Below, one piece after another: positions 1-64,000 of a DNA stretch of 64,000 bases. Each line of letters opens with the position of its first letter. Position 1 is the stretch's first letter. The stretch is from the NCBI GenBank assembly GCA_963662405.2, contig CAXXKT010000002.1, positions 256,001 to 320,000 on the forward strand, in the 5' to 3' direction. This DNA is from Syntrophales bacterium (GTDB lineage Bacteria; Desulfobacterota; Syntrophia; Syntrophales; UBA2210). The translations under genes and the position numbers were made by a program. Under the pieces are notes generated by a model. The model was not told where the DNA came from and did no database searches. It saw nothing but the letters and a program-made list of their open reading frames with translations.

Positions 1-673
1 CGGCGGCATACGATGAACGGAGATAATCGGGAATCAGTGTCATTATATCAGATGTCTCTCCGCTCTGAAACTTCTTCCTCCCAGCCAGCCCTATCATGGC
101 TGCCCGCACCATATTAAAACGGGGCGGGGCGACAGACGACCGGCCCGGCAGGATATCACCGATGAGATCCCGGTAGGCCTCAGCTCCGCTGCCAAGAAAC
201 AACACCTCTCCCTGGATGGAACCGATAAATTCGCTCGGGCGGACCACGCATTCCGTCTGCACCTTTTCATAGGAATCGAAACCGGAGGGGAGATATAACG
301 CCACATACACCTCGCCTCTCCCGGCGTCGACCATGGGGCAGAGGGTAACTCTTCGAGAAGAAGCGATATTCATGGCGAGGGCATCAAGGGTGCAGACACC
401 CACAACCGGTTTGCATAAAACAAGGGCCAATCCTTTTACGGTGCTCAGACCAACCCGCAATCCGGTGAAGGAACCGGGGCCGATGGTTACGGCAAGCAGA
501 TCGACCTGATCCTTCTCGATCTCCCCTGAGGCAAGCACTCGCTCGATTGTCGGCAAGAGTACCTCAGCATGGTTCCGGCCGGTATGAATGCATATTTCCG
601 AGCGGATATTCTCATCTTCGAGGAGCGCGACACCGGTCGCCGCGAGAGAGCTATCAACCGCGAGCGTGATCAT
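1..673 (-). CDS. tsaB: tRNA threonylcarbamoyladenosine biosynthesis protein TsaB (runs off window start)
   Basis: Manual translation from ATG at 673: MITLAVDSS...HAEVLLPTI...DLLAVTIGPGSFTGLRVGLSTVKGLA; GPGSFTGLR motif; absent from the ORF track. Confidence 0.92.
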   Translation of the reverse strand, partial: MITLAVDSSLAATGVALLEDENIRSEICIHTGRNHAEVLLPTIERVLASGEIEKDQVDLLAVTIGPGSFTGLRVGLSTVKGLALVLCKPVVGVCTLDALAMNIASSRRVTLCPMVDAGRGEVYVALYLPSGFDSYEKVQTECVVRPSEFIGSIQGEVLFLGSGAEAYRDLIGDILPGRSSVAPPRFNMVRAAMIGLAGRKKFQSGETSDIMTLIPDYLRSSYAA

Positions 674-675
674 GG

Positions 676-1746
676 CTAATACCCCAATATCCGCGCAATG
701 TCGTTATAAAAGACAAAGAGCATCAGGAGAATCAAAAAAAAGAAACCCACCTGCTGTGCGATTTCTCTGCACCGGATGCTCACGGGCCTTCCGGTTACCG
801 CCTCCACCAAGAAAAAGGCTATATGCCCTCCGTCGAGGACCGGCACGGGTAGAAAATTCAAGACCCCCAGATTAACGCTGAGTACCGCCATCAAGAAGAC
901 AAACGGAACGAATCCTTTGCGGACCTGTGTGCCGGCCATCTGCGCGATCAGTATGGGGCCACCCAGTTCCCGCGGGGAAACAATTCCCTGCACTATCTTG
1001 ACCATGCCGATACAGGTCAGTTTCGTCCACCCCCATGTCTGCTCAATACCTGCGTAGAACGCGCCGGCCGGTCCCTCCCGTTCTATAACCGTTTCGTCTG
1101 AGATACCGACTCCGATTCGATAGGTTCTGATCTCTTCACCGAAGACGTTCGTTGACGTTGCTGCCAGAGGGGTAACGTCTACATCACGGATCTTTTTCCC
1201 CCGTGCTACGCGGATATTGATTCTCTCTCCCTCACTCTCGCTGACGGCCTCGGCTAGTTCGGACCACATCGAGATGTCCCTGTCATTGATGGCAACGACA
1301 ACATCACCGCTTTGAAGTCCGGCCTCAAAGGCCGGGCTGTTTTCCTGGACGGTTCCAATCATCGAGGTCGCAACGGGGACCCCGATGGCATATACAACCG
1401 CAAAGGCAAAAACGGCAAAGAGGAAGTTGAAGAGGGGACCGGCAGATACGATCGCTATCCGCTTCAATACCCCCTGCTTCAGGAACGACCGTTTCTCGTC
1501 TTCGGGGGACAGGTCTTCATTTTCCTCCGATTCACCCAACATCTTGACGTACCCCCCGAGGGGTATCGCCGAAAGGACATACTCCGTCTCTCCCACCTTT
1601 CTCCCGAACAGTTTGGGGCCGAAACCGAGGGAGAACTTCAGGACACCCACGCCGGACCACTTCGCCACGAGGAAATGACCCAGTTCATGTACAAAGATCA
1701 AGACCCCGAGGAGAATTATTACCGATACAACACTTAATCCGATCAA
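676..1746 (-). CDS. rseP: RIP metalloprotease RseP
   Basis: HELGH, GGYVKM, PDZ region, NFLPVPVLDGG; probable TTG start overlapping dxr stop. Confidence 0.95.
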   Translation of the reverse strand: MIGLSVVSVIILLGVLIFVHELGHFLVAKWSGVGVLKFSLGFGPKLFGRKVGETEYVLSAIPLGGYVKMLGESEENEDLSPEDEKRSFLKQGVLKRIAIVSAGPLFNFLFAVFAFAVVYAIGVPVATSMIGTVQENSPAFEAGLQSGDVVVAINDRDISMWSELAEAVSESEGERINIRVARGKKIRDVDVTPLAATSTNVFGEEIRTYRIGVGISDETVIEREGPAGAFYAGIEQTWGWTKLTCIGMVKIVQGIVSPRELGGPILIAQMAGTQVRKGFVPFVFLMAVLSVNLGVLNFLPVPVLDGGHIAFFLVEAVTGRPVSIRCREIAQQVGFFFLILLMLFVFYNDIARILGY

Positions 1747-2909
1747 GTGACTTTTCCTTTCTCCACGGCCTCCTGAGCCCTGGTCCGCGCCCATCCGTCG
1801 GCCCGCAGAACGTCGTCAATCGTTTCAACCTGCTGCGTCTGATGAGATACGACAATATCTTTCACAATGGACGTGATATCCTGAAATCCGATCTTTCCGG
1901 CGACAAAGGCCTCCACAGCTATCTCGTTCGACGCGTTCAGGACCGCGGGCGCCGTGCCACCCCTTCCGGCCGCCTCATAGGCAAGATCCAACGCCGGGAA
2001 GCGGACGGGGTCGGGAGGTAAAAATTCCAGTGTTCCCACGGTGCAGAGATCGAGGGTTGATATGGCCCGGGGGACCCTCCGGGGATACCCCAAGGCATAC
2101 GATATGGGTCCCTTCATATCGGGTACACCCATCTGTGCGATAACAGAACCGTCGACATACTCCACCATGGAGTGAACGATACTCTGCGGATGAATGCAAA
2201 CATCTATTTGTTCCTTTCCCATCCCGAACAGCCACATGGCCTCTATGATTTCAAGGGCTTTATTCATCATGGTTGCCGAATCTATGGTAATCTTTTGCCC
2301 CATCTCCCAGTTAGGATGCTTGAGGGCATCCTGAAGCCGGATTTCTCCGAACCGTTCGACAGGAAATTGAAAAAAGGGGCCCCCCGAGGCCGTCAGGATG
2401 AGTCGCCGCACCTCCGCCCGGTTGTGTCCGGCCAAGCTCTGAAAAAGGGCGCTGTGTTCGCTGTCGACCGGGATGATCTTCGCACCGCGCGAGGCGGCCC
2501 GATCCATGACTATCCCCCCGGCCATGACCATCGTCTCTTTGTTGGCAAGGGCGATGTCTTTCCCCGCTTCAATGGCCGCCATCGTCGGCGAAAGACCCGC
2601 TGCACCGGCAATTGCGGAGACAACGATATCCGCTCCCTTCCAGGATGCGACGCGGGTGCTTCCCTCCTCACCCCACAGAATAGCCGGTACGGAAGCGTGC
2701 CCGATCATATCCTTCAATCGGCAGGCATGGGCTTCATCGATGACAGAGACCACTTCCGGTCGCAAGGCCTGTATCTGTTTTGCCAGGAGCGACAGATTTC
2801 TTCCCGCGGAAAGGGCAACGATCTTGAACCGGGAAGGGTTCCCGATAACGATATCTACGGTACTGACCCCTATGGAACCAGTTGATCCCAGAACGACAAT
2901 TGTTTTCAT
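1743..2909 (-). CDS. dxr: 1-deoxy-D-xylulose 5-phosphate reductoisomerase
   Basis: LGSTGSIG, LANKE, PVDSEH, HPNWEMG motifs. Confidence 0.97.
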   Translation of the reverse strand: MKTIVVLGSTGSIGVSTVDIVIGNPSRFKIVALSAGRNLSLLAKQIQALRPEVVSVIDEAHACRLKDMIGHASVPAILWGEEGSTRVASWKGADIVVSAIAGAAGLSPTMAAIEAGKDIALANKETMVMAGGIVMDRAASRGAKIIPVDSEHSALFQSLAGHNRAEVRRLILTASGGPFFQFPVERFGEIRLQDALKHPNWEMGQKITIDSATMMNKALEIIEAMWLFGMGKEQIDVCIHPQSIVHSMVEYVDGSVIAQMGVPDMKGPISYALGYPRRVPRAISTLDLCTVGTLEFLPPDPVRFPALDLAYEAAGRGGTAPAVLNASNEIAVEAFVAGKIGFQDITSIVKDIVVSHQTQQVETIDDVLRADGWARTRAQEAVEKGKVT

Positions 2910-3712
2910 CAGATCACTAAGACGCGATAATAATATACAAAGGGGATGAGGAAAACAAGCGAATCCAAGCGGTCCAGTATACCCCCGTGGCCCGGGAGAA
3001 GCGATCCGGAATCCTTTACCAGAGAGGTCCTCTTAACGGCCGACTCACACAGGTCACCCAGCTGAGCAAGGATGCTCCCCATCACACCAAGCATCACCGC
3101 GTCAATCAGAAGGAGGTCGTGGAGAACAATGAGTTTAAAGACCACACACCCGGCAACAGTACCCGCCATGGATCCCATCGCTCCCGCTACCGTCTTTCCA
3201 GCACTGACCTGCGGCATCAGCTTCGTCTTACCCATCGCCCTTCCAACGTAAAACGCTGAGATATCGCCCAGAAAGGCGGCAACAATGACGAAGAATATCC
3301 AGGAAATCCCGTTTTCAGAATTTCTGAGTGGAATAAGATACGATATGAGAAAGGGGATATACACACAGCCGAACAGGACCTTGGTCAGCGCCACAAAGTC
3401 AGGCGTTTCATCTTTCATCCGAAAGAGAAAGAGGAGGAAGAGGATGATGAACGAGAAGGTAATCGCAGCCGCCATCAGCGGGACACCTCCGAGGTATGCC
3501 GAGAGGGGAATAAAAACGCCGACAATCAATCCCTCGGCCTTCTCCAGAGAGTGCTTCTCCTTGAAGATCATGGCATTATACTCACAAACACCCCAGAGAA
3601 TCACCATGGCTATCACGGCGGAAAAGAGGAAAGATGATCCCCTGAGGATAAGGACAATCAGGAGAGGGACCGCCACAATCCCCGTGATCCATCGCTTTGC
3701 ATGCGGGCCCAT
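2909..3712 (-). CDS. cdsA: phosphatidate cytidylyltransferase
   Basis: Hydrophobic; GDLCES..KR...VKDSGSLLPGHGGILDRLDS. Confidence 0.95.
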   Translation of the reverse strand: MGPHAKRWITGIVAVPLLIVLILRGSSFLFSAVIAMVILWGVCEYNAMIFKEKHSLEKAEGLIVGVFIPLSAYLGGVPLMAAAITFSFIILFLLFLFRMKDETPDFVALTKVLFGCVYIPFLISYLIPLRNSENGISWIFFVIVAAFLGDISAFYVGRAMGKTKLMPQVSAGKTVAGAMGSMAGTVAGCVVFKLIVLHDLLLIDAVMLGVMGSILAQLGDLCESAVKRTSLVKDSGSLLPGHGGILDRLDSLVFLIPFVYYYRVLVI

Positions 3713-3727
3713 ACTATCTCAATCCCT

Positions 3728-4456
3728 TCATAACTGGTCGCTGGTCAGGCCAAAACGCCGTTCTCTTTGCTGATAATCCACAATGGCGTCTATCAGGACG
3801 TCCTTTGTAAAATCAGGCCACAGGACGTCGGTGAAGTACAACTCCGTGTAAGCCGACTGCCACAGGAGAAAATTGCTCAGCCGGTATTCCCCGCTTGTCC
3901 GTATCAGGAGATCCGGATCGGGGATATCTACAGTATACAGGTACCGCGAAAAGAATTCCTTCGTTATCGTTTCTTCATGCATCTCCGTAGATCTGCTATC
4001 CCGCAGCATCCTGCGAACCGCCTGAACAATCTCGTCCCTGCCCCCGTAACTCAAGGCGAGGGTCAGGACCATCCCGTTGTTCTCGGAGGTCTCTTTCATT
4101 GCCTTGGCAAGAAGATCTTGGACCGTCACAGGAAACCTGCTCGTCTCCCCGATCGTTAAAAGACGAATACCGGTCTCCAGCATCTCCTCCAACTCCGTTT
4201 TAAGGTAGGTCTCGAGGAGAGACATGAGTCTCTCGATCTCATTTGCCGGGCGATGCCAGTTTTCAACCGAGAAGGCATAGAGGGTAAGATACCGTATCCC
4301 GAGTTCGCGACAGGTCTTGATCGTGGCCCGAACCGCTTCGGCACCCTTTTCATGACCCATGACCCTTCTCAGACGGTTCTTCTTTGCCCACCTGCCGTTT
4401 CCGTCCATGATAACGGCGACGTGACAGGGAAGCTTTTCCTTGATAATCCTATGCAT
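3728..4456 (-). CDS. uppS: undecaprenyl diphosphate synthase
   Basis: HVAVIMDGNGRWA, AFSVENW, RTSGEYRLSNFLLWQ. Confidence 0.97.
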   Translation of the reverse strand: MHRIIKEKLPCHVAVIMDGNGRWAKKNRLRRVMGHEKGAEAVRATIKTCRELGIRYLTLYAFSVENWHRPANEIERLMSLLETYLKTELEEMLETGIRLLTIGETSRFPVTVQDLLAKAMKETSENNGMVLTLALSYGGRDEIVQAVRRMLRDSRSTEMHEETITKEFFSRYLYTVDIPDPDLLIRTSGEYRLSNFLLWQSAYTELYFTDVLWPDFTKDVLIDAIVDYQQRERRFGLTSDQL

Positions 4457-4541
4457 ACGCACGCCCACCCTCAAAGTCCAGTATCATAGCGCCCTGTCAT
4501 TTTCAACCGGTATCTTGATGACACGATATTCAACCGAGGCA

Positions 4542-4566
4542 TAAAAAAGGGGGCCCTTGGCCCCCT
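4542..4566 (-). terminator. intrinsic terminator after frr
   Basis: GC-rich hairpin followed by a T-run on the minus strand. Confidence 0.6.
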
Positions 4567-4585
4567 CATCCACCGCCGGCTACTC

Positions 4586-5143
4586 TTATATCTCCATAAT
4601 CTCGGCCTCTTTGGCAGCCAAGATCCCATCTACCTTACCGGTATACTCGTCGGTTACCTTCTGAACCTCGCTCTGGGTGTCGTGCATGGTGTCTTCCGAT
4701 ATATCACCATCGTTTTTCAGTTTTTTGAGTTCATTGTTGGCTTCCCTTCGTGCATTACGAAGCCGGACTTTATTCTCCTCCGCCATCTTCCGCACGACCT
4801 TGACCAATTCCTTCCTCCGCTCCTCCGTCAGGGGGGGGATATTGATCCTGATCACCTTCCCGTCATTGTTCGGAACCAAACCTAACTCCGATTTCTGTAC
4901 GGCCTTTCCGATGGCATCTATCGCTCCCTTATCCCAAGGAGAAATGAGTATCAGTTGGCTTTCCGGGGTGGAGAGGGTGGCAACCTGGTTCAGCGGGGTC
5001 ATGACACCGTAATAGTCGACCTTGATACCGTCAAGGAGGGTTACCGACGCCCTCCCCGTGCGCACTTTATTAAACGATTTTTCGAGAGACTGGATATCTC
5101 TCTCCATGGCTTCCTTCAATTCCTCGAATACCAGATCCGTCAT
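4586..5143 (-). CDS. frr: ribosome recycling factor
   Basis: [23 protein letters not shown]. Confidence 0.97.
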
Positions 5144-5865
5144 TTATCATCCCCCACCACAACGGTCCCGATGGATTTCCCACAGACGACACCTTTGATA
5201 TTTTCCCTCTTCTCGATATTGAATACGACAAGGGGGAGGTTGTTGTCCCGGCACATGGAGACTGCCGTCGAATCCATCACCTTGAGATCCCTGGTCAGGA
5301 CCTCGGTATACGTTATCCTGTCAAATATCCGGGCATCCTTTTCCTTCACGGGATCCTTATCATAGATTCCGTCGACCTTGGTGGCCTTGAGGATGGCACC
5401 GGCCTGTATCTCCATGGCCCGCAGAGAGGCTGCCGTGTCTGTCGTGAAGTAGGGACTTCCGGTCCCGCACGCAAAGATAACCACCCTTCCCTTTTCCAGA
5501 TGCCGGACTGCCCTTCTCTTGATGAAGGGTTCCGCGATCTCCCGCATCTCGATAGCGGTCTGAACCCTCGTTGGAACCCCATGGCTCTCAAGGGCGTTCT
5601 GAAGGGCCAGACTGTTCATCACGGTGGCAAGCATGCCCATGTAGTCGGCGGAGACCCGGTCAATCCCCTTGGTACTGGCCTCTACCCCGCGAAAGATATT
5701 GCCGCCCCCGATCACGATCCCGATCTGGACACCAAGGGTGTGAACGGCATTGATCTCCTCCGCCACAAACTTCAGGACATCCGTATCAATCCCGAAAGAG
5801 CCCTTCCCCAGGAGCGCTTCACCGCTCAGCTTCAGGAGGATTCTCTTATATATGGGTTTTTCCAC
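5140..5865 (-). CDS. pyrH: uridylate kinase
   Basis: [33 protein letters not shown]. Confidence 0.97.
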
Positions 5866-5934
5866 TATCGCACCGGCTTATCTAAAAAAAAGTTCGGCTG
5901 TTCACCTTCCGTAGTTCTGAGTTTACGCCTATCC

Positions 5935-6534
5935 TTATATATCTTCACCCAGCTGGAAACGTGCGAACCTCCTCACAACGATATTCTCGCCGGTGTTGGC
6001 GATCATGTTATTGACCAGTGTCTGGACCGTGATGTCCATGTCCTTGACGAATTTCTGATTCAGGAGACACACCTCCTCGTAAAACTTCCCGATCTTGCCC
6101 TCGATAATCCTATCGACAACCTTCTCAGGCTTTCCCGAGGCCAGGGCCTGCTCACGGTATATCCCCCGCTCGGCATCCATGACATCCGGCGGGACATCGT
6201 CAGGACTCAGATAGGTGGGATTCGCGGCGGCAATATGCATGGCAATATCCTTCACCATCGCCCTGAAGCTCTCGGTCTTGCCGACGAAATCCGTCTCGCA
6301 GTTGACCTCGACCATCACTCCGATCTTACCGCCCATGTGAATATACGCCTCCACCATACCGTTCTTCGCTGCCCGCGATGACCGCTTGGTCGCGGCGGAG
6401 AGTCCCTTCTTTCTCAGATACTCGACGGCCCTTTCAAGATCACCGTCGGCCGCGGCAAGCGCCTCCTTGCAATCCATCATACCCGAGTTTGTCTTATCTC
6501 TCAGCTCCTTTACCATCGATGCTGTAATTTCCAA
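5935..6534 (-). CDS. tsf: elongation factor Ts (short form)
   Basis: VKELRDKT.SGMMDCK, EVNCETDFV; 199 aa. Confidence 0.96.
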   Translation of the reverse strand: MEITASMVKELRDKTNSGMMDCKEALAAADGDLERAVEYLRKKGLSAATKRSSRAAKNGMVEAYIHMGGKIGVMVEVNCETDFVGKTESFRAMVKDIAMHIAAANPTYLSPDDVPPDVMDAERGIYREQALASGKPEKVVDRIIEGKIGKFYEEVCLLNQKFVKDMDITVQTLVNNMIANTGENIVVRRFARFQLGEDI

Positions 6535-6536
6535 TG

Positions 6537-7370
6537 TTACACTACCTCCTCGCTTTCCTGCGTCTTAGTTTCTTCAGCTTCATCTTCAGAGGATTCTTCC
6601 CCCTTGTTTTCTACACTCTCCGGGACATCCAGCTCTTCTTGACCGCCATCTTCCTCTTTGTCACTCTGTGCCTGCAGGCGCTCCTCAAGCTTCTTTTTCC
6701 CTTCGAGAGCGGCATCCGCAATCTTGGAGGAGAACAGCTTGATGGCCCGTATGGCATCGTCATTCCCGGGAATAATAAAATCAATATCATCGGGATCGCA
6801 ATTGCTATCGACGATCGCCACGATGGGAATACCGAGCTTCCCCGCTTCTTTGACGGCGATGCTCTCCTTTTTGGGATCAACAATAAAGACGATACCCGGC
6901 AGATTCTTCATGTTGCGTATCCCGCCGAGGACCTTCTGCAGTTTTTCTCTTTCCCTCTGAAGACCCAGGATCTCCTTTTTGGGAAATGCATTGATGCTCT
7001 CATCTTCAAACATGGCGTCAAGCTTATTCAACCGGTCTACGCTTCTCTTTATCGTCACAAAATTCGTCATCATGCCGCCAAGCCAGCGGTGATTAACATA
7101 GGGCATTCCGGCTCTCTCGGACTCCGTCTTTATGGATTCCTGCGCCTGCCGCTTGGTTCCCACCAGCAGGACTTCCTTGCCGGAGGCAACTGCATCGGCA
7201 ACGGCATTATAGGCCACATCAAACATCTGCACCGTCTGCTGAAGATCGATGATGTAGATGCCGTTTCGTGCCCCGAATATATAGGGCTTCATCTTGGGAT
7301 TCCACCGGTTCGTCTGATGACCGAAGTGAACCCCGGATTCCAGCAACATCTTCATTGATACTTGTGCCAT
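6537..7370 (-). CDS. rpsB: 30S ribosomal protein S2
   Basis: [29 protein letters not shown]; start MAQVS at 7370 after AAGGAG. Confidence 0.97.
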
Positions 7371-7475
7371 ATATTTCTCCTTGTTTGTTTTTTCCTCCAC
7401 CCCCCTCACCTCATCAGGGGACCTCTCTGCCGAGGCAACTCCCGGATAATCAGGGGGTGAGCGTGATATATATAT
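7371..7475 (-). promoter_or_regulatory. probable structured rpsB 5' leader (S2 autoregulation)
   Basis: CACCCCCT...GGGGGGTG complementary arms upstream of the rpsB RBS; position matches known S2 leaders. Confidence 0.4.
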
Positions 7476-7643
7476 TACCGTAAGTTGCAGCGGGATATCA
7501 TATCCCGGATAAATAATCAAGGTAAAACGGTTGAATCAACACCGCAATGAGGCCCCGAGCTCTTCCCTATTCAGGCGAGTAAGCAACCTCTTCGCCCCGG
7601 CGTATCGTCTCCACTATTGGGATCTCTCTCTGTCCGTATTCCG

Positions 7644-9323
7644 TCATTCGGCCCCCAAGATCCGCGCTTCCCTGTTTATAATCGATTGCACGATGGCCAG
7701 CGTACAGGTATAAGTGGCTTCCACCCCGATATATCCGAGCCGCGAACTCAGGAGACTCGCCCTCATGTTATAGGGAGTGTCTGAAGTGTAGTGAAGAATG
7801 CCGATATCCAGGGAACGGTCCGGCCGAACCCGGACGAGACTTTCCCGAGGCGCGGCATCACCATGGATATATTCATACAGAGCGGACAGATATGGTCCGG
7901 CTTCCATCTCGATCCCGGTATAATCACTCCGGCGAAGGTCCTTGATGAAATCCCGATTGTGGAGAAAGGTCCCGCGGACCGTTACTGATCGCTGATCATC
8001 GAAAACTGCGATATCGCGCAGATAACCGATAAGATTCCGTATGGAGAAACAATTGTTGAGCCGGTATCGATTACGGGTATGTTCATCTCTGATCTCGGAC
8101 GGGATCATAATATCACCCGGCCTGCCGATCATGGCCGCGGATTTTCCCATGATGTATGCACCCCGCAAGTCGTGAGCCCCTCGGGCAATCTCCGACATCA
8201 TATAGTACGCCAAGAATCCCAACGGATAATCGATATTCAGTATGAGAGCCCGGCTCTTTCTCAAGAGAGCCATATTGCGTCGGTCGAGCCGAGCATCGAG
8301 GCAATCTGACCTGATACGGCTCAGATCGACAATCTGGGTCTCTTGGTCGGCAAATTGACCATGTCTGAACCGTTGCACCCCCCCCCGTTCCTCCATCTCC
8401 TTCTGAACGGCACCGTAATTACTCTTTGCCTCCATGAAACAACGCTGGGCATAATAGTAAAAATTCAACCGAGCTTCTTCCTCTTCGTCCCGGAGCCAAT
8501 CCCACCAGCCACACAACTCCTCCGTGTCGTTTTCCAGCACGTAGTCTACCAGTTCATGGCGATAACGATAAGCAAATCCTGAAATGACATTCGCGAGGCT
8601 GTGCGTATTGCTGGAGACCAGGTAGAGCGGGCGATTTTCAATCCCGACATCATGAAAATGAGCCAGGAGATCGTGCCACCAGCTCTCAACCTCCCGCTTA
8701 TACGTACCCTCGTCTGATGAATACATCCTGACACGGAAATTCTTCGGGGCAGAGACGATCGCAGCTATCGTTCGACCCCAGGAATCCCCCCAGAAATCCG
8801 CCAGCATTTCATAATCGGCGGGAGATATGCGCAATACCGTCTTCAATGCGTCCCCCGCTTTCGAATAGGGGACACAACCGTTTTTCAGGTATTCACCGAC
8901 AGTCGATCCCTGTAACCGTTTGTGCATCTTGTTCCATTCGATCTGATAGGCGCACAGGGTCGGGATCAGGTCGTCGATGTCCGATACGCTGGAGGTACAA
9001 ACGGCCAGGGTCTCTCTTCCATCGAAGAATGATCTGCGCCGCCTGGCACGTGCCGGGGCAGGTTCCCATATGCCGATATCTTGACAGCCATACGCCCTCA
9101 GCACATCCTCACTGGATCCGATCAGGACGCGGCTGACCCGATCCAAGCACTCGGGCAGACGCAAGGCGGCATAAAGGAATGCCGAAATCATTATATCGTC
9201 CTCGGCCGCAGCCGGGTGGAGACTGGAAGAAGCAGCCCGATGGATATCTTCAAGATAGTCCAAGGAGATCTCCCCCCCTCCCTGCAATGATGAACGATAG
9301 GAATCGATATACCGCTCGATCAT
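7644..9323 (-). CDS. conserved hypothetical protein (DUF6909-like) with nucleoside phosphorylase-like C-terminus
   Basis: 559-aa ORF; SSNTHS, IMGKSA, TVRGTFL, GIEMEAGPY, YTSDTP motifs. Confidence 0.6.
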   Translation of the reverse strand: MIERYIDSYRSSLQGGGEISLDYLEDIHRAASSSLHPAAAEDDIMISAFLYAALRLPECLDRVSRVLIGSSEDVLRAYGCQDIGIWEPAPARARRRRSFFDGRETLAVCTSSVSDIDDLIPTLCAYQIEWNKMHKRLQGSTVGEYLKNGCVPYSKAGDALKTVLRISPADYEMLADFWGDSWGRTIAAIVSAPKNFRVRMYSSDEGTYKREVESWWHDLLAHFHDVGIENRPLYLVSSNTHSLANVISGFAYRYRHELVDYVLENDTEELCGWWDWLRDEEEEARLNFYYYAQRCFMEAKSNYGAVQKEMEERGGVQRFRHGQFADQETQIVDLSRIRSDCLDARLDRRNMALLRKSRALILNIDYPLGFLAYYMMSEIARGAHDLRGAYIMGKSAAMIGRPGDIMIPSEIRDEHTRNRYRLNNCFSIRNLIGYLRDIAVFDDQRSVTVRGTFLHNRDFIKDLRRSDYTGIEMEAGPYLSALYEYIHGDAAPRESLVRVRPDRSLDIGILHYTSDTPYNMRASLLSSRLGYIGVEATYTCTLAIVQSIINREARILGAE

Positions 9324-9392
9324 CCTCCCCCTTTCGGGGGGAGGGGACCTGTGCAGGTGTAGACATATATGGGCAAGGGCTCTACGCATCTA

Positions 9393-10715
9393 TCAAAAAA
9401 AGTGGTCAAGATCGAAAAGAAGAAGGAGTGCAAAGATATCAATCACCATCAGTGTCAATGATATCTGTCGGGTTTTTCCACAGGCCAGTTTAAGAAGGGT
9501 CCAGCTGAGACATCCCCAAATAATTCCATAGGTAATAGAATGGGTCAACGGCATGACAATCATCGCCATGAAAAAGGGGATGGCATCGTCGAACCGCTCC
9601 CACCGGACATATATCAGTGGCCGTAGCATGAAAACACCGGCCAGGACCAGGATGGGTGCGGTGGACACGGGGGGAACAAGGGACAGCAGGGGTGAAAGAA
9701 ACATGAAGGGGATAAAGAGAAGACCCGCTACGACCGCGGTCAGTCCGGTACGACCACCCTCCCGGATCCCTGTTGCGGATTCGATATATGCCGTAGCCGG
9801 GCTGGTACCCATAAGCGCGGACAGCATCACTCCGACTGCATTCACCCGAAGACATTTCACCACATGGCGCGGTTCACCCCTTTCATCGACAAGATCCCCG
9901 GCTTCACACACCCCGACACAGGTGGAAAGGCTGTCAAAGATACAGGTGAAGAGAATGACAAATATGATGAACGATACGGAAAGCCTGGCTGCACCGATGA
10001 TATCAAGACGCATGAGCAGGCTGAAATCAGGCACAGCATACCATCCCTGCCAATTGACAATGGTTCCCTCGCCGGAAGCCGTCCCCCAGAACCGTCCGAT
10101 CGGCCAGGCCAGCACCGTGGTAGCCAGAATGCCGAGGATAAAACTGCCCCGCACCTTACGAACCACCATCACGGCGGTGATCAAAAGACCGACAAGGAAG
10201 GTCAGGGTCGTTGCATCCAGGGTACCGTGGGTCCATCCGCCGCTCTCGGAACTGACTATGAATCCGGCGGATTCGAACCCGATCAGGGCGATAAACAGCC
10301 CGATCCCGCCGGCCAGTCCGTAGCGTAGCATGGGAGGTATGGCGGAAAGCAGTCTTTTCCTTCGGTCGAGAACGGTTAACACAAGGAATACCAACCCCGC
10401 ATTGAATACACATCCCAAGGCCACTTCATACGGGACACCTTCGGAACGGGATATGGCATAGGCGAACAATTGATTGATGCTCATCCCGGGAGCGATAAGA
10501 ATCGGATTATTGGTGTATACACCCATGAGGATGCTGGTAAATGCGCTCACAACCACCGTTGCGGTGAGTACGGCGTTATAGGGCATATCGACCGTCCGAA
10601 GAATGGCGGGATTGACCACAATGATATACATCCCTGACAAAAAAGTGGTCACCCCGGCAAGGATCTCCGTCGGCACATCCGTACCATTGTTTTTTAAGTC
10701 GAAGAAATCAGTCAT
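9393..10715 (-). CDS. NCS2/AzgA-family nucleobase permease
   Basis: TEILAGVTTF...YIIVVNP, APGM, YIESATGIREGGRTGLTA. Confidence 0.9.
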   Translation of the reverse strand: MTDFFDLKNNGTDVPTEILAGVTTFLSGMYIIVVNPAILRTVDMPYNAVLTATVVVSAFTSILMGVYTNNPILIAPGMSINQLFAYAISRSEGVPYEVALGCVFNAGLVFLVLTVLDRRKRLLSAIPPMLRYGLAGGIGLFIALIGFESAGFIVSSESGGWTHGTLDATTLTFLVGLLITAVMVVRKVRGSFILGILATTVLAWPIGRFWGTASGEGTIVNWQGWYAVPDFSLLMRLDIIGAARLSVSFIIFVILFTCIFDSLSTCVGVCEAGDLVDERGEPRHVVKCLRVNAVGVMLSALMGTSPATAYIESATGIREGGRTGLTAVVAGLLFIPFMFLSPLLSLVPPVSTAPILVLAGVFMLRPLIYVRWERFDDAIPFFMAMIVMPLTHSITYGIIWGCLSWTLLKLACGKTRQISLTLMVIDIFALLLLFDLDHFF

Positions 10716-11044
10716 GTTGATGGGCACATAGGGTTCCCGAGGTTGCCATCGCGCTCTCTCCACCACCGTTCCGTGATCATGAGCCCCTTGAAACTAGCGT
10801 GGCTGAAAACCGGGATACTGATCGAGAGCGCACCATCGTACCTTCCATTCAATAGTGTTAACGATTGCTTCCATTTCACTCCGCCAAGCGCCGGCGTTGG
10901 AGAAAGCAGTAGTGACAAGGGGATCGATGTCGGTTGCGATACAACCGGGCATCACGGACAGTTGTTATGTGATTTTGAATATCTCAAACCAACCGTTTTT
11001 AAGAACAGACACACTTCTTATATCCCCTCATTTTTCGAATCGGA

Positions 11045-12244
11045 TCAGCTGTGATAGAGCGCGTTTATGTCCACATATTCGTGGGAGAGATCGGATGCGA
11101 GCATCCTGAACGATGCCTCACCCATGCCGAGCCGCACCAGGACCCGTATGGTATCCCGTTTCATAACCTTTTCAGCGGCATCTTTCTCTTTGATCCCCCG
11201 ACCGTTTCTAAAGAGAGGGACTTCATCGATAAAGAGTTCCAACGAGTCGGGCGGAAAGGGGATCCCCGTCGATCCCGCCGCCGATATGATCCTTCCCCAG
11301 TTCGGGTCTTCACCGAAAAAGGCCGTCTTGACAAGATTTGAACGTGCAACGGCATACGCTATCGTTTTCGCATCGTGGGCAGTCCGTGCGCCCTCGACAA
11401 CCACCTCGATCACCTTCGTCGCCCCCTCACCGTCCCTCACAATAGCCCGGGCAAGGGATCCCATCACATCGAACAGGGCCTCTCTGAATTGCGTACAATC
11501 AGGCGATCTTTCACCGAGCGTGGCATTGCCGGCGACACCGTTTGCCAGGATGACCGCGGTATCGTTCGTGCTCATGCATCCATCCACCGAGATGCTGTTG
11601 AAGCTTGTGTCGGCCGATTCTCTAAAGAGATGGTTCAGATAGATCCGGTCAATATCGACATCCGTCAGGACAAAGGAGAGCATCGTCGCCATATTCGGTT
11701 CGATCATGCCAGCCCCCTTGGCAACACCGCAAAGGGTGATTTCCTTTCCCCCGACAACACATCTGCGCCGCTCCACTTTCGGGAAGCGATCCGTGGTCAT
11801 AATCCCCTCCGCAACGGCAGAGATACCATCGGAGGTCAGTCCCTCGACGAGAGGGCCTACGGAGCAGGTAATCTTTTCGAGGGGAAGTCTCTCGCCAATG
11901 ATACCGGTAGAGGCCACAAGAACCAGTTCATCCGCTATCCCCAGCTGCCCTGAAACGGCCAATGACATGGCGGCGGCGTCCCGATACCCCTCTTCTCCGG
12001 TCGCTGCATTGGCATTCCCGCTGTTGACCACAATCGCCTGACTCCTGCCGGCCTTGATTCTCTCCATGTCAATGATGATCGGAGCCGCCTTGAAGCGGTT
12101 GGTCGTAAAGACACCTGCCGCGCCGGCTGGGACCTCTGAAAAGATCAGGGCGAGATCTCTCCCTCCCCCGTTCTTTATCCCCGAAGCAACCGAACTCCCT
12201 AAAAAACCCGGAACATGAATAGTCATCGGTTTCATCGTCTCCAT
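11045..12244 (-). CDS. argJ: ornithine acetyltransferase/N-acetylglutamate synthase
   Basis: NSGNANA, IMTTD, KGAGMIEPNMATML, DGEGATK, DPNWGRI. Confidence 0.96.
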   Translation of the reverse strand: METMKPMTIHVPGFLGSSVASGIKNGGGRDLALIFSEVPAGAAGVFTTNRFKAAPIIIDMERIKAGRSQAIVVNSGNANAATGEEGYRDAAAMSLAVSGQLGIADELVLVASTGIIGERLPLEKITCSVGPLVEGLTSDGISAVAEGIMTTDRFPKVERRRCVVGGKEITLCGVAKGAGMIEPNMATMLSFVLTDVDIDRIYLNHLFRESADTSFNSISVDGCMSTNDTAVILANGVAGNATLGERSPDCTQFREALFDVMGSLARAIVRDGEGATKVIEVVVEGARTAHDAKTIAYAVARSNLVKTAFFGEDPNWGRIISAAGSTGIPFPPDSLELFIDEVPLFRNGRGIKEKDAAEKVMKRDTIRVLVRLGMGEASFRMLASDLSHEYVDINALYHS

Positions 12245-12249
12245 CCCTT

Positions 12250-14772
12250 TCATCTGCCGCAGCAATGTTTGTATTTTTTGCCGCTGCCGCAGGGACAGGG
12301 GGCATTTCGACCGATCTTTTCGCTCTTCCTCTTGACGGTGGCGGGAGCGGCATCACCATCGCCCCGGCTCATCACGTAATCCTTTTTCTGCTTTTCCTCG
12401 ATTCGCTTCACCTGTTCGTCGCTCTGCACCTCCACAATACAGAGCTTCTCCAGGGTATCCGCCTTGATACGATACACCATCTCCATGAACATATCGTACC
12501 CCTCTTTTTGATACTCCCTGACGGGATCCTTCTGCCCGTATCCCCGGAGGCCGATCCCTTCCTTGAGGTGATCCATCCCGAGGAGATGATCCTTCCAGTG
12601 AGAATCGATTGCCTGGAGCATGATGACCCGCATGATGTATTCCATGAGGTCCGCGCCGAATCTCTTTTCCTTGTCGCGGAGTACGTTCATAACGTCAGAC
12701 AGAATCGCTTCAATGGTCCCCTCGCGGGTCACCTCCGCCCCTTCCGCTCCATCAAAGGACCGCCGTATATAAAACTGTTTATATACGGCATCACTCAGGC
12801 CCTGGAGATCCCACTCATCCGGCCGAGCCTTTTCATCGAGATAGTCATAGACTATATCCTCAACAATCTCTTGCAGCATATCATCGATCGTCGCCCACAG
12901 GTCACTCCCGTCAAGAACATTGCGGCGCTGTTCATAGATCACCTGCCTTTGCCGATTCATCACGTCGTCATATTCCAAGAGATGTTTTCTGATATCGAAA
13001 TTCTGTCCTTCAACCCTTCTCTGGGCGCTCTCGATAGCCCTGCTGATGAGTTTGTGTTCGATAGGCTCTCCCGCCTCCACACCGATCCTGTCCATCACGG
13101 ACGATATCCTCTCGGCACCGAAGATCCGGAGGAGATCATCTTCAAGGGACAGGTAAAAACGTGACGATCCTTTGTCACCCTGTCTCCCGGACCGGCCCCT
13201 GAGCTGGTTGTCGATCCGTCTGCTCTCGTGGCGTTCGGTCCCCAAGATATGGAGACCACCCAATTCGGCCACCCCCTCACCCAGCTTGATGTCCGTTCCT
13301 CTCCCCGCCATGTTGGTGGATATCGTAACGGCCCCCGGCTGGCCGGCCTGAGCGATAATCTCCGCCTCTTTTTCATGGTTTTTGGCGTTTAGAACGTTGT
13401 GCTTGATCCCCCGCTTCGCCAGTTGCTTGCTGAGAAGCTCCGATTTTTCGATGGAGATGGTCCCGACGAGGACCGACCGGCCTTGCCCATGCAGATCCCG
13501 TATCTCTTCGATAGCGGCTTCGAACTTCTCCGCCTCCGTCTTATAGATGACATCCGGATGGTCGATCCGTATCATCGGCATATTGGTGGGAACGATAACC
13601 ACTTCGAGGTTGTAGATCTTTTTAAATTCAGTTGCCTCGGTGTCAGCCGTTCCGGTCATCCCCGCCAGCTTTTCATACATCCTGAAATAGTTCTGGAAGG
13701 TAACGGAGGCCAGTGTCTGATTTTCCCTCTCTATTTTGACCTTCTCCTTCGCCTCGAGTGCCTGATGAAGACCGTCGCTGTACCGTCTGCCGGGCATTAC
13801 CCTCCCGGTAAACTCATCCACGATAACAACTTGTCCGTCTTTGACGAGGTAATCGATATCCCTCTTGAAAAGGGTATGCGCCTTCAAGGCCTGGTTCACA
13901 TGGTGAAGTATCTCTATATTCTGAGGTTCATACAGATTCTGAACATTGAGAAGCCGTTCGATCTTGGCCACCCCGTCTTCCGTCAGGACCACCGTCCGAC
14001 TCTTCTCGTCTATCGTGTAATCCAGGTCCCTTTTCAGACGGGGAATGCTCTGGTTGATCCGGTAATATTTATCGGTCGATTCTTCGGACGGCCCGGAAAT
14101 GATAAGGGGGGTCCGAGCCTCATCGATCAGGATACTGTCCACCTCATCGACGATGGCAAAATAGAACTCTCTTTGGACATAACTCCCCAGTTGGAAGCTC
14201 ATATTGTCACGCAGATAATCAAACCCGAATTCGTTATTGGTACCGTAGGTAACATCACAGCGGTATGCATCGCGTCTCTGGGTGTCATCCATGCCATGGA
14301 CAACCACCCCAACAGTCAGACCGAGAAACTCGTAGATGGGCGCCATCCACTCCGCGTCCCTCTTTGCCAAATAGTCATTCACCGTGACTACGTGAACGCC
14401 TTTGCCCGTTAGCGCGTTGAGGTAGACCGGCATCGTCGATGCGAGGGTTTTCCCCTCCCCCGTCTTCATCTCCGCAATCTTACCTTCATGCAGGACAATC
14501 CCTCCGATCACCTGGGCGTCAAAGGGGCGCATCTTCAGCGTTCGCCTTGAGACCTCCCGGACAACGGCGAATGCCTCCATGAGGATATCATCGAGTGAGG
14601 CCCCCCCCGCCAGTTTCTCTTTGAAATAAGGGGTCTTGGCCTTCAGTGCAACGTCGGTCAAACTCTCGATGGAGGGCTCCAGATCGCTCACACCCTGCAT
14701 GATAGAATTCAGGCGTTTGATTTCTCTATCGTTTTTACTTCCAACAATCTTCTTCAACAAATAATTGAACAT
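12250..14772 (-). CDS. secA: preprotein translocase SecA
   Basis: [35 protein letters not shown]-terminal [13 protein letters not shown]. Confidence 0.99.
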
Positions 14773-14853
14773 AATGACACCACAAAAAAACCCGGCAACA
14801 CAATATTACCGGGAGTGTTTACTCAGACGGGGACCGGACATGGTTGTCAGGGG

Positions 14854-15765
14854 TTAAAACAGGAATCTCCTCGGATCGACATAGGCACCATCCTTACAAA
14901 TACCATAATGCAGGTGAGGACCGGTGCTTCTGCCGGAATTTCCCACATATCCGATAACATCCCCCCTTTTGATCGTCTGCCCCCTCTTGACATCTCCCTT
15001 TCTGAGCAGATGTCCGTACACCGTGACCACACCGTTTCCATGTTTTATCTCGACCATATTCCCCATGCCCCTCTCTTCCTGGACCCTTGAGACTACGCCA
15101 TTTGCAGGGGCTACAATCTCCCTTCCGATCTCGGTGGCAATATCGATTCCCCGGTGAAACTCTCTCTTGCCGGTAAACGGCGAGACGCGGTATCCGAATT
15201 CCGATGTTGTCCAGCCGATCACCGGCCATATGGAGGGGGTTGAAGCCAGTATCGACTTCTGCTTTCCCAGTAAATCGAGAAGCTCCGAAAAACTGTCTCT
15301 TTGAAGGGCGGCACCGTCAAGCAGTTCATCCATATGCTCATGTATCTTCTCGATCAGGGAGGATTCCACCTCTGCCGCACGTGACGAGACCTTTTCATCA
15401 CCGGGAACCGGTCCCCCTATTCCGAGCATCTGGCTGCCGCTTTGATTCTCATCATCGAGATTCGTCATAATGCGAATCTTTCTGTCGAATTGTGCCAGAT
15501 TCAACATGCTTCGCTCGAAATCACTGACCTTACTGGCCAGAAAATCAAGGCGATCCTGTTGTATGGAGGTCAACCGTTCCAAACCGGCAAGCTTTTCCAA
15601 GTCGTTCCGATTCTCGATGTAGTGGTAAGACAAATACCCGATGGAGACGAGCACACTGATAATAAGAACAGAAAAGAATGAGAGAAATAATGAGGAAATA
15701 CGAACCTTCTTGATTGATCCCTTTCCCTGGGGAATAGCAAGAATGGTGTAGTATTTATTGCCCAT
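14854..15765 (-). CDS. M23 family metallopeptidase
   Basis: N-terminal TM and coiled coil; HRGID, YGHL, STGPHLHY. Confidence 0.92.
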   Translation of the reverse strand: MGNKYYTILAIPQGKGSIKKVRISSLFLSFFSVLIISVLVSIGYLSYHYIENRNDLEKLAGLERLTSIQQDRLDFLASKVSDFERSMLNLAQFDRKIRIMTNLDDENQSGSQMLGIGGPVPGDEKVSSRAAEVESSLIEKIHEHMDELLDGAALQRDSFSELLDLLGKQKSILASTPSIWPVIGWTTSEFGYRVSPFTGKREFHRGIDIATEIGREIVAPANGVVSRVQEERGMGNMVEIKHGNGVVTVYGHLLRKGDVKRGQTIKRGDVIGYVGNSGRSTGPHLHYGICKDGAYVDPRRFLF

Positions 15766-15958
15766 CCTGGATCCTCTCACGAAACGACAAAACGAACGAC
15801 TCAGCCCCCTGCACCAAAAACCGCATGGCAACCGTCCAGCCGGTTCTCAGGACGCGGCCAATCCCTCTTATCAAGTACGGAAACTCCTGCAGCTGGCTCA
15901 CTGCACCTTGCAGGAAGTTACCATAGCCAGATGAAATGTCAAGGCAAGATTGAAGCCT

Positions 15959-17905
15959 CTACGCCCTTTTTTCAACCGATATGAGGGGGTCCCCCACATT
16001 GATTTCGTCTCCCGGGGATACGTTCACTTCCGCAACCACTCCATTTATCTCGGAGATTACATTGTTGAGCATCTTCATGGCCTCAAGAACAATGAGCGTC
16101 TGCCCCGCAGAGACCTCTTCCCCCTCCGTCACAGGAACCTCGCTGACCGTTCCTTTGATCGGTGACCTGATATCGCCGGATTGCGCCAGCTCATCAATCT
16201 CCTTGGCCGAGAGTGTGGCTTCCTTTCTCTTTGCGCCTCCCTCCGGCTCAAGCTCCGTCAAGATGGGTTCGGGGTGGTGATTAATGTTCAGATACACAAT
16301 GGCATCGCCCGTCTTGGTCGTCTGCTTCGGGCCGATCTCTATGATATGGTGTTTGCCGTAAGCATCGGAGAATTCGAATTTTTCACCAAGGGTAAAGCCT
16401 CCCTTCTTGAACCACACACCGGGGGACAAAACCCACGCCTTGCCGTACTTTTCTTCGAATTTTAAAAAGTTCACGGCATCATTCGGGTGCTGAAGGTACA
16501 GGACAAATTCGTCCTCCGAGGCGGTACGCCCGAGGCGGTGCTCAAGCACCTTTTTCTCCACCGCCAGATCAATATCATCAATCTTCTGGTACCCTTTCTC
16601 CCTCTCTACGATCGTCTTCCAATCCGGACCGAATACCGCCTCATACACATCATCGGGAGGCTGATAAAAGGGGAGAGCACCGTACCGCCCCAGCATCAGG
16701 TTTTTCAGATCGTCATTCGCTTCTTTATATCTCTTTCCACTCAAGACATTGCTGACGGCCGTGGTCCACAGGATCTGAGAACCGGGGGTGACGCTCCACC
16801 AGTTTCCCAGTTCGGTCTGAACACGGGGCAGCTCCTGCTGAAGGATCTCCGACATGAGGGGCAGAAAATCGCCCTTGACCGCCTGCTCGAAGCTCGATCC
16901 CGTCGCCCCGCCAGGAAGCTTGTGGGTCTGAACCGTGGGATCGAAACCGAGAAACTGTGACTCGAAGTCCTTGTAATGCTCGCGCTCCGGGCGCAGTTTG
17001 TTGGAGGTGTCGACAACGGCCTGCCGGTCGATCCCCAATGCCCGATGGCCATACTCCTCCAGCGTATCGATCACCGTCAGTATCGGCGGAGGACCATAGA
17101 AACCGGTGAAGGCATGATCCGCCGCATCCACAATCTTTGCCCCGTTTCGAACGGCTTCAATGATTCTTCCCACATCGTTTCCGTCCGTGTTATGGCCGTG
17201 GTAATGGACGATGAGATCCGGATACGCATCCAGGATGGCCCGTACCAGGTCGCCGATTCTCTTGGATGATCCCAGTCCGCCGTGGTTCTTGATGCAGAGA
17301 ATAATATCCTCGCCGGTGACGGTCAGGATCTCTTTCACCTTCTTGACATAAAACGCGTCGGTGTGCTCCGGTCCCGTCGAAAAGCAGATCGAGGGTTCCA
17401 AGATGCAGCCCGCATCTTTTACCTCTTCAAAGACCGCCGTCATGTTGGGGATATAATTCAGAAAATCAAAGACCCTCCAGACATGGACATAGCGGGCAAA
17501 ATTTCGGACCGTCAATCGGATCACATTCTCGGGATAGGGGCGGTAGCCGAAGAGATTGATTCCCCTGCAGAGTGTCTGAAACATCGTATCGGGCATGAGC
17601 GCACTGAGCATCTCCAGTTTTTCCAGGGGACTGATCTGTCTCCGGAGCATATCAACGTGAACGGAAGCCCCCCCCGTTATCTCAAGGGAAAAATAGCCGG
17701 CGTCGTTCCGCTCTTTCGAGACGAGGATCTGGGTGTGGGGCATGATCCGGTTCTTGAAGTCTGACTGCGAAAGATCCCGTTCCGTATTCGTTATGTAATA
17801 CCCCTCGCCGGCCCTGACCCTGCCGAGGACGTGGGCCGCTCCGCTCTCCCGTAGATCCCGGGGCGTAATCCGTTCACTGATGCCCTGCTGGTTCACCATT
17901 GTCAT
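15959..17905 (-). CDS. pyruvate carboxylase subunit B-like carboxyltransferase with biotinyl domain
   Basis: TERD, LEITGGA, HYHGHNT, PGG, VTPGSQ; C-terminal EAMKM. Confidence 0.85.
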   Translation of the reverse strand: MTMVNQQGISERITPRDLRESGAAHVLGRVRAGEGYYITNTERDLSQSDFKNRIMPHTQILVSKERNDAGYFSLEITGGASVHVDMLRRQISPLEKLEMLSALMPDTMFQTLCRGINLFGYRPYPENVIRLTVRNFARYVHVWRVFDFLNYIPNMTAVFEEVKDAGCILEPSICFSTGPEHTDAFYVKKVKEILTVTGEDIILCIKNHGGLGSSKRIGDLVRAILDAYPDLIVHYHGHNTDGNDVGRIIEAVRNGAKIVDAADHAFTGFYGPPPILTVIDTLEEYGHRALGIDRQAVVDTSNKLRPEREHYKDFESQFLGFDPTVQTHKLPGGATGSSFEQAVKGDFLPLMSEILQQELPRVQTELGNWWSVTPGSQILWTTAVSNVLSGKRYKEANDDLKNLMLGRYGALPFYQPPDDVYEAVFGPDWKTIVEREKGYQKIDDIDLAVEKKVLEHRLGRTASEDEFVLYLQHPNDAVNFLKFEEKYGKAWVLSPGVWFKKGGFTLGEKFEFSDAYGKHHIIEIGPKQTTKTGDAIVYLNINHHPEPILTELEPEGGAKRKEATLSAKEIDELAQSGDIRSPIKGTVSEVPVTEGEEVSAGQTLIVLEAMKMLNNVISEINGVVAEVNVSPGDEINVGDPLISVEKRA

Positions 17906-18012
17906 TCCTTTCAGCTCTCAACGCCTTATCTCTTCATGAGCCCCGCTGCGCGGGATACGTGCGCTCACAAAAACCCTCCTCGCAAAAACTGCGGGAAACG
18001 ATTTCCAAATCA

Positions 18013-19473
18013 CTAATAAGCATAGGGGTTTATCTTCTTCGCATGGATTTCTGCAATCAACTGCGAGAGTTTGGCGACTTCACGCTTCTGCTCCGGATAT
18101 TCGAATACACAAGCATGGGTGTCCAAATACGAGGTATCAAACTTCCCCTTCCGGAAATCCGGCTCATCACAAATTGCCAGGTAAAACGGTATGGTCGTCT
18201 TCGGACCGACAATCAAAAAGTCATTGAGCGCCCGCTTCAGGCGCTGCACCGCCTGTTCCCAGTTGTGTCCACGGACAGTCATTTTAACCAGGAGAGAATC
18301 GTATTCCGTCGGAATATTGTACCCCTGGTACGCAATCCCGTCGAGTCTGATGCCGGGGCCTCCCGGAGACTGGTAAACCTCTACCCGTTTTCCCCCTTCC
18401 GGCATGAAATCATTCTTGGGGTCTTCCGCATTCACCCGTACCTGGATGGCCTTCCCCAACAGGTGGAAACGCACCTCGGGGATATCCAGATGGGCCCCCT
18501 GAGCGATCATGATCTGCTCCCGCACGATATCGACACCGGTCAAGGCCTCGGTCACCGTATGTTCAACCTGAAGTCGCGTGTTCATCTCCATGAACCAGAA
18601 TTCGTTCGTGGCGGGATCAACCAGAAACTCGACGGTTCCCGCACTGACATACCCGGCCTTCCGGGCCGCAAGAACGGCTGTTTCACACATCGCGGTGAGG
18701 ACATCCTTCGGAAGATCGGCAGGAGCGATCTCTATCAGCTTCTGGTGTCTGCGCTGTATGGAACAATCCCGTGAGCCGAGGTGAATGACCTTCCCGTGCT
18801 GATCAGCCAGTATCTGGATCTCAACGTGACGAGGATTTTCGACACACTTTTCTATATAAATGTTCCCATCATTAAAGGCGTGGAGGGCCTCCAGTTTCGC
18901 CTGCGGTATCTGCGCAACCAGATCTTTGATATTCACTACTTTTCTAATGCCGCGTCCACCGCCACCGGAGGAGGCCTTCAGCATCAGGGGATACCCGTAC
19001 GTCTCGCCGAAGACGGTAGCCTCCCGCACTCCTTCCTCCCCTGGTGAGATATTACCAGTTCCCGGTATGACGGGGATCCCCGCCTTCTCCATGATTTCCC
19101 GCGCGACGATCTTGTTCCCCAAGTTATGCATTACATCAGGCGGAGGTCCGATAAAGGTAATCCCGGCATCCGCGCAGGCATTTGGAAAATCAGGATTTTC
19201 GGCAAGGAATCCGTATCCGGGGTGTATCGCATCGGCTCCACTCTTCCGGGCGGCCCAGATCATCCGATCGATATCGAGATAATCTTTTCTCGGACCAGCC
19301 CCAATCATGATGGCGTCATCCGCGAATCGAATAAAGAGCGCCTCCTTATCCGGATTTTCGTAAACAGCCACGGCCCCCAGGCCCAGTTCTCTGATCGTCC
19401 GAATCAGACGCAGTGCTATCTCACCCCTGTTGGCGACCAAAACCTTTTTTATCCTGTTTTCTGCCGTCGTCAT
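18013..19473 (-). CDS. biotin carboxylase subunit (pyruvate carboxylase subunit A-like)
   Basis: ANRGEIA, HPGYGFLAEN, GGGGRGIR, RDCSIQRRHQKLIE, EMNTRLQVEH. Confidence 0.93.
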   Translation of the reverse strand: MTTAENRIKKVLVANRGEIALRLIRTIRELGLGAVAVYENPDKEALFIRFADDAIMIGAGPRKDYLDIDRMIWAARKSGADAIHPGYGFLAENPDFPNACADAGITFIGPPPDVMHNLGNKIVAREIMEKAGIPVIPGTGNISPGEEGVREATVFGETYGYPLMLKASSGGGGRGIRKVVNIKDLVAQIPQAKLEALHAFNDGNIYIEKCVENPRHVEIQILADQHGKVIHLGSRDCSIQRRHQKLIEIAPADLPKDVLTAMCETAVLAARKAGYVSAGTVEFLVDPATNEFWFMEMNTRLQVEHTVTEALTGVDIVREQIMIAQGAHLDIPEVRFHLLGKAIQVRVNAEDPKNDFMPEGGKRVEVYQSPGGPGIRLDGIAYQGYNIPTEYDSLLVKMTVRGHNWEQAVQRLKRALNDFLIVGPKTTIPFYLAICDEPDFRKGKFDTSYLDTHACVFEYPEQKREVAKLSQLIAEIHAKKINPYAY

Positions 19474-19626
19474 GTGTAGTACCCTTCCAAGCCCAGTAAT
19501 AATGATAAGAAGTCGGGCATGCTATCTTCAAGATCAAATTATGTCAAGCAAATTGAGATCACGGCGGTTCCGAAAGGAGCATAAGGTCACGCCCCAGGGC
19601 CGCAGGATCCGCACGCGACGATCCCC

Positions 19627-20157
19627 TTACATCGTGTTTTTCAATTCATTCGCAAATGCGTCATATACATCCTGACTAAACAGGACAAATCTGACCAGCT
19701 CTATTTCCTGACGGTTCTTCACATAATCGATAGTGGTTTCGAGGGCAATATGCGCCGCCTCTTTCAGTGGATAACCGTATACTCCCGCACTGATCGCGGG
19801 GAAAGCGACGCTCTTCAATCCCTTTTCCGTCACCCTCTTGAGACTCTCTCGATAAGCGCTCCTCAGGAGATCGGCTTCCCCTTGGCCACCACCCCGATAC
19901 ACCGGTCCCACCGTGTGAATAACGGCGCGTGCCTTGAGATTCCCTCCTCCGGTCACCACCGCCTCCCCGGTGGGACAGGAACCGATCCGCCTGCACTCCT
20001 CCATGATGGAAGGTCCTCCCGCTCGATGGATAGCACCGTCAACACCCCCGCCGCCTCGGAGTCCCGAGTTTGCGGCATTGACGATGGCATCCGTCTCCTC
20101 CCGCGTGATATCTCCCCGTACGAGGGAGATCACCGTATTGTTGACTGTCAGCTCCAT
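19627..20157 (-). CDS. ymdB: macrodomain O-acetyl-ADP-ribose deacetylase
   Basis: GDIT, IVNAAN, GGGGVDGAIH, AFPAISAGVYGYP. Confidence 0.9.
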   Translation of the reverse strand: MELTVNNTVISLVRGDITREETDAIVNAANSGLRGGGGVDGAIHRAGGPSIMEECRRIGSCPTGEAVVTGGGNLKARAVIHTVGPVYRGGGQGEADLLRSAYRESLKRVTEKGLKSVAFPAISAGVYGYPLKEAAHIALETTIDYVKNRQEIELVRFVLFSQDVYDAFANELKNTM

Positions 20158-20320
20158 CTTTGACCCTCCCCTATTTCGACCATATCACCAATGACTTCGC
20201 ATCTAGTATAACGACATGACCCGCAAAGTCAAACAGGGGGCGGGGACTTTTTTGTTGAAAACCGGCCTGCTCCATGGTAGCTACTCCTATCTTTTGCATC
20301 GACACTATCCGACGTATGGC

Positions 20321-20689
20321 ATGTATAAAACAGGGCTTGAGAAAACAACGGAAGAGATATTCCAGGAACGGGCCGATGTCCTGTATCGTACCGGTGAAGC
20401 CCTGTCCGAAGCCCTCCAGAAACTGACCTCCATCGAAAAGAGTGTTGACAGGATCATAGAAGATCTCAACACAGGTACTGAACACGAGAAATCGGGCACT
20501 CTCGGCACATTGTATGCGAGGGTAAACAGGGAGATATCCCGGTATAATAAGGCGCGGGAACACGCCAAACTGAGATATCACTATCTTATCATTACCCGAG
20601 AGGCCATGGGTATTCGGAGACATACCTGGGTGGATGAGGTGTACCGAATTCCTCCCCGAAAGCAACCGGTGGGCAAAACCTGTGAATAG
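20321..20689 (+). CDS. hypothetical helical protein
   Basis: ORF overlapping pcm start; LIITREAMG segment; start uncertain (20216 alternative). Confidence 0.65.
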   Translation: MYKTGLEKTTEEIFQERADVLYRTGEALSEALQKLTSIEKSVDRIIEDLNTGTEHEKSGTLGTLYARVNREISRYNKAREHAKLRYHYLIITREAMGIRRHTWVDEVYRIPPRKQPVGKTCE

Positions 20690-21335
20690 ATATAACAGAC
20701 AAAGAACTCGGATGATCGAAGCCCAGCTCAAGGGACGAGGCATCTCCGACGAGAGGGTGCTGAAGGCAATGGCCGCGGTCCCACGGCATCTCTTCGTGGA
20801 AGAGGGCCTCCAGGACCAGGCATATTCAGACAGCCCCCTTCCCATCGGTTCCAGGCAGACGATCTCCCAACCTTATATCGTGGCGCTGATGACCGAAGCC
20901 CTGGCACTGAGGGGAGACGAAAAGGTCCTGGAAATCGGGACCGGCTGCGGATATCAGACAGCTATCCTGGCGAAACTGGTTGAGCGGGTATTTTCGATCG
21001 AGAGGCTCGCCTCTCTGGCCTTCAAGGCTCAGCGGACACTGGACTCACTCCACTACTACAACGTCCTGATCAGGGTGGGAGACGGGACATACGGATGGAG
21101 TGAAGAGGCACCTTTCGAGGCGATCATCACCACCGCCGGAGCACCGATAATTCCCGCGACCCTGACGGGGCAACTGGCCGTCGGGGGACGACTGATCATT
21201 CCGGTCGGAACCAAAAGTTCGCAGACACTGGTCAAGATAACACGCCGCTCCGCAGAAAAGGATGATTTCAAAACGGAAGATATCTGCGGCTGTCGCTTTG
21301 TCTCTCTTATAGGGGAACACGGATGGAAGGATTGA
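20682..21335 (+). CDS. pcm: protein-L-isoaspartate O-methyltransferase
   Basis: VPRHLFV, QTISQPYIVA, VLEIGTGCGYQTA. Confidence 0.96.
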   Translation: MNRYNRQRTRMIEAQLKGRGISDERVLKAMAAVPRHLFVEEGLQDQAYSDSPLPIGSRQTISQPYIVALMTEALALRGDEKVLEIGTGCGYQTAILAKLVERVFSIERLASLAFKAQRTLDSLHYYNVLIRVGDGTYGWSEEAPFEAIITTAGAPIIPATLTGQLAVGGRLIIPVGTKSSQTLVKITRRSAEKDDFKTEDICGCRFVSLIGEHGWKD

Positions 21336-21343
21336 GGTAGGAT

Positions 21344-21925
21344 ATGCTGAGAAGACTGTACGACTGGGTCCTCAGCTGGGCTGAAACGCCGTACGGGACA
21401 TGGGCGCTTTTTCTCCTCGCCCTGGCCGAGTCCAGCTTCTTCCCGATACCGCCCGATGTCCTGCTGATCGCCCTGGCAATATCAATCCCGGCAAGAGCCT
21501 TCCGGTACGCCCTGATCTGTGCGGCGGGTTCGCTCCTCGGGGGCGTGGGAGGATACGCGATCGGATACCAATTCATGGATCTGATCGGGATGAGAATCGT
21601 CGAGTTTTATGGGGTTACACAGCAATACGACGCAGTCGGCAACCTGTATGATCGCTATAATGCGTGGGCCGTCGGGATCGCCGGTTTTACGCCCATCCCT
21701 TACAAGGTCTTTACCATATCGGCAGGCGCCTTCAAGATCAACTTTCTGATTTTCTTCATTGCCTCGGCGATCAGCAGGTCGGCTCGCTTTTTCCTGGTCG
21801 GGTGGCTGATCTATGCGTTCGGGCCGGAGATCAGACAATTTATCGATCGATATTTCAATATCCTCGCTGTTCTTTTTGTCGTGCTCCTTATCGGGGGTTT
21901 CATCATCATTAAATATGTGTTATGA
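21344..21925 (+). CDS. YqaA/DedA-family membrane protein
   Basis: ESSFFPIPPDVLL, GFTPIPYKVFTI. Confidence 0.9.
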   Translation: MLRRLYDWVLSWAETPYGTWALFLLALAESSFFPIPPDVLLIALAISIPARAFRYALICAAGSLLGGVGGYAIGYQFMDLIGMRIVEFYGVTQQYDAVGNLYDRYNAWAVGIAGFTPIPYKVFTISAGAFKINFLIFFIASAISRSARFFLVGWLIYAFGPEIRQFIDRYFNILAVLFVVLLIGGFIIIKYVL

Positions 21926-21935
21926 GCGGGGCGCT

Positions 21936-22793
21936 ATGGAACGAAATAAAATTCTTCTCATCTTGTTCGTTACGTTGTTTGTCACCTCTTTCGTCACCGG
22001 TTGCGTCACCACGCCTCAGACCGGCGGCGGGGTCTATCATATTGTCAAAAAAGGAGAAACCCTGTGGCGTATAGCCCGGGCCTATAACACCACTCCCGAT
22101 GAGCTATCCACAGCAAACAACCTCCCCGATACCACCATAGAGGCAGGGGGGGTACTCTTTATTCCCCATGCAACGAAATCCATCGATATCGCACCCGAGG
22201 CGCCTTCGGTTGCACCCGACGAACCGGTGGAGATAAAGAAGCACATCGTTCATGAAGAAGACCTGGGACCAACACGAGGGGAAAAATCGCCTGCCCCGAT
22301 CGCAACCCAGGGAAAGACTACGGGTGCCCTCATCCCCTCAGCCAGGGGGAAAATCGCTCCTCCCGCCGCAGCTTCGGGAAAGAGCGCCACGAAGTCCTCC
22401 CCTCAACCAAAGACGGCACGCGCCCGCTTTATCTGGCCGGTCGATGGTTCATTATCCTCAAGATTCGGCACATATAAAGGGATACGGCATAATGGAATCA
22501 AAATAGCTGCCTCCGAAGGAACACCGGTCCGGTCCGCCGCTAAGGGAACCGTGACCTTCGCGGCCCCCATGAAATATTTCGGGGAAACGGTCATCATCAA
22601 ACATAACGACATCTACTCGACCGTGTACTCCCATCTCAAGAAACGGACAGTCCGCCCGGGAGCCACGGTGAAACAGGGTGACAAAATCGGTCTCCTGGGG
22701 AAAGGAGAAGATGGAACAGCCTGTCTTTATTTTGAGATGCGTCGCAACAATAGGGCAAGCGACCCCCTTCGTTACCTTCCCAAAAAGGAATAA
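21936..22793 (+). CDS. LysM/M23 lipoprotein (NlpD-like, degenerate active site)
   Basis: Lipobox VTGC, LysM (YHIVKKGETLWRIA), M23 domain lacking HxxxD and HxH; follows pcm. Confidence 0.85.
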   Translation: MERNKILLILFVTLFVTSFVTGCVTTPQTGGGVYHIVKKGETLWRIARAYNTTPDELSTANNLPDTTIEAGGVLFIPHATKSIDIAPEAPSVAPDEPVEIKKHIVHEEDLGPTRGEKSPAPIATQGKTTGALIPSARGKIAPPAAASGKSATKSSPQPKTARARFIWPVDGSLSSRFGTYKGIRHNGIKIAASEGTPVRSAAKGTVTFAAPMKYFGETVIIKHNDIYSTVYSHLKKRTVRPGATVKQGDKIGLLGKGEDGTACLYFEMRRNNRASDPLRYLPKKE

Positions 22794-22802
22794 GGAGTCC
22801 CC

Positions 22803-23471
22803 ATGAATCTCGGCAGCGATATCTATGTATACGAATGGACAAGCACTTTTGAAAATAACTGTAACAGCTTCTTCATCGGAGGAGATGTCCGGGCATTGAT
22901 AGATCCGGGTCTGAAGATTTTCCTCCCCGATCTCTTCAAAAGGATGGGAGAAGACGGGATAGATCCCGGTACCATTCAGTATGTGATCAATACCCATTCA
23001 CATCCCGATCATTTTGAGGGATCCGCGTCTTTCACCGACAATACGAAAATCCGGATAGGCATGCACCGGGACGGCATCGCCTTCCTGAATGATATCGGAG
23101 GACACATGTATGGGATGTTCGGAATGGACGTGCCGAAGGTCGACATTAACATGGAGCTGGAGGAAGGACCGCTCGATCTCGGGGGAGAAACATTCAGAAT
23201 TCTGCATACACCCGGACATTCACCCGGATCGATTTCCCTGTATTGGCCCTCCCGAAAAGCACTCTTCCCGGGGGATGTGATCTTCGAGCAAAACATCGGG
23301 AGAACGGACTTTCCCGGAGGAAGCGGCGCTCAGCTCAAGGAAAGCATCGTTACATTGTCGCGGCTTGATGTCGACTATCTCCTCCCCGGGCATATGGGAA
23401 TTATTGTCGGAAACGAACAGGTAAAACAAAACTTCCGCCTGGTCATAGAACGCATCTTTCCCTACATATAA
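22803..23471 (+). CDS. MBL-fold metallo-hydrolase
   Basis: THSHPDH, HTPGHSPGS, GRTDFPGGS, PGH. Confidence 0.92.
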   Translation: MNLGSDIYVYEWTSTFENNCNSFFIGGDVRALIDPGLKIFLPDLFKRMGEDGIDPGTIQYVINTHSHPDHFEGSASFTDNTKIRIGMHRDGIAFLNDIGGHMYGMFGMDVPKVDINMELEEGPLDLGGETFRILHTPGHSPGSISLYWPSRKALFPGDVIFEQNIGRTDFPGGSGAQLKESIVTLSRLDVDYLLPGHMGIIVGNEQVKQNFRLVIERIFPYI

Positions 23472-23477
23472 AGAACT

Positions 23478-24455
23478 TTATATCGAATCCAGGACATAGG
23501 CAAAGATCAGGGGCACCACGATAGTGGCGTCCGATTCGACGATGTAGCTCGGTGTATCGGCGGCGATCTTTTCCCAGGTTATCTTTTCATTCGGCACGGC
23601 CCCGGAATAGGACCCGTAGCTGGTCGTGGAATCGCTGATCTGACAGAAATAGCTCCAGAGCGGTATCTTCTTCAGTCCCATATCCTGCCGCAGCATCGGG
23701 ACCACACAGATGGGGAAATCGCCCGCGATCCCCCCCCCTATCTGGAAAAACCCGATCGGCTGTTTGCTCGACACTTTCCGGTACCACTGCGCCAGGGACA
23801 TCATATACTCAACCCCCCCACGCACGGTATGCACATGCCGGATATTTTTCCTAAGACAGTGCGAAGCATATATGTTTCCAAGGGTGGAATCTTCCCACCC
23901 GGGGACAAAAATAGGGAGATTCTTTTCGGCGGCGGCGAGGAGCCAGCTGTCGGCGGGGTCGATCTGATACGGCTCGAATCGTCCTTCACGGAGGAGACGA
24001 TAAAAAAACTCATGCGGGAAAAAACGCTCTCCCTCACGATCCGCCTCCTTCCACACCTCCAGCATTTTATGCTCAATACACCTCATTGCCTCTTCCTCAG
24101 GAATGCAGGTGTCGGTCACCCGATTCAACTGACGCTCCAACAGACTCTGCTCGTCGGACGGAGTAAGATCACGGTAGTGCGGGATTCGTACATAGTAATC
24201 ATGCGCTACCAGGTTGAAGACATCTTCTTCCAGATTCGCACCCGTACACGTGATCGCATGAACCTTTTCTCGGCGTATCATCTCGGCCAAAGAGAGACCG
24301 ATTTCAGCAGTACTCATAGCGCCGGCGATCGTCATGAACATGCATCCGCCGGATGAGATAAGTTCCCGGTATCCCTCCGCTGCATCGACCAGTGCTGCGG
24401 CATTAAAATGCCTGAAATGGTGTATGATAAAGTCTTTAATATGTCCTGTCTTCAT
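23478..24455 (-). CDS. deoxyhypusine synthase-like protein (bacterial homospermidine synthase type)
   Basis: AGAMSTAE, TGANLEED, QIGGGIAGD, GSYSGAVPNEKITW. Confidence 0.9.
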   Translation of the reverse strand: MKTGHIKDFIIHHFRHFNAAALVDAAEGYRELISSGGCMFMTIAGAMSTAEIGLSLAEMIRREKVHAITCTGANLEEDVFNLVAHDYYVRIPHYRDLTPSDEQSLLERQLNRVTDTCIPEEEAMRCIEHKMLEVWKEADREGERFFPHEFFYRLLREGRFEPYQIDPADSWLLAAAEKNLPIFVPGWEDSTLGNIYASHCLRKNIRHVHTVRGGVEYMMSLAQWYRKVSSKQPIGFFQIGGGIAGDFPICVVPMLRQDMGLKKIPLWSYFCQISDSTTSYGSYSGAVPNEKITWEKIAADTPSYIVESDATIVVPLIFAYVLDSI

Positions 24456-24942
24456 AGTCTTCCAGCCGTCTTTCCTCTTTTGAGATTCTATCTAGCACAA
24501 TTTTTTCCCAAACACCATATTTCTCAAGCAAAAGGAGCGGTAAGGATGCTTGATATATCCCCTCTTTCAGGTGCATTCCTGAAGAGGCCGATGGGAAGGT
24601 GTCTTGATGAAAAATCGTCACCCCTTCTCCCCCGCGTGCTATACAGGGATTCCTTCCACAATGTCGCACCGCTCTCACTTCCACCCGCAGGTCATAACTC
24701 TCTCCGCTATCTTCATCGGAAGGATGAAACTGAATAGTCTTGTGGGATATCATCGGGGTGTCCTCGACACCATTCAGCGTTCGAGAACCGCGATCAACCA
24801 TCACCGTATCGATAGGTGTCTTCGCCCCCCCCGGCCGGGGGGGGCGATCGGAAAAAATCAGATCGAAATCTTCAGGGCGCCCAAACGCCGCTTCAATCTC
24901 CACAACAGCATGCAACTCAAAGGAGTTCTCGCCCTGGATCAA
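24436..24942 (-). CDS. hypothetical protein
   Basis: 168-aa ORF overlapping the start of the DHS-like gene. Confidence 0.5.
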   Translation of the reverse strand: MIQGENSFELHAVVEIEAAFGRPEDFDLIFSDRPPRPGGAKTPIDTVMVDRGSRTLNGVEDTPMISHKTIQFHPSDEDSGESYDLRVEVRAVRHCGRNPCIARGGEGVTIFHQDTFPSASSGMHLKEGIYQASLPLLLLEKYGVWEKIVLDRISKEERRLEDYEDRTY

Positions 24943-24952
24943 ATCGAAGCGT

Positions 24953-24985
24953 AAAAAAAATGTCCCTCCCCGAAGGGAGGGACAT
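24953..24985 (-). terminator. intrinsic terminator
   Basis: ATGTCCCTCCC-CGAA-GGGAGGGACAT perfect stem plus minus-strand T-run. Confidence 0.85.
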
Positions 24986-25013
24986 ACAGCTTTACGTGTT
25001 GATATCCCTACGA

Positions 25014-25796
25014 TCAGCGTCCCTTGAACTCGGGGGCCCTTTTTTCCAGGAAGGCCTTCGCCCCTTCCTTGAAGTCCTCGGTGTACTGCAGCGCCTTACT
25101 GGCCCCCATCTCGACCTCGAATACACCCGTTCTGAGATCAGTTTCCAGTCCAAGCCTGACGGCCTTCATGATCTCACGCTGTGCAACCGGTGCTCCAGCC
25201 GCGAGTTTCTTCGCCAGTTTCTTCGCCGTTTCCAAGACCTGTGCCTGGGGAACAACCTTATTGAGCAGCCCCAGGCCCAAGGCCTCCGTCGAGGGCATGA
25301 AGTTACCCGTCAGCATCAGCTCCAGGGCCTTCGTCTTGCCGATAAAACGCGGGAGACGCTGAGTACCACCCCAACCGGGGTTAAGACCGAGCTTCACTTC
25401 CGGAAGACCAAGGGTTGCCTCTTCGGCCATGATTCTCAGGTGACAGCAACAGGCCAGCTCAAGACCACCGCCGTAAGCGCCACCCTGCATTGCGGCGATA
25501 ATGACCTTCGGATATTCCTCGATCTTGAAATAGATCTCATTGCCGTTGTACTCGGGAACCTTCCCCTTCTGGAGATCCGCAAACTCGGTAATATCCGCAC
25601 CGGCGGAAAAGAGTTTGTCTCCGGTACCGGTCAGAATGATAACGCGGACGTTATCGTCATTTTCGCATTTGTCGAGCAGATCGTTGATATCTCTCAAAAC
25701 ACCCTGCCCCATCGAATTTGCCGGCGGATGGTTGATCGCCGCTACTACCACCATACCGTCCTGCTCTACCGTCAACTTCTCGTACTCGTAAACCAT
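25014..25796 (-). CDS. enoyl-CoA hydratase/isomerase
   Basis: FSAGADI, GGGLELA, PEVKLGL.PGWGGTQRL. Confidence 0.93.
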   Translation of the reverse strand: MVYEYEKLTVEQDGMVVVAAINHPPANSMGQGVLRDINDLLDKCENDDNVRVIILTGTGDKLFSAGADITEFADLQKGKVPEYNGNEIYFKIEEYPKVIIAAMQGGAYGGGLELACCCHLRIMAEEATLGLPEVKLGLNPGWGGTQRLPRFIGKTKALELMLTGNFMPSTEALGLGLLNKVVPQAQVLETAKKLAKKLAAGAPVAQREIMKAVRLGLETDLRTGVFEVEMGASKALQYTEDFKEGAKAFLEKRAPEFKGR

Positions 25797-26034
25797 GTTA
25801 TTCCTCCTTACCCTTTTTCATAATGTGCCCTTTTCCGGACAGTACTCTTTGGATAAAATAACGTGAATACACCTGGGAGAAAGGGATAACCCACCGTAAA
25901 CTCCCCCATCTGCTTTGCGCATCTCACTTCATACACGAAGAGAGATATTTGTCAATGGTTAGTTTTATTTTGGCTGTACGAAAGTCGCGAAGGGCTTTCC
26001 TCTTTTGTTCTTCGTTTCCTGTGTTTCAGTGATC

Positions 26035-26757
26035 TTACAACATATTTCGAGGGCTGCACGATCTCAAATGGCGGTACATCCCATACGCGTAGAGGAGGAT
26101 AAAGAAAGCAATCAGGCATTCCTTCAATTCCCCGGAGTCGTTCCCGAGCATCAGCCATTGAGGGGTTTCAGAGAATACCCGTTCCGCGATTTTTTCAGGG
26201 ACCGAAACGATGTTTGCCACAACCGCGACGAACAGGGTGCTTCCGGAAGGGATTAACCGGCGCACCGACGCGTTTTTCGGCCAGGAGAGTTTGCGGTCGG
26301 CAACACAACCCAGCACACCGCCGATAACAATGCCGATCGACAGGAGCTGCCGCGGGACCTTATCGAACAGGATTTCAAAGGTTCCCGTAAGATTGTGCAG
26401 ATTCGGTTCCTGCTGGTCATTCAGGGCAACCAGGTCCGCGTCGATATCATAGTGGAAAAAATGATACCCCCAACTGATTTCTTCCCCCAGGAAATAGATC
26501 GCGCCCACTGCGAGGATCAAGAGCCATCCCTTCTCCCAGGGCGTTTCTGTCTTCTTCAGACACACCAGGAAAAGAATAACCGCCACCAGGAGCATCAGGG
26601 CGGTTACATTCTCGATGAGCCCGTATTCCCTGTACACCCCTCCTCCGCCGGTTATCGAACGGACGTGCGCAAAATAGGTATACACCCACAGGAAAAGCGT
26701 GATCCCATAGACAACCCATGGGGGGAAATACGCTCTCTTTCTCATACTCTCTCCCAT
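26035..26757 (-). CDS. hypothetical integral membrane protein
   Basis: Multiple TM helices; EYGLIE, GEEISWG, Q.EPNLHN. Confidence 0.75.
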   Translation of the reverse strand: MGESMRKRAYFPPWVVYGITLFLWVYTYFAHVRSITGGGGVYREYGLIENVTALMLLVAVILFLVCLKKTETPWEKGWLLILAVGAIYFLGEEISWGYHFFHYDIDADLVALNDQQEPNLHNLTGTFEILFDKVPRQLLSIGIVIGGVLGCVADRKLSWPKNASVRRLIPSGSTLFVAVVANIVSVPEKIAERVFSETPQWLMLGNDSGELKECLIAFFILLYAYGMYRHLRSCSPRNML

Positions 26758-26829
26758 ATCCTCTCAGCATCATGTCATACAAACAGGCATCCTTGTTTCA
26801 CTGTGCGATTCCGATGCGATCGGCAAAGC

Positions 26830-27132
26830 TCACTCACCGATAATCTTCACGAGGACCCGTTTTTTTCGCCTTCCATCGAACTCACCGTAGAAGATCTGTT
26901 CCCAAGGACCGAAATCGATCCGTCCCTCCGTGACGGCCGCGACGACCTCCCGCCCCATGACCTGGCGTTTCAGATGGGCATCTCCGTTGTCCTCCCCCGT
27001 CCGGTTGTGGAGATACCCCGAGACCGGCTCATGAGGGGCAAGCCCCTCCAGCCACCGCTCATAATCCTGGTGGAGCCCGGACTCGTCGTCGTTGATGAAG
27101 ACCGACGCCGTGATGTGCATGGCGTTTACCAA
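26830..27132 (-). pseudogene. yjbQ: yjbQ (UPF0047) 3' part, interrupted by integrated element
   Basis: [20 protein letters not shown]...[14 protein letters not shown]...[13 protein letters not shown]; lacks the first ~39 aa, found at 35178-35297. Confidence 0.92.
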
Positions 27133-27192
27133 ATAAAACTAGTTATGGCATAGGCTATAGGATTACAGGCCTTCCTTTAGCTATGGAGAGCT

Positions 27193-27216
27193 AAAGGCCG
27201 ATTTCCGGCCTTTTTT
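27193..27216 (+). terminator. intrinsic terminator; follows the integrase stop only in the excised circle
   Basis: AAAGGCCG-ATTTC-CGGCCTTT-TTT; no + strand gene precedes it in the integrated state. Confidence 0.75.
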
Positions 27217-27250
27217 CCACTGACAACACCCGTAAAGGCGATATTTTTAT

Positions 27251-27517
27251 ATGGTAAGAACGAAGCAAAGTCAAGCTATCAGTGAAGAAGCGGTAGGGGA
27301 TACCCCCCCGGCACCGAAGATCAGGCGCAGGAAATTGAAGACCCTTGCTGATCTGTCCCGGTTCATGTCCAGTTTAATCAATGACACCCGGTGCGGTGAT
27401 GTTGATCCTGCATTGGCCAGTAAGTTGGCTTACATGACAAACATCCTCAAATCCATTATCAGCGAGGCTGATATCGAAACCCGGTTGGCGGCGTTAGAAA
27501 AAGAGATGCAAAAATAA
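27251..27517 (+). CDS. hypothetical protein (helical, C-terminal IETRLAALE)
   Basis: 88-aa ORF, first of four co-oriented element genes. Confidence 0.75.
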   Translation: MVRTKQSQAISEEAVGDTPPAPKIRRRKLKTLADLSRFMSSLINDTRCGDVDPALASKLAYMTNILKSIISEADIETRLAALEKEMQK

Positions 27518-27535
27518 AACGAAAGGAGAAGATCA

Positions 27536-27883
27536 ATGTCAAAGAAAAGCAGAATCGAGGATCTGGAACAAAGGTATGAGAAAGATTCAGACGTGATCAC
27601 GGGTGTGCAGTGGTTTGGCCCAACTCAGATCATGGTTGACGGCGTGATGTATTCATCCCTTGAAGACATTCCGGAAGACCTGAGGGAGAAATATCCAAAC
27701 CTCGGCACCGAAGATCCCGAAAAAGCCGAAAGCCTTTATCAGCAACTTGCACCCTTCCGGGAGGCGTGCGCAAAATTTCCACGGTTTAAGGCAGAGCACC
27801 CGGCAGAGTTTGCCCGATCGCAGGAATTAACAGAGAAACATGAAACCTACGTAAAACAAAATCAAATAACAGAAGGAGAATGA
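27536..27883 (+). CDS. hypothetical protein
   Basis: 115 aa; AAGGAG RBS. Confidence 0.75.
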   Translation: MSKKSRIEDLEQRYEKDSDVITGVQWFGPTQIMVDGVMYSSLEDIPEDLREKYPNLGTEDPEKAESLYQQLAPFREACAKFPRFKAEHPAEFARSQELTEKHETYVKQNQITEGE

Positions 27884-27886
27884 AAA

Positions 27887-28135
27887 ATGGACAAACAAAC
27901 AGTAATGGCATGGCAAACAGTTGACGTTGGCTTGAAGGACCTGATGCGCAATAATGATGAACTGGAATTACCCGAACTCAGGGCCAAAACTCGGCGATTA
28001 CGGCACCTGGGCAAATTCATTGAGCGGCTGGCCAAACGGGTCGACGAGCGAATCCGAGACGGAGTGAAACCGGGTGATATTGAGGAGTTGTTCATTCAGT
28101 ACACCACAGGCCGGGATGCAATTGACGGAAATTAA
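27887..28135 (+). CDS. hypothetical protein
   Basis: 82 aa; AAGGAG RBS. Confidence 0.7.
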   Translation: MDKQTVMAWQTVDVGLKDLMRNNDELELPELRAKTRRLRHLGKFIERLAKRVDERIRDGVKPGDIEELFIQYTTGRDAIDGN

Positions 28136-28157
28136 ACAACGAGAGGAGAAAATACAA

Positions 28158-28814
28158 ATGGACCCATTGAGATTACAAGTTTATGAAAGTTTCTTAGAGA
28201 CAAAATCAGGTGATGAAAAGCTCGATGATTTGAATGCGAATTTCGGCGCGCACGTCCGGGGCATCCTTAATCAATTCGAAGAAACCAAACAGCGGATTGA
28301 TACGAAGGCTAACTTACTCACCCCGGCAGGACGGGAAGCGGAGCTGGCAAAAGCACGGGAAAAAGTGATTGAGGCCCTGAAGGAAATCGACGCAAAGGGT
28401 TCCTTTTCACCGGACATAAAAGAGATCAATAAAAAGTTTGATGTTGATGGAAATGCAACCGACATTCAAACGCTGATTACAGAAGGCCGCCAGCGCGAGA
28501 CAAGGGAATACTTGCGCTCCCTAAATGCGAAATCCGACTTGAAAGAAATGGAGATGATCAAGTTGAAGATTGCCGACGGGGATCCAACCATCGTGGGAGC
28601 GATAGCGAACGCACCTTACAAGGTAATGGATATTGACCCTGCAATACTGGAGGTCGGGATCGAGAAAATGCGATTACGCACAAACCCGCAGGCGGCGCAG
28701 CGGCTCGAGGTATTGACCACGGCACAAGATGTTCACGAAAACCTTATAACTTTCGCACGACAGGAAATCGGTGCAATTCCTGATGCGGAAAGCTCTTATT
28801 CCGTGAACGTCTGA
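28158..28814 (+). CDS. hypothetical helical protein
   Basis: Start MDPLRLQ after GAGGAG; 218 aa. Confidence 0.75.
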   Translation: MDPLRLQVYESFLETKSGDEKLDDLNANFGAHVRGILNQFEETKQRIDTKANLLTPAGREAELAKAREKVIEALKEIDAKGSFSPDIKEINKKFDVDGNATDIQTLITEGRQRETREYLRSLNAKSDLKEMEMIKLKIADGDPTIVGAIANAPYKVMDIDPAILEVGIEKMRLRTNPQAAQRLEVLTTAQDVHENLITFARQEIGAIPDAESSYSVNV

Positions 28815-28824
28815 GCAAAGACAA

Positions 28825-28955
28825 GGCCGGGTCATCCGCTCCCCGGTCGCAAGGGTGTGCGGCTACAATCCCCGCATACCCGACATGGTGAGGGGTCAAC
28901 CGCTTTCCCCTCGCTCCGGGAGTCGGGGCAGGCTTCGGAAACTGTCCCGATTCCC
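28825..28955 (+). ncRNA. candidate structured RNA (four tandem hairpins)
   Basis: Stems 28825-28848, 28853-28881, 28888-28914, 28918-28955; all five non-Watson-Crick pairs are G-U on the + strand. Confidence 0.5.
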
Positions 28956-28964
28956 TTATAATGA

Positions 28965-29021
28965 CCCCCGTGAGTAGGTGTTTTTCATTCTGTAAGGCGT
29001 TTAAATCGAAAAGAGGTATAA
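28965..29021 (+). repeat. direct repeat copy 1 upstream of polymerase gene
   Basis: CCCCCGTGA-N14-TTCTGTAAGGCGTTTAAA-N9-GGTATAA. Confidence 0.85.
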
Positions 29022-29052
29022 AGGGTAGGGGAGAAAAGCAAAGGCTTTATTT

Positions 29053-29082
29053 TTGAAAAAAAGAGGTGTTCAGAAGTATAAT
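29053..29082 (+). promoter_or_regulatory. sigma70-type promoter for the polymerase gene
   Basis: TTGAAA-N18-TATAAT. Confidence 0.55.
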
Positions 29083-29191
29083 AGAATATCGGGGATAGGC
29101 AACAGCTGGCCGAATCGGAACAGGGAGTCCTCGCTTCTTGTTTCTTTCCCCGATAATTATATAAATCAAAATCGAGGGAGACGAGGACAAG

Positions 29192-30448
29192 ATGAAACGA
29201 AGGATTCCAAGGGGAGCCATCATCGCCATCGTGCGGAGAGATATTGAGCTTGAGAAACAAACTCCCGCGTGGTTACAGGAGGCGGTGGCATTCGATCATT
29301 CCCTGCGGTTGCTGCCGGATGAACTTCCTATTGCTCACAAATTGCTTTCGACATTACTGGAGGGCCAGCCGGGATATAAGCTCGATCAAAAGAAGTTCGA
29401 CGCAGAAGTCCTTATTTCAAATTTGCTTGATCACAAAAACAAACCCACGTCGATTTCCTTTGATTCCGGCTATTGGACGAAAAGCAGGTATAAACAAACG
29501 AGCGCTTACGTCTTAAAATTGGTGAATGAAATGCAAGAACAAGGAATGATCGAACTGCGGAAGGGTTATTTCACCACGGAAGAGAGCCGTCGAACACGGA
29601 TCTGGGCGACTGAAACACTCTTGGATTACTTTCCAAAACTTTCACCCCATGTTTTCAGGGAACCTGTTGAACTGGTTGAGCTGAGGGATGCAAAAGGGAA
29701 GCTCAAGGAGTATCGGGACACCGGGGAAACGCATCGTATCCGGGCGGTGTTGGAGCGGGTCAATGAGGTCAATGCAGAGGCACACATTCAATATCGAAAG
29801 TTCAGACTGGTTGCACACCTCCATGCAATTTTCAAAGAACGGTTCACCATGTACGGACGCCTTCACACAAGGGGTTATCGACACTATCAGGGCTTTGATG
29901 AAGATGAGCGAGCGGAAATTACTATCAATGGGGAACCTGTCACTGAACTTGATTTCAGTGGATTACACCCGCGCTTGCTCTATGCAAAAGAAGGAATCCA
30001 GTTTGATGAAGATCCATATTCCCTTGTCAACGAAAACCCGATTGCAAGGCCATTTTTAAAGCACGTACTTCTTTTTCTGCTCAATTCCACAGACGAAGTT
30101 TCCGCAGAGGCGGCGGCGAATTACTGGCTATTCCGAAACCCCGGCGAGCGTGGGAGATTACAGGAAATCGGTATTACACGAGCGCGACCCATTATCGACG
30201 CTTTCAAAGAAGCACACGCACTCATATCACATCATTTTTGCACCGGCAAAAGGACAGGACTTCGCATAATGAATCTTGATGCCAAAATTGCGTTGGATGT
30301 GGTTCATCATTTTGCGGAACAGAATATCCCGATACTGGCTGTGCACGATAGCTTTCTTGTTCAAAGCCGGTTTGAGAACCAACTGAGAAAAGTTATGAAT
30401 GATTCTTATTGCAAACATACCAAGGGTTTTCATTGTCCGATCAAGTAA
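29192..30448 (+). CDS. minimal polymerase of the family-A DNA polymerase/T7 RNA polymerase superfamily
   Basis: YGRLH..YQ..R, motif A-like ELDFSGLHPRLLY, DPY, motif B-like RPFLKHVLLFLLN, motif C LAVHDSF; possible N-terminal winged helix. Confidence 0.75.
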   Translation: MKRRIPRGAIIAIVRRDIELEKQTPAWLQEAVAFDHSLRLLPDELPIAHKLLSTLLEGQPGYKLDQKKFDAEVLISNLLDHKNKPTSISFDSGYWTKSRYKQTSAYVLKLVNEMQEQGMIELRKGYFTTEESRRTRIWATETLLDYFPKLSPHVFREPVELVELRDAKGKLKEYRDTGETHRIRAVLERVNEVNAEAHIQYRKFRLVAHLHAIFKERFTMYGRLHTRGYRHYQGFDEDERAEITINGEPVTELDFSGLHPRLLYAKEGIQFDEDPYSLVNENPIARPFLKHVLLFLLNSTDEVSAEAAANYWLFRNPGERGRLQEIGITRARPIIDAFKEAHALISHHFCTGKRTGLRIMNLDAKIALDVVHHFAEQNIPILAVHDSFLVQSRFENQLRKVMNDSYCKHTKGFHCPIK

Positions 30449-30515
30449 TAATAATTTTATGGACTTTTTTTAATAAAATTAAATTGTTACCCTCAATTCC
30501 TATAAGTTAAAATGA

Positions 30516-30595
30516 AATACAATAGGAAAGCAAGGATAAAATACAAGAATAGGATAGAATACAAGGATAGGAAAGGGTAAAGAATAGAAAGGGAA
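30516..30595 (+). repeat. purine-rich degenerate tandem repeats (iteron-like)
   Basis: Three AATACAA...ATAGGA-type units plus AAGGATA repeats in an AT-rich region. Confidence 0.55.
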
Positions 30596-30740
30596 GTTTC
30601 AATAGGTTCATTTTTGTCTAAAAAAATTACCCTCCCACTTCTTCGTTGAAAGACCATCCTTCCATCTCCTGAAGAATAGGGGGTTGCACCCCTCCAATAG
30701 CAAAACCCCTCCCGTCCCGGTCACGTAAGCGGCATAACAC

Positions 30741-30798
30741 CCCCCGTGAATCGGGGTATTGCGTTCTGTAAGGCGTTTAAAAGGGCAGGTTGGTATAA
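30741..30798 (+). repeat. direct repeat copy 2 downstream of polymerase gene
   Basis: CCCCCGTGA-N14-TTCTGTAAGGCGTTTAAA-N10-GGTATAA. Confidence 0.85.
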
Positions 30799-30986
30799 TC
30801 CTATACCTTGGATATCCAAATCGGTTTAAGACGGCGAAAACGCAGGGAAAGGACACCATCCAAATCAGAACAAATCAGCATTTAATATATGGTTGTAAAA
30901 ATATGGTAGGAAAACAAAACATGAACATATCTTCCTGAAAGCGGTAAAAACCCGAGTGAAGAAATAATAATGGTTTCTTTCAGTAA

Positions 30987-31113
30987 TCATTACGGATTGT
31001 TCACCCGCCGGGAACCCAATGTTGACTTGCTTTTAAGAAACGTTGAAAGCTGAAGGCCCTATGTAAAAAGGCCGCCCCGGGTTCCCGGTCGAGTGTGAAA
31101 CAAATTGTTATAC
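30987..31113 (-). other. integron attC-like site downstream of HNH gene
   Basis: R'' GTATAAC overlapping the stop codon; arms TTGTTTCAC..CCGGGAACCC / GGGTTCCCGG..GTGAACAA; degenerate R' GTAATGA. Confidence 0.7.
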
Positions 31114-31794
31114 CAAGTTTTTGCATATTATTTCATTGTGGTAACTGACATATTCAGGAAGCACAGACCTGAAAAGGTCTTCATCAATTTTGACTGCGCC
31201 GTAATCAAATTTCACATGGCAATTCGGACACAAACATACAATATTTCCTAAATGGTCAGGCCCGTTGTGTGGAGACCCAAGGGGCTTTACATGGTGAGCC
31301 TCAGCGTACGGATTGTTATCAGGTAACATAATCCGGCTCCCACAAAGCTGGCACTTGTAATCATTGTCTGCTTTTACACGTCTCGCTAAAGCTGTATCTC
31401 TTAAAACACGATAAGTTGAAACAAGGTGACGTTCAATTAATTCAGGTTCATTATAATCTGATGCGATTGGAGTCGCCTGTTTTGATGTAAAAAACTGATT
31501 GACTCTGTCTTCTTCACGCTGTCTATAGCATGATTTTAAAATCCAGTTTTCTAATTCCTTTGAATTATCATTGATCCACACACTGATCATCCGATCAATT
31601 TCGTTCGAACTTAATGTGTATGGAGTATTTTTCCCAACAAGATGGGCATAAACGGTACGATAATCCACACCACGAGAAGCAACATGAGAAACCGCTTTTC
31701 TTCTCCAAAAACTTGCAGATCTATTTGGATTCTGTTTTGAAAAATCGCTAATAAGATCTAATACCTCTAAAATGTCCGCAATTCTTTGACTCAT
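31108..31794 (-). CDS. HNH endonuclease
   Basis: CQLC, YAEAHHVKPLG, GPD..GNIVCLCPNCHVKFD. Confidence 0.9.
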   Translation of the reverse strand: MSQRIADILEVLDLISDFSKQNPNRSASFWRRKAVSHVASRGVDYRTVYAHLVGKNTPYTLSSNEIDRMISVWINDNSKELENWILKSCYRQREEDRVNQFFTSKQATPIASDYNEPELIERHLVSTYRVLRDTALARRVKADNDYKCQLCGSRIMLPDNNPYAEAHHVKPLGSPHNGPDHLGNIVCLCPNCHVKFDYGAVKIDEDLFRSVLPEYVSYHNEIICKNLV

Positions 31795-31812
31795 GTCCTA
31801 TGACCTTTGGTG

Positions 31813-31868
31813 GTATAATGCGGCGGATGACCTGCCCCGCAGGGGACAAGTCCATCCGCTGGTTCGGG
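31813..31868 (-). other. integron attC-like site upstream of HNH gene
   Basis: CCCGAAC-CAGCGGATGGACTTGTCCCCTGCGGGGCAGGTCATCCGCCGC-ATTATAC; 56-bp imperfect palindrome with bulged bases. Confidence 0.65.
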
Positions 31869-32608
31869 AGGCGCTGCGCGCCGAGCGAACCAGCTCAGGG
31901 CAGCCGCCGCATGTTCAGGGGGTGTGGAGCGGTCTTATCGCGGAGCGCCCCCTGAACAGTGTTTATATTGTTTCTGTATAAAAACCAAACATAGCTGAAA
32001 CAGCTACGTAATACATATTTTAATTACGGAGAAAATCATTACAAGTTGCTGTAATACAAAGATTATTATGAAAATCTTCGTTTATTGAGGTGTGTTATAC
32101 AGAAACTATGTAATACTCTTTTCCGCGTTCACGTAACCCCGATATTTTCTAAGTTGCCCAAAAAAACAAAAAAGCCCCATCTCTCTTTTTGAGAAACAGG
32201 GCTTTGATGATCAGACCATAATCCCCTCCGGTTACAGCCAGCCAAAAGCAGAGAAAAAATAAAGATCAAATCCGGTATTTAGGTAACTCTATGATGCTTT
32301 ATTGTCAAGAAATTTTACGTCGAGACCTTCAACCGGTAATAATCGATTTTCTCCCAAGATTATTTTGAGTGTTAGTAGGTGAATCCAATAAATGATGACG
32401 TCGAGAATGAGTTCGTCTTAAGCTCGCCGGAGGCGGCACCTACCCTTCTTATAAAAGATCAATCAATCTTTTTAAAACTACTCCATATATTTTAAAGGTT
32501 AATTAAATATTGGCTTTTTATTTAATAAAACACTTTATTTTTATTTAATGATGATATATAATATAAATCAAAATAAATGGTATTCATTAAATATAGGAGG
32601 GTTTGATT

Positions 32609-33256
32609 ATGGAAAGGAAAAAGAGAGTAAAAGCGGCCCCGGTAAAGACTATTGCCTATCTGCGGGTCAGCACCGATGCTCAGGATGTCGAAAAGAACAA
32701 AGCTGATATTCTTTCCTTTGCCAATAGTAGAGCTTTTGTCCCGGTTGAATTTGTCACAGAAAAGATATCTGGTTCGAAGAATTGGAAGGAACGAAAAATC
32801 AAAGGGATCATAGACCGGTTTAATAAAGGTGACCGATTGATCGTCCCTGAGTTGTCACGGCTGGGCAGGTCAATGTTGGAGATAATGGAGATACTGGCCA
32901 TTGCGAAGGAAAAAGAGATTGCAATTTACGATCTGAAAAACGGCTGGACGTTAAACGGCACCATTGAAAGCAAGATCCTTGCGATGGTGTTTTCTATTGC
33001 CAGTGAGATCGAGCGTGACCTGATTCGGAAAAGAACAGGTGAGGGACTCAAGGCGGCAAAGGCTCGGGGGGTTGTTCTGGGACGGCCTAAAGGCCCCGGC
33101 AAGTCAAAGCTGGATCCCCACAAAGAAGAGATCGTTGCCCTCCTGAAGACCGGAAGCAAGAAGAATTACATTGCAAAGAAGTATTCCTGCACCCCGGCCA
33201 ATCTTTGGAACTGGTTGAAAAGAAATAACATTCAGGATATCAAACCTGAATTTTAA
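32609..33256 (+). CDS. small serine recombinase (resolvase/invertase) with C-terminal HTH
   Basis: AYLRVST, ELSRLGRS, ERDLIRKRT.EGL.AAKARG..LGRP; AGGAGG RBS; long AT-rich upstream region (possible res site). Confidence 0.93.
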   Translation: MERKKRVKAAPVKTIAYLRVSTDAQDVEKNKADILSFANSRAFVPVEFVTEKISGSKNWKERKIKGIIDRFNKGDRLIVPELSRLGRSMLEIMEILAIAKEKEIAIYDLKNGWTLNGTIESKILAMVFSIASEIERDLIRKRTGEGLKAAKARGVVLGRPKGPGKSKLDPHKEEIVALLKTGSKKNYIAKKYSCTPANLWNWLKRNNIQDIKPEF

Positions 33257-33362
33257 AAACTCAAGCAAGTTTTATATATTTTACCTAAATTTTACTTTAT
33301 TTATCAAACGGAACACTTTATAATCAAGGCAAATAAAAAAACCGTTAGCGGAGCCATGTCTT

Positions 33363-33542
33363 ATGAAAGGTGAAAGAATTACAATCAAAAAAGGGCTGGG
33401 CGAATTAAAGACCTGCACATTTTATCTGCCGGAAAAGGTGCACATGAGTGTGAAGGTTGCGGCTGCTCGTCGGGGGATTCCAATGTCACAGATTATGATC
33501 GACGCCCTCCTCTTGTACTTCGAGCAGAAAAGGCCAGAGTGA
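33363..33542 (+). CDS. ribbon-helix-helix DNA-binding protein (59 aa, not in ORF track)
   Basis: MKGERITIKKGLGELKTCTFYLPEKVHMSVKVAAARRGIPMSQIMIDALLLYFEQKRPE; beta-helix-G.SMS-like-helix pattern. Confidence 0.75.
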   Translation: MKGERITIKKGLGELKTCTFYLPEKVHMSVKVAAARRGIPMSQIMIDALLLYFEQKRPE

Positions 33543-33562
33543 ATAAGGGAGGATTTTTACGC

Positions 33563-35197
33563 ATGCGGTTTGCACCAATCATCAGAGTCAGCACTGAGGG
33601 TCAGGAAAGAAAAGGCGAGTCCCTCCGAACACAAACCACGCAGATTATGCAGTACGTCCAAAATCTAAAGGGAACTGTCCCGGAGCATTGCTTGCGGTAT
33701 GTTGGGCAGGAGCACGCGACCCCGAATCAAGAGCGGAGGAAGCTGGACAGCTTGCTTGAAGATTCTAGCAAGAATTTGTTTGATGCCGTTATCGTCTGTG
33801 ATGCTTCCAGATGGAGTCGGGATAATTTGAAAAGTAAGAAGGGATTGGAGATTCTGCGCAATAACAATATTCGGTTCTTTGTCGGAATGATGGAATATGA
33901 TCTTTTCAATCCGGAGCACAGCTTTTACCTGGGTATGTCTGCGGAGATAGGTGAATTGCAGGCACGGCAACAAAAACAAAAATCAATGATCAATAGGATC
34001 GAAAGGGCCAAACGTGGACTTCCCAGCGTCGGCAAGTTGCCTTACGGGCGCACATATGATTGCGACAAGGGATGGGGAATTGACTCGGACAAGCAAAAGA
34101 AGATCCAACAGGCGGCGGAACGCTACTTGCAAGGAGAGGGTATTGTGCAAATCTCTTCTTCCCTAGATATGAACGTTTCAAATCTCTGGAAAATCCTCAA
34201 CCACCGTTCTGGAGATAAATGGCAGCAGACATTCCGGGCACCGGATTTGAACATTGACGAGACGGTTGAAATATCAATCCCTCCCCTCCTTGATGAACAA
34301 ACGATTAATGCAATTTATGAACGTGCCAGAGCGAACAAAACCTATACCCACGGGGAAATCAAAAACCGCTACTTGCTGAGAAGAATGATCTTTTGCGCAA
34401 AGTGTGGGGGTGCTCTTTTTGGACAGACCAACCATCAAACAAAGAGGTATTACAGGCACACCCGCCACAAAAAGAACTGCACTTGTCATTTCCAGAGTTG
34501 GCTTCCGGCTGATTTGATTGAAAATTCAGTTTTGATTCACCTTATCGGTGCCTTTGGAGATGTGGAGAGGTTAAAGAAAGCGGTGGATCGGGCGACCCCT
34601 GACCTTGACAAACTGGACCGTCTAGCAGAGGAACAGGAAACCCTTGCAGGGGAATTGAAAAAGATTCTCTCCCGGAAAGAGCATGTCATTGATATGATCG
34701 AAGACGGGCTTCTCTCAAAAGAGGAAGTTAAACTACGTATGGAGAAACTACGGGAACGGGAAGCAAACATCCAAACTCGTTTGATGACTATCGAAGATCA
34801 GTTGGAGAGTGTCCCGGATCCTGCTAGAGTGAAGAGGCTATCCGAATTCGGTTTGGCGGTTCTTGTCAATGCGACAAAGAACAGCCCGCAGCTCATCTTC
34901 TCCAAGTCCTACGAATGGAAACGAAATCTGGTTGAGCATGCTTTCGGTGGCAAGGATACCAACGGCCAACGGCTCGGCGTGTACATTGAAGAAACCGGAG
35001 ATAGGAAACAGCCTTGGCGGTTTGAGATTCGGGGGTTACTCGAAAATACCCTAATTGGGTTGCCTCTCCCTGACGAATATTTGGAAGATGCTTTCCATTT
35101 GGACCCTGAATTTCAAGATATTCAGGAAGAGTTACAAAAGATTAGAAAAGCTATAACTAGTTTTACTTCGTATTACACAAAAGAAGCCCTTCCCTGA
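33563..35197 (+). CDS. large serine recombinase (integrase)
   Basis: IRVST catalytic Ser, SRWSRD, recombinase domain, CAKCG..CTC zinc ribbon, coiled coil; GGAGG RBS; ORF crosses the right junction. Confidence 0.95.
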
Positions 35198-35297
35198 TCC
35201 CGCTCTCCCGCAGGCACTCTTCCACCTGCAGCGTGATATTGACAAAACCCCTTCTCGAGGGGATGTTGAACCATAGTTCTTTCCTGTAACTTTTCAC
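35178..35297 (-). pseudogene. yjbQ: yjbQ 5' part (codons 1-40)
   Basis: GTG start after [46 protein letters not shown]; joins in frame to VNAMHITAS at 27129. Confidence 0.92.
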
Positions 35298-35842
35298 TTG
35301 ATTCTCCTTTCGTGCGGCGGTGGAATACAATGAAGTTATCCTCTCCTACGCTTCTGCACGGGATCACACCGATTCGAACAGGATATAAAGAAATACGCGT
35401 TCTGGGGTCCCTGCTCAAGTCACGGCCTGTGCCTATAGTGGATGCTATAAAATAAACCACAGCCGGAACCGTTCTGTCAAAGATATTATGCCGGTGTGTT
35501 TCTCAGCCACATGCTGCATGATCGGTAGAACTCCTCTGAAACCTGTAACTGGTCCTCATACCTTCAAACTGATGTGACGCTCGTGCGCGGCATAGAAACG
35601 TATAACCTGTCCGGTCTTCCCGGATCGGAACCCGTAACGCTCACCCATAAAGCTTACACATCTCTGCTCCTATCGCTATCCGTCCCGGAGATCATTCCCC
35701 TGTGATTCATTTCCCCCGAAGAGACCCTGCGTTATCCATAGGTATTTTCGTATGATAATGATATTAAGATATTGTATTTTTTTATAACCTAAGTGTTGAG
35801 TCCCTCTGGTTTATCGCTATAAACGGATCAGTCGGAACAATA

Positions 35843-35871
35843 TTGACTTTCACAGCCCGGCTGGGTATAAG
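35843..35871 (+). promoter_or_regulatory. sigma70-type promoter of the MinD-like operon
   Basis: TTGACT-N17-TATAAG. Confidence 0.5.
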
Positions 35872-36083
35872 TTACTGAAAAGCTTGGCAGAGAAAGGGAC
35901 TCAGGCACCTTCGCTTCTGGAGTGTCTGTATTCGCCGTTGAGCGTACGCATCGATGGAGTAATCGCATTCCCTCTTTGGGAAAGGAGGTATTTTCCTACA
36001 TGCTCGATTCTCAGCATCTTTTTGTGATATGATTCAGTAACTTTTGCCAATAGCTACAGATCTACGATCCGGGGTGTATCTCA

Positions 36084-36830
36084 ATGTCGAAAATTGTCTC
36101 TGTTCATTCCTTTCGCGGTGGAACCGGCAAGTCCAATACCACCGCCAACCTGGCCGTGTCTCTGGCCCACACGGGACTCCGGGTCTGCGTCGTCGATACG
36201 GACATACAGTCCCCCGGTATCCATGTCCTCTTCCAGATCGACCCCACGAATATCCCCTTCGCGTTGAATGATTTTCTCTGGGGGAAGTGCGAGATCGAGC
36301 AGACCGCGCAAGAGGTCTTTACCGGCGATCAGGGGGGACAGGTATTCCTGGTCCCCTCAAGCATGCGAACCGGCGACATTGCCCGCGTCTTGAAGTTCGG
36401 ATACGATATTCAACTCCTGCGCGATGGATTCATGCATCTCATCTCCGCCCTTGCCATCGATGTCCTCCTGATCGACACCCATCCGGGGTTGAATGAAGAG
36501 ACGCTGATGTCGATCGCCCTCTCTGACACACTGCTGATCATCCTCCGCCCTGATTCCCAGGACTACCAGGGAACGGCCGTGACCATCGAGGTGGCCCGTC
36601 AGATCGAGGTGCCCCGGATGTATCTCCTGATGAACAAGGTCCCTCCCCTCTTCGACCGGGCTTCGATTGTCGAAAAGGCCGAGGCGGCCTTCACCTGTCC
36701 CGTCGTCGGTGTGCTGCCCCATTCCGATGAGATGATGACGTTGGCCAGCGACGGGATATTCGTCACCCGGTATCCGCAGCACCGTCTCACACGCGAGGTC
36801 GGGATGGTCGCCCGGAAGCTCATGGAGTAA
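36084..36830 (+). CDS. MinD/ParA-family ATPase
   Basis: Deviant Walker A SFRGGTGKS, DTDIQSPG, IDTHPG. Confidence 0.9.
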   Translation: MSKIVSVHSFRGGTGKSNTTANLAVSLAHTGLRVCVVDTDIQSPGIHVLFQIDPTNIPFALNDFLWGKCEIEQTAQEVFTGDQGGQVFLVPSSMRTGDIARVLKFGYDIQLLRDGFMHLISALAIDVLLIDTHPGLNEETLMSIALSDTLLIILRPDSQDYQGTAVTIEVARQIEVPRMYLLMNKVPPLFDRASIVEKAEAAFTCPVVGVLPHSDEMMTLASDGIFVTRYPQHRLTREVGMVARKLME

Positions 36831-36843
36831 GGAAAGACACGGC

Positions 36844-37914
36844 ATGAAGCTATCGAAGATCTCTCTTCCCCCGGGGATACGATTACCGGCCCTGGTCATT
36901 GCGGCCGCCGTGGTCTACGGGCTCCTCAACGTATATTCCAACCGGCTTCTCCTCCCGTCGGCGCCTGCTATCTCCCTCCGCCCCCAGGTCGCCCTCCCCT
37001 TCTGCCTGGGCTTTCTCTTCGGCCCGTGGGTGGGATTCCTTACCGGCGTTCTGGGGAATGTGCTCGGGGACGCTCTGTGCGGATACGGGCCTGTGTATTT
37101 CTGGAACTGGTCCCTGGCAAACGGTATCTACGGCCTCATACCGGGTCTCGCCCGCTCTCTCGGGCTCAAAGAGGTCCGCACGCTTTCGGGATTCGTCATC
37201 TTGGAGGCCGTTGTGGTCGTCTCGAATATCGCGGCCGTCGGGTCGGCTGTCCTGATCGATCTCTTCTGGCTGAAGATCATGCAATTCCCCGAATCGTTGC
37301 ATTCCTGGATACTACCGGCAGTAATTATCAATACGGTCCTCACCTTCGTCCTCGTGCCACTCCTGCTCACACTGGCCAGATTCATCGTGATGACCGTCGA
37401 GACACGTATCACGCAGGTCGTGTCATGGGTGGTGGTATCGATCGTCGTGATCGCCGCCTCGTCCGTGACGTGGGCCGTGTGGGGTGATCTCTCTTCACCT
37501 GCCGCAGCGGTCCGGGCGTTCTATTCGGCCGGTGTGGTCACGCTCCTGGTCGTAATCGCCGGATTTCTCGTCTCCGTTTTCCTGGCGCGCCGCATCACTG
37601 ATCCCCTGGCAACCCTGAGCCAGGCCGCCCGCCGGATCGAAAATGGCGAATACCATCTCCCCGCACTCGACACGCTGAAAGAGCGAAAAGACGAATTCGG
37701 GCAGCTATCCGTACTGATGCAACGCATGGCGCAACAGATCAAGGAGCGGGAAACCGGCCTGAGGAATCAGGTAGCCGAACTGAAGATCGAAATCGACCGG
37801 GTAAAACAGGACGAGGATGTGAGGGAGATCGTGGAGAGCGATTACTTCAAGACACTCAGGCAGAAGGCGCGCGAATTCCGTGCCGTGCCCGAGACGAAAG
37901 GGAGAAAGAAATAG
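36844..37914 (+). CDS. ECF S-component-like membrane domain fused to HAMP and a coiled-coil tail
   Basis: LFGPWVGFLTGVLGNVLGDAL..WNWSLANGIYG; HAMP PLATLSQAARRI...DEFGQL; tail LKIEID..VREIVESDYF. Confidence 0.8.
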   Translation: MKLSKISLPPGIRLPALVIAAAVVYGLLNVYSNRLLLPSAPAISLRPQVALPFCLGFLFGPWVGFLTGVLGNVLGDALCGYGPVYFWNWSLANGIYGLIPGLARSLGLKEVRTLSGFVILEAVVVVSNIAAVGSAVLIDLFWLKIMQFPESLHSWILPAVIINTVLTFVLVPLLLTLARFIVMTVETRITQVVSWVVVSIVVIAASSVTWAVWGDLSSPAAAVRAFYSAGVVTLLVVIAGFLVSVFLARRITDPLATLSQAARRIENGEYHLPALDTLKERKDEFGQLSVLMQRMAQQIKERETGLRNQVAELKIEIDRVKQDEDVREIVESDYFKTLRQKAREFRAVPETKGRKK

Positions 37915-38892
37915 ATGACAGCGAACAGCACAGAGACCATGAGGGCCGTCGTATTCGACGGCACCCTGTCATTCAGGACTGATTATCCCGTCCCCGACTG
38001 TCCCTCCGGATGGGCGCGGATACGGGTCACGCAGGCGGGGATTTGCCAGACCGACCTCGAGATCATAAAGGGGTATATGGGATTTCAGGGCGTCCTGGGA
38101 CACGAATTCGTGGGGACCGTTGAGACATGCGACGATCCAACCTGGATCGGGAAGCGGGTCGTGGGGGATATTAACGCCGCATGCGGCGCATGCGCGTGGT
38201 GCGCGAGAGACCTGGGACGTCACTGCCCGTCCCGAAAAACCCTGGGTATTGACCGGCTGGACGGATGCATGGCCGACTTTTGCATCCTGCCGGTTCGGAA
38301 TCTCTTGGAAGTGCCGGCCGCCATTTCGGACAATCGCGCCGTCCTGACCGAGCCCCTCGCGGCGGCCTGCGAAATCCTGGAACAGCTGCCGGTTGATTCC
38401 TCCCATGACGTGGTCGTCCTGGGTGACGGTCGCCTGGGGATACTCTGCGCGTGGGTCCTGACCACCACCGGGGCGAAGGTGACCCTGGTGGGGCACCATC
38501 CCCGCAAACTCGAAACCGCCGCGTGGCGCCACCTCACATGTATATCACGGCTGGATGACATTCAGGATCGCGTGGATATCGTGGTGGATGCCACCGGATC
38601 GGTCCGGGGTCTGAATGATGCCGTGGGTATCTGCAAGCCGCGGGGGACCATCGTCCTGAAGTCGACCGTCGCATCAAGCGGCTCGATCAATCTTACCCCG
38701 CTGGTGGTCGAAGAAATCACGCTGGTAGGCTCACGCTGCGGCCGCTTTTCCGACGCCCTTGCAATCATGGAGCGATTCCCCGACATGCCCCTTGAACGAC
38801 TGATATCGGCCTGTTACCCCATAGAGGAAGCGGCGGCGGCATTCGACGAGGTCATGCATAACAAACCACTGAAGGTGCTGCTGACCCTGTGA
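37915..38892 (+). CDS. zinc-dependent medium-chain dehydrogenase
   Basis: GICQTD, GHEFVG, CGACAWC..HC, EPLAA, GDGRLG. Confidence 0.92.
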   Translation: MTANSTETMRAVVFDGTLSFRTDYPVPDCPSGWARIRVTQAGICQTDLEIIKGYMGFQGVLGHEFVGTVETCDDPTWIGKRVVGDINAACGACAWCARDLGRHCPSRKTLGIDRLDGCMADFCILPVRNLLEVPAAISDNRAVLTEPLAAACEILEQLPVDSSHDVVVLGDGRLGILCAWVLTTTGAKVTLVGHHPRKLETAAWRHLTCISRLDDIQDRVDIVVDATGSVRGLNDAVGICKPRGTIVLKSTVASSGSINLTPLVVEEITLVGSRCGRFSDALAIMERFPDMPLERLISACYPIEEAAAAFDEVMHNKPLKVLLTL

Positions 38893-41462
38893 AGAGCCAT
38901 GCTACACACCTCTCAATGAAGGATCCGGGAATGAAGAACAGTAACGACATCTTACAAAAACTCATGGCTCAGGAGACGGGGGCTGAGAAAAGTGATGGCC
39001 TCTCCAAGGCGAGGCATCATCTGACAAGTCTTGGGGTACCGCTGCACCAGTCCAACGAGAATTCATTCACCATCGACATGACGGACGTCGGTGTCTTTGC
39101 AGGCATATCCACCATCGCACGAATGCTTGCAAACGATGTGATCGACCAGTGCGGTCGGGGCATCTCGGACATTATGATCCAGCACAAGCTCCTGCCGCAG
39201 TTAACTCCCGAGCTGTGTGCCGCGGGCGTCGAGTGGATCATGGTCTACGCGAGGCTCGAGGCAGTCGAAGATCTGCCCGTTCATCACCGGGAATTCAACG
39301 ACGCCATTGAACGTATCTTCCATTCGATTCAGTCTCCCCGCTGGCGGGACGTGCTTTTTTCCATCCCTGGAAAGAAAGAGAGGTCGCAACAGAAGATCGC
39401 CCTCCTCTTCCCCTTTTACCAGTCCGGCGATCGTGACTATTTCATGCTGGTCGAATATGAACGTGCGGGGAGGTTCCTGCGCATCACCTTTGAAAACGCC
39501 AATCTATCCCGAATTTTCCTCAAGCACATCCCCCATCGTGTCGTGGACAATCTTGATCGCTACTACCTCATACCGGAGCTGAGGCAGACCGCTCACCACA
39601 TCTATCAGGGGATCATCAAAGAGGCATCCCAGGGGAAACTGGAGTTCAAGGAGACCTTCGAGCATCAGCCGATCCTCTTCAATGCCATCCGCGAGGGAGG
39701 ACTCGAACGGCTCGATACGATGATCTTTCACTGGCCCTTTTCCGAGCTGGCGACCCTCGTCGGTGAAACGAGAAACGATCACGCGGTCCACACGAAATTC
39801 TTCGGACTCATCAACAAGGATCTGTTGATCCTCCAGGATCATGACGTGATCCACCACCTGGATCATGGCGCCACGGTCGAACTGACGGACGGAGAGTGGC
39901 GCGTTTTCTTCGAGTTGTCGCGGCGGAAGAGTTGTCTCCGCATCTCCTGGCAGGAGGCCTGTTCCTACGCCGCCCTCGGTGACTATCTCGACCGTATGCC
40001 CACACTGAAGGAGACCACGGCTGCGGTGCGCGAGCCCCTGTCGCCGGTGGAGCTCATGCTGGTCCATCACATCACGGCCGAAACCCTGGGATTCATCGGT
40101 GCCTGCCGGGATGTGGGCTTCAAAGGGATCGACACCTTCTTCGTGACGTACAGCGGCGTCGTCCCCGACGACTACATGGAGACCATCCTCTCCCAGCCGG
40201 AAGAAGATTATCGATTCCATTCCCTCCAGAGGATCGAAACGGCAGGCTCGGTCCGGGGGGCATACCGACTGTCCCGTCAATACTCGTCCATCGATAACCT
40301 GCAGGCCTTGGACACGGTTCTCGCCGGCAGCGATTACTCTTTCTTCGAAGCGGCCCGGATGGCGGCGGGACATCTCTTTATGAGAAAGGCCGCCCGGCTA
40401 TACCGGCGGGGCGGGAAAATGCTCCTCGTCGAGGACGGGGGGTACGTGAGTCCCCTCATCAACCGGTTCTGCCTGGAGGGGAAGACCCTGGGAGAGGCCC
40501 TCGATTGGTTCCATGTCGATCCCTCAGGGGTCGAACTGCCGACCGAACTGCTGGAGGGGAACCTTTCCGACTGGCTGGCACCTGTGCTGGTGGGTGCCGT
40601 GGAGCATACGCGAAACGGTTACGACGCCAATCTCGACGTGGAGAATCGTTTCGACCGGTTGCAGTTTCCGGTGTGCAGTATCGCCATCTCCGATCTGAAA
40701 CGGGGGCCGGAGGCGCAGGAGTGCGCCATCACCATACTGAACGCCACAGAGAATATCATGCACCGCCTGGGTCTGCTCCTCTCCCGGAGACAGGCGGTGG
40801 TCCTCGGCAGTCGCGGCGCCATTGGCAGGTGCGCGCTGGCGGAGCTGGCACACCGTCTCGGCCCGCAGCGAGTCGCCGGCGTGGACAGAGCCGCGTGCCC
40901 GAACACGGAGGCAACTCCCATCGAGGCGCCAACCGTAGAAGGGATCCCCCGGGATCATTTATACAACACCGATCTCTTCCTGGGGATTATCGGAAAATCT
41001 ATTATCACCCGTCATATCCTGGAGGACCTGATGATCCGATCCCGGCGGGATCGGATCTATTTTGCCAGCGGCTCCACGAAGACCACGGAGTTTACGGACC
41101 TGGAAGACTGGCTCGTCGGTCTCCAGAGGAAAGACAATCCGGACATTGCCGGTCATGAAGTCAGCATCGAACATGCTCCCCTCCGGGATCTGCAGACGAG
41201 AATCACCCAGGGACAGATCGTCCGCATCCGTTTTCGCGAGGAGGGCATACCGGACAAGACCCTCTACCTGCTGGGCAATCTGACGCCCATCAATTTCCTC
41301 TATTACGGCATACCCAGCGAGATCGTCGACGAGGTCCTCAGCCAGCTCCTGAGGGTATCCGTCGGTCTTACGCAAAACACGTTGCGGGAATGCCCCCTCC
41401 CCGGGAAACTCCTGGCCGTCGATCATGAAATCGACGCCGACGCTGTATTATTGGGAAACTGA
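38889..41462 (+). CDS. large hypothetical protein with C-terminal SAH-hydrolase-like fold
   Basis: VEDGGY, GAVEHTRNG, FPVCSIAISDLK, VLGSRGAIG, LYLLGNLTPINF in AhcY motif order. Confidence 0.65.
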   Translation: MKSHATHLSMKDPGMKNSNDILQKLMAQETGAEKSDGLSKARHHLTSLGVPLHQSNENSFTIDMTDVGVFAGISTIARMLANDVIDQCGRGISDIMIQHKLLPQLTPELCAAGVEWIMVYARLEAVEDLPVHHREFNDAIERIFHSIQSPRWRDVLFSIPGKKERSQQKIALLFPFYQSGDRDYFMLVEYERAGRFLRITFENANLSRIFLKHIPHRVVDNLDRYYLIPELRQTAHHIYQGIIKEASQGKLEFKETFEHQPILFNAIREGGLERLDTMIFHWPFSELATLVGETRNDHAVHTKFFGLINKDLLILQDHDVIHHLDHGATVELTDGEWRVFFELSRRKSCLRISWQEACSYAALGDYLDRMPTLKETTAAVREPLSPVELMLVHHITAETLGFIGACRDVGFKGIDTFFVTYSGVVPDDYMETILSQPEEDYRFHSLQRIETAGSVRGAYRLSRQYSSIDNLQALDTVLAGSDYSFFEAARMAAGHLFMRKAARLYRRGGKMLLVEDGGYVSPLINRFCLEGKTLGEALDWFHVDPSGVELPTELLEGNLSDWLAPVLVGAVEHTRNGYDANLDVENRFDRLQFPVCSIAISDLKRGPEAQECAITILNATENIMHRLGLLLSRRQAVVLGSRGAIGRCALAELAHRLGPQRVAGVDRAACPNTEATPIEAPTVEGIPRDHLYNTDLFLGIIGKSIITRHILEDLMIRSRRDRIYFASGSTKTTEFTDLEDWLVGLQRKDNPDIAGHEVSIEHAPLRDLQTRITQGQIVRIRFREEGIPDKTLYLLGNLTPINFLYYGIPSEIVDEVLSQLLRVSVGLTQNTLRECPLPGKLLAVDHEIDADAVLLGN

Positions 41463-41481
41463 GAAAAAGTCTCTCTCCGTC

Positions 41482-41529
41482 AAAAAAACAGCCCTTACAC
41501 TTCAAAACAATTATTGAAGTGTAAGGGCT
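41482..41529. terminator. terminator hairpin next to the tRNA fragment
   Basis: 16-bp perfect stem AGCCCTTACACTTCAA / TTGAAGTGTAAGGGCT with minus-strand T-run. Confidence 0.8.
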
Positions 41530-41532
41530 CAA

Positions 41533-41580
41533 ATTGGTAGCGGGGGCCGGATTCGAACCGAGGACCTTTGGGTTATGAGC
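41533..41580 (-). repeat. att-like duplicate of the 3' part of tRNA-fMet
   Basis: 48 bp matching 43866-43913 with one mismatch. Confidence 0.92.
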
Positions 41581-41620
41581 AAAAAAAGAAAGGGAGAGGA
41601 AACTGAAAGTTTCCTCTCCC
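41581..41620 (-). terminator. terminator of the carboxylesterase gene
   Basis: GGGAGAGGAAACT-GAA-AGTTTCCTCTCCC with minus-strand T-run. Confidence 0.75.
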
Positions 41621-41677
41621 GGTTGTGTCTGAAAGCCCATACTGCCCATCAAGAACCGGGCATCGGGCTCTCATATG

Positions 41678-43300
41678 TTACCGCGGCGGCCAATCGTGGG
41701 CTGCCTGTTTTGTCGTCAGTGTCGAGAATCCCGCTTTTGTTATCGGAAGATACCCGATGTCGAGATAGAAGTCCCTCTCATCATAGGGCGGCCACCAGGC
41801 GGTAAGGTTCCCCGGGATATTCGGGTCCCCGGTTGCGGCAAACTGTGCCTCCATGCTCATCATATACTCGGCTACCCAGTCGTCCTTCGGGCCGAGCTCC
41901 GGATCTATGATCTGGAAGGTTGTGAAATCAAACGCTTGGGCAGGATCAACAATCCCGAACACAAAGCGGCTGACAGACTGAAAATCACCGAACCCGGCGG
42001 AAACATCGATGCCATGCCATGCCTTTATCCCCCGTTTTTTCCAGCCGTCAGGCACATGGGTGAATACATAGGTGTAAATGGGAGATTCCATATACCCGCT
42101 CATGGTCTGAAGGACGCCACCCAACCAGGCCATGGGAAACTCCACATGGAAGAAGGCACTGGCTCCCGCCTCCAGCACTTCCTCACCAGCTATGCTGACC
42201 ATGTAGGGAACGTCGTGAACGCCGCCGGTCAAAAAGATGGTCTCCATCGAATCCGTCAGGAAATAGTCGTCCTCCGTGTAGGTAGAGCTAAACCCGCTAC
42301 TCCCGTCTGCAAAGAGGCCGGCAGCTGCAGCATCGGCAACCTCCTGCCAGGTCTTCCCACGCATCTCGGCAAGGTTTGCGCACCCGAGGTTGGTCTGCAT
42401 GTTCAGGCCCATCTGTTCCCCTGTTGCGAGAGTCACGGAGCTAAAGAAGAACCCGCTCTGACAGATGGCCCGGTGGAAGAGTCCTTCGGCCAGGGGCGAG
42501 GCCATCAGCCCGTTTACCTTCATGCCGCCCCCGGACTGGCCGATGATCGTGACGCAATCCGGGTCACCGCCGAAGGCCGCGATATTTCTCTGCACCCACT
42601 CAAGGGCGGCGACCAGGTCCAGCATCCCGTAATTGCCGGATGCGCTGTTCGCCGATTCCGCTGTCAGTTCGGGGTGCGCCATAAATCCGAACACCCCCAG
42701 GCGGTGCTGGACGCTGACCCAGACGACACCGTGCTGGGGCATGGCCGGGGCATTATAGTTGTCATAACTGGTGGTACCGTTGACGATACCTCCGCCGTGG
42801 AAGAAGACGATGACCGGATACTTGTCCTCGGTATCCCGGGCGGGCGTGACGACGTTGAGATACAGGACGTCCTCACTCATCCCGGATTCGGGGATCGAAT
42901 TATAAAAGAAGCTCTGCGGGTAGGGTGTCTGCGCGCACATGTCACTGAACGTAGTGCATTCGCGGACGTTTTCCCAGGGTTCGACCGGTTGCGGGGGCTT
43001 CCACCGTAAATCACCCACGGGAGGCTTGGCATAGGGAATCCCCCTGTAGAGGTGAACCTGCTGTCCAAGGGTGCCAGTAAATTCGTCACCGGTACACCAT
43101 ACACCCTTCGCCTGAATAGGGTCATATATTTGCCACGCGGGCTTGACGGCATCCAGAATCACCCCGGAAATGAGACCGGAGTCTATCTGGATGGGATCAG
43201 CGATTGGGGCGGCGGCCACGTAGCCCGACGGGATCATCATACATGCCACAAACAGGGCCACACCTATAACGGTGACCCGTATCTTGCCTTTCAAGTTCAT
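41678..43300 (-). CDS. secreted type-B carboxylesterase
   Basis: Signal peptide; GIPYAKPPVGDLRW, SEDVLYLNV, HGGG, GQSGG nucleophile elbow, WHGID. Confidence 0.92.
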   Translation of the reverse strand: MNLKGKIRVTVIGVALFVACMMIPSGYVAAAPIADPIQIDSGLISGVILDAVKPAWQIYDPIQAKGVWCTGDEFTGTLGQQVHLYRGIPYAKPPVGDLRWKPPQPVEPWENVRECTTFSDMCAQTPYPQSFFYNSIPESGMSEDVLYLNVVTPARDTEDKYPVIVFFHGGGIVNGTTSYDNYNAPAMPQHGVVWVSVQHRLGVFGFMAHPELTAESANSASGNYGMLDLVAALEWVQRNIAAFGGDPDCVTIIGQSGGGMKVNGLMASPLAEGLFHRAICQSGFFFSSVTLATGEQMGLNMQTNLGCANLAEMRGKTWQEVADAAAAGLFADGSSGFSSTYTEDDYFLTDSMETIFLTGGVHDVPYMVSIAGEEVLEAGASAFFHVEFPMAWLGGVLQTMSGYMESPIYTYVFTHVPDGWKKRGIKAWHGIDVSAGFGDFQSVSRFVFGIVDPAQAFDFTTFQIIDPELGPKDDWVAEYMMSMEAQFAATGDPNIPGNLTAWWPPYDERDFYLDIGYLPITKAGFSTLTTKQAAHDWPPR

Positions 43301-43867
43301 AATTTTCCCCCATTTTTCTTAGATAGATTGAATAGAAAGTCGACTACCCCCACTCCATGAAAGATGTTTCGTTGGAGCTCAGTAATAAGCCCCGTTTCTC
43401 CAACCGACAGCATATCTCCCGGGCATATCTCCCGGCATCCTGAGATCCCGACTAGACTAAGGATATTAAAAGACTACGGTCGCGTTGAAAGCGCTCTTTC
43501 TTCGACACCTCCTTTCCCGTCTTTTCGATACGACACTCTTGATGAGTGCAAAAACCATGAAGTGCTGAGAATAATATTAGAAAAAGGGCCTTAATGAGAC
43601 CAGCAGCCCAAAAAGAAAATGCAATCCCCATACGAACGCATTTTAACAGAAAAATTAACTTTATTGAGGTTGTCATGTCAAGAAATATTATCTCCCCAGA
43701 GCGGGAAGAATCCATGCGGGAATGCTGGAGCAAGAAGGTGCCTGTTTCCCAATTTCAAATGTTCAATCAGGTGAATCCTGGCGCGGACAGCCAGAATCTC
43801 GGGCACAACCTACCATAGTCTTATAAAAAAAGAGGCTAGCCGATAGTAGCTAACCTCTTTATCGTAT

Positions 43868-43944
<77 letters not shown>

Positions 43945-43969
43945 TCATTTCCGCTTTAAGGTCCTTCTG

Positions 43970-45034
43970 TCATCGTCCTCCTGTTATGTCGAACGTGGAG
44001 CTGTTTCTAAGACAATACGGGGAAAATGTCAAGGAGTATTCTCCTTTTAATCCGCGGATATTGTATACGTCTATCATTTTTTCGATTCCTTTCAGTGATA
44101 TCGGTCCTATACGTTCGGATTCCATATGCCTTTCCACCTCATGGTAGGTATCACCACAGACCAGTATCTGACCGGCTTGTGCTAAATTCACCAGTCTCGC
44201 TGCCACATTGACGGTTTTCCCCATCACGGTGTACTCTTTTTTCCGGGAGGAGCCGAATATACCCGCCATGATTTCTCCGGTACTGATCCCGATACCGATG
44301 GATATTTCCCGATCCGTTTCTGAAAGACCGCTGTTTACCTTGTTGATTTCGTCCATCATCGCTACGGCACACGTAACCGCTCGCAGGGTCTCATCCTCGA
44401 AGGCTACCGGAGCTCCGAACACCCCCATGATGCTGTCCCCAACATGCTTGTCCAGGGTTCCGTTATAGCGGCATATAATTGCATCCAGGGGGGTAAAATA
44501 CCGCACGTTGAGAACCTCGCACAACGCTTCAACACTTAACGCTTCCGATAATGCGGTAAAGCCCCTGATATCACTGAAGAGGACCGTGGCCTTCTGCTTC
44601 CGCAGGCCCAGAGATCCCCCCTCCTTCCACATTTCAGAGAAGACCTGCTCTGAAACGAATTGTTTCAGCCTCTTTCTGAGGATGCACTCTCTGATCTTCG
44701 CCTTCAGCTCAATATTAGAAAAGGGCTTTGTGATAAAACCGTCGATTCCCACGTTAACCGATTCGATTGCACTCTCCATCGTGGCGTAACCCGTCAGCAT
44801 GATCCTCGTCATTTCCGGGTTGATTTTTCCGATCTCAATCAGGGTTTCCAAGCCGTCGATCCCCGGCATCTTGTAATCCGACATAACCGTCTCAATCCCG
44901 TTCGTATTTTCACCAACGATATCGATGGCATGATTGCCGTTCTCTGCAAGAAATACGCAATATCCGTCCCGTTCAAGGACCTTCTTCAACGACCGGCGCA
45001 CCCCTTCTTCGTCATCAACCACTAACAGGTTCAT
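43970..45034 (-). CDS. response regulator-class III adenylate/guanylate cyclase
   Basis: Receiver (VDDE, DYKMPG, TKP) plus LFSDIRGFT, DKHVGD, VNVAARL. Confidence 0.92.
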   Translation of the reverse strand: MNLLVVDDEEGVRRSLKKVLERDGYCVFLAENGNHAIDIVGENTNGIETVMSDYKMPGIDGLETLIEIGKINPEMTRIMLTGYATMESAIESVNVGIDGFITKPFSNIELKAKIRECILRKRLKQFVSEQVFSEMWKEGGSLGLRKQKATVLFSDIRGFTALSEALSVEALCEVLNVRYFTPLDAIICRYNGTLDKHVGDSIMGVFGAPVAFEDETLRAVTCAVAMMDEINKVNSGLSETDREISIGIGISTGEIMAGIFGSSRKKEYTVMGKTVNVAARLVNLAQAGQILVCGDTYHEVERHMESERIGPISLKGIEKMIDVYNIRGLKGEYSLTFSPYCLRNSSTFDITGGR

Positions 45035-47298
45035 TGTTCTTTCCTCCTCCGGCAGGGAAGAGAAACAGACACGGTGGTCCCCCTCTTTATCTCACTCTCA
45101 ATAGTGATTCTTCCATCATGTCTCCGGACGATTTCATGAGCGATATACAGACCGAGCCCCGTCCCCTCCCCCGGTTTTTTCGTTGTAAAGAACGGCTTGA
45201 ACGCATCCCGTACCTCTTCGGCCGCCATGCCCTTCCCGGTATCGCGGCACTCTATGCGGACCATGTCCTCATCTTCCATATAGCGTGTCGCCAGCGTAAC
45301 CGTCCCGCTGCCGTCCGTTTGTGCCTGAATTGCATTGTTCATAATGTTGAGGATCACCTGTCCCAAATTAGCGAAGTTTCCTTCAATATCCGGCAGATTT
45401 TCCTCGAGATTTTTATCGATGGCTATATCGGATTTTTTATACCGGTTGTGAATGACTCTCAATGCATCGTTGATTAAGGCATTAACATTCACCTGCTCGA
45501 CATAGTCTTGCGTCTGCCGGGAAAGCCCGAGGAGACTCCTGACTATACCCGCTGCCCGGTCGAGCTCCTTGAGGGAAAATTTCAGATCCCCTATCAGTTC
45601 CTCTCTCTCCTGATCCTCGGCATCATTCCACTCGCTGATCGTCTCAAGAGAGGTCTGAATGAGGCTCGATGAACTGGCAAGGGGATTGTTCAGTTCGTGT
45701 GCCGCTCCGGCCACGAGTTGCCCGATGGAGGCGAGGCTCTCCGACCGGATCAGTTGCTGCTGTGTCCGTTCCTTCTCGTCAAGCGCCGCCGTCAGTGCCT
45801 GCGTTCGCTGCCTGACCTTCTCCTCAAGCCTGAGGTTCATCTCCTCCAATTGTTCGTAGTTTTTTGCATTCTCTATGGCGATCGCCCCCTGGCTGGCAAT
45901 TGTTTCCAACAGTTCGATATCCTCGTATACGAAAAGTTCTCCTGACCGTTTTTCCCCCAGCGCCATAATCCCCGTCAGCCGATCCTGCGATATCATCGGT
46001 ATCAGGACAGCGGCACTGGTTGCATCAAACAGGTCCGATAGGCTCTTCTCCTCATCAACGGGGATCGCGATCCTGCCGAGAGCGGAATGGACCAGTGTGT
46101 CCCGATAGGTCTCAAAGAAAATCTCTATGGGCCGGGCGGGTCGTATCACCTCCTTTCCCTTTTTTGCACCTCTCCTCTTTCGCCGTGCATACATATCAAG
46201 TGACCCATTCCCCTGACGGTAGATTCCCACCCACATACCGCTCGTTTTCAGGGCTGATGGTATGGAGTTCAGCAGAAAATCGATGATCTCCTCTATCCGG
46301 AGAAAGGATGCCATGGCACCGCTCATCTGCCTGAGGGTCTCCTGATAATCGTATTTTCCCCGAAAAAAAACCTGATCGACAAGGGCCTGGACCTTGATCC
46401 GAAGCGGGTTGAAGAGGACAACGATCACCACGGCGGAGATGAAAGAGATAACAAAGGGGTGAGAATTCCCGTATCCGATGGATATGATATTGGAGAGATA
46501 GATGGCCAGGGCGTACACAAAGGTCAGGATCCCCGTCAGGAAGAAGTAGGCACTGCCTTTCCTGAGGAGAACACCGATGTCGAGGAGATCATATTTCAGA
46601 ACGGCAAAGGCGAGAATGATAGCCGGGACAAAATTGAAATTCCCCATGGGGTACACATCGTATCCGCTGATGGGTAAGATGTTCAAGAGAATGAGAAGTC
46701 CGCTGAGGCCGAATCCGATCAGGACGTACTGTATCCGGTTTCTTGCACGATTTCCTTTCGCGCCCCTCATCCCCAGGACAAGCGTCACAATGCAATACAG
46801 CACCGCGACCCCTCCCACCGCCGAGAACAGGTGGTACACCGGCCCCGCCCCGGCAATCTTCCCGAAGGAGAAGCTCCTCAGGCCGGTGATAAAGTATTCG
46901 GTCTGGGTAAAAGGAAGAAGGGTAATGCTGAAGAGGTAAGCGCCCCGTTCAATCCATCGCCTCTCCGTGATACCGAGGAACGAATGGACAAAACGGATAT
47001 ACACCGGTATGGCAAAGACAAAGAAGAGGTAGGAAAACCGATCGAGCCGGAGGGCAAGGTTCTCATCCTTGATGAAGGATACCAATGCGATATCCAAGTC
47101 GATCAAGGCGCCAAGGAAACACATCAAGGCAAAGAAAAGCGTCGTCGTATTTTTCTTTCCCTGGACGATGGAGAAAAATGACAGGAAAAAGAAAATCAGA
47201 AACCCCATCACAGGGAGCAAAAGGTAGGAATAGGATCCCCACAGAAGCCCCAGAGACACAGGCGTTGCCTCCTTTCCCGGCTCTTGGCAATCAACCAC
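45031..47298 (-). CDS. multi-TM sensor histidine kinase with GAF-like domain
   Basis: N-terminal TM bundle; AHELNNP, NAIQA, DTGKG, PFFTTK, GTGLGL; start uncertain. Confidence 0.92.
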   Translation of the reverse strand: MVDCQEPGKEATPVSLGLLWGSYSYLLLPVMGFLIFFFLSFFSIVQGKKNTTTLFFALMCFLGALIDLDIALVSFIKDENLALRLDRFSYLFFVFAIPVYIRFVHSFLGITERRWIERGAYLFSITLLPFTQTEYFITGLRSFSFGKIAGAGPVYHLFSAVGGVAVLYCIVTLVLGMRGAKGNRARNRIQYVLIGFGLSGLLILLNILPISGYDVYPMGNFNFVPAIILAFAVLKYDLLDIGVLLRKGSAYFFLTGILTFVYALAIYLSNIISIGYGNSHPFVISFISAVVIVVLFNPLRIKVQALVDQVFFRGKYDYQETLRQMSGAMASFLRIEEIIDFLLNSIPSALKTSGMWVGIYRQGNGSLDMYARRKRRGAKKGKEVIRPARPIEIFFETYRDTLVHSALGRIAIPVDEEKSLSDLFDATSAAVLIPMISQDRLTGIMALGEKRSGELFVYEDIELLETIASQGAIAIENAKNYEQLEEMNLRLEEKVRQRTQALTAALDEKERTQQQLIRSESLASIGQLVAGAAHELNNPLASSSSLIQTSLETISEWNDAEDQEREELIGDLKFSLKELDRAAGIVRSLLGLSRQTQDYVEQVNVNALINDALRVIHNRYKKSDIAIDKNLEENLPDIEGNFANLGQVILNIMNNAIQAQTDGSGTVTLATRYMEDEDMVRIECRDTGKGMAAEEVRDAFKPFFTTKKPGEGTGLGLYIAHEIVRRHDGRITIESEIKRGTTVSVSLPCRRRKEQ

Positions 47299-47426
47299 TC
47301 ACACATCCAGAAATCTGGTGAAGTGAATCAGCGTCTCCCCTCGGTCAGCGCTCCTGAATCCGCCTCACATCCGTTCCGAACGATGGATCCTTTTCGAATC
47401 CCGTGTCCCGCCTCTGCGTGAATTCC

Positions 47427-47975
47427 TTAAAAAACAAATACGGCCGCCGTGACAACCGATGTATAACCTCGGTTTTTCACGATCGCCGATTGCGTCACGT
47501 TTCGTGTTCGCACGATCTTTCCGCTGATCTTGAAGATCTCCTCTTTTTCATCCCAGCTTGCGTCCACATCAAAATCGATGCCGAGCGTCGAGGCAAGCAT
47601 GGCCGCTGCGAGGTCTTCCGCATAGTCACCCGCCTCCACCGATGTCTGCCCGAACGCGTGGTGTTCGCTTATATAACCGTAGGCATTTTTATCCGCCGGA
47701 ATGGCACACCCCACAGATGCGGCGATCAGCCTTCTTGGTTCGTTGCTGCAGTTACGGCTCATGACGCAGTAGGTTATCTCGCCCGGTTTCAGTTCATTCA
47801 ACCCCTTAGCACGCGAAATCAATTTACATCCGGGAGGGAAAATACTCGAAACCATGACCAAGTTACATTTCTCTATCCCGGCATCGCGCAGGGCCAGCTC
47901 GAAGGAGTGAAGTTCCTCTTTATGAGAACCGACTCCCTTGGTAAAAAAGATCTTTCTCGGTACCTGATTACTCAA
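47427..47975 (-). CDS. pdaD: pyruvoyl-dependent arginine decarboxylase
   Basis: [23 protein letters not shown] (SS self-cleavage site), GYISEH. Confidence 0.9.
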
Positions 47976-48010
47976 TAACGTATCTCCTTCTATCAACAAT
48001 GATGCCGTGT

Positions 48011-48883
48011 CTATACACCCGCCCGATTGATATACCCCATGGTCCGGTATGCAAGCTTCGCCGCCGTAAAATCAGGGGCAATCATGCCGGGGATCGGACA
48101 CAACTCAACGATATCAAAACCACGAATCTTACAATGCTCCGAGATTCCCCTGATCAAACGGATCAGGTCATCCCATAGGATGCCGCCGGGCTCCGGCGTC
48201 CCGGTGGCCGGCATAACCGACGGGTCCAACACATCAATATCAAGGGTGACGTATATATCCTTCGAAAGATTCCCGCAAATCTTTTTTATCAGATCCGGAT
48301 CATTTTTTACACGATCCGGAGGGAACGTGCACACCTTCTCATCTCTGATAAAGTGGGCCTCTTCCACACTCATGCTTCTGACCCCGACTTGCACCAGGGG
48401 GCAGAGTTCATGGATTCTCCTGCCGACGGATGCGTGGCTGTACGCCGAGCCCTGATACGAATCCCTCAGATCGGCGTGTGCATCGAATTGGAGCACCGAC
48501 AAGGAAGGACAGCTGTCTTTCACAGCCTGCACCGCCCCGATGGTGACACTGTGTTCCCCCCCCAATACAACGGGAATTTTGCCTGAGGAAGCAACCGGGG
48601 CCACCGCTCTGCGAACTGTCTGAACCATGATTTCCGGGCCGCGTGCGTCAATGTCGAGGGGTGCCATGGTGTAGATCCCTCCTACCCGGTATGTTTCCAC
48701 GCCCAATTCCTCATCATACAGTTCCATGTTGGCTGATGCATCCAGAATGGCTGCGGGGCCTTTTCTCGATCCGGCCTGGTACGTTGACGTCAAGTCGTAA
48801 GGAACTGGAATCACAACGAATCTCGCGCCTTCAAGCCCCCGGCCTTCTAAGTCCACTCCACCAAAATTCATACTCTTTTCCAT
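48011..48883 (-). CDS. speB: agmatinase
   Basis: GGEHSVT, DAHADL, SHAS, DIDVLDP...TGTPEPGG. Confidence 0.93.
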
Positions 48884-48891
48884 CCTAGATA

Positions 48892-49617
48892 TCAATCGGA
48901 GGGTACACCACTCTGCATAGTGAATGTGCCGTCTTCATACAACAGATACGAGTGATGATGTATCCAGTCACCGAGGACAACGAAGGTTTTTACCTTATCA
49001 TCAATAACGTACCGCTCAAACCGAGGGGAATGATAGTGCCCCAGGATGACCGCGTCTATTCCTTCCGCAAAGTTTTTCATCGCAAACATCTTGATCATCC
49101 CGTTTAGCTCATCAGAGCTTGGCTCCTCACGACTTCTGCTCATCTTTGAAATCGCTCGCGATATACTCCACAGGATCGGAGAAGGTAAACCCTTCTGAAA
49201 CCGGTATATCAGATTACTCCTGAGCAATCTCCTCAGGAAAAGATACCCTCCTTTGGAGGTATCGATCGTATCACCGTGAGACATGAAGACTCTTTTCCCG
49301 TTCAAATTGATCACGGCCCCACCCGGGATAACGCGAATACCATACGGCCCGAAATAGTCGCTCAGAAAAAAGTCGTGGTTTCCTTCGAAGATCGTAATGT
49401 CTGTCCCGGCCCTCCGCATCTTCAGCAAATGACCGACAATATCTGAAAACCCGGGGTACACACCGTTCTGACCGGCGAACCAGAAGTCAAAGAAATCACC
49501 GAGGATGAAAAGCTCATCGATATTGCCGTGGATCGAATGGAGGAGGCGCAACAGATACCGGCGCCCTTCGGAGTCGCTCCCATCCAAATGCGCATCGGCG
49601 ACAAAGACCGCTTTCAT
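48892..49617 (-). CDS. lpxH: UDP-2,3-diacylglucosamine hydrolase (LpxH-like)
   Basis: DAHL, GDFFDFW, GNHD, HGD, GHYH, LGDW. Confidence 0.8.
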   Translation of the reverse strand: MKAVFVADAHLDGSDSEGRRYLLRLLHSIHGNIDELFILGDFFDFWFAGQNGVYPGFSDIVGHLLKMRRAGTDITIFEGNHDFFLSDYFGPYGIRVIPGGAVINLNGKRVFMSHGDTIDTSKGGYLFLRRLLRSNLIYRFQKGLPSPILWSISRAISKMSRSREEPSSDELNGMIKMFAMKNFAEGIDAVILGHYHSPRFERYVIDDKVKTFVVLGDWIHHHSYLLYEDGTFTMQSGVPSD

Positions 49618-49634
49618 ACTTCCCGCCTCTCGAT

Positions 49635-50288
49635 TTATCTTTCCATAGCTTTTCTGACAAGGAACTCTGAATTGCCGAACATCTCTTCAATTTCACTCTC
49701 GTCCATCCCGGCCCCTTGTGCGACCGCAATCGCCATGTTCCGGTCTATCAAATCGTGAGGGGCATGAGCATCGGTATCAAGAACCAGTTTCGCGCCCCAT
49801 CTGCGGGCGAGGGAGACGACACGACCATTGGTCAGGCTGTGTCCCTGACGGGCGGATACCTCCAGGAAAATCGATCTCGCGGCAGCCAGCGCCGCATCTT
49901 CCTCTGTGAGCAGCCCCGGGTGGGCGAGGATATCGACCGGAGCCTCCAGGGCAGCCCGATTCGTCCCCGGAACCACCGGTTCTACGATGGTTTCCCCGTG
50001 AACAACGATGATTCGCGCCCCCAGTGCCCGCGCCTCACCTGCAAGAGATGCAATCTGGTCTGGATGCACATGGGTCAGCTCGATACCCGGGATGACCTGC
50101 AGCGGGGATACCTCTGATATCTTCTCGCAAACCGCTACCATACGGGGAATGATAAAATCCAGATTTGAGTGATCTGCGTGATCCGTGATCGCGATCGCCC
50201 GGTATCCCTTCGCGGCTGCCCTTCGAGCAAGCTCCGAAGGGATCAGCTCGCCATCGCTGAAAATGGAATGGGTGTGAAGATCGATCAT
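49635..50288 (-). CDS. PHP-domain phosphatase
   Basis: DLHTHS..SDG, ITDH, LAHP, DTDAH. Confidence 0.88.
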   Translation of the reverse strand: MIDLHTHSIFSDGELIPSELARRAAAKGYRAIAITDHADHSNLDFIIPRMVAVCEKISEVSPLQVIPGIELTHVHPDQIASLAGEARALGARIIVVHGETIVEPVVPGTNRAALEAPVDILAHPGLLTEEDAALAAARSIFLEVSARQGHSLTNGRVVSLARRWGAKLVLDTDAHAPHDLIDRNMAIAVAQGAGMDESEIEEMFGNSEFLVRKAMER

Positions 50289-50458
50289 AGCAATCCCTTC
50301 AAGTGAGATATATGGTAAGGCGCCACAATATCGTATCGCCAAGGACCTTTCTCCGTTTAGCAGATTTAAAAATCGAGGTCAATCCAAGAAACATTGAAGC
50401 AAAAATGATTTGCTGTTATACAATTCCGAATATAGTGGCAGGTATGGAACGAAAATCG

Positions 50459-51613
50459 ATGAGCCGGATAATTAACCGATACATCTTGCGAGAGATCCTT
50501 ACGCCCTTTTTCATGATCCTCTTTATATTGACTTTCGTTCTGTTGATGGGGCGAATCCTGCAATTGATGGATCTCATGATAAACAAGGGAATCAGTGCGA
50601 CTGATATTACAAAACTGATCCTGTATCTGATGCCTTTTTTCCTCACGCTCACGGTACCCATGTCGCTCCTTATCTCCCTACTGATCGCACTGGGGCGACT
50701 GTCGCGTGACAATGAGATTATTGTGCTCAAATCATCGGGGTTGAGCCTTTACCAATTGATGCCTGCCGTGGCCGGTGTAGCGCTGTGTGCCTTTGTGATA
50801 ACCTTGCTGACCAGCTTTTTTCTCGTTCCCTACAGCAACTTTGCAACGAAGAATCTCCTCTTTGATATGGCACGTCAGAAGGCAAGTGTCGGCATCAAGG
50901 AACGGATCTTCAACGATGACTTCTCCGGCCTGGTGCTCTATGCAGAGGAATTGCCTCCCCAGGAAGATTTCATGCGCGGTGTCTTCATATCCGATAATCG
51001 CACGCTGAAGGAACCGGCCACCATCATCGCAGAGCGGGGATACCTCGTCTCCGATCCCGAGTCCATGCGGGTAACGTTGAGGTTGCAGGACGGGAGTATC
51101 CACACGGTAGACACACGATCGGCAACGTATAAAAAAATTGACTTCAGCTCCTATGACATCAATCTCGACCTCTCGGTATCTATCGGCGGGAAAGGAAGCC
51201 CAAGGAAGGGAAGCAGGGAGATGTCATTCACCGAACTGATCACAATGGCCCGAACCCCCGGCCTGAAAGAACGGAGGATAAAAGAGGCCATTATTGAAAT
51301 CCACAAGAAGTTTACCCTCCCCTTTGCCTGTATCGTCTTCGGCATTATCGGGGTGCCTTTGGGAATCTCAAAACACCGGAGCGGAAAATCATGGGGTTTT
51401 GTAATCGGCGTGCTCGTAATCATCATCTATTACGTCCTTCAGACCGGTGGCGAGGCACTGGGTGAAACCGGGATACTGCACCCGGCGATAGGCACGTGGA
51501 TATCAAACATATTGCTGGGGATCATGGGGGCATATTTGTTCATAACCACGGCACAGGAAAAACCCCTTATTCCGAAATTCGTGCGGAACATCGGTGCGAG
51601 GAAACGCGCATGA
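50459..51613 (+). CDS. lptF: LPS export permease LptF
   Basis: INRYILRE, GRLSRDNEI..LKSSG; tandem with paralog. Confidence 0.88.
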   Translation: MSRIINRYILREILTPFFMILFILTFVLLMGRILQLMDLMINKGISATDITKLILYLMPFFLTLTVPMSLLISLLIALGRLSRDNEIIVLKSSGLSLYQLMPAVAGVALCAFVITLLTSFFLVPYSNFATKNLLFDMARQKASVGIKERIFNDDFSGLVLYAEELPPQEDFMRGVFISDNRTLKEPATIIAERGYLVSDPESMRVTLRLQDGSIHTVDTRSATYKKIDFSSYDINLDLSVSIGGKGSPRKGSREMSFTELITMARTPGLKERRIKEAIIEIHKKFTLPFACIVFGIIGVPLGISKHRSGKSWGFVIGVLVIIIYYVLQTGGEALGETGILHPAIGTWISNILLGIMGAYLFITTAQEKPLIPKFVRNIGARKRA

Positions 51614-52701
51614 CGATCCTCGACAGATACGTTCTCAAGGAATTCACAAAGATGTTTTTTTTGATCCTCGCATCCCTGCTGGCACTGTATCTGATCGTGG
51701 ATTTCTTCGAGCGGATACGGATGTTCCTGAGCAAAGGCGCCTCAATGCGCCAGATGGCATCTTACTTCGTACTGACCGTTCCGATGATCCTGTCACAGAT
51801 GATACCGGTCGCCGTCCTCCTGGGTTCTCTTCTTTCCTTCGGAATCCTTTCCAAGCACAGCGAGATAACGGCCATGAAAGCGAACGGGCTGAGTCTTTAC
51901 CGACTATCCCTGCCCGTTATTGCCGCTTCTTTCGCTATCTGTATCGTGGCCTTCCTGCTGAGCGAATTTATCACCCCCTCCACAAATCAAAAGGCCAAAT
52001 ATGTCAAACTAATCGAAATCCAGAAGAAAGAAAAACTGGGGAGCTTCAAGCAGAACGAAATCTGGTACCGGGGAGAACAGGGGATTTACAATTTTTCCGT
52101 ATTCGATCCCCATACGAGCACACTCAAGGGAATCCGGATTCACTTCTTTGGAGACAACAGCCCCGGCTCCATGAGTTTGTCGCAGAGAATCGATGCGAAA
52201 GAAGCCGTCTGGATAGAGGGCAAATGGAAATTCAGGGATCTTATCATCACGACCTTCAAACGGGACGGGGTTCCCTCAATCGAGCGGGTGGCATCGCGGG
52301 TAATCCCCCTTTCGGAAGAACCGTCCGATTTTATGGTGGTCCAGAAGGACACCGAAGAAATGGGCCTCGTGGAACTGAGCAGGTTTGAAAAGAAAATGCG
52401 TTCTGAAGGGTATGATACCATCCGCTATCAGACGGATATGAACGGGAAGATCGCTTTCCCGCTGGTCAGTGTCATCCTTGCGATACTGGGCATCTCTTTT
52501 TCACTCAAATCAGAGCGGAACGGAGGAGTTCCACAGAGCATCGGACTGGGGATCGTCATCGGCTTTTCGTACTGGATCGTCTTCGCCTTTGCCGTATCCC
52601 TGGGGCGCGCCGGAACGCTGCCCCCCGTAATCGCGGGATGGGCTGCAAACCTCATCGTCGGCATTGCAGCCACAATCATGTTCATCCGCGTAAAGACGTA
52701 A
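51610..52701 (+). CDS. lptG: LPS export permease LptG
   Basis: ILDRYVLKEF, SEITAMKANG, LPPVIAGW. Confidence 0.88.
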   Translation: MTILDRYVLKEFTKMFFLILASLLALYLIVDFFERIRMFLSKGASMRQMASYFVLTVPMILSQMIPVAVLLGSLLSFGILSKHSEITAMKANGLSLYRLSLPVIAASFAICIVAFLLSEFITPSTNQKAKYVKLIEIQKKEKLGSFKQNEIWYRGEQGIYNFSVFDPHTSTLKGIRIHFFGDNSPGSMSLSQRIDAKEAVWIEGKWKFRDLIITTFKRDGVPSIERVASRVIPLSEEPSDFMVVQKDTEEMGLVELSRFEKKMRSEGYDTIRYQTDMNGKIAFPLVSVILAILGISFSLKSERNGGVPQSIGLGIVIGFSYWIVFAFAVSLGRAGTLPPVIAGWAANLIVGIAATIMFIRVKT

Positions 52702-52706
52702 CGGTA

Positions 52707-53981
<1,275 letters not shown>

Positions 53982-54072
53982 TCACCCGTATCTGAACGTG
54001 CATGGCACAACCTCCATACAGACGAAGGAATCCTTTGTATTGATTTCGGTACCCGCTCTCCGGGTTTATGGC

Positions 54073-55251
54073 TTATGCTTTATTCTCCGCTTCTTTTTTC
54101 AGTTTATCAGTCATATTCGTCTTCTCCCATGGATAATCATCCATGAACAGGGTCCTCGATATCTTTCGATAAATATCACCGTTGAGCAGGTCAAATTGCT
54201 CGATCATCGTCTTGGGGGTCAGATCAAAAATCTTCTCGACGATGGCCGACAACTGCTCATCCGGCATTTTCCCCGTATTGAATGAGTTGACATAGACGGA
54301 CATCGGTCTCGCGAGACCGATGGCGTATGCCAACTGTACCGAGCAATGAGTGGCCAGACCGGCGGCAACAATATTTTTGGCCGCATAACGCGCTCCAAAA
54401 ACGGCAGAGCAATCAACCTTTTCAGGCGATTTATTCACCACAGCTCCTCCGCCAAGCTGGGCGCCCGGGTATCCACCATAGAGTTGACAGACCAGCTTGC
54501 GCCCCGTCACGCCGGAGTCGGCCGCGCTACAGGAATGAACCGCCTGCCACTCGCCGGTGGGGTTGAAGAGAAACTCGGTCTTGTCATTCACCCACTCTCC
54601 CAGACACTCAAAGGCAATCTTTTTTGCCGTTTCCTCGATCTCCTCGTTCTCCGCTACATGACGATAATCGATGGCATTCGACATGAGGACCTTTGTAACA
54701 TGTGTCGGCCTGCCGCTTTGATCGTAGTTAATCGTCACCTGTCCCTTGCCGTCAGGGGCGAATATGGGATTCCCGCAGTCCTCGAAGGCCCGCATCATAC
54801 GGTTCACCAGGACATAGGTAAGGGGAAGAAGTTCGGGCGTTTCGTCGCAGGCATATCCATACATGATCCCCTGATCACCGGCACCGATCTCCTTGTGTTT
54901 GCCTAGATCCGCGCGCGTCCCGATATTGATGTTGGGTGATTGGGGGATAATTGCGTTGAAAACACCCATCGAATGGCCGTTGAGCCCCACTGCCGCGTCA
55001 TTGTATCCCAGGGACAATACCGTCTGGCGCAGGCTCTTTTCGATATCGACGTATATACGTGTCGCGACCTCTCCGCCGACAATGCAGAAGCCCTTACCGA
55101 GAAAGACCTCCAAACCACAGTGAGGCATCGTATTGATGTCCATTCCTGCTTTTTTCTCTTCGTCCAGTATCCGTGCTATAATATCCGCGGCAATGGTATC
55201 AGCCACGATGTCAGGATGTCCCACCTTGACCCCTTCAGCTGTTATCTGCAT
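54073..55251 (-). CDS. metK: S-adenosylmethionine synthetase (divergent)
   Basis: GHPD, GAGDQG, PDGKGQVT, TGRK, KVD; adjacent to ahcY. Confidence 0.88.
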   Translation of the reverse strand: MQITAEGVKVGHPDIVADTIAADIIARILDEEKKAGMDINTMPHCGLEVFLGKGFCIVGGEVATRIYVDIEKSLRQTVLSLGYNDAAVGLNGHSMGVFNAIIPQSPNINIGTRADLGKHKEIGAGDQGIMYGYACDETPELLPLTYVLVNRMMRAFEDCGNPIFAPDGKGQVTINYDQSGRPTHVTKVLMSNAIDYRHVAENEEIEETAKKIAFECLGEWVNDKTEFLFNPTGEWQAVHSCSAADSGVTGRKLVCQLYGGYPGAQLGGGAVVNKSPEKVDCSAVFGARYAAKNIVAAGLATHCSVQLAYAIGLARPMSVYVNSFNTGKMPDEQLSAIVEKIFDLTPKTMIEQFDLLNGDIYRKISRTLFMDDYPWEKTNMTDKLKKEAENKA

Positions 55252-55894
55252 ACATTTCTCCCTTCTCAGATATTCGTTGGACATCTCCCGGCGAGACGAT
55301 GCCTCCCGATATAATGAGGGTGAAGGCCTCTTCAACCGTCATATCAAGGGGTATCATGTCCCCTTCCGGTACCATTATGTAAAATCCCGACGTCGGGTTG
55401 GGGGTCGTGGGTACAAAAACATTCACACACCGTTGTGCCGTTTTTACCTGGACTTCTCCCCGGCTCACGCCGGTAACAAATGCAATCGAATATAACCCTT
55501 TCCGTGGATATTCGATGAGAACCGCCCGCTTGAAGCTCTCTCCCTTGTCACTGAGCACGGCATCGACGAGCTGCTTGAGTGCGTTATAGATGCCACTCAC
55601 CAAAGGAATCTTGCTGACCATCCTTTCGCCGAGTGAAACGAGCTTCGTCCCCAAATAACTCCTCGTCACCAGCCCCACGGTAAAGACAAGGATCAGGGTA
55701 ATGATAATACCGAGGCCCGGCAGATGGAAGGGGAGAAAATGATCGGGATGGAACCGCGCAGGAATAAACCGTACCAGTTTATTCATCATCCCGATGATAA
55801 GGTAGAGGATATAAAGCGTCACTCCCACAGGGATGATAGCGGCTATCCCCGTCAGAAGAACACCTTTAATGCTCTTTCGCATCTTCTTTATCAT
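55235..55894 (-). CDS. DUF502 membrane protein
   Basis: IPLVSGIY, IEYPRKG, VFVPTTPNPTSGF. Confidence 0.9.
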   Translation of the reverse strand: MIKKMRKSIKGVLLTGIAAIIPVGVTLYILYLIIGMMNKLVRFIPARFHPDHFLPFHLPGLGIIITLILVFTVGLVTRSYLGTKLVSLGERMVSKIPLVSGIYNALKQLVDAVLSDKGESFKRAVLIEYPRKGLYSIAFVTGVSRGEVQVKTAQRCVNVFVPTTPNPTSGFYIMVPEGDMIPLDMTVEEAFTLIISGGIVSPGDVQRISEKGEMYADNS

Positions 55895-56057
55895 TCCACC
55901 CAACAGCTACGCCTCGGAAGTAGATGGGTTTATATCAGAAAGCCCCCCCGACTGCAATAACGAAGGCGGGGCACTCGGCCCCGCCCATCTCGAAAAGGTA
56001 TCCCTTCGTGAATCCCCCGCCCCCAGGGCAGAGATCCTGCGGATATTACATAACCAT

Positions 56058-56423
56058 TTATATTAGTGGGGGTTTTTTCTTGATCTTGTTTTGATCTCCC
56101 AGCAATACACACTTCGGCTTCCACCCCGGTACCGCGCCCTCATCAACCTGCACGTAGCTTGCAATGATAATGAGATCGTCTCTCGATGCCTTCCGTGCCG
56201 CGGCCCCGTTGAGACATATGACACCAGAACCCCGGGAACCCTTGAGTACGTAGGTGGAAAATCGCTCACCGTTCGACACATTGTATATGTCAACCTGTTC
56301 ATATGCAACGAGATCGGCCGCATCCATGAGGTCTTGATCAATGGTTATACTTCCCTCATAGTGAAGATCAGCATCGGTGACAGTGGCCCTGTGAAGCTTC
56401 GATTTCAACATTGTTCTTTGCAT
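56058..56423 (-). CDS. panD: aspartate 1-decarboxylase
   Basis: [34 protein letters not shown]. Confidence 0.97.
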
Positions 56424-56435
56424 CGTTTCACCTGC

Positions 56436-57290
56436 CTAAATAGTTTCTCCAAACAGATAATTATCTATAAGCCGTGGCGTACCTATCCAGACGGCCAAGG
56501 CCAGCACAGATCGTTTTTCTTCGACGAATTCTACATCCGCCATGGTATCAACATCACATATCTTGACATAATCTATTGTGGCTCCCGGATGTCTTTTAAT
56601 AAAGCCCTCTACTTCGTGTATGATCGTTCCGGCATTTCGTTCCCCGCGATGATACAGGTCCGAGGCGAGCTTGAGTGAGCGGTTCAGACTCAACGCAGAT
56701 TCCCTTTCACCATCCTTCAAGTACGCATTCCGGGAGCTCATGGCAAGACCATCCACCTCTCTGACCGTCGGAATCCCTATCACCTCAAGATCCATATTGA
56801 GGTCTGTTACCATCCGCCGTATCACGACCAGCTGTTGAAAATCCTTTCTTCCAAAAATGGCGACATGAGGTTTTATAACATTGAACAGCTTTGCGCAGAT
56901 GGTCGCCACCCCCCTGAAATGCATTGGGCGTGACAAGCCACAAAGATTACTGGTGATATCTTCAACCGAGACATAGGTGTGATACGGCGCGGGATACATT
57001 TCTTCATTTGAAGGATAGAATATGACGTCCACACCCACATTACGGGCAAGTTGTTCGTCACGTACGAAGTCCCGGGGATATTTGTCAAGATCCTCGTTCG
57101 GGCTGAATTGGGTGGGATTGACATATATGCTGATGACCAGGCAATCTCCGAGCTTCCTGCCTTCTTCCATCAGCTTCAGATGCCCGTCATGGAGGTAACC
57201 CATGGTGGGAACAAAAGAGATCCGTTTACCTTGGAGCCTGAGGGCCTCAGAAAAGCCCTGCATCTCGCGCACTGTCGTAATTGTTTTCAT
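56436..57290 (-). CDS. panC: pantoate-beta-alanine ligase
   Basis: VPTMGYLHDGH, NPTQF, FGRKDFQQ, GLAMSSRN, RLIDN. Confidence 0.97.
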   Translation of the reverse strand: MKTITTVREMQGFSEALRLQGKRISFVPTMGYLHDGHLKLMEEGRKLGDCLVISIYVNPTQFSPNEDLDKYPRDFVRDEQLARNVGVDVIFYPSNEEMYPAPYHTYVSVEDITSNLCGLSRPMHFRGVATICAKLFNVIKPHVAIFGRKDFQQLVVIRRMVTDLNMDLEVIGIPTVREVDGLAMSSRNAYLKDGERESALSLNRSLKLASDLYHRGERNAGTIIHEVEGFIKRHPGATIDYVKICDVDTMADVEFVEEKRSVLALAVWIGTPRLIDNYLFGETI

Positions 57291-57310
57291 ACGTCCAGCA
57301 CTTCCCCCAC

Positions 57311-57411
57311 AAAAAAAGCCTCTCCGCTTTGAAACGGGAGGCCTGGCATGGGTCGTTCTTTACCGCCTTGCTCTCTGCCGTCCCAGTCCATAACCATGGA
57401 TCCAAGCGGAC
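57311..57411 (-). promoter_or_regulatory. pan-motif-like RNA leader with attenuating terminator
   Basis: Hairpin GCTTGGATCCAT-GGTT-ATGGACTGGGACGG with bulged As, then GC stem and T7 just before panC. Confidence 0.65.
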
Positions 57412-57701
57412 AAAAGCCTCCTACCAGACCCCTGTCACCCTGTCAAGCACTTTGTGAATAAAAATGAAAACGGTCATTGCCGGGGAGTTATCCGTATTCA
57501 GGCAAGCACGGTCTTCCGTGCTGTGAAACCGGACTCTCCCATATGGTATTTCCGATCACGGATATGATATTTTCCTCATAATCATCCGAGACCGTATTGA
57601 CAAAACGATATAAAGGATTATTATAAAAGATTATCTGAGATTGAGGATCGCGTCATCTACTCGACTCTCTGAAAGAAAATGACAGCTGAGAGGAGAAACA
57701 C

Positions 57702-57977
57702 ATGTCAGCATTATATATATGCAAGAATACCGGAGAGTTCATAACAGAGCCCTGTCAGGATACGGTCTGTGAGTGGTGGTTAAAAAACGAGACTTTCTGT
57801 AACTGCACGTGGGTCGCCTGCAACTATGGCCCCTTCACCCTCGAGGAAGTCGGCGAGATGATGGGTGTCACCCGGGAACGGATACGGCAGATAGAGGCAA
57901 AAGCCCTCAAAAAGCTACAACACAAGAAGAGAAAAGATCAATTGATCGATTTCGCTGCAATGAAGGGCTTCGACTAG
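57702..57977 (+). CDS. small Cys-rich protein with sigma70 region 4 domain
   Basis: Six Cys in the first 40 aa, then [35 protein letters not shown]. Confidence 0.88.
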
Positions 57978-57981
57978 GGTT

Positions 57982-58749
57982 CTACCCCCTTTTTTTCGAT
58001 TTGAGATTATCAAGAAATTGTTTCATATGATTTCTAATCTCCGCTTGTGAAAAGAGGAGTGAGGAAATCTCGAATTCATATTGCAAAGCAGAATCCTTAT
58101 CCAAGCGAGGGACTATATTCGATATTCTCTTTACCGCCTCCACGGCTCGGGCAGGTCGCCGGGAAATCTCGTTTGCGATGGTCCGCGCATCCGCCATGAA
58201 GGCGTCCGGGGGGGATATTTTATTCACCAGACCAATTCGGAGTCCTTCTTGCGCTCCGATCGGCTCACCCAGCATAGTGATCTCTTTTGCCTTAGCGATT
58301 CCGACCATCTGCATGAGGGGGTAAAACAGGGGGTTGAGGCCAAACTTCAGTTCAGGATGGCCGAATATCGCCGTTTCCGAAGCAACGACAATGTCACATA
58401 CCGTGACCAGATTAAATCCACCACCGAGGGCTATTCCGCTGACGGCCGCAATGACGGGTTTTCTGAACCCGTAGATCCGTTGCAGACTCTCGATCATCAC
58501 TTTCGAATAGTTTTCGAACCTACTATTTTCCAAGGTTGCCAGCTCTTCCAGATCAATCCCGGCGGAAAAGATGGTGTCACCTCCGGTGAGTATCACAGCC
58601 CTGACGGAGTCGTCTTGTTCCAGTTGACCGAAAGAGTGCAGCAGTTCGCGCCTCATCTCTATGGAGAGCGCATTCATCTCATCCGGTCGGTTCAAAGCCA
58701 AGATGGCGTACCCATCTTCTTTTGTGAGAGATATCGTCTTGTATTTCAT
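57982..58749 (-). CDS. enoyl-CoA hydratase/isomerase family protein
   Basis: LNRPDEMNAL, FSAGIDL, ALGGG, HPELKFG. Confidence 0.9.
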   Translation of the reverse strand: MKYKTISLTKEDGYAILALNRPDEMNALSIEMRRELLHSFGQLEQDDSVRAVILTGGDTIFSAGIDLEELATLENSRFENYSKVMIESLQRIYGFRKPVIAAVSGIALGGGFNLVTVCDIVVASETAIFGHPELKFGLNPLFYPLMQMVGIAKAKEITMLGEPIGAQEGLRIGLVNKISPPDAFMADARTIANEISRRPARAVEAVKRISNIVPRLDKDSALQYEFEISSLLFSQAEIRNHMKQFLDNLKSKKRG

Positions 58750-58786
58750 GCGTACTCTGCTTACAATTCAAAATGGTAGATAGATT

Positions 58787-59680
58787 TCACATCCCATACC
58801 CCTGCCTATACCGGTAGCTGATTCCGGAATCGATCCCTCTGATTTCCTCCGAAAGAAAAGTGATCGTCTCACTGAGGATATAGCGAAGCAGGCTTTTTCG
58901 CTTCTTTTCGGGGTAGACAACCGCAGGTTCTCCTTGAATGCCCGCAAGCCCGGCTGCCGCAACGATCGCAACATCCAAATTGCCCAGTGCGTCAACGAGC
59001 CCCGCATCGAGTGCCTGCCTGCCGGTGAATATCCGCGCATCGGCAATACGCTCAATCTCTTCTCTGGCAATATCTCTGTTTAAGACGACCGTCTCAATGA
59101 ACTGATTGTGGATATCATCCACTACGCCTTGGATGAGTGCTTTATCGGCAGGTGTCATTTGACGGACCGGAGACCCGACATCTTTATATCTTCCGGCTTT
59201 GATGACGGTAGCCTTCAGACCGATCTTATCCAGCAGTTCTTCTATCTGAGAGAATTGCACGATAACCCCGATACTCCCGGTTATCGTGCCCGCATTGGCA
59301 ATGATTCGATCAGCGGCACAGGCGATGTAATAGCCCCCCGATGCCGCAACCGAACCCATCGAAACAACAACCTTTTTACATTCCTTAACGGTCAGGACTT
59401 TGTCATATATCTCTTGCGAAGGGACAACCGCGCCGCCGGGGGAATCGATACGCAGGACAACCGCCTTGATATCATCATCCTTTTGGAATGTATCCAGTTG
59501 CCGGATCGTCTCTTCCGCATCGCTCAGAACGCCCTCTATCCTCACGACGCCGATCTTGTCCTCGAAAGAGAAACCTTTGACCTCACCGCCGAAGGGCACA
59601 AACAGACGAAGCAGCACGAAAACGAACAAACCGATAACCGCCAGGAGAAAAAACCCGAAGATGACTGGATGTCTGTTCAT
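58787..59680 (-). CDS. sppA: signal peptide peptidase SppA (short type)
   Basis: RIDSPGG, AASGGYYIA, TGSIGV. Confidence 0.95.
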   Translation of the reverse strand: MNRHPVIFGFFLLAVIGLFVFVLLRLFVPFGGEVKGFSFEDKIGVVRIEGVLSDAEETIRQLDTFQKDDDIKAVVLRIDSPGGAVVPSQEIYDKVLTVKECKKVVVSMGSVAASGGYYIACAADRIIANAGTITGSIGVIVQFSQIEELLDKIGLKATVIKAGRYKDVGSPVRQMTPADKALIQGVVDDIHNQFIETVVLNRDIAREEIERIADARIFTGRQALDAGLVDALGNLDVAIVAAAGLAGIQGEPAVVYPEKKRKSLLRYILSETITFLSEEIRGIDSGISYRYRQGYGM

Positions 59681-59731
59681 GAGCCCTCTAGCACATCTAG
59701 CATAGGGAACCGTTCTCCACGGCAATGCTTA

Positions 59732-61465
59732 TCAGAGCTTTATCCCCGCCAGCATATCACCGAGGTTGGAGACAACCTTCTCCCTGTTGTTCAGGTACTG
59801 CTTCTGTGACGTCTTGTCGGAGGATCTCTCCGAATCCTTGATACTCAGCCCAATCTTATGATTGGCTACATCAACGTTTTTAACCGACGCCGAAACGACA
59901 TCACCGACGGAGTATAGGTCTCTGGCGGAATTCACCCTCTCATGACTGATCTCAGAGATATGAACCAAGCCTTCCACCCCTTCCTCAACCTCCACGAATA
60001 TACCGAAATCGGTGATATTCGTTACCTTTCCGGTAATAATAGAGCCGGGGGCATACCGAGATGCCAGCGCCTCCCATGGATTTTCCTCAAGCTGTTTGAT
60101 CCCCAGGGAAAACTTCTCCGCTTCGATATCAATCCCCAAAACCATGGCCTCGATCTCCTGACCTTTCTTATAGAGATCCGATGGGTGTTTGATTCGTTTT
60201 TTCCAAGAGATATCAGACACGTGCAAGAGACCATCAATATCATCCTCGATCCCCACAAAGATACCGAAATCCGTGATGTTTCGTATCTCGCCTTTGATGA
60301 CGGTCCCCTCGGGATACTTCTCGCTCAGCTCCACCCACGGATTGGGCATGGTCTGTTTGAGGCCGAGAGATATCCTCCTGTTTCCAGGGTTCACATCAAG
60401 TACCATCACCTTCACCGTGTCACCCACAGAGAGAATCTTGGAGGGATGTCGTACCTTCTTGGTCCAAAACATCTCCGAGACATGCACGAGCCCTTCTACT
60501 CCCGGTTCAAGTTCGACGAATGCCCCATAGTCCATGAGACTCACAACGGCACCTTCAACAATTGATTCAACGGGATACTTCTCAGTAATGGTGTCCCACG
60601 GGTTTTCCGTCAGTTGTTTAATGCCCAGCGACACCCGCTCCTTTTCCCTGTCAAAGCTGAGGACCTTCACGGCAATTGTGTCGTCTCTGGAAAAAATCTC
60701 GGAAGGATGTCGTATTCTTCCCCAGGACATATCGGTGATATGCAGCAATCCGTCGATACCTCCGAGATCGATAAACAGGCCATAATCCGTTATGTTCTTT
60801 ACCGTACCCTCGACCACCATCCCCTCTTCCAAGATCTCGAGGGTCTTTTTCTTCTGCTCTTCCCGTTCCACTTCCAGGATAGCCTTTCGGGACAAAACAA
60901 CGTTGTTCCGTTTTCTATCGTATTTCAAGATCTGGAAATCCGTGGTCTGCCCGACATACCGGTCAAGATCCTTAACGGGGTGTGTGCTGACCTGAGAACC
61001 GGGGAGAAAAGCGGGGAATCCGATGTCAACGGAAAGCCCACCCTTTACCTTCTGGACAATCGTCCCCGGGATGGAGCCCTTCTCCTCGTATGCCCGAATG
61101 ACATCGTCCCATATTTTAAGCCGGGAAGCCTTCTCTTTCGATAGTATCAACTCGGCGTCTTTCTTTCGGTCAACGAGGACTTCGACCTCATCGCCAACAG
61201 AAATCGTGAGATTCCCCTCACTGTCCGTGACCTCGTTAAGGTAAAGGCGTCCTTCCGTCTTGTACCCAACGTCAACCATGGCCGCATCATCATTGATTTG
61301 GACAATCTTTCCCATGACGACTTTGCCGATCGCGACATCCTGTAAGCTCTGCTCATAGAGCTCAACAAAGCTCATCCCGTCCTCTTCTTTCTGTGTATCC
61401 ACCTCCTTCAGGTTCTCTACTTCTTTCTTTTCTGGTTCGGTTGTTAAGTTACCTTCGTTACCCAT
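59732..61465 (-). CDS. rpsA: 30S ribosomal protein S1
   Basis: Six S1 repeats (DYGLFIDLGGIDGLLHITDMSW and similar). Confidence 0.97.
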   Translation of the reverse strand: MGNEGNLTTEPEKKEVENLKEVDTQKEEDGMSFVELYEQSLQDVAIGKVVMGKIVQINDDAAMVDVGYKTEGRLYLNEVTDSEGNLTISVGDEVEVLVDRKKDAELILSKEKASRLKIWDDVIRAYEEKGSIPGTIVQKVKGGLSVDIGFPAFLPGSQVSTHPVKDLDRYVGQTTDFQILKYDRKRNNVVLSRKAILEVEREEQKKKTLEILEEGMVVEGTVKNITDYGLFIDLGGIDGLLHITDMSWGRIRHPSEIFSRDDTIAVKVLSFDREKERVSLGIKQLTENPWDTITEKYPVESIVEGAVVSLMDYGAFVELEPGVEGLVHVSEMFWTKKVRHPSKILSVGDTVKVMVLDVNPGNRRISLGLKQTMPNPWVELSEKYPEGTVIKGEIRNITDFGIFVGIEDDIDGLLHVSDISWKKRIKHPSDLYKKGQEIEAMVLGIDIEAEKFSLGIKQLEENPWEALASRYAPGSIITGKVTNITDFGIFVEVEEGVEGLVHISEISHERVNSARDLYSVGDVVSASVKNVDVANHKIGLSIKDSERSSDKTSQKQYLNNREKVVSNLGDMLAGIKL

Positions 61466-61821
61466 TGATTAAATACCCCCTGGCGTTATTCTGGTACCAC
61501 AATAATCTTAGCTCTCTAACATACCGAAAATAAAATAGCAAGCCCAAGAATCGACAGAGCAAACCTGTCTCCCTCTCGAGAAGAGGCTCACATGATGAAT
61601 AATTTCAGATGCATTCATTCGATTGCCGTAATGCTGCGAAGCGAAGCTCGCGTACCTCGTGACAAAACAGTATCGAAACACCGTGGTTCTATCACACATA
61701 CAACCGCTCGTTGACTTATGGTGAAGATTCCCCTATCATGACTTGGTCTATAATTACCGAGGGTTGTCACTCTGCCAGTCTTCGTGATATCAAGCAGTTG
61801 GGAAAGGTGTTGCCGTTTCTT

Positions 61822-63279
61822 ATGATTACCCATCTTCAGAAGAACATCCTCAAGGTAGTTGCTGTCTGCACTGTTCTTATCTATCTCCACGGGTCCGCAG
61901 GGGTCTCCCTCGCCTCTTTTACGATACAGGATGAGAAAAAGCTCGGGAAAGAGTTCTACGAGAAGCTACGAGACAAGGATGTACTCATAACAGATCCCAA
62001 GGTAACCGATTACATCGATCGCATAGGGAAACTGTTGCTCGCGCACATTGATCAATCATTCTTCGATTACACCTTTTCTATTATCGACAGCCCGGCAATC
62101 AACGCCTTCGCGACCCCAGGTGGTTACATCTACGTCTATCGGGGACTCATCGGACTGACCGAAGAAGAATCTCAGCTAGCCGGTGTATTGGCGCATGAAA
62201 TAGGACACATCAAGGCCCGACACATAGCGCAGATGATCGAAAACTCGCAGAAAATGGGTTTGGCAACACTCGCGGCGGTTCTCGCGAGCGCGTTTCTGGG
62301 CGGTGGAGATCTCACCGCCGCAGTCGTCGGCTTTTCCTCGGCAACGGCAACAACCCTGAGTCTGAAATACAGTAGAGAGCATGAAGAAGAGGCGGACCGC
62401 CTTGGTATGCTCTATATGACCAAAAGCGGATATGACGGAGAGGGTATGTTGGATTTTCTGAAAATGATGCGACAGTATGAGTTCTATTCAAACTCCGTTC
62501 CATCATATTTTCTGACCCACCCGGGAACAACAGATCGGATCCGGTATCTGGATGGCCTGCTCCAGACAAAATACAGAGACAGGGGTTCAAAGAACATCAT
62601 AGGAAAACTCGAACGTATCAAGACCTCCTTGATCATCAATTACGATGATCCCGATTCAAGTCTCAAGTATTTCCAAAATCTCCTGCGAAAAGATCCCAAC
62701 AATCCCCATGCGCTGTACGGCATGGCTGTCGTCCAGGAACGACTCGGGATGATCTCGGATTCGTTCTCAAATTTCCAGAAGGCCTTGTCGCTCTCTCCCG
62801 ATGATCCCGACATTCTCCGCGATCTGGGTATTGCCTACTTCCATCTCGGCAAGATGGTGGATGCGGCGGATTCCCTGCGAAAAGCCCACGCCGCGGACAG
62901 GGACGACATCGATGCCGCCCTGTACCTGGGAAAGGCATACGTCAATACAGGAGAGTCTGGTTCCGCCCTTGAAATCTACAAAGAATGCCTGGAGAAAAAT
63001 CAGGACGACATCCCGATCCACCACCCCCTGGCAATGCTCTACGGAAAACTCGGCATGAAAGGGGAATCCCACTATCACTTCGGGATCTATTTCAAGAAGG
63101 AGGGCAAGTTCAAAAGCGCGCTCTTCCATTTCAAGGCAGCGTCTCCCTTCTTCCCGCTCGGCAGCGAAATGAGCGATAAGATAAGGGAAGAAATACGGTC
63201 CATAGAAGAAAAGGACTTCTCGAAGAAACAGCATTCTCCTGACGGCAAAACCACGCAACAAAAAAACGGCTTACCGTAA
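61822..63279 (+). CDS. M48 metalloprotease with TPR repeats (BepA-like)
   Basis: INAFATPGG, HEIGH, EEEAD, THP, TPR C-terminus. Confidence 0.92.
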   Translation: MITHLQKNILKVVAVCTVLIYLHGSAGVSLASFTIQDEKKLGKEFYEKLRDKDVLITDPKVTDYIDRIGKLLLAHIDQSFFDYTFSIIDSPAINAFATPGGYIYVYRGLIGLTEEESQLAGVLAHEIGHIKARHIAQMIENSQKMGLATLAAVLASAFLGGGDLTAAVVGFSSATATTLSLKYSREHEEEADRLGMLYMTKSGYDGEGMLDFLKMMRQYEFYSNSVPSYFLTHPGTTDRIRYLDGLLQTKYRDRGSKNIIGKLERIKTSLIINYDDPDSSLKYFQNLLRKDPNNPHALYGMAVVQERLGMISDSFSNFQKALSLSPDDPDILRDLGIAYFHLGKMVDAADSLRKAHAADRDDIDAALYLGKAYVNTGESGSALEIYKECLEKNQDDIPIHHPLAMLYGKLGMKGESHYHFGIYFKKEGKFKSALFHFKAASPFFPLGSEMSDKIREEIRSIEEKDFSKKQHSPDGKTTQQKNGLP

Positions 63280-63371
63280 GCAAAGGCATGTACCGGTAAT
63301 ATCGTATGCATTGACATTTCCCCGGTATGTGCTATCTTCCCCGGACATCTCAGACTTCAAAGGGGACAATA

Positions 63372-64000
63372 ATGAATATCACAATAAGCACAGATCGTCT
63401 CGCAGAACTCGACTGTGAAGCATTGGTCGTAGGACATTACGAAGGGGAACAAATGCCGGCGGGGGGAGCCCGCGCCCTCGACGAATCGTGCAATGGCATC
63501 ATGAGCGAACTGATCGGCACGGGGGATTTCGAGGGAAAGCTGTACACCTCTTCGGTCATCTATCCCAGGGGGATCATCCCCGCTAAGAGAATCGTGCTTG
63601 CGGGACTCGGAAAGCGGGAAGAATGTAATCTAGAGAGGGTACGCGGGACATTCTCAAAGGCGGTTCAGACGATGCGGGATATGGGGGTCACACAGATCGC
63701 CACGTCTCTCGATTTCGGCGAAAGGGATTGTGCCGCCGGAGATATCGCACGGGCGGTCATCGAGGGTATTCTCCTCGGCCTGTACCGTTTTACGTCGTAC
63801 AAGACCCGCGAAGAGGGCTCAAAGGGGGAAATAACCGAGATCATTATTGCCGAAGAACGAGCGGATCTGCTGGAAGAGATACGGAAGGGGGCACAAACGG
63901 CTGAGATCATCTCACGAGCGGTCTACCATGCGCGTGATTTGGTCACCACACCATCCAACGACATGACACCCGCCATCCTGGCGAACAGGGCCGAGGTGAT
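63372..64000 (+). CDS. pepA: leucyl aminopeptidase (M17), runs off window end
   Basis: Manual translation MNITISTDRLAELDCEALVVG...GDFEGK...RIVLAGLGK...ARDLVTTPSNDMTP. Confidence 0.88.
   Translation, partial: MNITISTDRLAELDCEALVVGHYEGEQMPAGGARALDESCNGIMSELIGTGDFEGKLYTSSVIYPRGIIPAKRIVLAGLGKREECNLERVRGTFSKAVQTMRDMGVTQIATSLDFGERDCAAGDIARAVIEGILLGLYRFTSYKTREEGSKGEITEIIIAEERADLLEEIRKGAQTAEIISRAVYHARDLVTTPSNDMTPAILANRAEV

Follow-up and report, generated by a model that had tools for sequence, protein, structure and literature searches.

The integrase of the myxophages Mx8 and Mx9 is a tyrosine recombinase. Its attP lies within the int coding sequence, and integration gives the gene a new 3' end by which the enzyme is not inactivated but altered in its behaviour (PMC6070905); the tyrosine recombinase identity of the Mx8 enzyme is also implied by PMC4383910. 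An att site inside the integrase gene is likewise found in the archaeal suicidal integrases of SSV1, pTN3 and pT26-2 (PMC8371274; PMC4383910), tyrosine enzymes that are split in two with the catalytic domain separated. In mycobacteriophage BPs, attP is located in the 3' end of the gene for the gp33 repressor, which has state-specific C-termini, and the long form is degraded via an ssrA-like tag (PMC4557955). DsiB of the ssrA-specific genomic islands of Dehalococcoides is a large (~540-aa) serine recombinase whose 3' end always overlaps attL, and its authors suggested that full function is confined to the circular state (McMurdie et al. 2011, PMC3146451). An attP inside int is already known from Mx8 and the archaeal suicidal integrases, and the serine case was raised for dsiB in 2011 as a conjecture.

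Here we describe a family of large serine integrases that target the protein gene yjbQ and hold attP within their own coding sequence, starting from an element in the window, by which we mean the whole 64,000-nucleotide stretch of a Syntrophales bacterium genome that was analysed. As described for DsiB, the window integrase is a serine integrase that overlaps the att junction at its 3' end and has divergent integrated tails, and its element also carries a second small serine recombinase, as the DsiB module does with DsiA (PMC3146451). Compared by description, the two differ in target, which is ssrA with a direct repeat for DsiB and here yjbQ, entered in both orientations with a 2-bp core; the available part of that paper describes no conserved circle tail, whereas tail conservation is measured here. 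As in Mx8, attP lies within int and integration provides a new C-terminus, but the Mx8/Mx9 enzyme is a phage tyrosine recombinase and the present one a serine integrase of an 8-kb element that is not phage-like. By analogy the window integrase may therefore work like that of Mx8 but, belonging to the serine family, is no member of its group. Whereas the archaeal enzymes lose their catalytic domain to the other half, just 22 terminal codons move here, and whereas gp33 is a repressor with an ssrA-like tag, this is an integrase in which a sequence test found no conserved terminal tag. A literature search outside subscription papers turned up no publication on a serine integrase that targets yjbQ, and in the available parts of PMC12884075 and PMC13626063 neither an attP-spanning layout nor yjbQ is mentioned in the terms looked up; in Vibrio cholerae, yjbQ has been named a hotspot for islands (10.1101/2024.07.25.605194).

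The element and its cargo

When the ends of the element are rejoined, the window shows a host yjbQ gene split by 8,048 bp of inserted DNA (Table 1). Neither a second copy of the integrase nor an intact orthologous yjbQ was found in the same genome, which holds only two distant yjbQ paralogs. Since the window element carries no yjbQ copy, the host is left without an intact yjbQ until excision. For comparison we used 21 closed elements: 16 were closed within one locus (the duplicates L142 and L193 were dropped), four with further DNA, and L040, which has a target other than yjbQ, by a dyad call. In L003, which has two candidate left ends, the inner one was used; it lacks the tail motif described below and the outer one has it. 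A whole yjbQ copy is carried by 10 of the 21 elements (L001, L003, L004, L007, L011, L017, L018, L020, L143 and L155), in many cases immediately 5' of the integrase gene (14 locus rows). Such a copy would complement the split host gene, yet it brings an attB-like site.

Table 1 Features of the yjbQ element in the window
Feature	Coordinates	Strand	Remarks
Whole element	27127..35174	.	8,048 bp; GC 37-51% versus ~53% in the left flank
yjbQ (UPF0047) 3' part, from the Asn codon of CNAMH	26830..27126	-	PF01894, E 1.4e-27; rejoined gene in frame
yjbQ 5' part	35175..35297	-	Antisense strand provides the integrated-state integrase tail and TGA
Left crossover dinucleotide TT (AA of the Asn codon on the yjbQ strand)	27125..27126	+	Same position in relatives
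Right crossover dinucleotide TT, within the integrase ORF	35173..35174	+	
P' arm of attP, inverted partner of 35148-35172	27127..27151	+	Inverted repeat; 21/25 symmetric
P arm of attP, within the integrase coding sequence	35148..35172	+	
Stored integrase 3' end, circle-only	27127..27194	+	22 codons and TAA; motif Gly is codon 16 from the junction
Intrinsic-terminator-like hairpin and U-tract, directly after the circle stop	27193..27216	+	Putative terminator
418-aa protein, phrog_4756 (unknown function)	29192..30448	+	Common to 9/21 elements
HNH endonuclease cargo gene	31108..31794	-	PF13391, E 4.6e-9
Small serine resolvase, second recombinase of the element	32603..33256	+	PF00239, E 4.4e-28; weak HTH_7
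59-aa putative transcription regulator, just 5' of the integrase	33363..33542	+	phrog_3887, E 0.0015
Large serine integrase, integrated (clipped) form	33539..35197	+	PF00239 and PF13408; phrog_95; last 7 residues from or across the junction

Blast clustering placed exactly one second recombinase in each of the 21 closed elements, a small serine resolvase in 13 and a tyrosine recombinase of ~200-230 aa in eight, never both; the classes were verified by Pfam in four elements. One such enzyme per element suggests either that the circle replicates and its multimers must be resolved, or that the enzyme takes part in excision, as was proposed for DsiA. For the 418-aa phrog_4756 protein, a replication role is our guess. 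Its gene is bracketed by a 48-nt direct repeat (81%, 28958-29005 and 30734-30781), possibly origin or binding sites. Several repeats with many genomic copies lie on both sides of the HNH gene, between 30950 and 32390, and we would guess at a cassette border, integron-like or of another kind.

No circle or empty-site joint of the window element was found in four read runs (all Logan contigs, depth ~2-5 on the element), a result with no bearing on whether the element excises. One 8-kb skip in run X4 was set aside, as it had 90% likeness with unknown letters in between and was taken as the intact yjbQ of another organism. Plasmid and phage collections gave no match to the circle-form DNA, and a search of viral contigs yielded no record of the family beyond the same two contigs.

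Crossover at the Asn codon of yjbQ

The element ends align at a single offset, 8,048, with two shared patches, TT and CAAA (27130-27133 and 35178-35181). CAAA starts three bases past TT in the same register, and yjbQ is rejoined in frame with either. The sequence-only reading had taken CAAA as the crossover, which was not borne out. The symmetry of attP is best when cut at TT, with 21 of 25 bases matching, and TT is its centre under either model. All seven empty yjbQ alleles from the same genus encode Cys-Asn-Ala-Met-His, in which the Cys before Asn is given by the TT model only; 12 empty loci from other genera, one of them cut off, mostly have Val or Ile at that place. The DNA matches of the same-genus empty alleles to the left flank end at 27126. 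In relatives, divergence sets in immediately past the AA of the Asn codon for the yjbQ 5' fragments and immediately ahead of it for the 3' fragments. The attP symmetry centre and the same-genus alleles led us to reject CAAA, a false core that arises because the P' arm at 27127-27134 mimics the Leu-Val codons of common yjbQ alleles. The same mimicry is seen in L003 and L034. With 9 of 25 symmetric bases, attB differs from attP. An attP symmetric about a central dinucleotide and insertion that splits a gene are features shared with canonical large serine integrases.

One gene with two 3' ends

In the integrated state the integrase comprises 552 aa from the GTG at 33539, or 544 aa from an ATG at 33563. 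Its catalytic domain matches PF00239 (E 1.5e-12), the Arg and Ser of the RVST motif being nearly invariant, and the DNA-binding/zinc-ribbon region matches PF13408 (E 9.7e-10) and not PF07508. The reading frame overruns the right junction by 23 nt and ends in antisense yjbQ with KEALP and a stop, which confirms the initial proposal that the att site is inside the integrase gene. On the reconstructed circle the frame encodes 567 aa and stops at the TAA at 27192-27194. This stop and most of the tail agree with the sequence-only reading; the first two swapped residues were misassigned, since a crossover at TT makes them Leu-Pro and not Tyr-Thr.

Both kinds of tail occur in natural homologs. The protein P0003, 74% identical to the window protein, bears a tail like the one stored in the window, and P0019 and P0121 are 96% identical over 537 aa before they part into a motif tail and an antisense-host-gene tail, respectively. 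A four-position pattern within the last 24 residues was present in 14 of the 120 listed homologs; eight of those 14 carry a circle tail that looks real by eye, and seven match a stricter pattern. For five of the eight the contig measures 7.9-11.8 kb, a length like that of the elements, which is only suggestive of free circles. With both tail types in natural proteins and the circle tail kept across the family, the idea that the two states yield two isoforms holds, with the amendment that they form a complete and a clipped version and not two purpose-built tails, the integrated ends being arbitrary.

The layout across the family

We examined 133 loci, leaving out 78 weak viral matches. The integrase match reached the C-terminal region in 112, where 62 had a yjbQ junction, 54 of them distinct. 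In 53 of these 54 the integrase stop lies beyond the crossover, so homologous integrases span their att site too; the exception, L039, is a broken gene that stops 121 nt early. The stop falls at the junction codon itself in 14 of the 54. Insertion is antisense in 31 junctions, with TT mostly at codon positions 3/1 (AG in L017), and sense in 23, with AA at codon positions 2/3. A tree of 87 proteins implies 13 changes of orientation, of which well-supported branches force no fewer than 6-8. Named hosts include Desulfobacterota, Bacteroidota, Spirochaetota and Planctomycetota, and a close homolog was found in 3 of 401 genomes of the window's phylum.

At loci without a yjbQ junction an in-place dyad scan gave no convincing attP (best L179, 18/25, no motif). 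In L002 (10001-14329) the integrase frame continues into a long ORF that has a methyltransferase-like motif and is probably the 3' part of BREX pglX. Translation of the flanks pointed to targets beyond the standard yjbQ site in L019, L040, L149, L169, L014 and L043; these are presumably a distant paralog of yjbQ (hit at the homologous position), a site next to a P-II (glnB/K)-like gene, and nucleosidase-like, dprA-like and peptidase-like genes. In L261 (G042:C9:526333-529285), two left ends of the P' type and additional yjbQ 3' fragments are lined up, a case of tandem or nested insertions at the same site.

The stored tail is conserved

Circle tails are 14-79 aa long and integrated tails 1-29 aa. 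The circle frame stays open for at least 13 codons in all 21 elements, compared with 9/21 and 7/21 for the other frames, each with a shuffle chance of 0.43. A hydrophobic-x-hydrophobic-x-Gly motif, defined post hoc and counted among elements that are kin, is present in 16 of the 21 circle tails (five lack it) and in two of 21 in each other frame. In each of the two register classes the motif keeps to the frame of the integrase (12 of 14 phase-2 and 4 of 7 phase-1 elements), and its Gly lies 12-19 codons from the junction, past the 25-bp binding arm. Conservation is therefore at the protein level, given a Gly beyond the binding arm that follows the integrase frame in both classes. A score that does not depend on the motif, the mean best 7-mer, was 11.6; the other frames scored 9.1 and 9.6, and none of 30 shuffles exceeded 9.6; the corresponding score of the integrated tails is uninformative, as all of them read the same host gene. 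Against this stands the one close pair compared codon by codon, L034/L040, in which ten codons changed, all non-synonymous, although the motif core was touched once only (Ile to Met). On comparative sequence grounds, the attP-spanning layout is real, family-wide and selected at the protein level, and the tail is kept in homologs, where an unconserved one would have counted against the sequence-only reading.

The sequence-only reading had drawn an analogy to mycobacteriophages, in which one tail would be a protease tag as in the BPs repressor. Several tails do end in hydrophobic residues two positions past the Gly, but the last three residues are unconserved in the 21 circle tails, 2-60 residues follow the motif Gly, and the model of P0003 folds the motif as a strand. 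An ssrA-like degron on the free form appears to fit poorly, and we consider it very improbable.

A predicted strand beyond the canonical fold

An AlphaFold model of P0003 (17-sequence alignment) had a mean pLDDT of 77 and contains a helix at 521-537 followed by a strand at 544-551 that corresponds to the motif (pLDDT ~58), the pairing partner of which is not visible. The window protein, predicted from a single sequence, gave a pLDDT of 40 and was unusable. Like SPbeta, LI/A118, Bxb1 and phiC31, the family has catalytic, DNA-binding, zinc-ribbon and coiled-coil parts; unlike them, it has a C-terminal extension of 50-60 residues that aligned to no listed chain and whose last strand is encoded across attP. 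The solved integrases align only to residues 1-503 of the P0003 model, with Z scores of 12-17 (SPbeta, Z 16.8, rmsd 13.6, 463 aligned; Bxb1, Z 14.0; LI, Z 12.9; phiC31 aligned too). Because they stop at residue 503, the clipped form retains the canonical enzyme and loses the added strand, and the circle tail is predicted to be an extra beta strand beyond the canonical integrase fold. An ESM Atlas search with integrase residues 440-560 returned only unnamed small-protein clusters with low shared counts, and a PDB sequence search only catalytic domains.

That the clipped form keeps the canonical fold, and that tails of 14-79 aa have a short motif alone in common, would also be expected if the attP overlap were a product of compaction or history, with a mildly stabilising tail and both forms alike. 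We regard such neutrality as unlikely, as the overlap outlasted the repeated changes of orientation and register described above, and a stop just before attP occurs in none of the 54 junctions bar the one broken gene.

The strand could instead be a built-in directionality switch, covering the RDF pocket so that integration would be all the complete form can do, and attL x attR excision would fall to the clipped form, unaided by an RDF. SPbeta integrase has an extreme C-terminus (aa 530-545, F532) that lines the pocket for the RDF and on which excision depends; it was called a toggle (10.1101/2025.01.03.631226). SPbeta residue 537 aligns to model residue 499, and no small gene is common to more than a few of the 21 elements. 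RDFs are diverse and hard to recognise, however, so the absence of a shared small gene is weak evidence for an RDF-free switch. The toggle maps to ~494-499, which both isoforms keep, and the swapped tail lies 45 residues further on; unaided excision by the clipped form would also make the integrated state unstable unless expression were held down. It is accordingly doubtful that this is an RDF-free family in which the circle-only strand holds the enzyme in integration mode and, once lost upon insertion, exposes the directionality pocket, turning the enzyme into an excisionase.

A terminator-like hairpin in some elements

The hairpin after the circle stop is GC-rich and reaches a folding energy of -17.2 kcal/mol when its flanks are included (z -3.8), a value matched by 1 of 200 shuffles; a simple terminator scan of the window did not list it. 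In the integrated state no plus-strand gene enters it, the neighbouring real left-side genes being on the minus strand. The proposal of an otherwise orphan terminator taken up right after the circle stop thus fits the window element but does not extend to the family: a terminator follows 6 of 21 circle tails versus 3 of 21 integrated stops, with 1.2 expected from shuffles. A strict test gave 4/21 versus 0/21, the integrated control skipping the junction-spanning codon. The terminator is an addition in some elements and not a rule of the yjbQ integrase family.

Discussion

Members of the yjbQ-targeting family hold attP within the last 15-25 codons of their own gene. On the free circle the integrase gene is complete, and we propose that the tail folds onto the C-terminal (zinc-ribbon) domain as a single additional beta strand; in the window element, the integrase transcript would end at the terminator. 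When the element enters the Asn codon of yjbQ, at its AA, the stored tail is shifted to the far end, which leaves a protein with the whole canonical integrase fold and an arbitrary host-derived end. The complete form may be the efficient attP x attB enzyme and the clipped form less active or less stable, such that recombination would be damped after insertion and rise again upon excision. We put this state-dependent dial, akin to that of Mx8, at a probability of roughly 45%. The activity difference between the two forms and its direction are what we infer.

The arbitrary integrated tails and the second recombinase in each of the 21 elements would equally suit a suicidal enzyme of the SSV1/pTN3 type, a logic described for the archaeal integrases (PMC8371274) and raised for dsiB (PMC3146451). 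The clipped protein would then be dead, and excision would depend on a complete integrase in trans or on the second recombinase. Just ~20 of 560 residues are lost, however, all outside the part that aligns to solved integrases, and in 53 of 54 cases the ORF reaches the junction undamaged; a dead clipped protein strikes us as improbable.

How directionality is controlled is the central question still facing work on serine integrases, and in SPbeta the C-terminus has already been linked to it. Natural pairs of isoforms that differ in the terminal strand only (the window protein, P0003 and P0019/P0121) make the 2011 dsiB conjecture directly testable. Annotation pipelines will probably miscall the C-termini of attP-spanning integrases. 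Mining of integrated elements would likewise clone the clipped form, and some 'inactive' candidates may work if read across attP. Should the RDF-free reading be true, the integrase gene, the att site and the directionality factor would be one unit. If instead the state-dependent dial is the true reading, the circle-only strand may be a built-in dial on jumping in and out.
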